Assembly: GCA_016716235.1 (NCBI GenBank) | Contig: JADJWS010000002.1 | Location: 74,904-138,903, forward strand | Direction of reading: 5' to 3' | Origin: Candidatus Defluviilinea gracilis | GTDB taxonomy: Bacteria > Chloroflexota > Anaerolineae > Anaerolineales > Villigracilaceae | Length of the DNA: 64,000 bases | In this document: piece by piece, positions 1 through 64,000 of the stretch | Layout of the letters: each line of letters begins with the position of its first letter | How positions within the stretch are numbered: position 1 is the first letter of the stretch | Translations under genes and position numbers: made by a program | Notes under the pieces: generated by a model | Told to the model about the DNA's origin: nothing | Seen by the model: the letters and a program-made list of their open reading frames with translations, nothing else | Database searches by the model: none

Positions 1-130
1 GTTTGTAGTCACTGCCGAGTATGAGGATGGGTATCAACTTTCTTGCACGGTAGTTGTCTTTCCCGGGAGCGACCCGTTTTTGTCATCGTGCAATGATGAC
101 AAAAATGAAAATCCTTGAGAATTGGGTTCG

Positions 131-1009
131 TTAGATCGCAAACAAATAAATTGCCGCAAACGCAAGCGCGATGCCAATCACTTGGTTGCGCGAAATATGT
201 TCCTTGAGGATGAGCCACGCAAGGATGACCGTCGCGCCGGGATATAACGAACTGAGAATGGCGGAAATATCGAGCCTGCCCGCTTTGCTGGCAAGGATGA
301 AAAAGAGATTGCCGCCGAGGTCGAGAGTGGCGTTGATGCCGACAACTCCCCATGCCTCGCGCGGAACGGGGAACGATTCTCGCCGCGCCAACACGATGAG
401 GAAGACCAAAAGAGTCCCTGCGAGGCGCGAGAGGATCATGGGCCACAACAGCGCGTCGGGGTCGCTGACGGCGTTGTGAATGAAGATGAAGTAGCAACCA
501 AACCCCACGCCCGCGAGAATCGGAAATTTCAAGTCGGAGAGTTTGCCGATATGGAATCCGCCGTCGCCTTGCGAGATCAGCCACACGGCGGCGAGCGCGA
601 GCGCGAATCCGACAAATTGAATCTTGCTGGGCAGTCCTTGCGTGAACGCGCCAAAGATGACAGGAAGCAACGCCGCGAACAATGCCGAGACCGGCGCGGC
701 GATGCTCATCTGACCGATGCTCAGGCTGTAATACAAGATGAGCAAGCCGCACGAACCGAGCGCGCCGCCGATGAACGCGTTGAGCGCAACGTTTGCAGAC
801 GGAAACGATTCGCGATAAAAGATCAATGCGGCGATGACGATCAATAAGCCGAAGAAGTCCGCGTATAACACTGCGCGATACGCGCCGACCTTGCGGCTGG
901 CGAGACCGCCCGCGAAATCTCCCGCGCCCCATGATAAAGATGATGCAATGCCGTAAATGATGGAAAGCAAATGAAACCTCCGGAATGCGGACTTCAGCCC
1001 GCTATTCAT
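131..1009 (-). CDS. EamA/DMT-family transporter (multi-pass permease)
   Basis: ORF 131..1063 is hydrophobic throughout, with EamA-like halves (GDFAGGLASRKV..., LSSLYPGATVILAWLILKE). There is an ATG at 1009. A TTG at 970 preceded by GGAGG is an alternative start that would leave the REP hairpins at 986-1037 outside the CDS. Confidence 0.75.
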   Translation of the reverse strand: MNSGLKSAFRRFHLLSIIYGIASSLSWGAGDFAGGLASRKVGAYRAVLYADFFGLLIVIAALIFYRESFPSANVALNAFIGGALGSCGLLILYYSLSIGQMSIAAPVSALFAALLPVIFGAFTQGLPSKIQFVGFALALAAVWLISQGDGGFHIGKLSDLKFPILAGVGFGCYFIFIHNAVSDPDALLWPMILSRLAGTLLVFLIVLARRESFPVPREAWGVVGINATLDLGGNLFFILASKAGRLDISAILSSLYPGATVILAWLILKEHISRNQVIGIALAFAAIYLFAI

Positions 1010-1042
1010 ATGAAAAAAATGGCGGACTGAAGTCCGCGCTCC
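982..1042. repeat. REP-A hairpins (2 copies) adjacent to RayT-1
   Basis: GCGGACTTCAGCCCGC (986-1001) and GCGGACTGAAGTCCGC (1022-1037). Confidence 0.75.
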
Positions 1043-1043
1043 G

Positions 1044-1580
1044 TTAATAATTATCGTCGTCAAACAGAGTCAAAACAGGAAATTCTTGCGCGCATTCTTT
1101 CATCCACACTTCGCCGTTGTCGCTGATGTGTTGGCGATAACTGGAAAACAGCCAACCCTCGGGCTGTTGGACATAGCCATGTTTGACAGGATTGTAATGG
1201 ATGTAGTTGAAACGTGTCCAAAAATCTCGCTCGCCCCGGATGCAAGTATCCCAATAGGTGTACCAAACGGTTCTGCCGCGTGTGTTATCCAGTCCGTTCA
1301 ATTGGAAAGCCGTGCTCCCATTGAGCCGCTTCATGAATTTTCCAAGATCAAGCCCGTGTTGCGGAAGAAAGAGGAAGTGATAATGGTTTGCGAGAATGAC
1401 CCATGCCATAAGTTTCGCGTTGAACTCGGCGATCAATGCGTTGAATGTTTTGATCCACAAATTGAAATGCGCGTCGGAAGATAAAATATGCGCCTTGCCA
1501 ACCGTTGATGCGGTGACGAAATACCATGCGTCGTCCAAGTAGAGATGCGGCGGGCGGTGTGGGGAGGTTGACCATTTCAT
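1044..1580 (-). CDS. REP-associated tyrosine transposase (RayT, IS200/IS605-like Y1 HUH enzyme)
   Basis: 178 aa. HUH motif in ILANHYHFLF and a catalytic Tyr region FNYIHYNPVKHGY. Flanked on both sides by GCGGACTNNAGTCCGC hairpins. Confidence 0.8.
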   Translation of the reverse strand: MKWSTSPHRPPHLYLDDAWYFVTASTVGKAHILSSDAHFNLWIKTFNALIAEFNAKLMAWVILANHYHFLFLPQHGLDLGKFMKRLNGSTAFQLNGLDNTRGRTVWYTYWDTCIRGERDFWTRFNYIHYNPVKHGYVQQPEGWLFSSYRQHISDNGEVWMKECAQEFPVLTLFDDDNY

Positions 1581-1588
1581 ATACGTAT

Positions 1589-1616
1589 GCGGAATGCGGA
1601 CTTAAGTCCGCGCTCC
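1589..1616. repeat. REP-A hairpin on the other side of RayT-1
   Basis: A perfect 16-bp palindrome GCGGACTTAAGTCCGC (1596-1611), with the same GGAATG / GCTCC flanks as the copies at 982-1042. Supplies the CitE stop codon. Confidence 0.75.
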
Positions 1617-2486
1617 TGTTCTCGTCGCCGCCTTTGCCCGCTCCAACACCTTCTGCGCGTTCTTCAGCAACGGCATATCAATCATCTTGCCGTCCAGCGC
1701 GTACGCGCCTTTGCCCTCTTTTTGACTCGACTCGAACGACTCGACGATCCGCTTTGCATACTCGATCGCTTCATTGGATGGAGTGAACGCCTCTTGCGCC
1801 GCCTCGACCTGATTCGGGTGTATGATCTGTTTCCCGCTGAAGCCGAACCGCGCTCCCTCTTCGGCTTCGAGGCGCAGACCATCGGGGTCTTTGAAGTCAA
1901 TGAAGACGATGTCAATTGCCTGCAGATCGTTCGCCGCGCACGCCGTGACCACCGCCTGCCGCGCGTAGAGCAACTCGGTCGCGGCTTTCGTCCGCACCGC
2001 GCCAATGGATGCGGCGAAGTCCTCGCCGCCGAAGATGATGGCTTCGAGTCGTTTATCCGCTTCGGCAATCTCTTTCAGGTTCATGATTCCCTTCGCCGTT
2101 TCCACGCCCACCAGCAAGCGGACGCTCCCAATGTTCAACTTGCTCGAAAGTTCGTAGGTTTCGATATGCTCGCTAACCCATTTCACTTGTTCGGCAGTTT
2201 CGATCTTCGGCACAACGATCGTATCGGGATTTGTCGCCAACGCCGCGACGAGGTCGCGCTTCTCCAAGCCTGAACCAATTTGGTTGATGCGAATACACCG
2301 CTCGGACTTGCCGAAGTCCAGTTCCTTCATCGCCCCTGCAATGACCTCCCGCGCTTCGGTCTTTTTGTTCGCCGCCACGCCGTCTTCCATGTCCATGCAA
2401 ATGGAGTCGACTCCCAGCGTGGTCGCTTTTTGGATCTTGCGGCGGTCGTCGCCTGGCATGTAGAGTATCGCGCGTCGTGAGTGCAT
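1602..2486 (-). CDS. HpcH/HpaI-CitE family beta-hydroxyacyl-CoA lyase (HMG-CoA / citramalyl-CoA lyase-like)
   Basis: CitE-like motifs (ILYMPGDDRRKIQKA, DSICMDMEDGV, VPKIETAEQV). ATG 2486 is preceded by an AGGAG SD; the track ORF starts further upstream at 2525. Sits in an operon with a MaoC hydratase and an acyl-CoA carboxylase. Confidence 0.75.
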   Translation of the reverse strand: MHSRRAILYMPGDDRRKIQKATTLGVDSICMDMEDGVAANKKTEAREVIAGAMKELDFGKSERCIRINQIGSGLEKRDLVAALATNPDTIVVPKIETAEQVKWVSEHIETYELSSKLNIGSVRLLVGVETAKGIMNLKEIAEADKRLEAIIFGGEDFAASIGAVRTKAATELLYARQAVVTACAANDLQAIDIVFIDFKDPDGLRLEAEEGARFGFSGKQIIHPNQVEAAQEAFTPSNEAIEYAKRIVESFESSQKEGKGAYALDGKMIDMPLLKNAQKVLERAKAATRTGART

Positions 2487-2500
2487 GGAATCTCCTGGGT

Positions 2501-2611
2501 GGTACACAGGTAAACACAGAAACACGTAAACAGGTGGTAACTCGTAACTCGTAACGCGTCTACCTGTGTACCTGTCTACTTGTCTACTTGTTTACTTGTG
2601 TACCTGTTTAC
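2501..2611. repeat. Word-repeat inverted array (GTAAACA / GTACACA / GTAGACA words)
   Basis: The left arm GGTACACAGGTAAACACAGAAACACGTAAACAGG faces a right arm CCTGTGTACCTGTCTACTTGTCTACTTGTTTACTTGTGTACCTGTTTAC. It fills the MaoC-CitE spacer. Confidence 0.7.
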
Positions 2612-3051
2612 TTCTTCAAAAACATCGCCGTCCGTTCGAACTCGACCACAATTGTACCGTCTGGTTTCCTGCCCCAGCATTTGATTCGCACGATGCCAAC
2701 TTCGGGTCTCGATTTCGACTCGCGCTTCTCGATGATCTCGCTTTCGGCGTAGACTGTGTCGCCGTGAAAGACGGGATTGGGATGCGCGACCTTGTCGTAT
2801 CCCAAATTTGCCACGATGGTTCCATCGGTGAGATCGGCGACGGTCAAGCCAACAACGAGACCGAAGGTGAACACTCCATTCACCAATCGCTGACCGAACT
2901 CGGTCTTCGAGGCGAAATCCTCGTTGAGGTGCAGAGGCTGTGTGTTCATCGTCAACGCGGTGAAGAGCACGTTGTCCATTTCGGTGACGGTGCGCCCGCC
3001 GTGTTTGAATTTCATCCCAACTTCGAGTTCGTCGAAAAATTTTCCAGCCAT
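2608..3051 (-). CDS. MaoC-like (R)-specific enoyl-CoA hydratase (hot-dog fold)
   Basis: MaoC dehydratase-like sequence (MAGKFFDELEVGMKFKHGGRTVTE...). ATG 3051 has an AAGGAG SD; the track ORF begins at an upstream GTG at 3081. Confidence 0.75.
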   Translation of the reverse strand: MAGKFFDELEVGMKFKHGGRTVTEMDNVLFTALTMNTQPLHLNEDFASKTEFGQRLVNGVFTFGLVVGLTVADLTDGTIVANLGYDKVAHPNPVFHGDTVYAESEIIEKRESKSRPEVGIVRIKCWGRKPDGTIVVEFERTAMFLKK

Positions 3052-3062
3052 AAGACTCCTTT

Positions 3063-3118
3063 GTCGAAGGTTGAAGGTCACAAGTCAAAGGTCAGACCTT
3101 CGACGTTTGACTTTCGAC
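3063..3118. repeat. Word-repeat inverted array (GTCGAAGG / GTCAAAGG words)
   Basis: GTCGAAGGTTGAAGGTCACAAGTCAAAGGTC faces GACCTTCGACGTTTGACTTTCGAC. Spans the BCCP stop codon. Confidence 0.65.
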
Positions 3119-3592
3119 ATTGATCAGTTCTTGCTCACGCTCCACCGTTTGACCAACCTTCACCGCCAGCGATTTCACCACGCCATCCATCGGCGCTTGG
3201 ATTCTAATCTCCATTTTCATCGCTTCCAACACCATCAGCGTTTGACCTTTCGTCACCGACTCGTCCACGACGACGTTCACGCTTCGCACCACGCCTGGCA
3301 TTGGCGCGGCTAATCCTGACGCATGATCGCCGCCCGCGCTTCTTCGCTTTGCGCCAGACGATTTGGTCAGCACGAATGTTTGCCTGCCCACCGTCACCCA
3401 GCGTTTGGCGTTGTCCGATGAAACATACGCGGTGACGCGCTTGCCGTCAATGAGTAAATCCAACTTTCCGTTTTCGGCGCGGATGATTTCAACGTCAACA
3501 GTTTTATCGTCCAAAGTGGCGCGATAGGATTTGCCTGTTGGGATCAGATCAACAGATGTGGATGTAGAATTAAAGTCAAAAGATAGTTTCAT
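3092..3592 (-). CDS. Biotin carboxyl carrier protein (biotinyl domain subunit of acyl-CoA carboxylase)
   Basis: C-terminal biotinyl domain with the biotinylation motif in LMVLEAMKMEIRIQAP. Confidence 0.85.
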   Translation of the reverse strand: MKLSFDFNSTSTSVDLIPTGKSYRATLDDKTVDVEIIRAENGKLDLLIDGKRVTAYVSSDNAKRWVTVGRQTFVLTKSSGAKRRSAGGDHASGLAAPMPGVVRSVNVVVDESVTKGQTLMVLEAMKMEIRIQAPMDGVVKSLAVKVGQTVEREQELINVESQTSKV

Positions 3593-3598
3593 ATAAAC

Positions 3599-4081
3599 TT
3601 ATGGCTGTAATGTGATTTCTGTATAAGCTGCGACTTCTTTTATGCCATTATTGGTTTTCATATTGCCAATTACATAGATGCGAATATAATATTTCCTGAA
3701 GGGGTTTTGTAGATCAGGAAAAAACACAACCACTTGGACCGCTGGCATTTCTATTGGTGGAGAAAGTACGATATCGCTTAGGGGAAATCGATAAGTTGGT
3801 TTCTCTTTTAATTCAACCCACATTTCATCTGATCTTTCAAATATCTTCAAGTTGTAGTCATACGGAAAAATAATTTCCTGGTCGGAATTGTATTTGAGTT
3901 CCAGATTTATAGGGTCTCTGGTTTTATAGGTATTTGAATAACTCGAAACTCTTAGCAAAACCTGCTGGTTTAAATAAGCGTCTTCGAAAGATAACGGTGG
4001 AGGGTTGCTGGCGTTTGTGCATGATGACAGCAGAGTTTGAATTGCGACTAAGAAAAGTATTAAGCAGGTTGAGTGTTTCAT
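3599..4081 (-). CDS. Hypothetical lipoprotein (AT-rich insert)
   Basis: Signal peptide plus lipobox (MKHSTCLILFLVAIQTLLSSC). About 35% GC against about 65% in the adjacent BCCP gene. No domain recognised. Confidence 0.55.
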   Translation of the reverse strand: MKHSTCLILFLVAIQTLLSSCTNASNPPPLSFEDAYLNQQVLLRVSSYSNTYKTRDPINLELKYNSDQEIIFPYDYNLKIFERSDEMWVELKEKPTYRFPLSDIVLSPPIEMPAVQVVVFFPDLQNPFRKYYIRIYVIGNMKTNNGIKEVAAYTEITLQP

Positions 4082-4085
4082 TGGT

Positions 4086-4220
4086 CTAATTCCTAAAGCC
4101 GCTCGATTTCTTCTGTGGATTGTAACGATCAACTTCGCCGGAACGCGAAACCTGAGATTTGCCCGAAGGGACGATGTCAATGCTATACGACTTGGAATTA
4201 TGCTCGAAGTTTGTTTTCAT
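4086..4220 (-). pseudogene. Relic mini-ORF: BCCP N-terminus-like head fused to a biotin-carboxylase C-terminus-like tail
   Basis: 44 codons: MKTNFEHNSKSYSIDIVPSGKS...NPQKKSSGFRN*. Compare the BCCP start MKLSFDFNSTSTSVDLIPTGKS and the biotin carboxylase end NPNGFRN*. Its ATG overlaps the upstream stop (ATGA at 4217-4220). Confidence 0.5.
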
Positions 4221-5065
4221 CCGTATCCTAGAATCCGAATCACCGCCACCAGCCACATGCCGATCACGGCGAGCACAAGTTCGAGGTTGCGTTGCATCAA
4301 GCCTGCCAACACGCTGACCCACGAATGATACGCGAGATACGGCGAGAGGAACGGCGACGCCGCCATCGCCTGATCTTTGCGTCGGTTGCGGACTGCGAGA
4401 ACGGTCAACGCGAAACCGATGGGGAATGCCCAGGGCCACAGGCTGGCGTTCCATGTGGATTGCAGAAGATCGTTCGACCTGCCGATGGAGGCGGTGCCAA
4501 AAATCAGGAGAGAAAGAATCGTCGCAACGGTAGCAGGCAGAAAGGCGAGAAGAAGCGATTTCCATCCGCCAGCGCGCCATGTCTCGAACATCCAAAATGG
4601 GATCATCGCGATGCCCATCTGCGGTTTGATGAGGATGAAAAATAATCCGATCTGCGGCGGGAGGATGAAGCCGACGAGCGCGAGCGCGTCCACGTTCAAC
4701 ATGCGCATCCCGTAGACAACGGGCGAAGATAAAAGGAACGCGATCAACGCGACGCGGCTGGCTTTCAATCGGACGGCGACCCACGTATACAACGCGAGCG
4801 TGAGGATGAAATACAAATCACCGCTGACGCGTTCGGAAAATATCGCCAACGGCAGCATGGGGATCAACGTCCACGGCAGGTTGCGAAACGTGGGCGCGGC
4901 AAGATATGGATTATTTCCTTCCAGCACGGCGCGCGCGGCGGGGTAATACGTCTCGCGCCAATCAATGCCCACTGCGGTTCCCAAACTATCCGCGCCGAAG
5001 TAGAGGAGGATGAGGAGCGCCGCGCTTGCAACGATGAGTCGAAGGTCAATTTTTTTCTTTTCCAT
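4217..5065 (-). CDS. Integral membrane protein (weak resemblance to DUF2029/GT87-type glycosyltransferase-like proteins)
   Basis: About 8-9 hydrophobic helices. ATG 5065 (MEKKKIDLRLIV...) lies 4 nt after the biotin carboxylase stop. Confidence 0.5.
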   Translation of the reverse strand: MEKKKIDLRLIVASAALLILLYFGADSLGTAVGIDWRETYYPAARAVLEGNNPYLAAPTFRNLPWTLIPMLPLAIFSERVSGDLYFILTLALYTWVAVRLKASRVALIAFLLSSPVVYGMRMLNVDALALVGFILPPQIGLFFILIKPQMGIAMIPFWMFETWRAGGWKSLLLAFLPATVATILSLLIFGTASIGRSNDLLQSTWNASLWPWAFPIGFALTVLAVRNRRKDQAMAASPFLSPYLAYHSWVSVLAGLMQRNLELVLAVIGMWLVAVIRILGYG

Positions 5066-5069
5066 AAAT

Positions 5070-6563
5070 TTAATTTCTGAATCCATTTGGATTTTTCCAC
5101 GGGCTGTAAGGATCGTGCTCATTTACGATTTGCGATTGACGATTTTCGATTGATGTATCAGCAAGCGCGGCGGAGACAAGCGCTTCAAACGACGGGGCGG
5201 GCTGACTCCACGTAGGTTGATCTTCCACCCAGCGTGTGTAGACTCGTCCAGCGGCAAAATCGGGATGAGCTAAAACATCTTGCATGAAATCCACGTTGCT
5301 CGTCACGCCATGCACGACGAAGTCGCGCAACGCGGCTTGCATTTTTTGAATGGCGATTTCTCTCGATTCGCCAAACACAATTAACTTCGCCAACAGCGGA
5401 TCGTAAAAATGTGTCACCTCATCGCCTGCGCGGAAGCCTGAGTCGACGCGGATGCCAGGTCCGCGCGGCTCGATGTATTGCAAAAGTTTTCCTGTGCTGG
5501 GTAAAAATCCGTTGGCGGGGTCTTCGGCGTAGACGCGGCATTCGATGGCGTGTCCGCGTTGAGTCAGTTGTTCCTGCGAATATGGAAACCGCTCGCCTGC
5601 CGCAACGCGGATCTGCCATTGGACGAGGTCGAGTCCGGTGGTGAGTTCGGTGATGGGGTGTTCCACTTGGAGACGAGTGTTCATTTCGAGAAAGTAAAAA
5701 GGTTGAAGGTCGAAGGTCGAAGGTCTGGGGTCGAAGATAAATTCAATTGTCCCTGCATTGAAATAATTTACAGCCTTCGCCGCGGCAACTGCGGCATCTC
5801 CCATTTGTTTCCGCAGTTCTGGCGTGAGCAATGGCGATGGAGTCTCTTCGATAATTTTTTGATAACGCCTCTGCGTCGAACATTCGCGCTCGAATAAATG
5901 CACGAGATGTCCGTGCTGGTCGCCGAAGACTTGAAACTCGATGTGATGCGCGTTCGGGATATATTTTTCGACGAGCAGACGTTCATCGCCGAACGCGTTC
6001 AGCGCTTCGCCGCGCGCGGACTCGATCGCTTCTTTCAACTCTTCGGGCTGATTCACCACCCTCATGCCTTTGCCTCCGCCTCCCGCCGCGGCTTTAACGA
6101 GAACGGGATAGCCGATCTCCTGCGCGGCTTTCTTGAAATCGGATTCGGATTCGAGTCCCTCGAAGCCTGGGACTGTCGGCACGCCTGCCTGCTTCATGCG
6201 AATCTTCGACTCGGCTTTGTCGCCCATGGCGCGGATCGAGTCCGCTGAGGGACCGATAAAGGTCAAATGGGCTGAGGCAACCCTCCCTGCGAATGAGGCG
6301 TTTTCCGAGAGGAAGCCATAGCCCGGGTGGATGGCATCCGCTTGGGAGGCGAGGGCGGCTTGAATTAAGACATCCGCATTTAAATACGATTCTTTCGGCG
6401 AAGAGGCGCCGATGTGAATCGCTTCGTCGGCGAGTTGCGCGTGTTGTGAATTTTTGTCCGCGTCGGAATAGACGGCGACCGTTTTGACGCCGAGTTCTTT
6501 GCAGGCGCGCAGGATGCGAATGGCGATCTCGCCGCGGTTGGCAATGAGAATTTTTTTGAACAT
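5070..6563 (-). CDS. Biotin carboxylase subunit of (methylcrotonyl-)acyl-CoA carboxylase
   Basis: ATP-grasp biotin carboxylase motifs MFKKILIANRGEIAIRILRA, AAAGGGGKGMRVV and LEMNTRLQVEHP. Confidence 0.9.
   Translation of the reverse strand: MFKKILIANRGEIAIRILRACKELGVKTVAVYSDADKNSQHAQLADEAIHIGASSPKESYLNADVLIQAALASQADAIHPGYGFLSENASFAGRVASAHLTFIGPSADSIRAMGDKAESKIRMKQAGVPTVPGFEGLESESDFKKAAQEIGYPVLVKAAAGGGGKGMRVVNQPEELKEAIESARGEALNAFGDERLLVEKYIPNAHHIEFQVFGDQHGHLVHLFERECSTQRRYQKIIEETPSPLLTPELRKQMGDAAVAAAKAVNYFNAGTIEFIFDPRPSTFDLQPFYFLEMNTRLQVEHPITELTTGLDLVQWQIRVAAGERFPYSQEQLTQRGHAIECRVYAEDPANGFLPSTGKLLQYIEPRGPGIRVDSGFRAGDEVTHFYDPLLAKLIVFGESREIAIQKMQAALRDFVVHGVTSNVDFMQDVLAHPDFAAGRVYTRWVEDQPTWSQPAPSFEALVSAALADTSIENRQSQIVNEHDPYSPWKNPNGFRN
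5701..5736. repeat. Heptamer tandem repeat (GGTYGAA x5) inside the biotin carboxylase CDS
   Basis: GGTTGAA GGTCGAA GGTCGAA GGTCTGG GGTCGAA, coding ...DPRPSTFDLQP... on the minus strand. Confidence 0.8.
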
Positions 6564-7048
6564 TATTTGATGCGCGTCATCGTCGCTTCGGTGGCTTTGG
6601 CTTCGCCGTATTCGGGGTGGATGTTGTATGCGGTGATGACCAAATGATTGGCGTCAATCATTTCGACTTGCGTGCGCCAGCCCCAGTCGGGTCCGCCAGA
6701 GGGATCGGGATAACTGCCGAGGACGGAGAATCCGTTTTCGGTGGCGTTCCCCGTGCAGAACATGATGGCGGTGTTGTTGTGGAAGGAGTCGACCCATGAG
6801 GCTTCGTAACGATTGAGTTGGGTGTTGTAACCAAACGTGAACATTCCGTGTTGCGGCTCGCCTTCGATGGATGATTGATAGAGGAAGAGAGCAAAGCGTC
6901 CATCGAGGAGGAGTTGGATATTACCAACGAGAGGCGATTCACCAGCAAGTTTATCTGGCTCAAGCCAGAGTTTGGAAATACCTGACCAACCTCCTGCTAA
7001 TTGAGATAGAAAATGATGTGGGCTACCTGAAGATTTTTCGAATGTCAT
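6563..7048 (-). CDS. DUF1579-family protein
   Basis: 161 aa with the typical DUF1579 pattern (LAGGWSG...W...). GGAG SD before ATG 7048. Confidence 0.6.
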   Translation of the reverse strand: MTFEKSSGSPHHFLSQLAGGWSGISKLWLEPDKLAGESPLVGNIQLLLDGRFALFLYQSSIEGEPQHGMFTFGYNTQLNRYEASWVDSFHNNTAIMFCTGNATENGFSVLGSYPDPSGGPDWGWRTQVEMIDANHLVITAYNIHPEYGEAKATEATMTRIK

Positions 7049-7073
7049 GTTTGTCTCCGTAATTGGTAATTAT

Positions 7074-7155
7074 GTCACCCTGAGCGAGAGTAAAGGGTCT
7101 CTGCTTGCGGGAGTAAGAGACTCTTCGGTCGCGGCAAACGCTCCCTCAGAGTGAC
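7074..7155. repeat. P1 palindromic repeat (GTCAYYCTGAGCG... family)
   Basis: Termini GTCACCCTGAGCG / CCTCAGAGTGAC, with an internal hairpin GGGTCTCT...AGAGACTC. Confidence 0.7.
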
Positions 7156-7168
7156 ATTTCTTGTCAGG

Positions 7169-7666
7169 CTAAAATTTAGAAGCAGTATATGCACCAAGCC
7201 AAGCTCCCAATAATAAGCCTGTAGCTATAGCTAATGGACTGTCCTTGAGTTCTATCTCACCAAGAATTATTCCCGCACCAGCTAATGCCAACCCACCTAG
7301 AAAAATTGCTCCAATCACAGCTCCAATTTTTACCTTTTTCGGGCTTTCGTAAGTTTGGTATCCTATCAGTGTACCCATGAATACAAAAATCAAAGGCATT
7401 GTAATTAAGTCCTGTTTTTGTCTGCCAATGACTGCTGATAACAATCCCAAGCAGGCGCCGAAAATTACCCACAAAAAGATTTGGTACTTTTTGTCCGCAT
7501 ACCCAAGCGCAAATCCAATGCCACTCAGTAATCCCCACACGATCCATAAATAAAAACCCCAGCCTTCTGTTTTTACATTTATGGAAACTACATATCCCGC
7601 AAGTCCAAAAACTGCAATTATCAGTATTTGGATAAATCGGTTGATTTGTGAAGTTACTTTACTCAT
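7169..7666 (-). CDS. Small multi-pass membrane protein (AT-rich insert)
   Basis: Gly/Ala/Ile-rich TM helices. AT-rich relative to its flanks. A P1 palindromic repeat at 7074-7155 lies immediately downstream. Confidence 0.5.
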   Translation of the reverse strand: MSKVTSQINRFIQILIIAVFGLAGYVVSINVKTEGWGFYLWIVWGLLSGIGFALGYADKKYQIFLWVIFGACLGLLSAVIGRQKQDLITMPLIFVFMGTLIGYQTYESPKKVKIGAVIGAIFLGGLALAGAGIILGEIELKDSPLAIATGLLLGAWLGAYTASKF

Positions 7667-7694
7667 TTTGATTGAATCCTTGAGATTGCTTGTA

Positions 7695-9320
7695 TCACAT
7701 CCTAAACACGCCAAAATTATTTTCTTCCACAGGTGAATTCAAAACAACAGATAATGCTAGACCAAGCACTTGACGCGTATCCACAGGATCAATCACGCCA
7801 TCATCCCACAATCTTGCGGTGGAATGATAGGGATTGCCTTCATCTTCGTATTTTTCTAGAATAGGGCGTTTGAACTCGTCGGCTTCTTGTTTCGTCATGG
7901 CAGGTTTGCCTTCACGGGCGAGTTGGTCTTGTTTGATGGTGAGCAGGACGTTCGCGGCTTGTTCCCCGCCCATGACGGAGATTCTTGCGTTGGGCCACAT
8001 CCATAAGAATCGTGAGCCGTAGGCGCGACCTGACATGGCATAGTTGCCCGCGCCGAACGAGCCGCCGATGACGACGGTTAACTTCGGCACGCGAGTCGTC
8101 GCCACCGCATGGACCATCTTCGCGCCGTCTTTGGCGATGCCGCCGACTTCGGCTTCACGTCCCACCATGAAGCCAGTGATGTTTTGCAGGAACACGAGCG
8201 GGATGCCGCGTTGGTCACAGAGTTCGATGAAGTGAGTCGCTTTGAGCGCGGACTCGCTGAACAAGACTCCGTTGTTGGCGATGATGCCGACGGGGTATCC
8301 ATGAATCCGCGCGAACCCGCAGACGAGAGTCGTGCCGTAGCGCGCTTTGAACTCGCGGAATTTGCTTCCATCCACGAGGCGGGCGATGATCTCATGAACA
8401 TCGTAGGTCTCGCGGAACGTCGCGGGCAGGATGCCGTAGATTTCTTCGGCGGGATAAAGAGGTTCCTCGGGTTTAGAAAGTGGAAAGTAGAAAGATGACT
8501 TTCCACTTTCTACTTTCGACGGAAGTGTCTCAACAATATTCCTCAGAATCTCAATCGCATGATCGTCATCCTCCGCAAAATGATCCGCAACCCCGCTTCG
8601 CCGCGTGTGGACGTCTGCTCCGCCCAAATCTTCCGCGCTCACATCCTCGCCTGTTGCCGCCTTCACGAGCGGAGGTCCGCCGAGGAAGATCGTGCCTGTG
8701 CCTTTGACGATGATGGCTTCGTCGCTCATCGCAGGGACGTACGCGCCGCCCGCCGTGCACGAGCCCATCACCGCCGCGATCTGCGGAATCTTTTTCGCGG
8801 ACATTCTTGCCTGATTGTAAAAGATGCGACCGAAATGATTCACATCGGGGAAGACTTCGTCTTGCAATGGCAAAAACGCTCCCCCCGAATCGACGAGATA
8901 CAGGCAGGGCAGATGATTCTCTTCGGCGATCTGTTGCGCGCGCAGATGTTTCTTGACCGTCATCGGGAGATACGATCCGCCTTTGACGGTCGCGTCGTTG
9001 GCGACGATGAGGACTTCGCGGTTGGACACGCGCCCGATGCCCGTGACGATACCCGCGCCTGGACCTTCGTTATCGTAAAGATCGGTCGCGGCAAGCGCGG
9101 AGAATTCGAGAAATGGAGAATTGGGGTCGAGCAGGCGTTCGATCCGCTCGCGGACGAAGAGTTTGCCCTGCGACTCGTGTCGCTTGCGATATTTTTCCCC
9201 GCCACCCTCGCGAACTTTAGCGAGGCGTCCCTTGAGTTCGTTCGCTAATGAACGATGGTGTTCGGAGTTTTGTTTGAATTCAGTCGAGGAGGTGTTGATG
9301 GAGGAGGAGATGGTTTCCAT
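7695..9320 (-). CDS. Methylcrotonyl-CoA carboxylase beta (carboxyltransferase) subunit
   Basis: 541 aa with strong MCC-beta signature blocks ([72 protein letters not shown]). Confidence 0.9.
8476..8517. repeat. 42-bp near-perfect palindrome inside the MCC-beta CDS
   Basis: GAAAGTGGAAAGTAGAAAG-ATGA-CTTTCCACTTTCTACTTTC, with 17 of 19 Watson-Crick pairs plus 1 G-T. Codes [16 protein letters not shown]. Confidence 0.8.
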
Positions 9321-9486
9321 GATGTAATTGGTAATTGGATGGGTTTGTAGTTATCGAGAGTCTAGCACATTCCCCAGGAAAACATAACATTGAAATGAAT
9401 TAAGGGAGGCAAAGACCGTCCACTTGAACCTGAAACTTGGAACCTGAAACTTGACACCGATTGTACCCCACCACTTTCCACGCAAA

Positions 9487-10425
9487 TCACTTCAACGACT
9501 GCGCCAGCATCCACGTATAAAGTTCTTGATCCTGATAGACCCTGCCGCTGATATCGTGGTCGCCGTCAGGATACACCGTGAACTGGATGTTGCCATCGCA
9601 CGCCTTCAACGCATCCACGAGGGATTGTTCCGCCTCGAGCGGCACGATCGTATCGACTGCGCCATGAAACGCCCAAATGGGTTTGTTTTTCAAATCGCAA
9701 ATATTTGCAGGGACATGGAAGCCGGTTGTGTCGCCGACAAACCCCATCACTGGCGCGAGCGCGGCGAACGTGTCTGGGTGACGCAGTCCATACTCCCACA
9801 CCCCGTTTCCGCCGATGCTCACACCCGTCAGGTAGACGCGCGTCGTGTCCACGGCGTATGATGCGGTCACTTCATCGAGCAGGGAAAAAACAGACGCCTC
9901 CACCTTATCTTGAAACCAATACTCATCGCCCGGTTTGCCGGTCAATTGCGGCGAGAGCACAATAAACGGAAAGTCCGGCGTGAACCCCAAAATTTGAGGC
10001 AGGGCTTCGTAGAGAAGCATGTCGGTGTTCGAACTGCTCGTCCCTGAGCCGTGTAGAAAAAGGATCAGGGGAAATTTCTGCGCGGGGTCTTTTCCGTAAT
10101 TTGAGGGCAGGAAGAGCAGATAGTTCCGACCTCCCGATTGGGATGTGAATGGATGTTGACCCGTGAGAATGTTCGACGGGAGCGCGGGCGCGTCGGTGAC
10201 CGGAAGTGTGGCTGTCGTTTCCGTAGTCGGCGTGACCGGCTGGGTGGCAGGGGGAGCCGAAGTATCGGTGGGGAGTGACGACGGTTGGGTAGGAGGCGCG
10301 GCCATATCGGTTGGGCTGGGCGCGGGTGATCCACATCCAGCCGCCAGGGTGGCGATCAATGGCAGAAGGATGAGGCGTGTTACGGTGTCTGAAATTTGGC
10401 TCGTGATGAGGCGATTGTTTTTCAT
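9487..10425 (-). CDS. Secreted alpha/beta-hydrolase esterase lipoprotein (PHB depolymerase/feruloyl esterase-like)
   Basis: Lipobox LAAGC, a Pro/Thr-rich linker, and the nucleophile elbow GVSIGG. Confidence 0.65.
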   Translation of the reverse strand: MKNNRLITSQISDTVTRLILLPLIATLAAGCGSPAPSPTDMAAPPTQPSSLPTDTSAPPATQPVTPTTETTATLPVTDAPALPSNILTGQHPFTSQSGGRNYLLFLPSNYGKDPAQKFPLILFLHGSGTSSSNTDMLLYEALPQILGFTPDFPFIVLSPQLTGKPGDEYWFQDKVEASVFSLLDEVTASYAVDTTRVYLTGVSIGGNGVWEYGLRHPDTFAALAPVMGFVGDTTGFHVPANICDLKNKPIWAFHGAVDTIVPLEAEQSLVDALKACDGNIQFTVYPDGDHDISGRVYQDQELYTWMLAQSLK

Positions 10426-10515
10426 GCGACAAGTCTAGCATAAAAATTTACAGCGCCGCAAAGTAAACTTTGCGGTGACGGATTGTGACAAGACAGAAAA
10501 ATTATCCCCAACTTC

Positions 10516-10630
10516 AGTATTTCATATTTTACGAAAGTTTATGCGACAGTTCGATTTGCCAAGCAAATCGTGTCGTATTCCTTGACGCAGTGCAACGTCG
10601 TCAAGGGCGTGTTTTCGTGTCTGCTGATTA
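10516..10630 (-). repeat. Element E copy 1 (about 100-bp intergenic repeat with two internal hairpins)
   Basis: About 75% identical by eye to 17655-17765. Terminal ACGAAAG / TTTTCGT inverted repeat. Hairpins CGATTTG-CCAAG-CAAATCG and CCTTGACG...CGTCAAGG. Confidence 0.6.
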
Positions 10631-11674
10631 TCCGCGGGGTAACTCGATGATGAACGTTGTGCCTGTTCCCAGTTCGCTTTGCGCTTCGATCGTGCCGCCA
10701 TGCGCGTGGATGAGTTGTTTCGTGATGGCGAGTCCGAGTCCGCTGTGGGCGCGTTCACTGCGCGATCTGTCGCCGCGCCAGAAGCGGTCGAAGATGAAGG
10801 GGAGATCGGCGGGGGGGATGCCAGAGCCAGTGTCTTGTATCGTAATGCGTACTGCGTATTGCGTATCGCGCGCGGATTCGGTTTCGATGGAAATTCTCCC
10901 GCCATGAGGAGTGTGGCGCAGGGCGTTCGAGATGAGATTCGATAGGACTTGATTCAAGCGGTCATAATCGGCGGTGACTTGTTGATGTTCATCGGCGAGG
11001 CGCGTTTGCAGGTCGATGCCGAGGGACGCGGCTTGGGAGGAAAAACTCGAAGTGAGATCATGCAGAAGGTCGGCGAGCAGAAATAAGGTGGGATGAAGCG
11101 GGAGTTGTCCCGTTTCGGCGAGGGAGAGAGTCTGCAAGTCGTTCACGAGGTGGGTGAGGAGGCGAGTCTCATCCAATGTGTTGTTGATGTGTTCGGGCGT
11201 GGGCTGATAGACGCCATCCACGATGCCTTCGAGGTTGCCTTGAATGATGTGGAGCGGCGTGCGGAGTTCGTGCGCGATGTCGGCGGTGAGGTTGCGGCGT
11301 TGTTGCGCGGCGCGTTCGAGTTCGCCGACCATCTTGTTGAAGCGTTTGATGAGATCGCTGAACATATCGGATTTATTCTCAGGCACGCGCGCCGAGAGAT
11401 TACCCTCTTCGACGGCATTGATCGTTTTGAAAAACTCTTCGAGAGGTTTGCCGTAGCGAAGATAGAGGTTGAAGGCGGTAATGAAAAGGATGACGACCAG
11501 AACGACGGGCGCGCCGCAGACGAGGATCCAAATGTTTCTGATGTTGGTGTATTGCGAAAAGAGCAGGTAAAGAAGAGCGGCGATGCCCCCGACAAAAAGG
11601 AAAACGGTGAGGATGAAGAAGATGACGAGGAGGACGAAGCGGTGTCGGCGTTTGGGAGGAGGGGAGGTGGACAT
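10628..11674 (-). CDS. Sensor histidine kinase (2 TM, HAMP, HisKA, HATPase)
   Basis: H-box ADIAHELRTPL; ATPase G-boxes DTGSGI and GLGLAI. Confidence 0.9.
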   Translation of the reverse strand: MSTSPPPKRRHRFVLLVIFFILTVFLFVGGIAALLYLLFSQYTNIRNIWILVCGAPVVLVVILFITAFNLYLRYGKPLEEFFKTINAVEEGNLSARVPENKSDMFSDLIKRFNKMVGELERAAQQRRNLTADIAHELRTPLHIIQGNLEGIVDGVYQPTPEHINNTLDETRLLTHLVNDLQTLSLAETGQLPLHPTLFLLADLLHDLTSSFSSQAASLGIDLQTRLADEHQQVTADYDRLNQVLSNLISNALRHTPHGGRISIETESARDTQYAVRITIQDTGSGIPPADLPFIFDRFWRGDRSRSERAHSGLGLAITKQLIHAHGGTIEAQSELGTGTTFIIELPRG

Positions 11675-11752
11675 GAGGAGAGTGGAAAGAGGAAAGTAGC
11701 GAGTGGAAAGTGGAAAGTCAGTGAGCAGTGACCAGTGCGATGAGGAAAGAGG

Positions 11753-12427
11753 TTATTCGATGAAGCGGTAACCGATTCCGTAGACCGTTTCGATCATGGA
11801 TTTGCCTGAGGCGGCTTCGAGTTTTTTACGCAGGTTCTTGATGTGCGAATCGACACTGCGATCCATGCTGGAGGATGTGCCGTGCAGGTCTTCGAGTAAT
11901 TGCTCGCGTGTGAGCGTTTGGCTGGGACGGCTGGCGAGCAGGACCAGCAATTTGAATTCGTTGGGAGTTAACTTGATCGGACTGTTGTTGAAAGACACTG
12001 CGTATTTTTCCGAATCAATTTCAAGCCCGCCCACGCGGATGAGGCTCGGCGCTTTGACATCGCCGCGCGTTCGGCGGAGCAACGCCCGCACACGCGCCAC
12101 CAACGCGCGGACGGAGAACGGCTTGGTGATGTAATCGTCCGCGCCGATTTCGAGACCCGTCACTTGATCTATTTCTTCGGAGAGGGCGGTGAGCATGATG
12201 ATGGGCACGTCGCTTTCGCGGCGCAGGATGCGGCAGACTTCGCGCCCGTCCATTTGTGGGAGCATCAGGTCGAGGATGAGGAGGTCGGGTTTTTCGCGGC
12301 GGGCAATCGTCAGCGCGGATTGACCGTCGGCGGCGGTGACGACGCGGAATCCGTTCTTCTCCAGATAATCTCGCGCGAGGCGCGCGATCTTGGGTTCGTC
12401 ATCCACGACGAGGATGAGGGGTGGCAT
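11753..12427 (-). CDS. OmpR/PhoB-type response regulator
   Basis: Receiver domain (VVDDEP...DLLILDLMLP) plus a winged-helix C-terminus (VYGIGYRF). Confidence 0.9.
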   Translation of the reverse strand: MPPLILVVDDEPKIARLARDYLEKNGFRVVTAADGQSALTIARREKPDLLILDLMLPQMDGREVCRILRRESDVPIIMLTALSEEIDQVTGLEIGADDYITKPFSVRALVARVRALLRRTRGDVKAPSLIRVGGLEIDSEKYAVSFNNSPIKLTPNEFKLLVLLASRPSQTLTREQLLEDLHGTSSSMDRSVDSHIKNLRKKLEAASGKSMIETVYGIGYRFIE

Positions 12428-12559
12428 GGGGGGAGTATAAGGGAGGAAAGGGGAATGATGAAGGATGAATTATCAAGGATGAGTTATGAAAGTTTTTGGC
12501 ACGCAAAGTAGAGAGAATGAGGTAGAAAGTAGAAAGGGGAGAGTGGAGGATGTTTTCTT

Positions 12560-14104
12560 TTAGTTGACCTTGTCCGGTTCGAGGATTGTGACGTTTTGCC
12601 CGGCGTATTTTTCGTACAGGTCACTGCGGCGCTTTCTCCAGCCGTCCAGCCCGCCGCGCAGGTTGGTGATTTTCTTGAAGCCTTTCGATTTCAGGTAATA
12701 CGAGATCATCACCGAAAGCCCGCCGCCCGGGCAGTACACCAAAATATTTTTATCGCGCGGAAGTTGTTTCAAGTAGTTTTCGACTCGGAGCGGGTTGACC
12801 TGGTGAGAATTTGGCAGACCCTCGAATTTTTTACGGTCATCGCCTGGGCGCACATCGAGGATGAAAGTTTTCTCGTCGAAGAGAATGTTTTCATTCAATT
12901 GCGCGGGCGCGAGCATGTTGACGAAAGAGATTCGTCCTTCAATGTAATCTTGGATTACCTGTGTCGCGTATCGGATGTCGCGTGATGAAGTTTCATGCCC
13001 GAGACTGATTCGAATCGTCTCGCGGGCGGCTTGGTCGGATACGCCGATCGCTTTCAACACGTGGGAGGGCGTATCTTCGCCGGTACTGCACGCCGACCCG
13101 GCAGAGACGGCGATGCCGCGATAGTCCAACATTCCCATCAACCCGGCATTCTCCACGCCGGGGAAGGTAACGCTAAGCGTGTTCGGCAGGGATTCTGATT
13201 CTGGCGAGTTGATCACGCAATCTGGCTTGATCTCTTTGAGCCGTTGAGTCAATTGTCGCTTCAATGTTTGAGTTCGTTTGCTCTGCGCGAGGAGTTTATC
13301 CACGTCCTGACAAGCCGCGCCAAAGCCGACGATGTTGTGAAGGCTTTCCGTCCCAGCTCGCAGTCCGCTTTCCTGATGACCGCCATGGAGCAACGGAGTA
13401 AATGGACTTCCCTGTTTGATGTACAACGCGCCGATGCCTTTCGGTCCATATAGTTTGTGCGCCGAGAAGGAAGCGTAGTCAACATCCCATGAGTGGAGGT
13501 CAATCGGAATTTTTCCCAACGCTTGCACGCAGTCTGTCAATACCAACGCGCCGTGTTGATGCGCGATCTTCGTCACCGCTTTGATGTCTTGAATGACGCC
13601 GGTTTCATTGTTTGCCAACATGCAACAGACAAGGAAGGTATCCTCATCGATCATCTTTTCCAATTCGACGAGTTGTACACGCCCTTTGTCGTCAACTGGA
13701 CAATATTTGACGATCACTCCTTGGGTTTCGAGATAGTCCAGCGTTTTCAACACAGAAGGGTGTTCGATGGGCGTGGAAACAATCTTCTTCTTTTTCGGAT
13801 AAAAATGCGCGGCAACCGATTTGAGCGCAGCGTTATTTGACTCGGTCGCGCAGGCAGTGAAATAAACATCCGACGGGTCGGCGTGAATCGCTTTTGCCAC
13901 GTGTTGACGGGCTTCTTCGAGCAACTCTGCCGATTTTCTGCCAATACCATAGAACGATGATGGATTGCCGTATTGGTTTCTCAACACCTGTTCCATCTTT
14001 CTACGGACATGGTCGCTCACAGGCGTCGTCGCATTGTGATCGAGATAGACCTGCCGATTGAAGCGAATGAGGTGTTTCAAGAATTCAAAGTATCTAAGTT
14101 CCAT
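12560..14104 (-). CDS. Cysteine desulfurase (NifS/IscS-like) fused to a C-terminal rhodanese domain
   Basis: PLP-Lys region SFSAHKLYGPKG, a Cys loop SAGSACS, and a C-terminal ~110 aa with the rhodanese active-site loop YCPGGG. Confidence 0.8.
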   Translation of the reverse strand: MELRYFEFLKHLIRFNRQVYLDHNATTPVSDHVRRKMEQVLRNQYGNPSSFYGIGRKSAELLEEARQHVAKAIHADPSDVYFTACATESNNAALKSVAAHFYPKKKKIVSTPIEHPSVLKTLDYLETQGVIVKYCPVDDKGRVQLVELEKMIDEDTFLVCCMLANNETGVIQDIKAVTKIAHQHGALVLTDCVQALGKIPIDLHSWDVDYASFSAHKLYGPKGIGALYIKQGSPFTPLLHGGHQESGLRAGTESLHNIVGFGAACQDVDKLLAQSKRTQTLKRQLTQRLKEIKPDCVINSPESESLPNTLSVTFPGVENAGLMGMLDYRGIAVSAGSACSTGEDTPSHVLKAIGVSDQAARETIRISLGHETSSRDIRYATQVIQDYIEGRISFVNMLAPAQLNENILFDEKTFILDVRPGDDRKKFEGLPNSHQVNPLRVENYLKQLPRDKNILVYCPGGGLSVMISYYLKSKGFKKITNLRGGLDGWRKRRSDLYEKYAGQNVTILEPDKVN

Positions 14105-14182
14105 TGGATTACCTCTCCGAGCGCCACATTTTGATTCTCATATACGTGATCGTACAAAGCGAGTTGATATTGCGGGGTTCGT

Positions 14183-15148
14183 TTATGTCATTGTGACAAC
14201 GATCTTGCCTCGCGCATGACCGTTGCCAAGATGTGTCATGGCGTCAACGATGCGCGTCATTGGGTAAGCCTTCTCGACAAACGGTTTCACTTTTCCGCTT
14301 TCGACCAGTTCTTTCAAGGTTTGCATATCCGCGCGGTTGAATTGGGCGGTGAAAAACACGAATTTTTGACTCGCGCCCAGCATCGAAACTTTCATCTTGA
14401 CCAAAAGACTGACTGGACCGATCAATTCCGTCTTGGGTCCTCCGATGAGCACAAAGGTTGCGTCTGGCTTGAGAACGCGTTTGTAATCAGACCACGAACG
14501 CCCGCCATTGACATTGAGCAGTAGATCATATTTTTTGCCGTTGCGCGTAAAGTCCTCTTTGGTGTAATCAATCACATGATCGGCGCCCAGCCTGCGAGCG
14601 TGTTCAACATTGTTCGTACTGCACACAGCCGTCACGTCCGCGCCGAGCGCTTTGGCGATCTGAATCGCAAACGATCCGACTCCGCCCGACGCGCCGTGGA
14701 TCAGGACTTTCTGCCCGGGCTGGATTTTCCCGTGATCGCGCAGTCCCTGCAACGCGGTGATTCCCGCTGTGGGGACGGACGCCGCTTCTTCCATCGTGAC
14801 GTTGGCTGGTTTCAACGCGATGGCATTTTTCACGCTGACGTATTCCGCATACGCTCCGCTTCTCCCGCCGAAGACTTCGTCGCCGCGCTTGAAATCGGTG
14901 ACGTTTTTGCCGACCGCTTCGACCACGCCCGCAAAATCCGCGCCGAGACGCGTGTCTTTCGGCTTGACGAGTCCGCCGCCCAGAATGCGGGCGATGGGCA
15001 AGCCTGTCATACCGTACCATTCCGCAACATTGATCGAGGAGGCGCGCACGCGAACTAGCACGGCATCATCTGAAACTTCTGGCTTTGCGATCTCTTTGAT
15101 CTTCAATACATCTGGCTGACCATACGACTCAAACATAACTGCTTTCAT
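14183..15148 (-). CDS. Zinc-type/MDR NAD(P)H quinone oxidoreductase-like dehydrogenase
   Basis: MDR fold with nucleotide-binding IHGASGGVGSFAIQ. Confidence 0.8.
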   Translation of the reverse strand: MKAVMFESYGQPDVLKIKEIAKPEVSDDAVLVRVRASSINVAEWYGMTGLPIARILGGGLVKPKDTRLGADFAGVVEAVGKNVTDFKRGDEVFGGRSGAYAEYVSVKNAIALKPANVTMEEAASVPTAGITALQGLRDHGKIQPGQKVLIHGASGGVGSFAIQIAKALGADVTAVCSTNNVEHARRLGADHVIDYTKEDFTRNGKKYDLLLNVNGGRSWSDYKRVLKPDATFVLIGGPKTELIGPVSLLVKMKVSMLGASQKFVFFTAQFNRADMQTLKELVESGKVKPFVEKAYPMTRIVDAMTHLGNGHARGKIVVTMT

Positions 15149-15166
15149 GGTTGATTCTCCTTTTAT

Positions 15167-15262
15167 GTCACTCTGAGCGGAGCGAAGAGTCTCGTTTGTT
15201 GCGGTAGAGATTCTTCGTCGTGGAGTTTACCCTGAGTAAGTCGAAGGGCGGCTCAGAATGAC
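15167..15262. repeat. P1 palindromic repeat, full copy
   Basis: GTCACTCTGAGCGGAGCGAAGAGTCTCG...GGCGGCTCAGAATGAC. Confidence 0.75.
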
Positions 15263-15358
15263 ATGCCTATATTTGCTGTAAGGTTATCAACTCATTGTGG
15301 AGGAAATATGGACGAGCCTGTCAGGGATTGTGGAGGTTGTTCCCCCCCCGTGTTATGT

Positions 15359-15646
15359 TTACAAACGGATTTCAAGCCGTATCTTCACATTATCCCCCTC
15401 GCCGATCTCTTCCGCTTTTTGGACCACCATCTTGATCGGCACAAGATAGAGACCGTCTTTCGGGAACAGGGAGGTCTTAAACTCGGTCTTGCCGATCCGC
15501 GCGTGGACGGGAATCACTCCCCAGCCATACGTGACCTCTCTTGAGATGGCTTGGATATCGCGGCTTTGCTTTTCTGGCACAGCGACGAAAAGATACGGAG
15601 CAGGTCCGCGCCAATGGAAGATCGCGCCGCTGAACTCGAAGGTCAT
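15359..15646 (-). CDS. DUF1905 domain protein
   Basis: 95 aa; matches the DUF1905 pattern (GWGVIPVHARIGKTEFKTSLFP). Confidence 0.65.
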   Translation of the reverse strand: MTFEFSGAIFHWRGPAPYLFVAVPEKQSRDIQAISREVTYGWGVIPVHARIGKTEFKTSLFPKDGLYLVPIKMVVQKAEEIGEGDNVKIRLEIRL

Positions 15647-15648
15647 GG

Positions 15649-15843
15649 TCAGGCTCTACCGCGCGGCTTGACGAGAATATTTCGCGCAAGCGTCTTGAAC
15701 CGCTCGCCATTCTTTTGCACAATGGTGATAGTGACATGACCCGTCTTGCTCATCTTGCTGTCTCTGACGGTTCCAGATTTACCCGCGTGTGTTCCGCGAA
15801 TCACTTCGCAAAAGTCGCCGTCTTTTGGTTGTCTACTGTTCAT
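15649..15843 (-). CDS. Small KOW-motif protein
   Basis: MNSRQPKDGDFCEVIRGTHAGKSGTV... has a KOW-like G-x-x-x-G-K motif. The internal ATG at 15843 was chosen to avoid overlap with the upstream gene. Confidence 0.45.
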   Translation of the reverse strand: MNSRQPKDGDFCEVIRGTHAGKSGTVRDSKMSKTGHVTITIVQKNGERFKTLARNILVKPRGRA

Positions 15844-15887
15844 GTGTATTGCTCCTGTTCGTTTCAATGGACCGCGCCGCATTCCAT

Positions 15888-16427
15888 TCATTGCTCCATG
15901 GATTGCAGCCATAGTTTCGCATCGTCCGCTTTCACGGCGCGCTCCGCTTCGTGAAGCAGTGCATTCAAACTTCTTCTGCGTCCGATTTGCTTAGCAAATC
16001 GCGGCGCATTCGGCGGCAAGTAGGAAGTCGGCAGAGGCGTCGGCTGACTATTCAGTGAAACGTTGAAACACGGCGACCAGCGCTCGATCAACAGCCGCTC
16101 CGAAGCGGATAAATCATTCCCAACGACATCGAATTGCTCCGACTGTGAACTCAACAATTCAATCGTGAAACTCATAGACTTGGGCCAGTTGACCCACACG
16201 AATCGACCCACAATCGAGTGTCCCTTGAATCCGCCGAGGAGATGTTCCCACACGCGAGCAAAGGCGAGTTGTGATTGCCCGACGTAAAACGCTGTGTCGT
16301 TATCTCGGAATAGGTAGAGATCGAAGTCCTTCCACTCGGGAGGACATTCTCCGATGAGCAGGAAGCGCTTTAGTGGAACTACGATGGTGTCTTGCTCATG
16401 CGGAGGTCTGTCAGCGTGGTTTTGCAT
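15888..16427 (-). CDS. GIY-YIG nuclease superfamily-like protein
   Basis: DLYLFRDNDTAFYVGQS (GIY...YIG-like), followed by ERLLIERWSPCFN (conserved E...N). Confidence 0.45.
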   Translation of the reverse strand: MQNHADRPPHEQDTIVVPLKRFLLIGECPPEWKDFDLYLFRDNDTAFYVGQSQLAFARVWEHLLGGFKGHSIVGRFVWVNWPKSMSFTIELLSSQSEQFDVVGNDLSASERLLIERWSPCFNVSLNSQPTPLPTSYLPPNAPRFAKQIGRRRSLNALLHEAERAVKADDAKLWLQSMEQ

Positions 16428-16875
16428 CGAAACGCGCCTTAAGTCTTTTATGTCTGTGTCTAAAAACTGTTTGATAGATCAGAGCCGCCAACCCGCCGAT
16501 GATCCTAATCCTTGGCGTAAACTCCACCACATCATGGATCTTGCAAGATGCGCCGTCGGGTGCGACTGTCCGTTTGTGCGCCCATAACGAATTCATCCAT
16601 GAGGAGGAGCGCTCCTCGAACCCATGCGCCGACACCCTCTCCATGTAAAACGAATGGACGTCAATTGGGAATACCCAAAGCGCGAAAATCACACTGCGGA
16701 ACAGCGGCGTACCCGTCTGCCATTCGGTTAATGGTCTCTGCTCCCATTGTTTTGGGCACGTCATTTTGAGAAAAGGTCCTAACTCATAATTTACGCCGCC
16801 CATCGTTAAATGTTTTTCAATGAATTCGGTTGCCGAGAGGTTGATATGACTACTTTCTTCAAATTTCAGGGGCAT
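16411..16875 (-). CDS. Hypothetical protein
   Basis: 154-aa ORF in an operon-like array. No domain recognised by eye. Confidence 0.4.
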   Translation of the reverse strand: MPLKFEESSHINLSATEFIEKHLTMGGVNYELGPFLKMTCPKQWEQRPLTEWQTGTPLFRSVIFALWVFPIDVHSFYMERVSAHGFEERSSSWMNSLWAHKRTVAPDGASCKIHDVVEFTPRIRIIGGLAALIYQTVFRHRHKRLKARFDAKPR

Positions 16876-16937
16876 GGAAATTCTCGTCTAGGCAGGGACA
16901 GCGCGCGCCTTGTTGGGTAGCGGCGGTTGGCTTGAAC

Positions 16938-17285
16938 TCAGCCACCGTGAACCTGTCGCGAATCGTCAGGCGCATCCATGCGGTCGTTTAATCCATAGTC
17001 TCGGATGACTTGCGCCACGCGCAGGCGATACTCTGCAAAAACGTACTGTCTACCCGCAGATTGGGCGCGTCGGTGCGCGTCGAGGTTTCGCCACTGCTTC
17101 ACAGCCTCTTCATCCCGCCAGAAGGACAAAGACAAAATTTTACCCGGCTCAGTCAGGCTTTCGAATCGTTCAATTGATATGAAGCCGTCAATATGCTCCA
17201 AGTGGGATCTCAAATCGGCGGCGAAGTCTAGGTAAACTTGCTTTTGATCTGGATGCGGCAACACTTCAAAAATCACGGCGATCAA
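16938..17285 (-). CDS. Antibiotic biosynthesis monooxygenase (ABM) domain protein
   Basis: ABM ferredoxin-like pattern ([11 protein letters not shown]...[13 protein letters not shown]). Confidence 0.7.
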
Positions 17286-17629
17286 GAGGAACCTCCCATC
17301 AGGCTTGCAGGAATACCAAACGTGCCATCAACGACTTCCACGAAAGTCCGTTCTTCGTGAAGGATAAACCGCTTCGCCTGCGCCATTTCAAAGTTTTTAC
17401 GACCTTCCTGGTCTGACTTGAGGCGCGCGCGATAGGCTTCATACGATGCCAGACTATCAAAGGCGATCAATCCCCATGCGATGTTATTTGTTCCCTCGTG
17501 AGGTAGGAAGTAGCCAACAAGATGTCCTCCACAGCGGGGAATGATGCGTCCCCAATTCTCCGCGTATTCCTTGAAAGCATCCCGCTGAAAAGGATCGATC
17601 TCGTAGCGGATGAAACAAGTGATCGTCAT
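17282..17629 (-). CDS. NIPSNAP family protein
   Basis: NIPSNAP-like sequence ([18 protein letters not shown]...SLASYEAYR). 4-nt overlap with the downstream gene. Confidence 0.65.
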
Positions 17630-17654
17630 TGCAAAACTCCTATGTAGTGATGGT

Positions 17655-17765
17655 CAGTACTTCACGAAAGTTCAGGCGACAGTTCGATTGACCAAACAAA
17701 TCGTGCCGACTGCCTTGACGCGGTGTAACCGCATCAAGATCCTATTTTCGTGATCTACTCATAGC
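17655..17765 (-). repeat. Element E copy 2
   Basis: Same architecture as copy 1. Stem differences become G-U pairs only if read as minus-strand RNA. Confidence 0.6.
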
Positions 17766-17847
17766 AGAAACTATGGCGGTTGGGCGCCCAACGGATTGCG
17801 CCATTACGCTGGGGTGGAGACGGCAAACCGTCCAAGCAGAATCAGCC

Positions 17848-18216
17848 TCAAGCGGGGGATGACCGCAGAATCTTCTCCATCGCCTTCCCTTTGGCGAGTT
17901 CATCCACCAGTTTATCCAAATAACGGATTTTTTGCATCAGCGGGTCTTCGATCTCTTCGATGCGCACGCCGCACACGACGCCCGTGATGAGCGACCGATT
18001 TGGGTTCATGGCTGGCGCTTCAGCGAAGAATGTTTTTAGGTCATTTCCCTTTTTGATCTGCTGTTGCAGACCCGCCTGAGTGTAGCCAGTCAACCAACAG
18101 ATGACCTGGTCAACTTCTTTCTTCGTGCGATTCTTTCGCTCCGCTTTTTGAATGTATAGCGGATATACATTCGCAAATATATATCGAAAAACCCGATCGT
18201 TAGATTTATTGTTCAT
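17848..18216 (-). CDS. DUF2200 domain protein
   Basis: Characteristic [29 protein letters not shown]. Confidence 0.65.
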
Positions 18217-18448
18217 GGCTTGGTTCCTCGTTAGGCGCGGACTTTACAGAAACACTATTTTTTCGCGGTTTGCCATAGGATTTGGTTGATATGCCCGTCC
18301 TGCGACTTTATATTCTTATATGACTTTTGCGCGATCTGTTCAAGGGTCGGCAATTTTACAGCACACAATCAAATTAATTGCCGCGTTGACTCGTTGGGCG
18401 CAGATGAGTTTTTCTTTGCAGGTTAACGGTTGGCGTTTAGCGAACAGA

Positions 18449-19912
18449 TTATGGTTGAAGTGTAAATTTTTGTGAAGTATCGTCCCAAACATATATCTCA
18501 TACTGTTTTTCAAGAGAGAAACATTCAAATGTTGTGACGCAATCTTCTTTATGATATGGTAATCCAATAGTTAACAAAATGTGTTTATCTTTTAACTGCA
18601 CTTGTACGCCTGCCGTATCTTCGTCATGAACTATACCACTTGCTTTATATATTAATTCTGCGCCTTTTTCAACATCAAAAATCCATGCTGTTTGATGTAG
18701 AAAACCAGATCTTATAACCAATTCGGGAAATGAAGTTTGGGTGATATTTACCCATTGGAAAGAAAGGAAATTAGAGTCGCAGCCTTCAACTTTTTGCTTT
18801 GTAATAAACCTCATCTGCTCTAAAGAAGAAATGTTCCCGTCGTTGGAATTCCATGTCCAAATAACCATATCGCACTTTTCATTAACTGCAACATAATAGG
18901 ATTTATCGTTTAAGTGGTAGTCGGTCATGAGTATATTTTTTGGAACCCAAATTGGGTTTTGGTCTCCTTTCAACTCAAAACAAGGGAGCGTAAGGGGTGA
19001 CTCGGTAGTATCATCCTTGATGCCGAAAAAATCATTATAAGTTTCCATTTGATGTTGGGGGGATGCGTTTTCTCCTGCAAAAGAATTAATCATGAAAACC
19101 GCGCGCCCATCGCCATAACTATCTGAGGATATATTCACATTGAATCCAGGTATTTCTTTGGAATTTATCTCAGTAAATTTATCATTTTCCCAGATGTATT
19201 TTTTCGTGATATGAGGGTTGACAGTGTGTGTGGGTTGAAACACGCTGTTGTACCACAGATTTCCAGACGGGTCACAAACTTCATTTGTTGTGTAGTTGCT
19301 GCTTTGTTTATATCCCACAACATTGATTTCAATATGACTATCTATAATAGATGACGTTCCTTTTGAATATCCCCAAGATGATTGGCGTCCATCTCCTGAG
19401 CGTCCTTCATAGTAACGGGTAAATGAAATTGAGTCGCATTTTTCTTCTTTACACCTGACGATATTTCGGTCAATAGCAACAGAGAAAACACCTGTCCCGC
19501 CCCAACTTCCTAAGAAATCTACAAATATGTAGGGATGTGAAAATTTTTGCTGAACTAATGAGTCGTACCATCCACGTGATTCTAAAAAATAAATCTCTCC
19601 CCATTGGTCAGATGTATCCAATTGATAGATTGAAAAAAAAGACCATTTGGGGAGTGAAATCGAGCCTGAGATAAGTATCTCTTTTTTTCCATCTTCATTT
19701 ACATCTATATCTTCTCGTTGGTAAATAACATCTCCCGCAAACTGTTCAAATGTTGGTTTGTCCCCATTGCCTACGGCGGAGATGTTGTGATTTTCATAGA
19801 AAATACGCAAAATATCATTATCTGGTACGGAACTTTCTTTGCCCTGCCTGATACATGAATTTATAAAAATAGTTACTAATATTAAAACAATGCTTGCCGT
19901 TTTGTTTTTCAT
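18449..19912 (-). CDS. Large hypothetical lipoprotein (AT-rich island; FG-GAP/VCBS-like Ca-binding motif)
   Basis: Lipobox FINSC. DVNEDGKKEILISG resembles an FG-GAP/VCBS loop. About 35% GC. Confidence 0.5.
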   Translation of the reverse strand: MKNKTASIVLILVTIFINSCIRQGKESSVPDNDILRIFYENHNISAVGNGDKPTFEQFAGDVIYQREDIDVNEDGKKEILISGSISLPKWSFFSIYQLDTSDQWGEIYFLESRGWYDSLVQQKFSHPYIFVDFLGSWGGTGVFSVAIDRNIVRCKEEKCDSISFTRYYEGRSGDGRQSSWGYSKGTSSIIDSHIEINVVGYKQSSNYTTNEVCDPSGNLWYNSVFQPTHTVNPHITKKYIWENDKFTEINSKEIPGFNVNISSDSYGDGRAVFMINSFAGENASPQHQMETYNDFFGIKDDTTESPLTLPCFELKGDQNPIWVPKNILMTDYHLNDKSYYVAVNEKCDMVIWTWNSNDGNISSLEQMRFITKQKVEGCDSNFLSFQWVNITQTSFPELVIRSGFLHQTAWIFDVEKGAELIYKASGIVHDEDTAGVQVQLKDKHILLTIGLPYHKEDCVTTFECFSLEKQYEIYVWDDTSQKFTLQP

Positions 19913-20069
19913 GCTTTCTCAGATTCCCAATTAGCCAGCCAACTACGTCTTAATCCTACTTTTTGCCGTATAAGACGCCGTAAGGGTGGTTGTCCGTCAA
20001 AATCGTTGTATAATTACCCATGCGCGACATTATACGTCACATTTCTAAAAGGCAGTCATCTTATAACTC

Positions 20070-20567
20070 ATGCCTCAATCCGATCAAGGACTCAACAACG
20101 CCCGCTACACCCTCATCCCGCGCACGGCGATATTGTTGCGGCGCGGAGACTCATACCTGCTCCTCAAAGGCGCGCCGACGAAACGTCTGTGGGCGAATAA
20201 GTACAACGGACTCGGCGGTCACGTGGAGAGAGGGGAGGATGTTCTCGCGTCTGCGAAGCGTGAGTTGCTTGAAGAGACCGGTCTTACGGCGGATCTATGG
20301 CTGTGCGGAACGGTCATCGTTGACGCGGGCGAAACAGGGATATGTTTATTTATGTTCACGGGGAATGTAACGGGCGGCGAATTAATCGCCTCGGAAGAAG
20401 GTTTGGCGGAGTGGGTTGAATACAAGAAGATTGGAGAATTGGACGTTGTCGAGGATTTGCCGATTCTGCTGGGGAGAATTCATGGCATGAAGCGCGGCGA
20501 TCCGCCGTTCAGCGCGCGGTCGTTTTACGATGAGGCGGGGAAATTGGTTGTGAGGTTTGAGGAGTAA
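20070..20567 (+). CDS. NUDIX hydrolase
   Basis: Nudix box GGHVERGEDVLASAKRELLEETGL. Confidence 0.85.
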   Translation: MPQSDQGLNNARYTLIPRTAILLRRGDSYLLLKGAPTKRLWANKYNGLGGHVERGEDVLASAKRELLEETGLTADLWLCGTVIVDAGETGICLFMFTGNVTGGELIASEEGLAEWVEYKKIGELDVVEDLPILLGRIHGMKRGDPPFSARSFYDEAGKLVVRFEE

Positions 20568-20569
20568 AT

Positions 20570-20592
20570 CCCCTCTCCCTTTGGGAGAGGGT
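20570..20592. terminator. Hairpin between the convergent NUDIX and histidine kinase genes
   Basis: CCCTCTCC-CTTTG-GGAGAGGG fills most of the 38-nt gap. Confidence 0.45.
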
Positions 20593-20605
20593 TAGGGTGA
20601 GGGTT

Positions 20606-21772
20606 TTAACTTCCCTTTTTCAGTATGATCGTAAATGTGCTGCCCCTGCCCGGCGTGCTGGTCACGGTCAACTTTCCCTGATGTTGTTCGATGACCTGTT
20701 TCGTGATGGCGAGTCCCAGCCCGATGCCGCCGAAGAGATCGTTCTCGTGTCGTTCGAGATGATAGAAGCGGTCGAAGACATTCGTCAACTTTTCTTTTTC
20801 GATCCCAATGCCGTGATCCTCCACCGAAAGCAAAATATCATCGGCGCGCGCGCTGAGGCGCACATCCACGTCTCCGCCTTTGGGGCTGAACTTGATGGCG
20901 TTGTCCACCAGAGCCGAGAGAGCGCGCTCGAGGGATTTCGAGTCGCCGAACGCGCGAGGCAGGCTGACGTTGGGAGCGAAGCGCAGGTTTACATTCCGCT
21001 CGACGGCTTTAGGCGCATATTTATCCGTCACGTTTTTTGCGACCGAGTTCAAATCCACCGCTTGAAATTCGGGGAGGACGAGGTCCATCTCTTGCAAGAA
21101 CAGGATGTCGTTGACGAGGCTGACGATCTGCTGGACGTTGCGACTCACCGTTTCTATCCCAGTGGAGATCTGGTCGCCGCTCATCGCGCCTTTTTGCAAC
21201 ATCTGGAGATACCCGCTCGCCGCCATCAGCGGAGTCCGCAACTCGTGCGCGATGTTGGAGAGAAACTCGCGGCGGGCGAGGTCTTGCTCGGCAAGTTTTT
21301 GATACGCCTCGGCGAGTTCGCTCGCGCGCAAGCGGAGGTCGTCCACCGCCATTTGATCGTTCGAGCGTAAGCGGTTGCTGATCTCGCTGACCATCGCCAT
21401 GGCGATACTGCTGGAGGAATGAAGCACGCGGTCGAAACCGGGCTTGTCGAGTTCGAGCGCGGTGAGCGCGGTCTTTGCGGTGACGGTCGCGGCGCGCGGC
21501 GCGTTGTGGATGAGCGCCATCTCGCCGAAGAAATCGCCGGGTCCTAGAGTTTTGAGCAGGCGCGTTTCGGAGTTGTTGATGACCTTGGTCACTTCGGCGT
21601 CGCCTTCGAGGATCATGTAGAAGCGGGCTTCCACCGCGTTCTCGCGGCACAACACCGCGCCGGGCGCGTACGCGTGTACCTGGCTGTTCTTGATCAATTC
21701 CTCGATCTCGTCCGGTTTGATGCCGGGGAAGGCTCGCGGGATGATCTTCGACGGGGCGCGGAGGTTCGTCAT
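20606..21772 (-). CDS. Soluble histidine kinase with an N-terminal cyclic-nucleotide-binding domain
   Basis: cNMP-binding motif FFGEMALIHNAPRAATV, H-box SNIAHELRTPL, HATPase G-boxes (DHGIGI, GIGLGLAI). No TM segments. Confidence 0.8.
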   Translation of the reverse strand: MTNLRAPSKIIPRAFPGIKPDEIEELIKNSQVHAYAPGAVLCRENAVEARFYMILEGDAEVTKVINNSETRLLKTLGPGDFFGEMALIHNAPRAATVTAKTALTALELDKPGFDRVLHSSSSIAMAMVSEISNRLRSNDQMAVDDLRLRASELAEAYQKLAEQDLARREFLSNIAHELRTPLMAASGYLQMLQKGAMSGDQISTGIETVSRNVQQIVSLVNDILFLQEMDLVLPEFQAVDLNSVAKNVTDKYAPKAVERNVNLRFAPNVSLPRAFGDSKSLERALSALVDNAIKFSPKGGDVDVRLSARADDILLSVEDHGIGIEKEKLTNVFDRFYHLERHENDLFGGIGLGLAITKQVIEQHQGKLTVTSTPGRGSTFTIILKKGS

Positions 21773-21966
21773 GGTGCGATTATTTTAGCATGGCGGGAGA
21801 TTCGAATCGAAGCCCCATTTGAACTAAAAGGAAATTGCAAGGATGAATCTCGTAGCGCGAAATGCCATTTCGCCTTTGATACCTTATACAACCCCTTTGG
21901 ACGCAGACCCTTGCACCGCCCGCAAGGGCAGGTGAAAACGCTGACCCCGCTGATTCAAAGACAAGA

Positions 21967-22040
21967 CTTACGCAGTTGGCGGACAGTTGCACTGCCGCCG
22001 CCGCAGTGCAACTACGGCACAACAGGTTCAACTGCGTAAG
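21967..22040. repeat. Distal REP-B pair nested in a 12-bp inverted repeat
   Basis: Outer inverted repeat CTTACGCAGTTG / CAACTGCGTAAG. Inner hairpins GGCGGACAG-TTGCA-CTGCCGCC and GCCGCAG-TGCAA-CTACGGC are in opposite loop orientation. Confidence 0.65.
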
Positions 22041-22066
22041 TCCTAAAAGAAAGAAAATCTGCGTAT

Positions 22067-22861
22067 TCAGCGTGAATCAGCGTCCCGATTTTTCGGGAAC
22101 CATGGAAAGAACGCGCTGGTCTTTCGCATGTACTCCTCGTAACCGGGCTTGCTTTGCATCGTCCGTTCGAGCATTGCCACGCCGGAGACGCGGAGCAAAA
22201 GCCACGTCATCAAGATGGGGGAGAGGATCGTCCACCACGCGCCAACCGCGAGGGCGATGATGAAGATTCCCCACCATACGATTGTTTCACCAAAATAGTT
22301 CGGGTGACGTGAGAACTTCCACAAACCCGACGTAAGCAATTTCCCCTTGTTTTTTGGATTACGCTTGAACAAAGTCAACTGCAAGTCCGCGATGGATTCA
22401 AAGAGCAAACCGAATCCCCAGATCAACGCGCCGAGCAAATCCATTGGCGTGAGGATGACAGGGTATCCAAACGATTGCGCGGCAAGGATAGGCGCGCTGA
22501 TGAGCCACATCAAGAATCCCTGTAGGAGAAATACTTTGAAGAATGAAATCCACCACCAGCGCGGACCGTTCTCTTCGCGCCATTTGGCATAGCGGAAATC
22601 TTCGGGCTTGTTCCAATTGCGGAGTCCGATGTGAAGCGCGAGGCGCAGTCCCCAGAGCGTGACCATTACGCACATCCATTGTTTGCGCGGGATGTAGCCG
22701 TATCCGTATGAAAATCCCAGCCACGCAACGACGATAAAGCCAATGCCCCAGAAAATATCCACGATGCTGGAGTTCTTCAGCGCGAGACTCAATAGCCAGA
22801 GCAGGGTCATCAGGCAGAGAATGACGAGCCCACTGTTGAGGAAAAGTATCGTGAATGGCAT
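22067..22861 (-). CDS. DUF1295 / steroid 5-alpha-reductase-like membrane protein
   Basis: Multi-TM protein with the FSRHPNYFGETIVWWG motif. Confidence 0.7.
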   Translation of the reverse strand: MPFTILFLNSGLVILCLMTLLWLLSLALKNSSIVDIFWGIGFIVVAWLGFSYGYGYIPRKQWMCVMVTLWGLRLALHIGLRNWNKPEDFRYAKWREENGPRWWWISFFKVFLLQGFLMWLISAPILAAQSFGYPVILTPMDLLGALIWGFGLLFESIADLQLTLFKRNPKNKGKLLTSGLWKFSRHPNYFGETIVWWGIFIIALAVGAWWTILSPILMTWLLLRVSGVAMLERTMQSKPGYEEYMRKTSAFFPWFPKNRDADSR

Positions 22862-22927
22862 AGTAATTTTGAAATTAATTTCGGGGGCTGGACAGATTAC
22901 TTTTCCAAATTAATCCAACAACAAAAC

Positions 22928-22998
22928 CTTCCTCGCTGAGCGGAGCGTCCTTCGACTGCGTTCGTCGCAACGAACGCTCCTCACTCCGCTCAGGACGA
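22928..22998. repeat. P1-related palindromic repeat (variant)
   Basis: CTGAGCGGAGCG...CTCCGCTCAGGACG arms around the hairpin GCGTTCGT-CGCA-ACGAACGC. Confidence 0.55.
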
Positions 22999-23087
22999 AA
23001 CATGATTTGGGATGAGCGTAGACGAAGCGCAGGCTGGAAGACGCGATGGGATTGCTAGATTTAATTGTAAAAATGCAAAATCTCGCG

Positions 23088-23651
23088 TTACGAATGTCGT
23101 TGATAAAACACCAGCAATGTCGTTCCGTATTTCCGCTCATCGAACTTTTCAAGATTCTTCAACTCGACCGTGTTGAACTTGAATTCGCGCGGCGCGATCT
23201 GCACAATGACCCAGCCGTCATCCGTGAGCCATTCGAGATTATCGTCCACGAGTTCCAGCGCTTTCACCCACATATCCTTGTACTGCGGGGGAGCGATGTA
23301 GATGTATTCAAACTTTTTATCGGCTGGCGATGCGAGATACGCGAACGCATCTGCCCGGCGGATTTCTGACTGCGCCGTGAATCCGCAATGCTCCACGTTG
23401 GATTTGATCGTCTCGACGGGTTCGCGATTCGAATCCGTAAAGCGGACGGATGCCGCGCCTCGGCTCAACGCTTCGATGCCGACTGCCCCGGTGCCTGCGA
23501 ACAGGTCCCACCAGTTGGAGTCGATCACGTCGCTGGCGATGATGTTGAACAACGCCTCCTTGACACGGTCGGTGATGGGGCGCGTCGTATCGCCCGTCAC
23601 CGATTTCAATTTACGACCTCTTGCTTTGCCAGAAATGACTCGTAGACTCAT
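23088..23651 (-). CDS. rsmD: 16S rRNA (guanine966-N2)-methyltransferase RsmD
   Basis: ISGKARGRKLKS...RPITDRVKEALFNI and the SAM motif DLFAGTGAVGIEALSRGA. Confidence 0.85.
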   Translation of the reverse strand: MSLRVISGKARGRKLKSVTGDTTRPITDRVKEALFNIIASDVIDSNWWDLFAGTGAVGIEALSRGAASVRFTDSNREPVETIKSNVEHCGFTAQSEIRRADAFAYLASPADKKFEYIYIAPPQYKDMWVKALELVDDNLEWLTDDGWVIVQIAPREFKFNTVELKNLEKFDERKYGTTLLVFYQRHS

Positions 23652-25297
23652 GGAATTTGTTTGACCTCGCAGAATATCGCATCTCCCCGGCGGATTTGGA
23701 TCACCGGCGGCGCGTCTCTGAAAATGGAGCGGTCATTATTTGTGCGTGTGTTGACCAGAACATAGTCGCCTGATTTCACTTCGCTCATTTCGTTCCGTAG
23801 ATCGCGGACGATGGTGTTGCTCCCGGAATAATAGTCGGCAATGTATGCTTCACGCAGGACAAAGACATTCGCTGGTTGACTCAAACTCGCGTCCAATTTT
23901 TGCATCGCTTCTTTATAACAAGTAAGCCAGTATTCCGTTTCGTATTTGCGAAAGACTCCGCTCGTGCCGCCGACAAACGAATTGTAATACGCGTATTCGT
24001 AGGGATGGAGCTGGACGATCCCGTTGATGCCCGGCAAAAGGATCAGTAAAACAAGTCCAGCGCGTAGCCAAACTGGTTGAGTTGCTCGAATTGAGATTTG
24101 CTCAAATACAATTGTGATTTGCTCAAATACAAATTCAAATACGAAACCAGCAAAGATAAACACCGGCGGCAGGATAAAAAGGAAATGACGCAAGCCATCG
24201 TACACGGCTGGTCGAAGGATGAGGACGTAAGCGACGAGAAGGATGAACCAAGCGAGGGTCAAAGCCAGAGATGCAAATTCTTTTGAATTCGTTTTGAATT
24301 TCCAAAAACCGATCAGAACTCCAACCGCGAATAAAATCCATGTCGGTTCGGTGAGCGTTGACCACAGCATGAAGGGGAGGTAGCGGCGCGGCATGTCGTT
24401 GGCGCGGAATATCTCGCCGTTGAATAACACAGCCAATTGCGTCGGGTTATCGGACATGAACTTGAGCGTTCCGAAGAGTCCTGCAATTGGATTTTCCCAA
24501 AGATAGGGCCAGGTGAGGAGCATCACCGCGATGGCAACTACAACATAAATCATAAATGGTCGAAAATATTTTTTCGGTGAAGCCGAGTCCGCTTGAGCGG
24601 ACTTGGTAGGAATAGTCGCGGATTTCAATCCGCGGCGGGCAAAGATGATGAAGATGGCATAACCAAGCACAATCATTCCAGCCAGAGGTCCCAGCACGCG
24701 GATGGATGTTGCGATGCCTAAACAAAACGATGCGGCGAGAACTTTCCACCAACTATTTTTTGCGCCTGTTGTAATTTCGTCCACCACCTCGAAGCCGAGA
24801 CAGACTGACGCGAGAAAGAAAACTAAAAAGGGAGGGTCTTTCGGGTTGATGAAGGCATGTCCCCACAATAAAGGTTGATAGGAAAAAAACGCAGTCGTTG
24901 CGAGCGCGGCGGACGGTTTCATCCAGCGCGTGGACAGCCGATAGAGGAAATAAACTCCAAGTTGGAAAAAGACGAAATTGACGAGGTGCCAGGCTGAGGC
25001 GCGGTCAGAACCGAGGTCTTCCAATCCGTAGGCAAAATTGCGCGCAAGAAAAAGGTAGGCGGGTCCGCGCGTCTTGTGATCCTCCGCGCTGGGCCCGTAT
25101 GAATTTTCGAGATCGAAATGTCCGCTGAACCATTCATGCGGCGAATAGGCATATCCGAGCGCGTCGGCATAATCGTAAAAGAGCGGCTCGTCCCATGAAA
25201 GCCCGTAGTCGCGGAAAACAAAAACGCCGACCAATAGATTGACGGCGAGCAAGATGTAAATCGGTTTTTGGATGATTCGCCCAAAAAGGGATTTCAT
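23648..25297 (-). CDS. GT39/ArnT-like membrane glycosyltransferase (PMT family)
   Basis: 549 aa with more than 10 TM helices and an N-terminal DE-containing loop (GLSWDEPLFYDYADA), typical of the GT-C/PMT_2 family. Confidence 0.65.
   Translation of the reverse strand: MKSLFGRIIQKPIYILLAVNLLVGVFVFRDYGLSWDEPLFYDYADALGYAYSPHEWFSGHFDLENSYGPSAEDHKTRGPAYLFLARNFAYGLEDLGSDRASAWHLVNFVFFQLGVYFLYRLSTRWMKPSAALATTAFFSYQPLLWGHAFINPKDPPFLVFFLASVCLGFEVVDEITTGAKNSWWKVLAASFCLGIATSIRVLGPLAGMIVLGYAIFIIFARRGLKSATIPTKSAQADSASPKKYFRPFMIYVVVAIAVMLLTWPYLWENPIAGLFGTLKFMSDNPTQLAVLFNGEIFRANDMPRRYLPFMLWSTLTEPTWILFAVGVLIGFWKFKTNSKEFASLALTLAWFILLVAYVLILRPAVYDGLRHFLFILPPVFIFAGFVFEFVFEQITIVFEQISIRATQPVWLRAGLVLLILLPGINGIVQLHPYEYAYYNSFVGGTSGVFRKYETEYWLTCYKEAMQKLDASLSQPANVFVLREAYIADYYSGSNTIVRDLRNEMSEVKSGDYVLVNTRTNNDRSIFRDAPPVIQIRRGDAIFCEVKQIP
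24586..24634. repeat. Two adjacent palindromes inside the GT39 CDS
   Basis: AGTCCGC-TTGA-GCGGACT (24586-24603) and CGCGGATT-TC-AATCCGCG (24617-24634). Confidence 0.75.
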
Positions 25298-25923
25298 AAC
25301 AACGTGTTGCCGGCGGCGTCAAAAGCCTTGATCTCCGCTTTGACCGCTGGGCTGTTCGGGTACTCGCTTTCGAGCAGACCCCAGATCATCGAGTCGCTCC
25401 ACTCATCGAGAAACGGCGTTTTTGCGCGGAGCGTGCCTTCGTGCGTGAAGCCGAGTTTGCGCGGCACAGCGGCAGAGGCTGTGTTGCGAGGGTCGCAATG
25501 AATTTCAATTCGGTGAATGTGGATAATTTCAAAAGCGACTTTGATTAACGCGGCGGTGGATTCGGTCACGAGTCCTTGTTTGACAAAATCTTTGTGAATC
25601 CAATACCCGATCTCAAGTTCTTTTTCGCCGAGCCGCGTGTGGAATCCTGTTCCGCCGAGCAACCGCGTTTCTTCGCGGTTGAAAATCCCATAAGTGAAAT
25701 CTTGTCCCAGATCGAATTTGCCGCGAAATTCCAAAACACGCTTTGCCTTGTATTCAAACGGCTCAGGTTCATTGTGCGCCCACGGCATCCATGGCTTGAG
25801 ATGCTCCACGCTTTCGCGCACCGAGTCCTCGAGCAACGTCGCGTCCGTCGGCTGATAGCATCGCACCACAAGCCGCGCGGTTTCGATTCGATACGCTGGG
25901 TTGGCAACTTTTGAATCGCTCAT
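25294..25923 (-). CDS. GNAT N-acetyltransferase (RimJ/RimL-like)
   Basis: RimJ/L-like pattern (YRIETARLVVR..., HRIEIHCDPRNTASAAVPRKLGF). Confidence 0.75.
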   Translation of the reverse strand: MSDSKVANPAYRIETARLVVRCYQPTDATLLEDSVRESVEHLKPWMPWAHNEPEPFEYKAKRVLEFRGKFDLGQDFTYGIFNREETRLLGGTGFHTRLGEKELEIGYWIHKDFVKQGLVTESTAALIKVAFEIIHIHRIEIHCDPRNTASAAVPRKLGFTHEGTLRAKTPFLDEWSDSMIWGLLESEYPNSPAVKAEIKAFDAAGNTLL

Positions 25924-27137
25924 TTTCTTTTACCAGACTTTTTCTTCGTAGGTTTTTTGCCAAACCCGTTCAGCAACGCGTTCATCTCTTTTTCCTCGCC
26001 CGCCTGCCCTTTGAAATAATCGTTCATGAACACAGACCGCCGCAAACGCAACGCCATCGGCGCGACAATTTTCAGATCCTCATTCGTCACTTCATTGCGT
26101 CCATCCGCCGCCGCATACGCGCGCGCCGACTCAAACCACGTGATCTCAGCGCGCAGTGAATCGATTCCCATTTTTTGGACGAGCGCGATGGCGGGATTCG
26201 CAATCGAATCGGGGATGGTGACTCTCTTCATCTGCTCGCGCGCGCTGCGGATTTCTCCAGCCGCCGCTTCCATCTCCGGGGCAAACTGGTTCACCAAGTG
26301 ACGCGGATTCGCCAGGTACGCATGGACTCGGCGGTACGCCTCCAGCCTCAGCGACGCATCGTCCAAGCCGCGGACGATAACCCGGAGTCCGAAGCGATCC
26401 AAAATTTGCGGGCGGAGTCTGCCCTCTTCGGGATTCATCGAGCCGATCAACACGAAGCGCGAGCGATACGTCGCCGCGACGGGTCCGCGCCGAACGGTGT
26501 ACGATCCCTGCGCGGCGGCGTCGAGGATCGAATCAACGACATCGTCTGCGAGCAGGTTGATCTCGTCAATGTACAACAAGTTGCGATCTGCTTGTGCAAG
26601 TATTCCCCGACGAATTCGCATCCGTTCGTGGATGGCGGCTCGTTCGTCAATGCCGCCGACCACATCTTCAAGCCGCGCGTTCAACGGCAGTTCGATCAAG
26701 CGGACTTTGTCCGGCGCGGTGAGCGGTTTGCCCTCGGCGAATTTCTTCGCGCAGTCCGGGCAAACGGCATCCACTCCGCCCGCTTCAATGTCTTCAGGCA
26801 GACAACCGTACGGGCATGTGCTTCGCTCGACCATTGGGAGCAAATCCAAAAGACTTCGTACAGCCGTCGTCTTCGCCGTGCCGCGCGGACCGACCAGTAA
26901 AATCCCGCCCACATTCGGGTTGATCAACGCGAGCAACAGCGCGAGTTTCATTTCCTGTTGCCCGACGATGGCGAGGAACGGGAAGGGAAGCGCTTCGGTC
27001 ACGCGCCCATCTTCCGAGGTGAGCGGCGGGAGATTTTTCCCGGAAACAAAATCCACCAGTTCGCGCAGACTTTTGAACGAGTGCGCGACCGGTTCTTTTT
27101 CTTCCGATTCGGGTTGGGTGAGTTCGGGTTCGGTCAT
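25920..27137 (-). CDS. ChlI/BchI-like AAA+ ATPase with a Cys4 insertion
   Basis: Walker A GPRGTAKTT and Walker B LLYIDEINLL. Insertion CPYGC...CPDC. Lys-rich C-terminal tail. No ChlD/ChlH-type partner in the window. Confidence 0.7.
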   Translation of the reverse strand: MTEPELTQPESEEKEPVAHSFKSLRELVDFVSGKNLPPLTSEDGRVTEALPFPFLAIVGQQEMKLALLLALINPNVGGILLVGPRGTAKTTAVRSLLDLLPMVERSTCPYGCLPEDIEAGGVDAVCPDCAKKFAEGKPLTAPDKVRLIELPLNARLEDVVGGIDERAAIHERMRIRRGILAQADRNLLYIDEINLLADDVVDSILDAAAQGSYTVRRGPVAATYRSRFVLIGSMNPEEGRLRPQILDRFGLRVIVRGLDDASLRLEAYRRVHAYLANPRHLVNQFAPEMEAAAGEIRSAREQMKRVTIPDSIANPAIALVQKMGIDSLRAEITWFESARAYAAADGRNEVTNEDLKIVAPMALRLRRSVFMNDYFKGQAGEEKEMNALLNGFGKKPTKKKSGKRK

Positions 27138-27646
27138 TGCGATTCTCGCAGTTTCTTTTCAGTCAAACGTCGCGCCTGTCTTTCTTTTGCCTGCAACAGT
27201 TTTTGGGTTTCTTCCTCATTTTCAGCCGTCAATTGCGGAATTTCCAGCGGCTTGCCGCTATCGTCAAGCGCGACATAGACGAGGTAGGCAGTGTTGGTGT
27301 GCGAGCGTTCGCGGGTTAGCGGGTTTTCGGCAAGCACATCCACTTTCGCTTCCATGGACGTTCTGCCGGTGTATGTGACTTCCGCGTTCAGGGTAACGAG
27401 GTCGCCGATCTTGATCGGCTCGCGGAAGGTCATCGAATCGATGGCGACGGTCACGACTTTGCATTGGGCGTGGCGCATACAAGCGAGCGCGCCCGCCTCG
27501 TCCGCGAGTTTCATGATCCAGCCGCCGTGCACGTTGCCCAGCAGGTTGGCATGTTCGAGGTGCATGAGTTGAGACAGGGTGACGCGCGATGCGCTGATGG
27601 GTTTGGGCGTTTGGATGGTTGTCATAGTTGTAAGAAAGTTTACCAT
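27134..27646 (-). CDS. Hot-dog acyl-CoA thioesterase (YciA/Acot-like)
   Basis: HANLLGNVHGGWIMKLADEAGALA motif. Confidence 0.75.
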   Translation of the reverse strand: MVNFLTTMTTIQTPKPISASRVTLSQLMHLEHANLLGNVHGGWIMKLADEAGALACMRHAQCKVVTVAIDSMTFREPIKIGDLVTLNAEVTYTGRTSMEAKVDVLAENPLTRERSHTNTAYLVYVALDDSGKPLEIPQLTAENEEETQKLLQAKERQARRLTEKKLRESQ

Positions 27647-27777
27647 GCGACAGGACGAATGTGGGATGTGAACAAGGCTAGCGCGCGTAACCTTTCTGAT
27701 GTTTCTCCGACATGGAGTAGATGCGGCTGCATTTTGTCCATCAACATTCTAGCGTCACAGTTAACCCTGCTAACAAT

Positions 27778-30456
27778 ATGCCAAACTCATTGTCTCTTGA
27801 AACTCACACACAGGAACTATTGGTCCATGAATTAATTGCCTATCAGGCGGAAAGATCGCCGCAAAAACCCGCTATCCAGTTTGGCGGCGAGTGTGTCACC
27901 TACGCGGAGTTGATCGGGCGCGCCAACCAATTGGCGCGGTATTTGCGCGGCGAGGGAGTTGTGGCTGGCGCGCGGATCGCCATCTCGCTGAATCGCTCCA
28001 TCGAGATGGTAACAGGCATTTTAGGATGTCTCATCGCTGGAGCGGCGTATATCCCGATCGACCCGGCATATCCTCGGGAGCGTGTGGCGGAAATCCTTGC
28101 AAATTCCAATTCCCTATTTTGCATTACTCAAACCGGTCTGTTTCGATCTTCGCCGAAATCCGCTGTGAAAGTTATTTTGTTAGACGCCGTGTCAAAGAGC
28201 ATCCAGCGCCTCCCTTCGGATGGTTTGGAAAATATGTCCGCCGAGAAAGACCTGGCTTATATTATTTATACTTCGGGCTCGACCGGGGCGCCGAAAGGCG
28301 TGATGGTATCTCATGACAGCCTTCGAAATTTTGTCAGGGTCTCTCAATCCGGGCTGGATGTCGCTTCGGATGATGTGTATCTTCAGAGCGCGTCCATTTC
28401 TTACGCGTTGGCTGTGCGTCAAATTATGGTGCCGTTATCGCGTGGCGCCACGCTGGTCGTCGCCTCCGACGAACAAATGCGCGACCCTCTGAGATTATTC
28501 GAGGAAATCAAGAGAACTCGCGTCACTTTGATGGATGTAGTGCCCTCATTTTGGCGGATGATCAATAAACGGTTGCAGGATTTGCCAGAGGCTTGCCGCA
28601 GCGATTTGTTGCAAAACCATCTGCGCAGGATCGTATGCGTGGGGGAGGCTTTGCGCATGGAAACTCCGCGAGATTGGAGGGCGCTAGCGGGCAACAAGGT
28701 AGAGCTTGTCAATATTTTTGGGCAAACGGAAACGACAGGCGTGGTTGCCACTTATCCAATCCCGGCCGCCGGTGATGATGGGCTTGCTTGCGCTGTGCCA
28801 ATTGGACAGGCGATTGCTCAGACGCGCCTATACATCCTGAATGACCACATGGAGTCGGTCTTGCCGGGGCAAAGCGGAGAATTATTCATCAGCAACCCAT
28901 GTCTGGCAGATGGTTATATACATTTGCCTGAACTCACGGCAAAGAAATTCATTAGCAACCCCTTTGACGATGGGATCAATTGCCGTCTCTACCGGACAGG
29001 GGACGTTGTGCGACAACGTGAAGATGGAAATATCGAGTTCGTGGGCCGCAGTGACTCCCAGATAAAGATCCGCGGTCAGCGACTCGAACTGGGCGAGGTG
29101 GAATCGGTTCTACGAAGTTGCCCCGAGGTGGAGGATTGCGCGATCCTTGTGTTAAAAGATCAAGCCGACGAGAATTATCTGGCGGCATATATTGTTCCCG
29201 CGCATGAAAATGTTGCCCTGGCAGAGATCCGCGCGTATTGTCGGCGAAAAATGCCCGACTTCATGATCCCCTCTCGATTTGTTACGCTACAAACGATGCC
29301 TCTCTCGACCAACGGGAAGCTGGATCGTCGGGCGCTTGCTCAGATTCGGGGCGCGAAATCCCTGGCGTCCACCATTGAGCCGCCGGGAAATAGTGTTGAG
29401 AGCCGGCTCATGGTCATCTGGCGCGAGTTGTTACAGCAGTCTGAATTTGGAATCCATGATGATTTCTTTGATCTTGGCGGACATTCTTTCATGGCAGTGA
29501 GGTTGATTTCCCGGATTGAGCGCGAATTTGGAATTCACCTTTCCGTAGGGGCTATTTTGAATGCTCCCACAATTTCCAGCCAGGCGGCGTTGCTGGAACA
29601 TGCCAACACGGGTCTGTATCAAGAGCAGATTCTGGTTCCCATTAATCCCAGGGGGAACAAGCCCATCTTGTTCGGTGTCCATGGACATGAAGGAGGGGTG
29701 CTGTACTTCCGCTTCATCGCAAGACAGTTACCTGCCGATCAGCCCTTCTATGCTCTTCAAGCGCAAGGCGTGGACGGCGTAACTCCAGCCCTTCCGCGCA
29801 TCGAGGATATGGCTCTGCTCTATCTTCAAGAAATTAAGAAACTTCAACCTCATGGACCGTATTATCTTTGTGGGTTTTCATTGGGAGGGGAGATCGCCTA
29901 CGAGATGGCACAGCAACTCCTGAAGCAAGGCGAGCAGGTTAAGTTGTTATTGATGCTTGACACACGAAACCCGGAGCGGTTGGCGCGAACCCAGGTGTTT
30001 GCGGAGAATCAGCCTTTTCTCGATGGAACGGTTCGAACCATGCAGTGGCATCTCCGCCGCCTGTCACAGGCAGGTTTCAAGGGAAAAGTTGGGTATGTTG
30101 GGATGCTTATCCAGACAAAGATCTTGCGTATCGCGCTTTTCGGTCTGGTTGCCCTTGCATTTGCGATGAAGTGGCGTCTTTCAGATCGTCTGTTGCTTGC
30201 CTACTTGCGCACAACGCATAGTAAAGCATTGCATGAATATTTCCCCCAGCCCTACGCGGGCAAAGTGACATTGTTCCGATCGAGCCAGACCGAAGAGCAA
30301 AGTTGCGATCAAGTTCCCTGGAGTTGGGAGGCTCTTGCCCTGGGCGGTTTTGAGAAACATCGCTTTATTGCATCGCATAACATAATCGCCGAAGAGTATG
30401 CTCCTGAGGTGGCGCGGAAAATCAAGGAATGCCTTGAGCGCGCCAGCGAGGATTGA
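27778..30456 (+). CDS. Stand-alone NRPS-like enzyme, adenylation-thiolation-thioesterase (A-T-TE), no condensation domain
   Basis: A3 LAYIIYTSGSTGAPKGV, A8 GRSDSQIKIRGQRLELGEVE, A10 NGKLDRRAL, T FFDLGGHSFMAV, TE GFSLGG. ATG 27778 was chosen; the track ORF starts at 27721. Confidence 0.85.
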   Translation: MPNSLSLETHTQELLVHELIAYQAERSPQKPAIQFGGECVTYAELIGRANQLARYLRGEGVVAGARIAISLNRSIEMVTGILGCLIAGAAYIPIDPAYPRERVAEILANSNSLFCITQTGLFRSSPKSAVKVILLDAVSKSIQRLPSDGLENMSAEKDLAYIIYTSGSTGAPKGVMVSHDSLRNFVRVSQSGLDVASDDVYLQSASISYALAVRQIMVPLSRGATLVVASDEQMRDPLRLFEEIKRTRVTLMDVVPSFWRMINKRLQDLPEACRSDLLQNHLRRIVCVGEALRMETPRDWRALAGNKVELVNIFGQTETTGVVATYPIPAAGDDGLACAVPIGQAIAQTRLYILNDHMESVLPGQSGELFISNPCLADGYIHLPELTAKKFISNPFDDGINCRLYRTGDVVRQREDGNIEFVGRSDSQIKIRGQRLELGEVESVLRSCPEVEDCAILVLKDQADENYLAAYIVPAHENVALAEIRAYCRRKMPDFMIPSRFVTLQTMPLSTNGKLDRRALAQIRGAKSLASTIEPPGNSVESRLMVIWRELLQQSEFGIHDDFFDLGGHSFMAVRLISRIEREFGIHLSVGAILNAPTISSQAALLEHANTGLYQEQILVPINPRGNKPILFGVHGHEGGVLYFRFIARQLPADQPFYALQAQGVDGVTPALPRIEDMALLYLQEIKKLQPHGPYYLCGFSLGGEIAYEMAQQLLKQGEQVKLLLMLDTRNPERLARTQVFAENQPFLDGTVRTMQWHLRRLSQAGFKGKVGYVGMLIQTKILRIALFGLVALAFAMKWRLSDRLLLAYLRTTHSKALHEYFPQPYAGKVTLFRSSQTEEQSCDQVPWSWEALALGGFEKHRFIASHNIIAEEYAPEVARKIKECLERASED

Positions 30457-30581
30457 ACATTAGACTTTTCTCTACCGCACATTTCTGCCACTAAGTTCTT
30501 AACTTGGCGCTCTTCGCGGTAAAAAGGGAGGTGTACGGTGGAGAGAATTATTTTGGAGAGAGGGCAACGTATCGTCAACCT

Positions 30582-30965
30582 TCAATCCATATCCTGTCGC
30601 AGGTCGCCGCTATCCAGAGTGTGGAGTAGTTCGGGGCTCTCGGCGAGAACATCGATGATGCCGTAGGATAGTTCCTGCATCATCGGCGCGAGAGGCACCT
30701 GCGCGGGCGGGGAAATGCGTTTTGGGGTTGGAGGACAAGCCATATGCGGCTTGTCTGAGTCTTCAGCCCGCTTGCGAATGATGCGCGGGTCGTTGGTCAA
30801 AGAACCGACGTAGTACCCCATCACAGAATACACTTCGCGCTGGGGGGTGACCCATCCGATATATTCGCCGGAACGGTTGAAAATATAAGGGTATACGAGG
30901 AAAGCGTCCGCTTCGCCTTGCGAGTTATAGATGGGGATAATACGGGTATGGGCTTGGGTTGCCAT
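30582..30965 (-). CDS. Hypothetical protein
   Basis: 127 aa; last gene of the UXS-GtrA operon. Beta-rich N-terminal half (IPIYNSQGEADAFLVYPYIFNRSGEYIGW). No confident family. Confidence 0.4.
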   Translation of the reverse strand: MATQAHTRIIPIYNSQGEADAFLVYPYIFNRSGEYIGWVTPQREVYSVMGYYVGSLTNDPRIIRKRAEDSDKPHMACPPTPKRISPPAQVPLAPMMQELSYGIIDVLAESPELLHTLDSGDLRQDMD

Positions 30966-30967
30966 GC

Positions 30968-31423
30968 TTATTCCACATCATTATACGTCCAGTAGCGGTT
31001 CACGAAATAATTCCAAAGCATTACAATTCCGATAGCGATGGCGAGGGTGGCGTTTTTTGCCAGCGTTTCCGGCGTGAACGCGGAGAGTATGCTGAGGGAG
31101 GCGAAAAGCCCTTCCATGGGCGGCTCAACATAATGGAGGATGGGAACGCGAATGGCGATCCCCGCCGCGTTGACCACGAAGAACATCCCTAGTTGTTGCA
31201 GGATGTGGCGCGAGCGCGATTCTGGGTACGTCCAGTAGCGGTTGCCGGTAAAGTTGTTGGCAACCGCGCAAACGAACGAAATTGTCCCCGCGTAGACGAG
31301 CCGCATGGCGAATAGGCGGGTGAGCAGGTTCATCACGCCAAAATCGACCAGCGAGCCAATGGCGCCTACAGTGGCAAATTTCAGGAAGCGGATGCGTTCG
31401 ATCTTGTTGGTTTGGGCGGTCAT
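30968..31423 (-). CDS. GtrA-family membrane protein
   Basis: [22 protein letters not shown] and a C-terminal NRYWTY, typical of GtrA. Its ATG overlaps the upstream stop (ATGA at 31420-31423). Confidence 0.75.
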
Positions 31424-32376
31424 AGCCCCAGTTTGGATTTGAAATAGGGAATGGTTTTGGCGATCCCTTCCTCGAGGGAGACTTTCGGCTCCCACTGGAG
31501 GATGGCGCGGGCGCGGGTGATATCGGGGCGGCGCTGTTGCGGGTCTCGCACACTGCGCGCGTCTTTGACGTAGGTGATGCCCGCCTGGTTACCGGTGATC
31601 TTGTTGATGGCTTCGGCGAATTCGAGCAGGCTGATCTCGCGCTGGTTGCCGATGTTGACCGGCAAATGTTCGTCGGAATAAAGCAACCGCACGATACCGT
31701 CCACCAGGTCGTCCACGTAGCAGAACGAGCGGGTTTGTTTTCCCTCGCCGTACACGGTGAGCGGTTGCTCGAGCAATGCCTGTTTCAGCAGGTTCGGCAA
31801 GGCGCGCCCGTCCTCAAGGTCCATGCGCGGACCGTAGGTGTTGAAGATGCGCACGATGCGCGTGTCTACGCCGTGATAGCGGTGATATGCCATGGTGATC
31901 GATTCGGCGAACCGTTTCGCCTCATCGTACACGGCGCGCGGACCGGCGGGATCGACGTTGCCGGTGTAATCCTCCGTTTGCGGGTGAACCAGCGGATCGC
32001 CGTAAATCTCACTTGTGGATGCCAGCAGGAATCTCGCTTTGTTGGCTTTTGCCACGCCCAGGCAGTTGTGTGTGCCGAGCGCGCCGGCTTTCATGGTCTG
32101 GATCGGGAGGTTGAAGTAGCCCGATGGCGATTGAGGGTTGGGGCTGGCTGGCGAAGCGAAGTGCATCACCGCGTCCACTTTGCCGGGGATGAAGATGTAA
32201 TTCGATACATCGTGTTTGTAGAACGAAAATTTTTCATTCCCCATCAAGTGGGCGAGGTTGCCCGGGTTGCCGGTGATGAAGTTGTCCAGCCCGACGATCT
32301 CGTGACCGTCGGCGAGCAACCGGTCGCTTAAGTGTGAGCCGAGGAATCCCGCGGCTCCGGTGATCAAAATGCGCAT
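31420..32376 (-). CDS. UDP-glucuronate decarboxylase (UDP-xylose synthase), extended SDR
   Basis: [16 protein letters not shown], catalytic YDEAKR, and UXS-like length and sequence. Confidence 0.85.
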
Positions 32377-32379
32377 GTG

Positions 32380-33999
32380 TTATCTCCAATCGATTTTTGT
32401 GACCAGCCCATCGCCCGTCACTTGAAATGCCTGACCGTTGCCGGTATCCACCAGCCAAAGATTCCCCTGGTAAACGACCGCCAGGAAGTAGCCAGATTGC
32501 CCGTCGATTTGACGCGGCGCCCAGGCGGGGATTTGCGGCTCGAGACCCGGCGCGTCATTCGCAGGGAAAACTGTTCGCCGGTTGGAGCCATCGCGGTCCA
32601 TGACGACGACCCGGTAGCGGCTGGTTTCGCTCTGTTCGTGAAAGATGGCTTGCAGGTACGCCACTTGATACTGTCGTTCGCGCGAACTGGCTTGGGTCGG
32701 CGACGCGTTTGGGTAGGCGAACATGCCGGTCTGCGAGGCGATGTCGACAGTGGCGTCGTTTTCAAATGAGGTGGCGCGGATGTCAAAGAACGGCGAATCT
32801 TCAGCGTTCACTAGACTGGGCGGGGGCGCATGAGTTACATAATAGAGGGTATTTCCGTCGGCGCCCCACGAGATGGACGGAAGCCACGCCCAGTCGCTGT
32901 GAGTGTTGAGGGGGACGATGTCGATGAGTGGTTTGATGTATTTGCCGTCCAAATCGACCGTGCCGATGCCGTCCGGGCGGGCGTATGCCAGTTTCCCGTT
33001 TGAGGAGAAGGCGAACGTCATGCCCCACCAGCCGTAGACGCCGCCGGCGTTCGCGTCCAGTATTTTTTTCTTTTCGCCGGTCGAGATGCTGTATCGCCAG
33101 AGGTCGTTGTTTGCCTGCCAGCCGGGCGCGGTGGCGCGCGGTTCCACTGTGGTGTAGGCGACGGAGCTTGTGCCGGGAATCCAATCGGCGAAGTGGACTA
33201 CATTCGATACGCTGGTGGGGAAGGGTTTACTGCCAGGGTTGGTGCGAACCGCCCACAAGACGTTGATCTCTTTGCCGGCGGGCTTGGTAGATTTGCGGGT
33301 GTAGATGAGGTAATCGCCGCGCGGCGAGATGCGGAAGATGCGCCCGTCGAGGTCGCCGGTGGTGACGAGTGGAAAACGATTTGCGGTGGAGGTGTCGATG
33401 ACCCATGCGTTGCCGCCCGCGATGTAGGCAAGTTTGCCGGGGATGGGCAGGGGCGCGAAGGACGTCTGCGCGCCGATCATCACGATCTCCGGTATCGCCT
33501 CCACGAGAATTACGGATTTGACGATGGATTTGCTGATTTCCACGCCGTCTTCCAGCACGCGGCGGTAGGTTACTTCTTGCGAGCCGTTTGCGCCGGCTTG
33601 CACGAGGCGCGTTTCGCCTTCGGGCAATGATTCGTTTCGCACAATTTGTTTGTCAAAGGGGATGACTTGTTCTTCGGTTTCGAAGATTTCGCGCACGCGA
33701 ATGATGACGACCGAATCTCCATCGTTGAGCACCGTGTAGACCGGCGGATCGGCGCGATCCAAATTTCCGAATGCGATACCGGCGATTTGCAATGCCTGTT
33801 GCACGGTGCTCCCGGCGGGAATGGTGGAGGTTTGCGTCGCGCCATCGACAGTGACGGAGATGGTCGCCTCTGGGCTGGCGAACTGCGGGGAGCGGCATCC
33901 GTTTAGGAGGAGGCTAAGGTTGAGGAGCAGGAGCAGGCTTCCCCTGAGTCGACGCGCTGGTTTCGTCGAAGCGTTTCGCGTGAAAAAGATTCGGCGCAT
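32380..33999 (-). CDS. Lipoprotein with a DUF348/G5 module and a TolB-like beta-propeller
   Basis: Lipobox LLNGC, G5-like RLVQAGANGSQEVTYRRVLEDGVEISK, then WD40-like/TolB-type repeats. Confidence 0.6.
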   Translation of the reverse strand: MRRIFFTRNASTKPARRLRGSLLLLLNLSLLLNGCRSPQFASPEATISVTVDGATQTSTIPAGSTVQQALQIAGIAFGNLDRADPPVYTVLNDGDSVVIIRVREIFETEEQVIPFDKQIVRNESLPEGETRLVQAGANGSQEVTYRRVLEDGVEISKSIVKSVILVEAIPEIVMIGAQTSFAPLPIPGKLAYIAGGNAWVIDTSTANRFPLVTTGDLDGRIFRISPRGDYLIYTRKSTKPAGKEINVLWAVRTNPGSKPFPTSVSNVVHFADWIPGTSSVAYTTVEPRATAPGWQANNDLWRYSISTGEKKKILDANAGGVYGWWGMTFAFSSNGKLAYARPDGIGTVDLDGKYIKPLIDIVPLNTHSDWAWLPSISWGADGNTLYYVTHAPPPSLVNAEDSPFFDIRATSFENDATVDIASQTGMFAYPNASPTQASSRERQYQVAYLQAIFHEQSETSRYRVVVMDRDGSNRRTVFPANDAPGLEPQIPAWAPRQIDGQSGYFLAVVYQGNLWLVDTGNGQAFQVTGDGLVTKIDWR

Positions 34000-34023
34000 T
34001 TTATCCGGTGTATAATCCGTGCG

Positions 34024-34612
34024 CTATCGGATTCGACCGACGATGGTCATGAGTCCGTCGGCAATGGCGATGGTTTCGATGCGAAGCCCGGTGGCAACGG
34101 GACCCGAACGAGCCGGTGTACGCCTCTTCGATGATGGCGGTGATGGTTTCGTTGATGCCCTCCGGCGCGGGGAACGGACCGAAGTCGGCTGAGGCGATCT
34201 CGATGGTTGGTTTACCTTCCGCGTCGACGCCGACATTGACGATGATGCCGATGTTGGCGGCGAACACGCCTTGCTGGGTCTTGCCGTAAATTTTCATTTG
34301 CCCGTCGCGCAAATACACTTGCGGGTCGGTGATGAGCGGCGTGGAATTCTCTTGTTGCAGGCTCGGGTCGTTTTGCAGGCGCAAGGCAAGATAGGATGTG
34401 ATCTGCGGCTCGGTGATGGTGATGGTTACCACGCCGCTGACTAAACCATCTTCGATGGATTTTTGGATGCCGTCTTGCAGGCTTTGCGCGGCTTCGGTCG
34501 ACACTGGGATGGGCGCGAGGTCTGAGTAGTCGGGTCCGCCGGCGTACAGCGTGCAGGCGAGCGATGCGAGGATGAGCGCGATGAAAAAGATGCTGGGTTT
34601 GGTTCGTTTCAT
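34024..34612 (-). CDS. Hypothetical lipoprotein; apparent 1-nt frameshift near 34103-34105
   Basis: Signal and lipobox LILASLAC. The long frame turns into an Arg/His/Cys-rich tail after ...EEAYTGSF. The +1 frame continues plausibly (GPVATGLRIETIAIADGLMTIVGRIR*) to a stop at 34024. Confidence 0.5.
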
Positions 34613-34734
34613 TCCTGGGTGTTCCGTACGGTGTAGTTCGTATTTCGTAAGTGGTCGGCGTGGTCTCGATGCGCCCTCAATAAACATTTGGGCGACTCGA
34701 CCATCGTAAATCGTACATCGAAGGGTATTATAGC

Positions 34735-35316
34735 ATGAGCGATTCTGAGGCTTCTACGGCGCAAAATTCCGAAACTGAATTGTCACTTTCAGCAAAACTG
34801 GAAGCAATGTTGTTTGTATCAGGCGAGCCTGTGGCGACCGCGCAGTTAGCGGCCGCGCTGGACGTTGCCCCTTCGGTCATCGAACGCGGGCTGAATGAGT
34901 TGGATGCGGCGCTCGCTAGTCGCGGTTTGCGCCTTCAGCGGAACGCCGGGCGAGCGCAGTTAACGACCGCGCCGCAACTCGCCGAACTTGTGGAGCATTT
35001 CCTTGGGCTTGAAGCCACGTCTCATCTTAGCCGCGCCGCGCTGGAAACGTTGGCGATCATCGCCTATCAGCAACCGGTCACGCGCCCGCAAATTGATTCG
35101 ATTCGCGGCGTGAATAGCGACAGTATGATGAAGAGTCTCCTGCACAAGAATTTGATCCTCGAATCGGGTCGCGCCGATGGACCGGGTCGCCCGATCTTGT
35201 ATTCCACCACGCCTGAATTTTTGCAACACTTTGGGTTGAACTCGATCCTCGAAATGCCATCGCTGGCAAAGCCTGAGGATGAGGAGTCGAAACAGGATGA
35301 GTTGTTGAAAGGGTAG
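34735..35316 (+). CDS. scpB: Segregation and condensation protein B
   Basis: ScpB winged-helix pattern (LEAMLFVSGEPV..., ALETLAIIAYQQPVTRPQIDSIRGV). Confidence 0.85.
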   Translation: MSDSEASTAQNSETELSLSAKLEAMLFVSGEPVATAQLAAALDVAPSVIERGLNELDAALASRGLRLQRNAGRAQLTTAPQLAELVEHFLGLEATSHLSRAALETLAIIAYQQPVTRPQIDSIRGVNSDSMMKSLLHKNLILESGRADGPGRPILYSTTPEFLQHFGLNSILEMPSLAKPEDEESKQDELLKG

Positions 35317-35359
35317 GCGCATTTGAGCGCGGATACCTGCCCTTGCTTGCGCCATTGAA

Positions 35360-35412
35360 AACGCTGATTACGCGGAGTGTACAATCTACGTAATCAGCGT
35401 TCTGTTTTATTT
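35360..35412. terminator. Bidirectional terminator-like hairpin between scpB and the NlpC/P60 gene
   Basis: A perfect 13-bp stem AACGCTGATTACG / CGTAATCAGCGTT with a 16-nt loop, followed by CTGTTTTATTT. Confidence 0.6.
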
Positions 35413-35430
35413 CCGATCGATGCCGGCGGG

Positions 35431-36411
35431 TTACCTCAAATAACTTCCCGCGCTGACGAAAATATCTTTCAAGAATTTCACTTCCTCAATATCGTCCACG
35501 TACACGCCGTTGCGCGAGCGCGAGGAGTGGATCATCTTCCAGCCGCCGAGACTCATGCCGACGTGGGTGATACGTTTGTCGTCGTCTTCGCTGAAGAAGA
35601 TCAGGTCGCCGATCTCGAACGGAGGCTCAACGGGTTTCGCGGCGTCGCATTGCATGTCGGCGTCGCGCGGAATTTCGATTCCCACCCAGCGGTGAAGCAG
35701 TTGCGCGAAGCCCGAACAGTCAATGCCGTTGCCACTGCTTCCGCCCCAGAGATACGGCACGCCGATCATCCGTTGTGAATCGGATTCAAGCATCGTGCGT
35801 TTTTCTTCAACATCTTGCGGGATGTCGGTGAGCGCGCGCAGATGACGCGACTCGACCCAGCCGACTCGGTTCGCGCGGACTTTTGACCACCCATCCTGCG
35901 TCTCTTCGACGGGGAGGCTGGTTCCGCTTACGAGACGAGTTATCACCACGCTGACGGGATTCGGCTCGGCGCGGAGTTCGATCACTGGCGCAATCACGAG
36001 GTGCGTGGATGTGGGGGCGAGTCCTTCACTGAGATAGGGACGATATGCCCAGCCCAAATATCCATCCGTTTGGCGGACGAAGACCCACTTGCCTTGTTCT
36101 TCCAATACTTCGAGTTCTGTGCCGAAGGTCAACTCGCTGAGGAGTGGAACGCGAAACGTGGGCTTTTCATGCAAGCCTGTGAGATTCGTGGCGACATGGA
36201 CGCGCTCGTTCGCGTCGGTGTGGAGAGCGTTGACGGAAGCCGTATCAAGTTTCAATTGAGGAAAGAGGCGGGGCAGTTCATCCAATTGAGATTTATGGAG
36301 GACGCGTCCGCTGAGGGTGAGAGAGTCGCTTGTCTGCGAAGCGATCTTCACATCGAAGACGGTGGTGCGTTTGTCGAGCGTTTTGGCGAAGTCATCGAGG
36401 ATGGTTTGCAT
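35431..36411 (-). CDS. NlpC/P60 (C40) peptidase with SH3b-like domains (gamma-D-Glu-diamino acid endopeptidase-like)
   Basis: Catalytic Cys in GIDCSGF and His in ITHVGMS. Lies divergent from a dipeptide epimerase, as with YkfC/YkfB. Confidence 0.75.
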   Translation of the reverse strand: MQTILDDFAKTLDKRTTVFDVKIASQTSDSLTLSGRVLHKSQLDELPRLFPQLKLDTASVNALHTDANERVHVATNLTGLHEKPTFRVPLLSELTFGTELEVLEEQGKWVFVRQTDGYLGWAYRPYLSEGLAPTSTHLVIAPVIELRAEPNPVSVVITRLVSGTSLPVEETQDGWSKVRANRVGWVESRHLRALTDIPQDVEEKRTMLESDSQRMIGVPYLWGGSSGNGIDCSGFAQLLHRWVGIEIPRDADMQCDAAKPVEPPFEIGDLIFFSEDDDKRITHVGMSLGGWKMIHSSRSRNGVYVDDIEEVKFLKDIFVSAGSYLR

Positions 36412-36533
36412 GGAACGATTCTCTTTTGAATGATATAGTTTGCGCGATCTGGCGTTAGAGAACGCCAAGTACACAACGATGGAACGATTCTACCATCTGT
36501 GTTAATATGCGCCCCTATTTGGGAGATTGAGCA

Positions 36534-44108: not shown

Positions 44109-45239
44109 ATGCTCACCATCGAACAAGTGGATACAAACAACAAACGGCAAGTAAAACGTTTCGTGGAGTTTTATTACGACCTCTACCGCGATTGCAAACA
44201 ATGGGTGCCGCCTCTTTTTCTCGACGCCTACCTGCCTCTCAATCGCAAGAAACATCCCTTCTTCAGCCACTCCGAAGCGGATTTCTTCCTCGCCGTTCGC
44301 GACGGCGAAGTGGTGGGACGAATCTGCGCCGCGAATAACAAGCCCTTCAACGACTATCACAAGACGAAGAAAGCGCACTTCTACGCCTTCGATTCCATTG
44401 ACGACCTTGAGGTTGCCCGCGCCCTCTTCGACTCGGTCCGCGCCTGGGCAAAAGAGCGCGGACTCGACACGCTGATCGGTCCAAAGGGACTCTCTCCGTT
44501 CGACGGCTATGGGATTCAGATCGAAGGCTTCGAGCATCGCCAGATGATGACGATGATGAATTACAACTACGATTACTATCCCAAACTGATGGAATCTCTC
44601 GGCTTCGAAAAAGAAGTGGATTTTGTTTCGTGCTACCTGCCCGCTCACCAGTTCAAAATTCCCGAACGAGTCGAAAGCATCGCCAAACGCGTGATCGAAC
44701 GCGGCGCGTTGACAGTTAAAAAGTTCAAGAGCAAGCGCGAGTTGATCAAATGGGCGCCGCGCATCGGCGAAGCATATAACAAGGCGTTCATCCACAACTG
44801 GGAGTATTATCCGTTCTCGCCCGGCGACATCCAATACGCGGTGGATAACATTTTCCTCGTCGCTGATCCGCGCCTCATCAAAGTTATTTTGGATGGCGAA
44901 AAGATCGTCGGCTTCCTCTTCGCCTTCCCCGATGTCTCCGCCGCGTTTCAACGCGCGAAGGGAAAACTCTTCCCGTTCGGCATCTTCGACCTTCTGCTCG
45001 AAATGAAACGCACGAAAACGGTCTCAGGCAACGGCATGGGCATCCTGCCGGAATATCAGGGACGAGGCGGAAATGCTTTGCTGTATTACGAAATGGGGAA
45101 AACAGTCTTGGGCTTCAACCAGTTCGAAAACGTCGAAATGACTCAGGTGGCTGAAACCACCGAACAAATGCGCGCCGATTTGAAGAACTTGAATGGGGTG
45201 GAGTACAAAAATCACCGGGTCTATCGCAAGGCGATTTGA
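44109..45239 (+). CDS. Two-domain GNAT-like N-acetyltransferase family protein
   Basis: 376 aa with a GNAT-like core (ILPEYQGRGGNALLYYE). Confidence 0.55.
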   Translation: MLTIEQVDTNNKRQVKRFVEFYYDLYRDCKQWVPPLFLDAYLPLNRKKHPFFSHSEADFFLAVRDGEVVGRICAANNKPFNDYHKTKKAHFYAFDSIDDLEVARALFDSVRAWAKERGLDTLIGPKGLSPFDGYGIQIEGFEHRQMMTMMNYNYDYYPKLMESLGFEKEVDFVSCYLPAHQFKIPERVESIAKRVIERGALTVKKFKSKRELIKWAPRIGEAYNKAFIHNWEYYPFSPGDIQYAVDNIFLVADPRLIKVILDGEKIVGFLFAFPDVSAAFQRAKGKLFPFGIFDLLLEMKRTKTVSGNGMGILPEYQGRGGNALLYYEMGKTVLGFNQFENVEMTQVAETTEQMRADLKNLNGVEYKNHRVYRKAI

Positions 45240-45240
45240 G

Positions 45241-47514
45241 TTACCCCAGTTGCAATTTCACTTCATTCCCCATCACAACTGTTTTTTCGCCGCTATCGAA
45301 AACGCCTAGAGGCAGGATCACGTGGAATTGACTGCCGGGGAAATTTTCCTCATCGTAGCCTTTGCTCTCCACCCAGATGCGCCCGCCATGCGCCTCGACA
45401 ATGCCTTTGGATAATGCCAATCCCAGCCCGGCGCCGCTCCCTTTGAAGCGCGACTTGCTCGTGGAATGTTTGAGCAGTTCGCCGGGTTGATAAAACTTGC
45501 TGAAAATGATCTCGCGCGAATCGGGATCTACGCCCACGCCGGTGTCGCTGACCACGATCTCGAGTCCGCCGTTGGGCATGTCTGCCGTACTGGGGGAGAT
45601 TTGCCGCGCCTCGATGTTGATCTTCCCTTGATCTGGCGTGAATTTGATGGCATTAGTCAGCAGGTGCTGAAAAAGCTTGAGCAGAAGGTTTGGGTCTGCC
45701 TTGACCATGGGCAGGTTGGGAATGTCCAGTGTCAGTGTTTGTTCGCGTTCCTTGAGCGATTTTTCGGAGCCGTTCACCACGTTGCGGATCAAATCGCCGG
45801 TATCCACCGAAGTGAGGTGGAGTTGCAGAGTGCGCGAGTCGATTTGCGCGATATCGAACATCGAGTCCATGATCTCGTGCAGGCGTTTCGTGCCTTTGGA
45901 AATATTTTTCAACATGGAATGGCTGGGCAAAGGCAGGGAGGTATCTTCGAGCAGCATTTCGGTGTAGCCGATGATCGTTGTCAGCGGGGTGCGGAGTTCG
46001 TGCGAGGCGATGCTGATGAAATCGGATTTGGTCTGGTCGAGGCGCTCGAGGTCGCGGTTGGCTTTATCGAGGTTGCGATATGCCTGCCGCAGTTCGGTGT
46101 TGACCACCACCAGGTTATCGACGAGACGGGCGTTTTCGAGCGCCACCGCCGTCTGGTTCGATAACGCCGAAAGGGTGACGAGGTCTTCTTCCGTATAGCG
46201 CGTGCCGCTGATCTTTGCGCCGAGGGCAAACAGCCCGATCCACTCGCGCTTGGAAAAGATCGGGAGATACACCTCCGCTTCGAGATGATTGAACCATTCC
46301 CGCTCGGGCTGAGAAACCGACCGAAAAGCCGGGAGCAGGTCCAAGTCGTATTGAAGAAGCGGGCGGCCCTCCACCACGAGGTATTTCGTCACCGGGTGTT
46401 CGCTTCCCAGTGTGGTGATCCGAATCTGCCGCTCGCCCTTGTTGCGGACGGCTCGCAGGCGGTAATTCTTCTCGCCGTTCGGCGTGATATCGGGATCTAC
46501 AAGAAAGAGGAAGCCGCGCGAAATGTCCATCGCCTCGATGATGAGCCCCACGGCGACATTGGCGAGCCTCTGCATATCGAGGATGTTGCTGATCTGTTCG
46601 CTGTAGGCGTGGAGCGTGCGGCTGGCGTCGTATTCCTGCAAGTTGAACCAGTTGTTGACGAGCCGCCGCACGCTGGTCAGCAACGGGGTGAAGATCAACG
46701 CCAACACAAGCGCGATCCCCGCGCCGACGACGAGCGGGTTGTAATTCGGCAGAGCATTGAACACCGATTGCGAGGCAGTCGCGCCAGCGACATAAAAGAT
46801 CAGGATCACCAACGTGGTGATAACGTACGTAAGCACCCGCCGCGCAACATTCCGCAAGTCTGGCGGATCGTGGGTAACAATGATGAGCGCGCCGAGCATA
46901 GCCGCGCACAAACGCGCCGGGTTGCCGGGTATGGGCATCCCGAAAAACAGCAAACCATCGTTGAGCGCAATCAGCAGAAACGCCGGCGTCCAGTAATTCA
47001 GGCGGTTGCGGAGCAGGGGCTGGCGCGAGCGGTCATGCGCAATACGCACAACCACAAAAGCCCCAGCAGTAAATACCAACCAGCCATACCCTGCCCAGAT
47101 CGACGCGAGCCGGTCGAAGGTGACAACGAGCGCGCCGTTCGTCCAAACCACTTCGCCGAAACGGAACAGGTTGAAGAGGATGGCAAAAAAGCCAAGCAGC
47201 CAGACGCCTCCCACGATCAGCCAGTTGCGAGAATTCCGTCGCACAAAATACAGGATGGCGATCAGGGCAATGAAGGAAAGGATGAATGCGCCGAACGCCT
47301 GCAGGTCGATTGCGCTCCGTTCGCCGAGCGCCAATTGCCCCCCGCGTATCAGTCCCTCTACAACGGTCAGGAGCAGGTTGATGATAACGTATACCGAAAA
47401 GAATACGGCGGCGGTCTCTTGCCCGGCGCGCTTGCGTAACAACAACGAAAGCACAGGCAGGTGCAATGCCGCTGCGATCATCAATAAGACCATCTCGAAA
47501 ATTTGGGGTGACAT
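45241..47514 (-). CDS. Membrane sensor histidine kinase (multi-TM N-terminus, GAF-like, HisKA, HATPase)
   Basis: About 8 N-terminal TM helices, H-box SIASHELRTPL, G-boxes DTGVGV and GSGAGLGLA. Confidence 0.85.
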   Translation of the reverse strand: MSPQIFEMVLLMIAAALHLPVLSLLLRKRAGQETAAVFFSVYVIINLLLTVVEGLIRGGQLALGERSAIDLQAFGAFILSFIALIAILYFVRRNSRNWLIVGGVWLLGFFAILFNLFRFGEVVWTNGALVVTFDRLASIWAGYGWLVFTAGAFVVVRIAHDRSRQPLLRNRLNYWTPAFLLIALNDGLLFFGMPIPGNPARLCAAMLGALIIVTHDPPDLRNVARRVLTYVITTLVILIFYVAGATASQSVFNALPNYNPLVVGAGIALVLALIFTPLLTSVRRLVNNWFNLQEYDASRTLHAYSEQISNILDMQRLANVAVGLIIEAMDISRGFLFLVDPDITPNGEKNYRLRAVRNKGERQIRITTLGSEHPVTKYLVVEGRPLLQYDLDLLPAFRSVSQPEREWFNHLEAEVYLPIFSKREWIGLFALGAKISGTRYTEEDLVTLSALSNQTAVALENARLVDNLVVVNTELRQAYRNLDKANRDLERLDQTKSDFISIASHELRTPLTTIIGYTEMLLEDTSLPLPSHSMLKNISKGTKRLHEIMDSMFDIAQIDSRTLQLHLTSVDTGDLIRNVVNGSEKSLKEREQTLTLDIPNLPMVKADPNLLLKLFQHLLTNAIKFTPDQGKINIEARQISPSTADMPNGGLEIVVSDTGVGVDPDSREIIFSKFYQPGELLKHSTSKSRFKGSGAGLGLALSKGIVEAHGGRIWVESKGYDEENFPGSQFHVILPLGVFDSGEKTVVMGNEVKLQLG

Positions 47515-47561
47515 TGAGCAAAAGTATACTCGAAATCATTTTTCGAGGTTATCATTGCCCC

Positions 47562-50423
47562 ATGCGCCTAACAAAACTGTCGCGTGATCATTATCATTTT
47601 TCATCGGATTTCTTCCGCGACGACGGCCGCGTCCACTTTGGGGATTTCTCCTCCGCGCGGAAGTTTGCGGCGCAGGCAACAGCGCTTCGTTCGGACCCTC
47701 TGCCTGCTTCAGACCTTTATGCTTTATCCCTCATTGACGAGGCTTTGCGCGCCCTCGTGAAGCGGTTCGCCCCTCCGCCGGTGATGAACACAGCGGTCAA
47801 CTCTGCGAGCGAGCAAGTCGGTGAGGATTCAATTGACCGCACGCAAAAAAAATTCGTCGCAGAGTTTCCGCCTGAAAGCGTGTATCTCGGCGAGCAACAA
47901 GTTGATGACTATCTCGCCAAACTCACGAACGGACGAGTCAAGTCGGTCGAAGAGTTGATCTACGTCTTCACGCACAACGCCAACCCGGCAGTGAGTCCCA
48001 TGCTCGAACTCGTGGACGATGCTCCGCTTGAACCGACCGCTTACAAGAATCTGATCGCCGCGCTCGATTCGTTCTTTGCCCAAATTGTAAAAGATAACGC
48101 GAATATTCCAGGCTCGACCGAATCGTTGTTTGAAATCCTGCGCGCGCCTGCCGAAGCCTTCCCTGATTCGCTTGAAGGGCAGTTGCAGTTCATCCTCGAA
48201 AAGTGGGGCGGACTACTCGGCGACGAGTTTGTCTCTCGTCTCTTGCGCGGCATGGACTTTTTACGCGAAGAGACTCTCCGTCATCACCTCGCTCACGGCG
48301 ATTTCAAAGCGGATATCCCCGTCGCAACCTATTCGGGCGGCGACTATGCCGAATACGAAAGATACAGTCCCGACAAAGACTGGATGCCGCGATTAATCCT
48401 CATCGCGAAAAATTCCTATGTGTGGCTCGAACAACTCTCGCGCAAGTATGGTCGCTGGATAAAAACTCTCGACCAAATCCCCGATGAAGAACTCGACATT
48501 CTCCGTGATCGCGGCTTCACGGGTTTGTGGCTCATCGGTCTGTGGGCACGGAGCCGCGCCAGTCAACGAATCAAACAACGCATGGGCGATGCGGACGCAG
48601 TCGCTTCGGCGTATTCACTTTATTCGTATGATATTGCCGAAGACCTCGGAGGCTGGGGAGCATTGGAGAATTTGCGAACTCGCGCGTGGCAGAGAGGTAT
48701 TCGCCTGTCCGCCGATATGGTCCCCAATCACATGGGCATCGACTCGAAGTGGGTGAGCGAGCATCCCGATTGGTTCCTGTCGCTTCCGTATTCGCCATAT
48801 CCTTCGTATTCGTTCAAATCCGAAAATTTGTCCGACGATATTCGCGTGGGAATTTATCTCGAAGATCATTACTACAACAAGACCGATGCGGCGGTCGTCT
48901 TTCAACGCCGCGACCATTTTACGGGCGACGTGCGTTACATCTATCACGGCAACGACGGCACGTCCTTTCCGTGGAACGACACAGCGCAACTCGATTACAC
49001 CAAAGCCGAAGTGCGCGAGGCGATCATCCAAACCATTTTGCATGTGGCGCGCAATTTTCCCGTCATCCGTTTCGACGCGGCGATGACGTTGGCGAAGAAA
49101 CACATTCAACGATTATGGTTCCCCGAACCCGGCTCAGGCGGCGCGATCCCCTCACGGGCAGAGCGAGGCATGACGAGGTCCGAATTTGACGCGTTGATCC
49201 CGCAGGAGTTTTGGCGCGAGGTCGTGGACCGTGTCGCGGCGGAAGTCCCAGACACGCTACTCCTCGCCGAAGCGTTTTGGCTGCTCGAGGGATATTTCGT
49301 CCGCACGCTGGGGATGCACCGCGTGTACAACTCCGCGTTCATGCACATGCTGCGCGACGAAGACAACGCCAAATATCGCGCCGCGATCAAGAACACGCTG
49401 GAGTTCGACCCGCAAATTCTCAAGCGGTACGTCAACTTCATGAACAACCCCGATGAAAAAACCGCCATCGAACAATTCGGCGACGGCGATAAATATTTTG
49501 GGATCGCAACTGTGCTGTCCACGTTGCCTGGCTTGCCGATGTTCGGGCACGGACAGGTTGAAGGCTTCCGCGAAAAATATGGGATGGAGTTTCGCAAACC
49601 GAAATGGGATGAGACACCGAATGACGCGCTCATCGCTGGTCACGATTGGAAGATCTTCCCGCTTCTTCACCGCCGCTATCTGTTCGCCGACGTGGAAAAT
49701 TTCTTCCTCTTCGACCTCTTCACCGCCAGCGGTCACGTGGACGAAAATGTTTTTGCCTACTCAAACATATTTCAAGATGAACGCGGACTCGTCCTCTATC
49801 ACAACCGCTTCGCCGACACCAAAGGCTGGATCAAAACCTGCGCCGCCTATCTCGATAAGTCTACTGGCGACTTGCGCCAAAAATCTTTAGCCGAAGCGCT
49901 GGGACTTCCATTCGAAGGCTACGTTATTTTCAAAGATTACGTTACACACTTGGAATACATCCGCTCATGTGAAGAACTTTGGAGCAAGGGACTGTACGTT
50001 GAACTGCACGCGTACCAGCATCACGTGTTTATGGATTTTCAGTTCGTGGAAAGTGGCGAGTGGAAAGTGATTTGCGACGCGTTGAATGGCGCGGGCGTGG
50101 AGTCTATGTCCGCGAAGTGGGAGGAGATGTTTGGCGTGAAGGATGAAGGTGGAAGGATGAAGGATGAAGAAAGAGGAAAGAAGAAAGAATCCGCGAAGGT
50201 GAAGAAACCGAGGAAGAAAGTAGAGAATGGAAAGAAGGCGAAAGCTAGTAAGACTAAATCCGCCGCGAAAAAGTTAGTGAAGAAAAAGGCGGTTGTCAAG
50301 AAGAAGCTTGTGGCGAAGAAGGCTATGGCGAAGAAATCTTCTGCGAAGGCGAGTAAGTCAACGCCGAAATCAGTGAAACAGGTTCTGAAGAAAGCAGTGA
50401 AGAAAAAATCAAAGAGTAAATAA
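47562..50423 (+). CDS. Alpha-amylase-family (GH13-like) glycoside hydrolase with a Lys/Ala-rich histone H1-like C-terminal tail
   Basis: GH13-like regions VPNHMG, IRFDAAM, LLAEAFW and FMNNPDE. The last ~95 aa are KKxAxK-rich. ATG 47562 was chosen; the track ORF starts at 47466, inside the neighbouring gene. Confidence 0.7.
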   Translation: MRLTKLSRDHYHFSSDFFRDDGRVHFGDFSSARKFAAQATALRSDPLPASDLYALSLIDEALRALVKRFAPPPVMNTAVNSASEQVGEDSIDRTQKKFVAEFPPESVYLGEQQVDDYLAKLTNGRVKSVEELIYVFTHNANPAVSPMLELVDDAPLEPTAYKNLIAALDSFFAQIVKDNANIPGSTESLFEILRAPAEAFPDSLEGQLQFILEKWGGLLGDEFVSRLLRGMDFLREETLRHHLAHGDFKADIPVATYSGGDYAEYERYSPDKDWMPRLILIAKNSYVWLEQLSRKYGRWIKTLDQIPDEELDILRDRGFTGLWLIGLWARSRASQRIKQRMGDADAVASAYSLYSYDIAEDLGGWGALENLRTRAWQRGIRLSADMVPNHMGIDSKWVSEHPDWFLSLPYSPYPSYSFKSENLSDDIRVGIYLEDHYYNKTDAAVVFQRRDHFTGDVRYIYHGNDGTSFPWNDTAQLDYTKAEVREAIIQTILHVARNFPVIRFDAAMTLAKKHIQRLWFPEPGSGGAIPSRAERGMTRSEFDALIPQEFWREVVDRVAAEVPDTLLLAEAFWLLEGYFVRTLGMHRVYNSAFMHMLRDEDNAKYRAAIKNTLEFDPQILKRYVNFMNNPDEKTAIEQFGDGDKYFGIATVLSTLPGLPMFGHGQVEGFREKYGMEFRKPKWDETPNDALIAGHDWKIFPLLHRRYLFADVENFFLFDLFTASGHVDENVFAYSNIFQDERGLVLYHNRFADTKGWIKTCAAYLDKSTGDLRQKSLAEALGLPFEGYVIFKDYVTHLEYIRSCEELWSKGLYVELHAYQHHVFMDFQFVESGEWKVICDALNGAGVESMSAKWEEMFGVKDEGGRMKDEERGKKKESAKVKKPRKKVENGKKAKASKTKSAAKKLVKKKAVVKKKLVAKKAMAKKSSAKASKSTPKSVKQVLKKAVKKKSKSK

Positions 50424-50432
50424 CTCTGCGTG

Positions 50433-50780
50433 TTACAGCGGCAGAAATACAACTTGATTTTTCAAATCTTCCGTTTCCCCACTTTTGGCGATAATTTCAA
50501 GGTCATGGATACAAAGTCCTATCGTCACCCTCAATTGATGCCCATAAATCACGCCTGAAAATTCAATCCCCTCCCGTTGACATTTCGCCGCCTCTGTTAG
50601 CAAGTCGTCGTCTTGTGTGAATAAGACCCGCCCCAATTCGTTTACTCGTTTCAGTAATTCATCATCGTCGAGTTGGTCGGCGCCATCCTCATGCGCCGTA
50701 ACCACATCTACGCCCCGCAAACGCAAACCAACCGTGATCGCTATTGGAACATGGTGATCCATGTATAGCGACACAGTCAT
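50433..50780 (-). CDS. DUF5615 (PIN-like) putative toxin
   Basis: MDHHVPIAITVGLRLRGVDVV... is typical of DUF5615. 1-nt overlap with the upstream DUF433 gene. Confidence 0.65.
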   Translation of the reverse strand: MTVSLYMDHHVPIAITVGLRLRGVDVVTAHEDGADQLDDDELLKRVNELGRVLFTQDDDLLTEAAKCQREGIEFSGVIYGHQLRVTIGLCIHDLEIIAKSGETEDLKNQVVFLPL

Positions 50781-51091
50781 TAGATCAGCCCTTTGTCCTT
50801 CAGTCGTTTAATTAATGGCGAGGCGGGAGTTGATTTCTGAACTTTGTCAACTTTTTCGATTCGCTTTTCAATGTCGCCATCCAATTCGTCGCGATGATCC
50901 CAATAATACGCGAGCGCGGAATAGATCTGCCCCAGCGTCAATTGCGGGAACTGGATGTGCAATTCCTCCGCGCTCCAGCCATATGCTGCCTGCGCAAGGA
51001 CGAGTTCCACCACCTTCATTGTTGTCCCTGAAATGAGAGGCACACGTGAGTCGCTCAAAACTACATGCTCGTAACGGGTTTCTGCTAACAT
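50780..51091 (-). CDS. DUF433 putative antitoxin
   Basis: DUF433 pattern (PLISGTTMKVVELVLAQAAYGWSAEELHIQFPQLTLGQIYSALAYY). ATG 51091 has an AGGAG SD. Confidence 0.65.
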   Translation of the reverse strand: MLAETRYEHVVLSDSRVPLISGTTMKVVELVLAQAAYGWSAEELHIQFPQLTLGQIYSALAYYWDHRDELDGDIEKRIEKVDKVQKSTPASPLIKRLKDKGLI

Positions 51092-51159
51092 GGCTAACTC
51101 CTGCCCCAATCATACACGATTTTTAGTGAACAGCTCTCTTCCTTTGATCCGTACGCATG

Positions 51160-51229
51160 CGGTCAATTGCGCCAGACCGGGGTCGGTGTATTCCGTGTTG
51201 CCGATGATGAGTGCGAATTTTCCGCTCAA
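51160..51229 (-). pseudogene. 5' remnant (about 24 codons) of a third caspase paralogue
   Basis: The reverse complement reads TTG-SGKFALIIGNTEYTDPGLAQLTA, nearly identical in DNA to the start of the caspase gene at 52960, then diverges. It lies 24 nt after the upstream stop, the same spacing as between the two intact caspase genes. Confidence 0.7.
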
Positions 51230-51253
51230 TTTATCCTTTTGATGCTACACGGA

Positions 51254-52960
51254 TCATTTCAGGTTTCTAAAAGTAATTTCCTTGTAATTATCAAGGGTGA
51301 TGATACCTTGATTTGCCTGCACATAAAAAATCCAGTCCGACTCAATCCATGTCGAGTCTTTTTCCTCTCGAAGAAATAGAATATCCGATGGGTTAGCTGG
51401 ATCCCAAACAGCCACAACAAACTGCGCATCTGTTATAATTGCCATTAATAGCGAATACCCCGTATCTGCATTGAGCGAAATATTCCCTGACAGAGGGGTA
51501 CTTTGAATGAGTTGATCCCCATCATACTCGTTTGTCAGAATAGAGTTGTCGCCGATGAAAATGCCAAACCGTCTGTACGATTCGTTGCCAAAATCGCCCT
51601 GCTCGAAAAACGCTTCAAAAAGCGCATCGTTTGTATATTTGAAATCAACGATAATTCCCTCGCCGTCCTTAAAGTTCTTTTTCCGAGAAACCCCGTCCCA
51701 GTTTTCAGTGCCGATGATTTCCAATACACCGTTGTTAATTGCTCCACCGGAAAAAGTTGAACCCGTTACAAGAGGATTATCAAAACCATCAAAATATGAA
51801 ACTTCTGAATTAATCAAGGATTCCAAGAGGTGGGGGTATGCTGGAAAATTTTGGATGATAGGACTTACGACCGCGGTAGGTGTTTGAAAATTTCCTTCGC
51901 TAGGAATGGGTGTGACGGAAACCGAGTCTGTGCTCGTTTGGGGTGGGGATGCAAATAATGAGAATATTCTATTACTGACCCAAAGCGCGCTGATTGCGAA
52001 ACCGCAAAGTATTAGGAAAATTCCTGTTGGTATTACCCATGACTTGCTTGATGTTGATTTTTTGGATGATAAGCGGAGAGATTCAGATTCGCTAATTCTT
52101 GATTCAAGTTCCTCTTTCTCCTGTAACAATTTTTCCTGCCTGCTCTGTATCATTTTCAATCGTTCATGATGCAGGACTCGAAGTTCTTCGGTCCGTGTCT
52201 TTTTGTCGCCAACGGGAACATATTGCCGAAGAATGATTTCACCTTGTTCCTTGTATGACCATTTTCCCGGTGTCTGTTTTGTGGTTATGTTGAGAACTTG
52301 CTCATAAGCAAAATCGTACAATTCGTCAACAGTGATGTTCCCGTCGCGGTTTCTGTCGGCTTCGCCTTCAAGCCCCCGGATAAGAAAATGGGTGAACAGC
52401 GAATTTTCCGTTTCGCCGATGGCCTTGTCTCCTTCCCATGCGAACTGGGTGGAGTCGCTAGCTGTCAAAACTACACGACCATACCCATTCCCTTCAAAAG
52501 CGGATGATGTCCCAATACTTGCGCCGGTAGCTGCTTTTGTCCCTTGTTGGAACGCGCCGCTATTGCAGCAGTCAAGGATGAGTACTTGCCGTTTGGAACG
52601 ACTTTGGTCCATGGACTCTCGTACATAGTCTGATTTAATCGCCGTAGATCTCAAACGAGAACGATTTGTATTTTTTACCGCAAGATACAACGAACCATAC
52701 TCGTCTCGTACGCCATGACCTGAAAAATATAGCACAAGCAAATCATCTGGTCTTTTAAGATAATAGAGACTGTCAATCGCTTCACGGATTGCAGACTCTG
52801 TTTGATTGAATAAAACATTGACTTCATCGAATTTACAAAGACTTTTGTCCTTCAACACGCGCGCAAAATCCTCCGTGTCCTTGCCCGGCGCGGTCAGTTG
52901 CGCCAGACCGGGGTCGGTATATTCCGTGTTGCCGATGATGAGGGCGAATTTTCCGCTCAT
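51254..52960 (-). CDS. Caspase-fold (peptidase C14) protease - EF-hand - coiled coil - single TM - extracytoplasmic beta-rich domain
   Basis: His in YFSGHG, Cys in LDCCNSG, canonical EF loop DRNRDGNITVDE, TM WVIPTGIFLILCGFAISALWV. The C-terminal ~230 aa has no recognised family. The 3' half is ~37% GC. Confidence 0.8.
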   Translation of the reverse strand: MSGKFALIIGNTEYTDPGLAQLTAPGKDTEDFARVLKDKSLCKFDEVNVLFNQTESAIREAIDSLYYLKRPDDLLVLYFSGHGVRDEYGSLYLAVKNTNRSRLRSTAIKSDYVRESMDQSRSKRQVLILDCCNSGAFQQGTKAATGASIGTSSAFEGNGYGRVVLTASDSTQFAWEGDKAIGETENSLFTHFLIRGLEGEADRNRDGNITVDELYDFAYEQVLNITTKQTPGKWSYKEQGEIILRQYVPVGDKKTRTEELRVLHHERLKMIQSRQEKLLQEKEELESRISESESLRLSSKKSTSSKSWVIPTGIFLILCGFAISALWVSNRIFSLFASPPQTSTDSVSVTPIPSEGNFQTPTAVVSPIIQNFPAYPHLLESLINSEVSYFDGFDNPLVTGSTFSGGAINNGVLEIIGTENWDGVSRKKNFKDGEGIIVDFKYTNDALFEAFFEQGDFGNESYRRFGIFIGDNSILTNEYDGDQLIQSTPLSGNISLNADTGYSLLMAIITDAQFVVAVWDPANPSDILFLREEKDSTWIESDWIFYVQANQGIITLDNYKEITFRNLK

Positions 52961-52984
52961 GGGTTCCTCAGGGCAAATATTTCA

Positions 52985-55117
52985 TTACTTGATTACTTTT
53001 AGCCAATACAAAATTCTAGAAAGTAAAGCGCCTGCTGGAAGGCCGTACACACCTCCAAATGCAAGCAAGTCATATGGCAAAGATCCTTCTTGACTCTTGG
53101 CAATACCTACAACAATGAAACCGCCGATCATCAATGGGATAGTCCATCTGTGTGGAAACGCTATTAATCCAGCCAGACCGCAAGCGACTAACAAGATAAT
53201 GTGTGGAACATCTAAATAAAAGGTGGAATATGCGTAGGCAAAGTTGTAGGTGGTTTCATTGACTATCCCGTATATTATTCCGAACAATATTCCAAGGATT
53301 AATCCAACCAGTACGCCTAGTAGGCTTCGTCCCTTCCATGAAAGAAGAAATACCTTGTGTTTCTCTATGAATTCAGCGATGGTCCATTTGCCTGCGAACT
53401 CTTCTTGTGCTGTTTCTTTAGGTGCTTTTAGAAGTTGCCGACCCAAAACGTAACCGCCGATTGCGCCCGAAATTGCCCAGGCGAGTCCCCATCCAGCCGC
53501 TTTGCCGATGTAATAATTGAACAAAAACCCATCAGCATAATAAATCCACTTACCGATTGTCCAGCCGACCGCGCTTGAAATTGCCCAGAACAATATCAAC
53601 CACAGCATGTCTTTCCAACGCGAGCGTAATTTTTCAATACCAAGCGTGCCCGCCAACGCGATCAGAATCCCGATCGTATCTCCAACTACCGCAATGGGCG
53701 CCGCCGTGATCATGCTCGTATCTGCCCAACCGATTATCCCGCCGATGACCCAGATAAAAGTTACCAGATAAATATTTTTCTCGCTGGGAAGGATATCTCG
53801 GGCTCGCAGGATAATTGTAGTTACGTAGCCACCGATCCCCCAACTGACGATACCGACCAATGGCGTGCTGAATTCGTCCACTGCCCAGAAAACTGTCCTA
53901 CTAATCGCCCCGGCAACGACCCAGCCCAAAGTGATCCATAAGATCGCTTGCTGATTCGAAATGGATGAGTTTATTATCTCAGGCTCAGGCTTCGAAAGTT
54001 CTTTCTTGGCATCAAGGATTCGTGCCACTGATGGTTTGACTTTTTCCTTCTCCAGACGTTCCGCTTCCATGACGCGTTTGTGGATGACGTTCTGCGCCTC
54101 TTCCGTTATTCTGTCTGATTCTTCATCTTTGGCTTTTTTCTCGCCCTCGCGCACGGACTCCAACGCCCCCGCCGCCGCACGCTGGACTTGACGGCTGTCA
54201 TCCTCTTCGGCGATTCTTTCCAACGCCTCTCGCGCGGATCGTGCCAGCCCAAGATTTTTTCCGTTCAATAATTTCGTCAGTTGTTGCACCGCGCCGAGAC
54301 GAATATCTGAAAATGGATTCTCAATCGAGTCCAACAGGGGAGTGGGCAACGGCACCGACTTGATCTCTTCGACGGATATATTTTGGCGAAGAATGATCTC
54401 GCCCTGTTGCTTGCTCGAAAACTTCGACGGGGTTTGTTTCGGTGTCGCATGTTTTACTTTTTCATACGCGTAATCGTACAACTCATCAACAGTGATTCTT
54501 CCATCGCCGTCTATATCTGCTTCGCCTTCGAGTCCCTCGACGAGGAAGTGAGTGAAAAGCGAGTTGTCCGTCTCACCAATGACTCTATCGCCTTCCCATG
54601 CGAATTGAGTCGAGTCGCTGGCGGTGAGAATGATGCGACCATATCCGCCCTCGAACGCGGTTGCCGTGCCAACGCTCACGCCCGTCGCGGCTTTTGTCCC
54701 TTGCTGGAACGCGCCGCTGTTGCAACAATCCAAAACGAGGACTTGCCGCCTCGACCGCGATTGATCCATCACCTCGCGGATGTAGTCAGACTTGATCGCC
54801 GTTGATCTCAATCGTGAACGGATCGTATTTTTGACCGCCAGATACAACGAACCAAGTTCATCTCGCACACCGTGACCCGAAAAATACAAAACGAGTAAAT
54901 CATCGGGTTTCTTTTGGTCGAAGAATTCGTCAATCGCTTCGATAATGGAAGAGGAAACCTGATTCAGCAAAACTTTTACATCGTCAAACTCGCAGAGACC
55001 TTTGTCCTTCAACACGCGCGCAAAATCTTCCGCGTCCTTGCCGGGCGCGGTGAGTTGAGCCAACCCCGGGTCGGCGTAGTCCGTGTTGCCGATGACCAAG
55101 GCGTATTTGGCGCTCAT
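52985..55117 (-). CDS. Caspase-fold (peptidase C14) protease - EF-hand - HEAT-like repeats - polytopic (about 10 TM) membrane domain
   Basis: His in YFSGHG, Cys in LDCCNSG, canonical EF loop DIDGDGRITVDE, HEAT-like RLGAVQQLTKLL...REALERIAEEDD, then a Gly/Trp-rich multi-TM C-terminal half. Confidence 0.8.
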   Translation of the reverse strand: MSAKYALVIGNTDYADPGLAQLTAPGKDAEDFARVLKDKGLCEFDDVKVLLNQVSSSIIEAIDEFFDQKKPDDLLVLYFSGHGVRDELGSLYLAVKNTIRSRLRSTAIKSDYIREVMDQSRSRRQVLVLDCCNSGAFQQGTKAATGVSVGTATAFEGGYGRIILTASDSTQFAWEGDRVIGETDNSLFTHFLVEGLEGEADIDGDGRITVDELYDYAYEKVKHATPKQTPSKFSSKQQGEIILRQNISVEEIKSVPLPTPLLDSIENPFSDIRLGAVQQLTKLLNGKNLGLARSAREALERIAEEDDSRQVQRAAAGALESVREGEKKAKDEESDRITEEAQNVIHKRVMEAERLEKEKVKPSVARILDAKKELSKPEPEIINSSISNQQAILWITLGWVVAGAISRTVFWAVDEFSTPLVGIVSWGIGGYVTTIILRARDILPSEKNIYLVTFIWVIGGIIGWADTSMITAAPIAVVGDTIGILIALAGTLGIEKLRSRWKDMLWLILFWAISSAVGWTIGKWIYYADGFLFNYYIGKAAGWGLAWAISGAIGGYVLGRQLLKAPKETAQEEFAGKWTIAEFIEKHKVFLLSWKGRSLLGVLVGLILGILFGIIYGIVNETTYNFAYAYSTFYLDVPHIILLVACGLAGLIAFPHRWTIPLMIGGFIVVGIAKSQEGSLPYDLLAFGGVYGLPAGALLSRILYWLKVIK

Positions 55118-55482
55118 TTTTTCTTGCTTTTCTTTTGGAACGTGGAGAGAAACTTATCGAATTCTTCGGGCGAGCCTTCGAACTCAAACCCCTTGCCCTT
55201 GAACTTCACCGTGCGACCCTGTCCGCGCATGACCCAGGCTTGCACCATCGCGATCAGACTCGGCGCGGCGGCGGGCAACACTTCCAGCGCCAACATGCCG
55301 ACGGTCACCAAATCGCCTTTGGTTCCCTTCGGGGCGGCTCCCGAGGAGACTAAATCTGCCGACAGTGCGTCACTTCCCCTCAATTCGTTCAGCAAATTTC
55401 GGGTGATTTCGTCGAGGTCTTCTTCGCTTATATTCTTCGCGCCGACTTCGATCTCAAATTTGATTGGCTGGTCAGTCGTCAT
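55114..55482 (-). CDS. Small EACC1-like protein (effector-associated constant component-like)
   Basis: 122 aa from ATG 55482 (AGGTGGAG SD). Acidic helix (EEDLDEITRNLLNELRG), P-x-G-x-K-G, a hydrophobic helix (LVTVGMLALEVLPAAAPSLIAMVQAWVMR), and a basic beta segment (RTVKFKGKGFEFEG). Its stop overlaps the caspase ATG (ATGA at 55114-55117). Confidence 0.5.
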   Translation of the reverse strand: MTTDQPIKFEIEVGAKNISEEDLDEITRNLLNELRGSDALSADLVSSGAAPKGTKGDLVTVGMLALEVLPAAAPSLIAMVQAWVMRGQGRTVKFKGKGFEFEGSPEEFDKFLSTFQKKSKKK

Positions 55483-55608
55483 ATGGGCTCCACCTGTAAG
55501 CTTGAATTCCGACACCGATGCTCCAATTATAGGCTAAAATCCATTAATTGAAACACTCAAATTTTGGTAAGGTTGTTCAGAGGAGCAGGCAAGCAAAGAG
55601 AATATTCG

Positions 55609-55890
55609 ATGTACAAGCAACTTCCTAAATTCAAGAACGAGGAAGAAGAGCGCCGATTTTGGGCTAAAAATGATTCCAGCGATCTGATCGATTGGAAGAA
55701 GGCTCAACGCGCCGTTTTCCCCAATCTGAAGCCCACCTTGAAATCTATTTCTTTGCGCCTGCCCGAATCGATGATCGCTGAACTGCGCCAACTGGCGAAT
55801 GAACGCGACGTGCCATATCAATCATTGATCAAGCATTTTCTTCGGGAAAGCATCAATAACGAATATTCGGTGAAGAGACCGAAAGCATAA
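55609..55890 (+). CDS. BrnA/CopG-like antitoxin family protein (no cognate toxin gene adjacent)
   Basis: MYKQLPKFKNEEEERRFW...ISLRLPESMIAELRQLANERDVPYQSLIKHFL is a typical BrnA-type RHH antitoxin pattern. Confidence 0.6.
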   Translation: MYKQLPKFKNEEEERRFWAKNDSSDLIDWKKAQRAVFPNLKPTLKSISLRLPESMIAELRQLANERDVPYQSLIKHFLRESINNEYSVKRPKA

Positions 55891-55908
55891 CTCCCCCAGA
55901 GTGTAAAC

Positions 55909-56292
55909 TTACCCTACTTCGGGGCGAGGCGGATAGTTCGGCGATTCGCGGCGGAACTCGTAATTTTCCATCACGGCTTCGATGATGCGTTTCTGTTCGT
56001 CGGTCACAAGCTCGAACTCAAACCCGATGTTGAAGAATTCAGGGCTGAGGTCTTGTTGGCACCACGCAACGCGGACCGGCAAAGCCATGCGCGTGGCAGA
56101 GACATTCGGCAATTCGGGTAGTTGGATCGAGGCGGTCAATTTTGTGTCCAGCGGCATTGGCTCGTCGCCGATCACCATTGCCCCCAGCAGGTTCAGGTCG
56201 CCGAGGTAGCCGATGAGCCTGCCTTCGTATAGATCGAAGACCTGCGAATACGACATCAAATTCTTGCGCGGTTGTTTGCGTCTCTCTTGCAT
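55909..56292 (-). CDS. PilZ domain protein (c-di-GMP receptor-like)
   Basis: RxxxR in RKQPRK and a D-x-N-x-x-G variant in GDLNLLGA. Confidence 0.6.
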   Translation of the reverse strand: MQERRKQPRKNLMSYSQVFDLYEGRLIGYLGDLNLLGAMVIGDEPMPLDTKLTASIQLPELPNVSATRMALPVRVAWCQQDLSPEFFNIGFEFELVTDEQKRIIEAVMENYEFRRESPNYPPRPEVG

Positions 56293-56426
56293 GGGGGTAG
56301 TGTACTTGAACTAACTTCAACAGACATTGCACTCGCATCTTAAATTTATCGGGCAGGCCGTCCCCCAGGTTTCACCGCGCGCGACAACACCTCCCTAAAA
56401 ACCTGCGGGACTGTTAAAATTGAATT

Positions 56427-57164
56427 ATGCGATGGATATACCTTTCCCCTCACCTTGACGACGCCGTCTTTTCCGCGGGCGGTTTGATCTACGAACAAAC
56501 TCAAGCAGGCGTCCCAGTTGAAATCTGGACGATCATGTGCGGCGACCCGCGCCTCACCGAGTATTCTCAATTCGCGCAAAGGCTTCACCAAATTTGGGGA
56601 TTCTCCTCCGCGGAAGAAACTGTCCGCAAGCGGCGGATGGAAGATACGCTCGCCGCCTCCATCGTCGGCGCGAAGGCGATCCACTTCGATTTTCTCGATT
56701 GCATCTACCGCCGCGACAAAAATGGGGATTGGCTTTACCCCTCTGAAATCTTCGGCGCGATTCACCCAGCGGATGCGGATTACCCCGCGCAGATCGCCTC
56801 TGCCATTTCCGCCCGCCTCAACCCCGACGATGTGCTGGTCTGCCAACTTGGGCTTGGCTCGCACGTCGACCACGTGCTCGTGCGGCAAGCCGCGGAACTT
56901 TTGGGCAAACCCCTCCGTTATGACATTGACGTTCCATACTGGTGCTACAAACCACACGAACTGGAGGCAAAAGCGGCTGGGATGGTCGAGGAAACTGTCA
57001 GGATAACTGAACCCAGCCTCACCCGTTGGATCGAAGCGTCGCTCGCTTATACATCCCAATTTCCCGCGCTCGGAGACCAGTTCGATACCCCCGAAAACGT
57101 GACCAAATCCATCCGAAATTACTGGGCTGAGCGGCAGGGAATCCGTTTATTGCAATATGATTAG
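56427..57164 (+). CDS. PIG-L/LmbE-family deacetylase
   Basis: N-terminal YLSPHLDDAVFSAGG motif. Confidence 0.7.
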   Translation: MRWIYLSPHLDDAVFSAGGLIYEQTQAGVPVEIWTIMCGDPRLTEYSQFAQRLHQIWGFSSAEETVRKRRMEDTLAASIVGAKAIHFDFLDCIYRRDKNGDWLYPSEIFGAIHPADADYPAQIASAISARLNPDDVLVCQLGLGSHVDHVLVRQAAELLGKPLRYDIDVPYWCYKPHELEAKAAGMVEETVRITEPSLTRWIEASLAYTSQFPALGDQFDTPENVTKSIRNYWAERQGIRLLQYD

Positions 57165-57179
57165 ACCGTTGCGACGTAC

Positions 57180-57208
57180 TTGTATTGCCTAAAAAACCAT
57201 GATATAGT
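57180..57208 (+). promoter_or_regulatory. Candidate sigma-70-type promoter of greA
   Basis: TTGTAT - 17 nt - TATAGT, about 90 nt upstream of the greA ATG. The leader contains the hairpin TTGTCCCGC-GAT-GCGGGACAA (57255-57275). Confidence 0.3.
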
Positions 57209-57299
57209 ATGCCCGCTTTTTGGGAAACACCAACTGAATCGGCTCTCCCTTGCTTTGTCCCGCGATGCGGGACAAAATTCATAATAGCAGGAATTAAAG

Positions 57300-57770
57300 A
57301 TGCCTAACAACAATTTCTTAACTAAAGAAGGTTACCAGAAGCTTCAAGACGAATTGGATTATTTGCGAACCGCCAAACGGCAGGAAGTCGCCAATCGTCT
57401 GCACGAAGCCATGGAAGGTGGGGAACTCATTGAAAATGCCGAATACGAAGCCGCCAAGAACGAGCAGGCTTTCGTGGAAGGGCGCATTCAGGAACTCGAT
57501 TTGTTGCTCGCCACCGCCAAGATCATCGAGGATAACGGCAAGAAAAAAGGCGACGTGGTGCACCTCGGTTCGAAGGTGACGATCAAAGAGGGCAACTTCG
57601 AGGCGGAGACGTTTGCCATCGTCGGCGCGGCGGAAGCCAACCCGCGCGAGGGGAAGATCTCGAACGAGTCGCCCATCGGGAAAGCCATCTTGAATCGCAA
57701 GGTGGGCGATATTGTCAAAGTCGAAACGCCCGGCGGCACATATAATGTTAAAATCCTGAAAGTCGGATAG
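57300..57770 (+). CDS. greA: Transcription elongation factor GreA
   Basis: LTKEGYQKLQDELDYLR...VGAAEANPREGKISNESPIGKAIL. Confidence 0.92.
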   Translation: MPNNNFLTKEGYQKLQDELDYLRTAKRQEVANRLHEAMEGGELIENAEYEAAKNEQAFVEGRIQELDLLLATAKIIEDNGKKKGDVVHLGSKVTIKEGNFEAETFAIVGAAEANPREGKISNESPIGKAILNRKVGDIVKVETPGGTYNVKILKVG

Positions 57771-57795
57771 ACTCAGGAGCGACAGAAACACAATG

Positions 57796-57822
57796 CCCCG
57801 CGTCTTTCGCGGGGTTTTTTTT
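57796..57822 (+). terminator. Rho-independent terminator of greA
   Basis: CCCCGCG-TCTTT-CGCGGGG followed by T8, 26 nt after the greA stop. Confidence 0.85.
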
Positions 57823-57845
57823 ATTTATTGACCGCGAAAACCTTA

Positions 57846-57912
57846 GCCACGGATTTCACGAATTTACGCGGATTTTATTAATAAATCAGTGATAATCCGC
57901 GAAATCCGTGGC
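57846..57912. repeat. Long interrupted palindrome upstream of lysS
   Basis: GCCACGGATTT...CGCGGATT / AATCCGCG-AAATCCGTGGC. Confidence 0.7.
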
Positions 57913-57957
57913 AGAGAATTTGATCGACTCGCGCGTGGTGTAAAATCAGGAATCATT

Positions 57958-59475
57958 ATGACCGAATATACCCAACTCGAAAAAGTCCGTTTGCAGAAAC
58001 TTGAGGAGCTACGCGCTGAGGGCTTGGAGCCGTTCCCCACGCGCGCCAAGCGGACGCACCTCAGCGCGGAAGCGATTGCCGAATTTGAATCTGCTGAAAA
58101 AGATGGCAAGGAAGTCCGAGCCGTGCTCGCGGGTCGCATCCGCGCGATGCGGACGATGGGCAAAATTTCGTTCGCGCACATCGAGGACGGCGCGGGCAAA
58201 GTGCAGTTATTCCTCCGCGCAAACGAAGTGGGCAAAGAGCGACTCGACCTTTTCAACAAGATGTTCGACCTCGGCGACTTCGTTCAAGCGGAGGGGGTGA
58301 TGTTCCGCACAAAAAGCGGAGAGGTCACGCTTCACGTCCACGATTTTCATTTGCTCGCCAAAGCGGTGAGTCCGTTACCCGCCGCAAAGGACGAGACTCT
58401 CGAAGATGGGACCGTTGTCCGTCATGCCGCGTTGGAGCATCCCGAATTGCGCGCGCGACAACGTTACGCAGACCTGGCGGTGAATCCCGATGTCCGCGAG
58501 ACGTTCCGCAAACGCGCGGCGATCATTAAGTCGTTGCGCGAATTTTTGGATGGCAAAGGTTTTCTCGAAGTCGAGACTCCAATCCTCCAACCGTTGTACG
58601 GCGGAGCGGCGGCGCGTCCGTTCGTGACACATCACAACGAACTCGAACAAGATATGTATCTACGCATCTCGTTCGAGTTATATTTGAAACGACTGCTCGT
58701 CGGCAACTTGGAAAAAGTCTACGAGATCGGGCGCGACTTCCGCAACGAAGGAGTCTCGTTCAAGCACAACCCCGAATTTACGCAACTCGAATTCTATTGG
58801 GCATACGCGGACTATCTGCAAGTGATGGAACTGACCGAGCAAATGGTTTCGTTCACGGCTCAGCAAGTCCTTGGCACGATGAAGATCAAGTACAAAGAAA
58901 ATGAAATTGATTTAACCCCGCCATGGAAACGACTCGAAATGCGCGAGGGCATTAAACAAACCAGCGGCATAGACATTGCCGAGCATAAATCCGCTGAGGA
59001 GTTGTTCAAGGCGATCAAAGCGAAGCACCCGAACAAGACTCCCGATCCGAAAGCGACGCGCGGCAAGTTGATCGACTTCCTGCTCAGCGATTTCCTCGAA
59101 CCCACGTTAATCCAGCCGACGTTCTTGTACAACTATCCGCGCGATATTTCCCCGCTGGCGAAGTCCATCCCTGGCGATGCGCTGACTGTCGAGCGGTTCG
59201 AGGGATACGTCGCGGGTTTCGAGTTGTGCAACGCCTTCACCGAGTTGAACGATCCGCTCGATCAGGAACAACGCTTCGTCGAAATGGGACGCGATTACGC
59301 GGAGGGCGACGACGAGAAACATCCGCTCGATGAGGATTACCTCCGCGCCATGCGCTACGGTATGCCTCCCAACGGCGGATTTGGCATGGGCGTGGATCGT
59401 CTCGCCATGTTGCTGCTCGACAAACATTCCATCCGCGAGGTGCTGTTGTTCCCCGCGTTGAGGAAGGAAGAATAG
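57958..59475 (+). CDS. lysS: Lysine--tRNA ligase (class II)
   Basis: Class II LysRS blocks (FLEVETPILQ, YLRISFELYLKRLLVGN, EIGRDFRNEG, GMGVDRLAMLL). ATG 57958; the track ORF starts at a GTG at 57889, inside an upstream palindrome. Confidence 0.92.
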   Translation: MTEYTQLEKVRLQKLEELRAEGLEPFPTRAKRTHLSAEAIAEFESAEKDGKEVRAVLAGRIRAMRTMGKISFAHIEDGAGKVQLFLRANEVGKERLDLFNKMFDLGDFVQAEGVMFRTKSGEVTLHVHDFHLLAKAVSPLPAAKDETLEDGTVVRHAALEHPELRARQRYADLAVNPDVRETFRKRAAIIKSLREFLDGKGFLEVETPILQPLYGGAAARPFVTHHNELEQDMYLRISFELYLKRLLVGNLEKVYEIGRDFRNEGVSFKHNPEFTQLEFYWAYADYLQVMELTEQMVSFTAQQVLGTMKIKYKENEIDLTPPWKRLEMREGIKQTSGIDIAEHKSAEELFKAIKAKHPNKTPDPKATRGKLIDFLLSDFLEPTLIQPTFLYNYPRDISPLAKSIPGDALTVERFEGYVAGFELCNAFTELNDPLDQEQRFVEMGRDYAEGDDEKHPLDEDYLRAMRYGMPPNGGFGMGVDRLAMLLLDKHSIREVLLFPALRKEE

Positions 59476-59616
59476 CAAAGAGCTTAAACACGAAGGACAC
59501 AAAGTACACAAAGTGGAAAAGTGTGAATTTCACAAAGATTTCCTTCGTGATCTTGGTGTCCTTTGTGTTGAAAAAGGTTTTTCGTTAAAAATAGGAGAGC
59601 ATGTTTATAGCTTACC

Positions 59617-59688
59617 TTACGCAGAACGTCCCGTAGGATTGGTTGAATCAATGGAGTTCTGCGAGAAAACCTGCGGGACGGTGCGTAA
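59617..59688 (+). promoter_or_regulatory. Candidate structured 5' leader of the L7/L12-repeat membrane protein gene
   Basis: Nested pairings TTACGCA / TGCGTAA and CGTCCCGTAGG / CCTGCGGGACG. An alternative pairing, GCAGAAC / GTTCTGC, competes with them. AAAGGAG SD lies 15 nt downstream. Confidence 0.3.
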
Positions 59689-59713
59689 CATCAGTTTATA
59701 AAAGGAGTTCACC

Positions 59714-60202
59714 ATGCCAAACCTACAACCTCACCAAGCGCAAAAGATCCACGAACTGATCGACGCCAGCCAGATTCTCATGGCGATCCAAGTCTACCGC
59801 GAAGCGACGGGCGTCAGCCTTGCGGAGGCAAAACAAGCGGTGGAACAAATGGCACGGATGGAAGCGGCAAGACCTCCCTCCGATTCGCGCAACTTCGACA
59901 ATCCCGTGCTTGAAAGTAAGATTCGGTCATTGCTCGGCAAAGGGAAGAAGATCGAAGCGGTAAAGATCTACCGCGAAGAATATGGTGTCGGATTAAAAGA
60001 AGCAAAAGACGCGGTGGATCGCATCGAAGCCACCATGCCACGCGATTCGGGAAGCAACATGCCTTATGAATCCGCGATTGGGAATGATCCGTTCGCTAGA
60101 GACGATGGAAGCGGCAAGAATGTTGTCTTGCTCTTTGCGGCGATTTTGGGAGTGATTGCCTGTGGAATAGCGGTTGTTGTATTTTTACTCGGAGGAAGTT
60201 AA
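59714..60202 (+). CDS. Membrane-anchored protein with two ribosomal L7/L12 C-terminal-domain-like repeats
   Basis: Two repeats: AIQVYREATGVSLAEAKQAVEQM and AVKIYREEYGVGLKEAKDAVDRI. C-terminal TM VVLLFAAILGVIACGIAVVVFLL. Confidence 0.55.
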   Translation: MPNLQPHQAQKIHELIDASQILMAIQVYREATGVSLAEAKQAVEQMARMEAARPPSDSRNFDNPVLESKIRSLLGKGKKIEAVKIYREEYGVGLKEAKDAVDRIEATMPRDSGSNMPYESAIGNDPFARDDGSGKNVVLLFAAILGVIACGIAVVVFLLGGS

Positions 60203-60585
60203 TGTCAAAAAAGATGTTGTTCATTAGCGACGCTGTCGCCATTGCGCTGGTCACGTTTGCGGGATTTGCCTTTCACGGCGAGACAGACGCATCCATCCTG
60301 CCGCGTTTTCTGTTGAGTTATGTTCCGCTCACCGTTGCGTGGTTCATCATCGCCCCGCTGCTTGGACTATACCAACCAGAGATCACATCCAACCCCAAAC
60401 AACTGTGGCGACCCGCGCTGGCGATGATCTTCGCCGCGCCGCTCGCGGCTCTCTCGCGCGCCAACATCCTCGGCTCGATGGTGATTCCCGTTTTTGCAAA
60501 CGTCCTCGCCGCCACATCCGCGTTGGGGATGGTAGTGTGGCGGGGGATTTATCTTTTTATGAAAACAAAAAGGGCGGACACGTAG
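60202..60585 (+). CDS. DUF3054 membrane protein
   Basis: 4-TM protein with a DUF3054-like pattern (DAVAIALVTFAGFAFHGE...). Confidence 0.6.
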   Translation: MSKKMLFISDAVAIALVTFAGFAFHGETDASILPRFLLSYVPLTVAWFIIAPLLGLYQPEITSNPKQLWRPALAMIFAAPLAALSRANILGSMVIPVFANVLAATSALGMVVWRGIYLFMKTKRADT

Positions 60586-60688
60586 GTCTACCCCTACTTT
60601 CCACTTTCCTCTTTCTTCTTTCCCGTCCCGAAATGATAAAATAATCTCGACGCTAATCGTAAATCGTCAATCTGAAATCGTAAATCGT

Positions 60689-61297
60689 ATGAACGAACAA
60701 GCCCTCATCACCGACGCGCAAGGCGGAAACCTCGACGCCTTCAACACGCTCATCTTGCATTATCAAGACAGCGTGTTCAACACCGCCCTCCGCATCCTCG
60801 GCGACGAAGACCAAGCCGCCGACGCCTCGCAAGAGGCGTTCATCTCCGCGTTCAAAAGCATCGCATCGTTTCGCGGCGGATCGTTCAAAGCGTGGCTCAT
60901 GCGCACCGTCACCAACGCGTGCTACGACGAACTGCGCCGACAAAAACGCCGACCCACAACTCCGCTCGAACCCGACACCAACGACGGCGACGAAATGGAT
61001 TCCCCGCGCTGGCTCGCCGACCCGAACATGACTCCCGCACAGCAAGCCGAAGCCGACGAAGTCGAACACGCGATCCAGCACTGCCTCGATAACCTCCCGC
61101 TCGAATTCAAAACTGTCGTCGTAATGGCAGACATTCAAGGCATGGACTACACCGAAGTCGCCGCCACCGTTCGCGTGCCGCTCGGCACCATCAAGAGTCG
61201 CCTCGCCCGCGCACGCTTAAGATTACGTGAGTGCCTGCAAGGCTTCGCGGAACTTTTGCCCGCATCGTATCGTCTTGAAAGCGGTGTTGCACAATGA
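60689..61297 (+). CDS. ECF-type RNA polymerase sigma-70 factor
   Basis: Region 2 (FNTLILHYQDSVFNTALRILGD) and region 4 (DYTEVAATVRVPLGTIKSRLARAR). Confidence 0.88.
   Translation: MNEQALITDAQGGNLDAFNTLILHYQDSVFNTALRILGDEDQAADASQEAFISAFKSIASFRGGSFKAWLMRTVTNACYDELRRQKRRPTTPLEPDTNDGDEMDSPRWLADPNMTPAQQAEADEVEHAIQHCLDNLPLEFKTVVVMADIQGMDYTEVAATVRVPLGTIKSRLARARLRLRECLQGFAELLPASYRLESGVAQ

Positions 61298-64000: not shown

Follow-up and report, generated by a model that had tools for sequence, protein, structure and literature searches.

The three minus-strand genes analysed here are a chromosomal copy of the EACC1-caspase system for cell suicide or defence in the Anaerolineales (Chloroflexota), and thus a member of a system that has already been described. 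Specific to this locus are the sharing of one EACC1 gene between two presumed sensor caspases (A and B), the orphan ectodomain of caspase B, and 70-nt repeats around caspase B. System 4 of Kaur et al. 2020 (PMC7159879) was defined as an NTPase-free pair of genes for EACC1 and a caspase with a variable C-terminus. Caspase-dependent cleavage of EACC1 was later reported to yield a toxic C-terminal fragment that forms pores and causes liposome leakage (Evans et al. 2025, preprint, bioRxiv 10.1101/2025.11.14.688446). On account of these two studies, two statements of the initial annotation had to be abandoned, namely that the lack of a STAND/AAA NTPase or EAD would be unusual for EACC1, and that the combination of proteins was experimentally uncharacterised. 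By homology to the system of Evans et al. 2025, we consider it likely, with a probability of about 70%, that the locus represents this two-gene conflict system with one EACC1 and two paralogous caspases, and that it would operate by a protease-to-pore mechanism.

The ORF listing for the window, i.e. the whole 64,000-nt stretch of DNA that was analysed, placed the three minus-strand reading frames at 55114-55515 (133 aa, GTG start), 52985-55117 (710 aa) and 51254-52960 (568 aa). Since the 307 homologues found for the small protein are mostly 122 aa long, and since a Shine-Dalgarno-like GGTGGAG motif is located 5-11 nt upstream of the ATG at 55482, the start of the small gene was set to this ATG. 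Direct inspection of the sequence bore out the annotated ATGA overlap between the small gene stop and the caspase A start (55114-55117), as well as the 24-nt gap between the caspase genes (52961-52984). The same gene order was observed on an ENA metagenome contig with an exact caspase A match, which may be the window's own source. The GC content declines along the locus from 53.9% in the small gene, via 52.4% in the protease domain of caspase A and 48.1% in its remainder, to 47.4% and 41.9% in the corresponding parts of caspase B, the window average being 52.6%. The previously noted GC gradient is therefore real, but a drop from 60% to 37% was an overstatement. Likewise, the neighbouring toxin-antitoxin-type genes (a DUF433 and DUF5615/PIN-like pair and a CopG-family antitoxin) are present as annotated, but the term 'defence island' is too strong because the three-gene locus is flanked by conserved housekeeping genes.

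Table 1. Features of the EACC1-caspase locus (positions in the window).
Feature	Position	Strand	Basis or remark
EACC1-family small protein, 122 aa	55114..55482	-	predicted autoinhibited pore-forming pro-toxin
Flexible loop, residues 46-60, with P51-x-G-x-K55-G-D57; predicted caspase cleavage site	55303..55347	-	
Hydrophobic segment, residues 58-86; predicted core of toxic C-terminal fragment	55225..55311	-	hydropathy scan
Caspase A, 710 aa	52985..55117	-	NCBIfam NF047832, Pfam Peptidase_C14
EF-hand-like loop of caspase A, DIDGDGRITVDE, residues 201-212	54482..54517	-	canonical ligand positions
Polytopic membrane region of caspase A, residues 388-705; presumed sensor module	53003..53956	-	hydropathy and AF2 helices
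Caspase B, 568 aa	51254..52960	-	NCBIfam NF047832
EF-hand-like loop of caspase B, DRNRDGNITVDE, residues 202-213	52322..52357	-	pattern match
Orphan C-terminal domain of caspase B, residues 334-568, predicted extracytoplasmic	51257..51961	-	TM prediction
70-nt direct repeat (caspase 5' end)	52890..52959	-	partner copy 51159-51228
Third caspase gene remnant, 24 codons, start codon mutated to TTG	51158..51229	-	tblastn match to caspase residues 1-24

Even at E<=10, the small protein itself matched neither the Pfam EACC1 model nor any NCBIfam model. A profile built from its family, on the other hand, retrieved 1503 cluster representatives, and 22 of the 120 representatives examined matched Pfam PF19953 (EACC1) independently, with a best E-value of 3.5e-8 and near full-length coverage; one of these (P0225) exceeded the gathering cut-off. 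Judged by this transitive profile evidence, the small protein is a divergent member of the EACC1 family, as the initial annotation had proposed from its layout. The annotated P-x-G-x-K-G motif is present at P51 to G56, and in its extended form, up to D57, it is invariant across the alignment of the subfamily. G53 and K55 are conserved to at least 90% in the broad alignment, where no residue is more widely conserved than K55. In the AF2 model (pLDDT 80.6) the protein adopts a ferredoxin-like alpha/beta fold of ∼120 aa, in which the only low-confidence loop (pLDDT <50 at residues 52-56) coincides with the invariant motif, while the hydrophobic segment is folded into the soluble alpha/beta domain. 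At the centre of this segment lies a patch of small residues, LPAAAPS, which fits the description of EACC1 by Kaur et al. 2020.

Both caspases scored above the cut-off of 140 bits for NCBIfam NF047832 ("caspase, EACC1-associated type"), with 166 bits for caspase A and 162.5 bits for caspase B, and caspase A was also matched by Pfam Peptidase_C14 (1.2e-22). The His/Cys dyad (SGHG and DCCNSG) is retained in the two proteins alike. They are 76% identical across the first 255 aa and unrelated beyond this point, in agreement with the initial view of divergent, membrane-associated C-termini. Caspase A consists of an N-terminal, presumably cytoplasmic caspase domain, the EF-hand-like loop, HEAT-like helical repeats, a long helix and a C-terminal region with ∼10-11 TM helices predicted from hydropathy and AF2. 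Its full-length orthologues share 54-86% identity with it, and the polytopic region, for which no Pfam family was found even at E<=10, is kept in orthologues at the related loci L006 (68%), L008 (66%), L001 (49%) and L020 (44%). In caspase B, the caspase domain and EF-like loop are followed by a charged helical linker, a single predicted TM segment (residues 307-333) and 235 aa that are predicted to reside outside the cell. This last domain had no Pfam match at E<=10, and its sole match among 5.8 billion proteins was a 99%-identical fragment encoded by the window itself; the C-terminal part of caspase B resembles other caspases weakly, and in the linker region only.

The closest solved structures are the MALT1 paracaspase and metacaspases. 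By sequence profile the best PDB matches were MALT1 (3.8e-7) and AtMC4 (1e-3), and a Foldseek search with the AF2 model of caspase A likewise matched MALT1 (5.6e-6). Common to these proteins are the caspase-hemoglobinase fold, the His-Cys dyad and a metacaspase-like D-x-C-x-S-G motif, whereas identity amounts to only 16-18% in structural alignments and the context here is bacterial and membrane-anchored. Furthermore, a metacaspase-type p10 Ca2+ site was not identified in the caspases of this locus, in which the last two helices are joined by the EF-hand-like loop instead.

The annotated canonical 12-residue loops are indeed present in both caspases: that of caspase A has canonical ligands at positions 1, 3, 5, 6, 8, 9 and 12, and that of caspase B fits the pattern D-x-[DN]-x-D-G-x-I-x-x-x-E. 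The loop is, however, not a peculiarity of the locus but is found throughout this caspase family: its pattern is conserved in 120 of the 120 best homologues, and three distant caspases linked to EACC1 likewise have a canonical loop. A metal ion is probably bound by this conserved loop. One could go further and consider the locus a calcium-gated suicide module, in which Ca2+ bound by the loop, for example upon influx through a damaged membrane, would switch on the protease, with the membrane domains as sensor or pore. In addition to the loop's conservation, this idea gains from the AF2 model, in which the loop of caspase A is placed in a helix-loop-helix (helices 188-199 and 210-224), from the best, albeit weak, PDB sequence matches of the loop, namely obelin, calmodulin and calerythrin (E 0.1-0.9), all of them genuine EF-hand proteins, and from the established Ca2+ activation of eukaryotic metacaspases, as stated in PMC9626678. 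Yet the Pfam EF-hand models scored only 13-17 bits, below their gathering scores of 25-28, the EF-hand is single and unpaired, and its conservation would fit a purely structural metal site equally well. Moreover, neither Kaur et al. 2020 nor Evans et al. 2025 mention calcium or an EF-like loop, and KrAvs12, the EACC1-linked caspase protein of Ktedonobacter racemifer, cuts EACC1 in a Mg2+/ATP buffer for which Ca2+ is not listed (Evans et al. 2025), although this protein lacks the canonical loop and carries NGDVHSRNNLSL in its place. On balance, we regard calcium gating as unlikely.

The coupling of the small gene to caspases proved to be conserved. Of the ∼30 distinct related loci whose sequence downstream of the small gene could be read, nearly all have one or two caspase genes with highly variable C-termini immediately 3' of the small gene, frequently with a start that overlaps the small-gene stop by 4 nt, and in the distant EACC1 relatives L035, L039 and L043 a caspase is likewise encoded directly after EACC1. 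The C-terminal types among the relatives include polytopic TM, WD40, PD40, FGE-sulfatase and SurA/rotamase domains. By their annotation, nearly all relatives belong to MAGs of the Anaerolineales or of other Chloroflexota, and a search of viral contigs found none; the Anaerolineae are typically filamentous. The variability of the C-termini is the pattern given for System 4, which was described as prevalent among actinobacteria, with sporadic occurrence in proteobacteria, and in which at least 33% of the caspases carry TM helices, versions with TM and extracellular domains being explicitly noted (Kaur et al. 2020). Our locus agrees with System 4 in its 5' EACC1 gene, its N-terminal caspase domains, its TM-bearing C-termini, one of them with a domain predicted to lie outside the cell, its independence of an NTPase and its occurrence in multicellular bacteria. 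It differs in that its EACC1 is part of a divergent subfamily from the Chloroflexota, that two caspases are encoded in tandem per single EACC1 gene, and that their C-terminal modules belong to no recognised family.

The locus has also been subject to turnover. The body of caspase B is enclosed by the two copies of the 70-nt repeat, which are 96% identical, and the truncated third copy that had been annotated is indeed present as a remnant. In the relative L008, caspase A is followed by the same 24-codon remnant alone, an arrangement equal to that of the window less the stretch flanked by the repeats. In the relative L011, only this remnant comes after EACC1. The number of caspases at the same site varies among relatives from 0 to 1 or 2. 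Such rapid turnover, together with an orphan ectodomain and remnants, suits conflict systems, and it speaks against the view that the locus is not primarily anti-phage but a programmed-cell-death or envelope-stress circuit, in which the same protease-to-pore chemistry would respond to endogenous or extracellular cues and sacrifice damaged cells of a filament. This view draws on the strong association of EACC1 systems with multicellularity (650 of 671 organisms; Kaur et al. 2020), matched here by the affiliation of the relatives, on the chromosomal, syntenic position, which is among housekeeping genes and not within a mobile island, on sensors predicted to face the envelope or exterior, and on the stress-response roles raised for DnaK fusions by Evans et al. 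2025. It appears decidedly doubtful, however, in the light of the FGE-sulfatase-type domains in relatives and the reported fusions to DGR-type diversifying modules, while the sole tested homologue, KrAvs12, is triggered by phage proteins, namely tail-connector proteins (Evans et al. 2025).

The original model of Kaur et al. 2020, in which a membrane-inserted EACC1 sensor activates the caspase and auto-processing releases a variable C-terminal effector (here the polytopic region of caspase A as a pore), would accommodate the conserved hydrophobic segment with its small-residue patch, the high variability of the C-terminal domains, which is often seen in conflict-system effectors, and the multi-TM C-termini "that might form membrane pores" of the analogous EACC2 systems (Kaur & Aravind), but it is highly improbable since the C-terminal fragment of EACC1 is toxic by itself and permeabilises liposomes, caspase-fused domains such as Avs are sensors (Evans et al. 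2025), the hydrophobic segment is part of a folded soluble domain in the AF2 model, and the C-terminal domains of relatives (WD40, PD40, FGE-sulfatase, SurA) are typical ligand-binding modules rather than toxins. The pore-like role that had initially been assigned to a caspase C-terminus more probably belongs to EACC1 itself.

What the analysis itself establishes is the family membership of the proteins, the linkage of the genes, the anatomy of the domains and the turnover at this site; cleavage, pore formation, sensing by the C-termini, the membrane topology and the kind of trigger are inferred. According to the protease-to-pore mechanism that we favour, EACC1 would be produced as an alpha/beta monomer that is soluble and autoinhibited. 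Both caspases would be anchored in the membrane with a cytoplasmic protease domain, and their variable C-terminal modules, the polytopic domain of caspase A and the single TM helix plus orphan domain of caspase B, would serve as sensors. An envelope signal, such as phage attack or membrane perturbation, would activate the protease, which would then cut EACC1 in its exposed loop at the PxGxKGD motif. The freed hydrophobic C-terminal fragment of ∼62-67 aa would oligomerise into membrane pores and thereby cause cell death (abortive infection or altruistic death). The exact P1 residue would lie within the loop: a metacaspase-like D-x-C motif would suit a basic P1 (cf. K55), and Evans et al. 2025 propose an Asp. 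Their putative cut site in KrEACC1, Asp49, was paired with T60 of the small protein in a collinear but weak hhalign alignment (E 1.6e-3, probability 16%), in which G62, W83 and R86 paired with G51, W73 and R76 of KrEACC1 and a "V-K-F-K" strand was also matched.

The K. racemifer system, likewise from the Chloroflexota, resembles our locus in having a small EACC1 gene upstream of a caspase-domain protein, and the His/Cys region of KrAvs12 is homologous to that of the locus caspases (hhalign E 2.7e-6). The two EACC1 proteins are only marginally similar in sequence, but the hydrophobic core and the following basic strand align and the predicted fragments are of similar size (∼6 kDa and ∼7 kDa). 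For EACC1, Evans et al. 2025 modelled the N-terminal fragment in a sheet with two C-terminal strands. In contrast to the NTPase-free membrane proteins described here, KrAvs12 is a soluble STAND/Avs ATPase fusion. Since it is cytoplasmic and lacks TM helices as well as the EF-like loop, transfer of the mechanism to membrane-anchored caspases is an extrapolation. The logic would be that of bacterial gasdermins with their proteases, or of mammalian caspase-gasdermin pairs, where an autoinhibitory part is cut off and a small protein oligomerises into pores, an analogy drawn by Evans et al. 2025. The small protein is nevertheless unrelated to gasdermin in sequence and modelled fold, and in EACC1 the toxic part is the C-terminal one. 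If both caspases indeed act on the single EACC1, the locus would connect two sensors to one effector and would thus constitute an OR gate.

The three genes of the locus lie on the minus strand and encode the 122-aa small protein, caspase A (710 aa) and caspase B (568 aa). The tight arrangement claimed for them in the initial annotation could be read directly in the sequence: the stop codon of the small gene overlaps the start codon of caspase A in an ATGA at 55114-55117, and 24 nt separate the caspase A stop from the caspase B start. The start of the small gene was chosen on the ground that nearly all of 307 homologues are 122 aa long, and a ribosome-binding-like GGTGGAG motif lies upstream of its ATG. 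The claimed fall in GC content was found as a gradient, from 53.9% in the small gene through 52.4% in the caspase domain and 48.1% in the rest of caspase A to 47.4% and 41.9% in the corresponding parts of caspase B, against a window mean of 52.6%; its size was smaller than had been stated. A scan for promoters and terminators revealed nothing exceeding shuffled expectation. Divergent from the operon lies a gene of the CopG/BrnA antitoxin family (Pfam, 1.7e-31) with no space for a partner toxin upstream of it. This gene was found in the related locus L007 and was missing in the related loci L008 and L001; it may encode a local regulator or else an orphan antitoxin. Just upstream of the EACC1 module, a stand-alone PilZ-domain protein, syntenic in L001, is a possible c-di-GMP receptor.

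Coordinates of the operon and of neighbouring features in the window
Feature	Position	Strand	Remark
Alpha-amylase-family gene	47466-50423	+	histone-H1-like tail at ~50040-50423
DUF433 and DUF5615/PIN-like pair	50433-51109	-	109 aa and 115 aa; 1-nt overlap
Third-caspase remnant	51158-51229		24 codons; start codon mutated to TTG
Caspase B ORF	51254-52960	-	N-terminal caspase domain
Caspase A ORF	52985-55117	-	N-terminal caspase domain
HEAT-like helical segment of caspase A	54128-54355	-	~75-110 aa; directly C-terminal to caspase domain
Small-protein ORF	55114-55515	-	start = ATG at 55482; 122 aa
CopG/BrnA-family antitoxin gene	55564-55890	+	
PilZ-domain protein	55909-56292	-	

Searched directly, the small protein matched nothing in Pfam, NCBIfam or PADLOC, even with relaxed thresholds (PF19953, the Pfam EACC1 family, was not matched at E<=10), and no precomputed Pfam domains were present among its 120 best homologues. 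When 1.84 billion representatives were searched with a profile built from its subfamily alignment, 1503 proteins were retrieved at E<=1e-3, including 369 at E<=1e-10. We re-scanned 119 of the 150 best profile matches, all 150 of which lay at E<=5e-16, together with the window protein. In this set of 120 sequences, PF19953 was matched independently by 22, with a best E of 3.5e-8, and one protein from the profile search, P0225, reached 24.2 bits against a gathering cut-off of 23.6 while covering profile positions 25-106 of 107. Since some of the matches of its profile themselves match PF19953, we assign the small protein, on profile evidence, to a divergent EACC1 subfamily beyond the direct reach of the curated models. 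The initial annotation was correct in seeing EACC1 in the 122-aa product, as judged from the PF19953-matching relatives that the family profile retrieves. Other proteins carry EACC1-like domains fused to TIR_2 (N- or C-terminal, E 1e-11 to 1e-20) or to a CHAT protease (E 1e-9 to 1e-11), and two carry one fused to EAD7; such fusion proteins include P0121, P0130, P0131, P0237 and P0270.

An AF2 model of the small protein, built on the broader alignment of 120 sequences (pLDDT 80.6, pTM 0.70), predicted the elements β1 (7-15), α1 (20-35), β2 (41-45), a disordered loop (46-60), β3 (61-68), α2 (73-86), β4 (90-96), β5 (99-103) and α3 (105-120). The sole low-confidence stretch, residues 52-56, coincides with the invariant P-x-G-x-K-G-D motif. 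According to Kaur et al. 2020 (PMC7159879), EACC1 has a single conserved segment that is hydrophobic and TM-like, carries a patch of small residues at its centre and is flanked by short alpha and beta elements. Indeed, a hydrophobic segment spans residues 58-86 of the small protein, with LPAAAPS as its central small-residue patch, and the AF2 order is beta-alpha-beta, loop, beta-alpha-beta-beta-alpha. Furthermore, KrEACC1, the Ktedonobacter racemifer protein whose sequence is given in the supplement of Evans et al. 2025 (bioRxiv 10.1101/2025.11.14.688446), gave a weak but collinear hhalign alignment with the family (E 1.6e-3), in which its residues G51, W73 and R76 pair with G62, W83 and R86 of the window protein. 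Its putative cut site, Asp49, aligns to T60, three residues past the invariant D57. A Foldseek search of the PDB with the small-protein model found no solved EACC1 relative; the structural relatives returned were generic ferredoxin-like folds only (E>=6e-3, TM<=0.52) and were discarded.

Both large proteins start with a Peptidase_C14 domain (Pfam, 1e-22 and 1e-20) and scored 166.4 and 162.5 bits to NCBIfam NF047832 ("caspase, EACC1-associated type"), above the curated cut-off of 140. The motifs SGHG and DCCNSG are kept in both; across the alignment H82 and C131 do not vary, and conservation of C132 is at least 90%. The caspase/C14 domains with an intact His/Cys dyad that had been proposed are therefore present in both proteins. 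A sequence search of the PDB with full-length caspase A returned no match; the nearest solved structures were the MALT1 paracaspase and metacaspase-4 by sequence profile, and MALT1 (5.6e-6) and caspase-3 by fold. Caspases A and B share 76% identity across 255 aa and are unrelated beyond that point, which bears out the divergence claimed for them past the protease domain.

From its N-terminus onward, the AF2 model of caspase A (pLDDT 69) comprises the caspase fold, a helix-loop-helix at 188-224, three short helices within 259-305, one long helix (309-359), a linker modelled as disordered and some 10-11 membrane helices within 388-705, the last also apparent from hydropathy. The polytopic module matched no Pfam family. 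Because its identity among orthologues is 44-68%, as compared with 94-96% for the adjoining protease domain among the closest relatives (L006-L008), the C-terminus of caspase A is taken to evolve faster than its protease domain. The short helices (259-265, 270-284 and 289-305) lie in a HEAT-like segment; caspase A scored 18.5 bits to Pfam HEAT_2, below the cut-off of 27.7, and that family was matched at E<=1e-3 in 7 of 33 relatives. This segment, which caspase B lacks, is common to nearly all relatives, including the distant locus L035, and may serve as a constant adaptor linking protease and sensor. Caspase B has a single predicted TM segment (307-333), and since a Lys-rich stretch precedes it, the predicted topology is N-in, C-out, which would place 235 aa outside the cell. 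When this ectodomain (334-568) was searched against 5.8 billion proteins, the one match was a 99%-identical fragment, the window's own protein, and no Pfam family was found at E<=10, so that at the sequence level the ectodomain is an orphan.

A genome-collection scan with the subfamily alignment yielded 29 loci, nearly all in MAGs annotated as Anaerolineales or other Chloroflexota, and further loci were added by contig look-ups. A caspase gene lies immediately 3′ of the small gene in nearly every one of the ~30 related loci whose downstream sequence could be read, the exceptions being the decayed loci described below. Distant EACC1 relatives of other lineages are also found directly upstream of caspases, so that conservation of the gene neighbourhood, a check suggested in the initial annotation, was observed. 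One EACC1 gene with two caspase genes also occurs in the related loci L001, L006, L007, L021 and L034, and L020 has a full caspase and a remnant. Two further loci carry larger arrays, namely three complete EACC1-caspase modules in tandem (L023, 1254-9030) and two EACC1 genes with three caspase starts (L024, 638-6238); since the C-terminus of each caspase differs, what is repeated is the whole module, and the caspases do not share one EACC1. At least one TM segment was predicted in 27 of 35 caspases, and the C-termini of the relatives comprise polytopic TM modules, WD40 and PD40 propellers, FGE-sulfatase, HEAT-like repeats and SurA/rotamase. A scan of viral contigs for the EACC1 subfamily found no relatives, and a phage origin was rejected.

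An EACC1 gene located 5′ of a gene for an N-terminal caspase with a variable C-terminus, an order kept across genomes, corresponds exactly to "System 4" of Kaur et al. 2020 (PMC7159879), in which a 5′ EACC1 gene is followed by a 3′ gene for a caspase whose C-terminal domain comes in ~50 alternatives. TM helices occur in at least 33% of System 4 caspases and extracellular domains in some, and an NTPase is unnecessary (PMC7159879). The STAND/AAA ternary conflict systems (vWA-MoxR, iSTAND and others) possess an NTPase and an EAD adaptor, whereas neither domain was found in the three operon proteins or their immediate neighbours. The initial annotation regarded the missing NTPase as unusual, but System 4 needs none. 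We conclude that the locus is an EACC1-caspase system, with a probability of about 0.9.

Nor does the view that such a combination had not been characterised experimentally hold. Evans et al. 2025 (bioRxiv 10.1101/2025.11.14.688446) showed that KrAvs12, the caspase partner of KrEACC1, cuts EACC1 to fragments of 5.7 kDa and 7.1 kDa, that toxicity resides in the C-terminal fragment only, and that cleaved EACC1 permeabilises liposomes. At the present locus, the membrane C-termini of the caspases would sense an envelope-level signal, upon which the cytoplasmic caspase domains would cut EACC1 within the 46-60 loop; the freed fragment of ~62-67 aa would form pores, and one effector would be common to two sensors. 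The anatomy of the small protein fits this, as a disordered and exposed loop bearing an invariant motif immediately precedes the hydrophobic segment. We consider cleavage to a pore probable at this locus, with less confidence than its assignment to the EACC1-caspase systems.

The chromosomal site shows turnover among the relatives. The truncated third caspase copy reported previously was recovered as a short remnant (table), within which a 70-nt repeat (51159-51228) is 96% identical to the 5′ end of caspase B. In L008, EACC1 and caspase A are followed by the 70-nt remnant of a caspase gene, then by DUF433, DUF5615 and the amylase gene; taking the segment between the two 70-nt direct repeats out of the window would leave this same arrangement. 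The second caspase of L007 is a different one, polytopic and 634 aa long. The protease domain of caspase B shares at most 76% identity with any sampled relative and has a lower GC content. On the simplest reading, whole caspase cassettes have been gained or lost by recombination at the conserved 5′ end. An assembly artefact, in which the tandem caspases would be spurious, is unlikely given relatives with one or two caspases and clean junctions; the identical gene order is also present on an ENA metagenome contig with an exact match to caspase A, although the window may itself derive from that contig. Two decayed loci occupy the same site: L011 (6953-7440) retains only EACC1 and a 5′ caspase remnant, and in L016 (1580-3165) a truncated EACC1 adjoins an IS200-like Y1 transposase.

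The site is flanked by PilZ, PIG-L, GreA and LysRS genes on one side and by the alpha-amylase-family and histidine kinase genes on the other, with synteny in L001, L007 and L008 and, on the amylase/kinase side only, in L004. The region had been described as having the look of a defence island. We reject this description because its flanking genes (GreA, LysRS, an ECF sigma factor, a PIG-L family deacetylase, PilZ, the alpha-amylase-family protein and the histidine kinase) are housekeeping genes, syntenic in relatives. The DUF433 and DUF5615/PIN-like pair, which probably forms a type II toxin-antitoxin module, separates the caspase remnant from the amylase-family gene; L007, L008 and the related locus L041 have it too. 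The amylase-family gene ends in a Lys/Ala-rich tail of ~130 aa with KKAK-type repeats and direct DNA repeats (D5-D7), and similar tails occur in the L011 and L016 orthologues.

Within the NF047832 match region of each caspase lies a 12-residue EF-hand-like loop, DIDGDGRITVDE in caspase A (201-212) and DRNRDGNITVDE in caspase B (202-213). Both fit the canonical pattern (D1, D/N3, D/N5, G6, hydrophobic 8, E12), and the loop is canonical at positions 1, 3, 5, 6, 8, 9 and 12. It is kept in 120 of the 120 best caspase homologues, with the strict pattern in 32 of 35 locus-derived caspases, and three distant EACC1-linked caspases are canonical as well (DRDSNGEISLDE, DVNGNGVITVDD and DLNSDGQITVDE). 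The loop is a fixed element of this family of caspases, not a locus-specific feature. The EF-hand proposed in the initial annotation stood up as a canonical loop flanked by helices in the AF2 model of caspase A (188-199 and 210-224). It did not do so by Pfam score, with EF-hand_1/5/6/8 reaching 11-17 bits under cut-offs of 25-28, or by pairing, as each protein has one unpaired loop.

Unlike caspases A and B and their family, KrAvs12, the single homologue for which there are experiments, lacks the loop, and calcium is not mentioned in Kaur et al. 2020 (PMC7159879) or Evans et al. 2025 (bioRxiv 10.1101/2025.11.14.688446). In a survey of prokaryotic caspase homologues, EF-hand motifs appear solely as accessory features, in 7 archaeal proteins (PMC6426788). 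Metal binding by the loop is plausible. We think it unlikely that the loop makes the membrane-anchored caspases Ca2+-activated, such that Ca2+ entering via a breached envelope or the first EACC1 pores would trigger or amplify EACC1 cleavage. Such gating would resemble that of metacaspases and calpains, which are activated by Ca2+. If it were true, the locus would represent a bacterial positive-feedback circuit from membrane damage to death, in which two differently tuned envelope sensors feed one pore-forming effector. As a lead on metal regulation in bacterial caspases, the family-wide loop can be tested at little cost.

This locus leaves the accepted view of the EACC1-caspase system as it was; its points of note are the dual sensors, the visible cassette turnover, the unexplored EF-hand-like loop and the annotation gap for EACC1 in Chloroflexota. 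Anaerolineales and other Chloroflexota commonly carry the EACC1-caspase death module, and since current Pfam and NCBIfam models miss the subfamily, its EACC1 proteins are annotated there only as "hypothetical protein", a gap that is concrete. Across the relatives, zero, one or two membrane sensor caspases are found at the same site, with domains apparently swapped at the conserved 70-nt 5′ segment, and this series could be used for studying the exchange of sensor modules on a constant protease-effector core.
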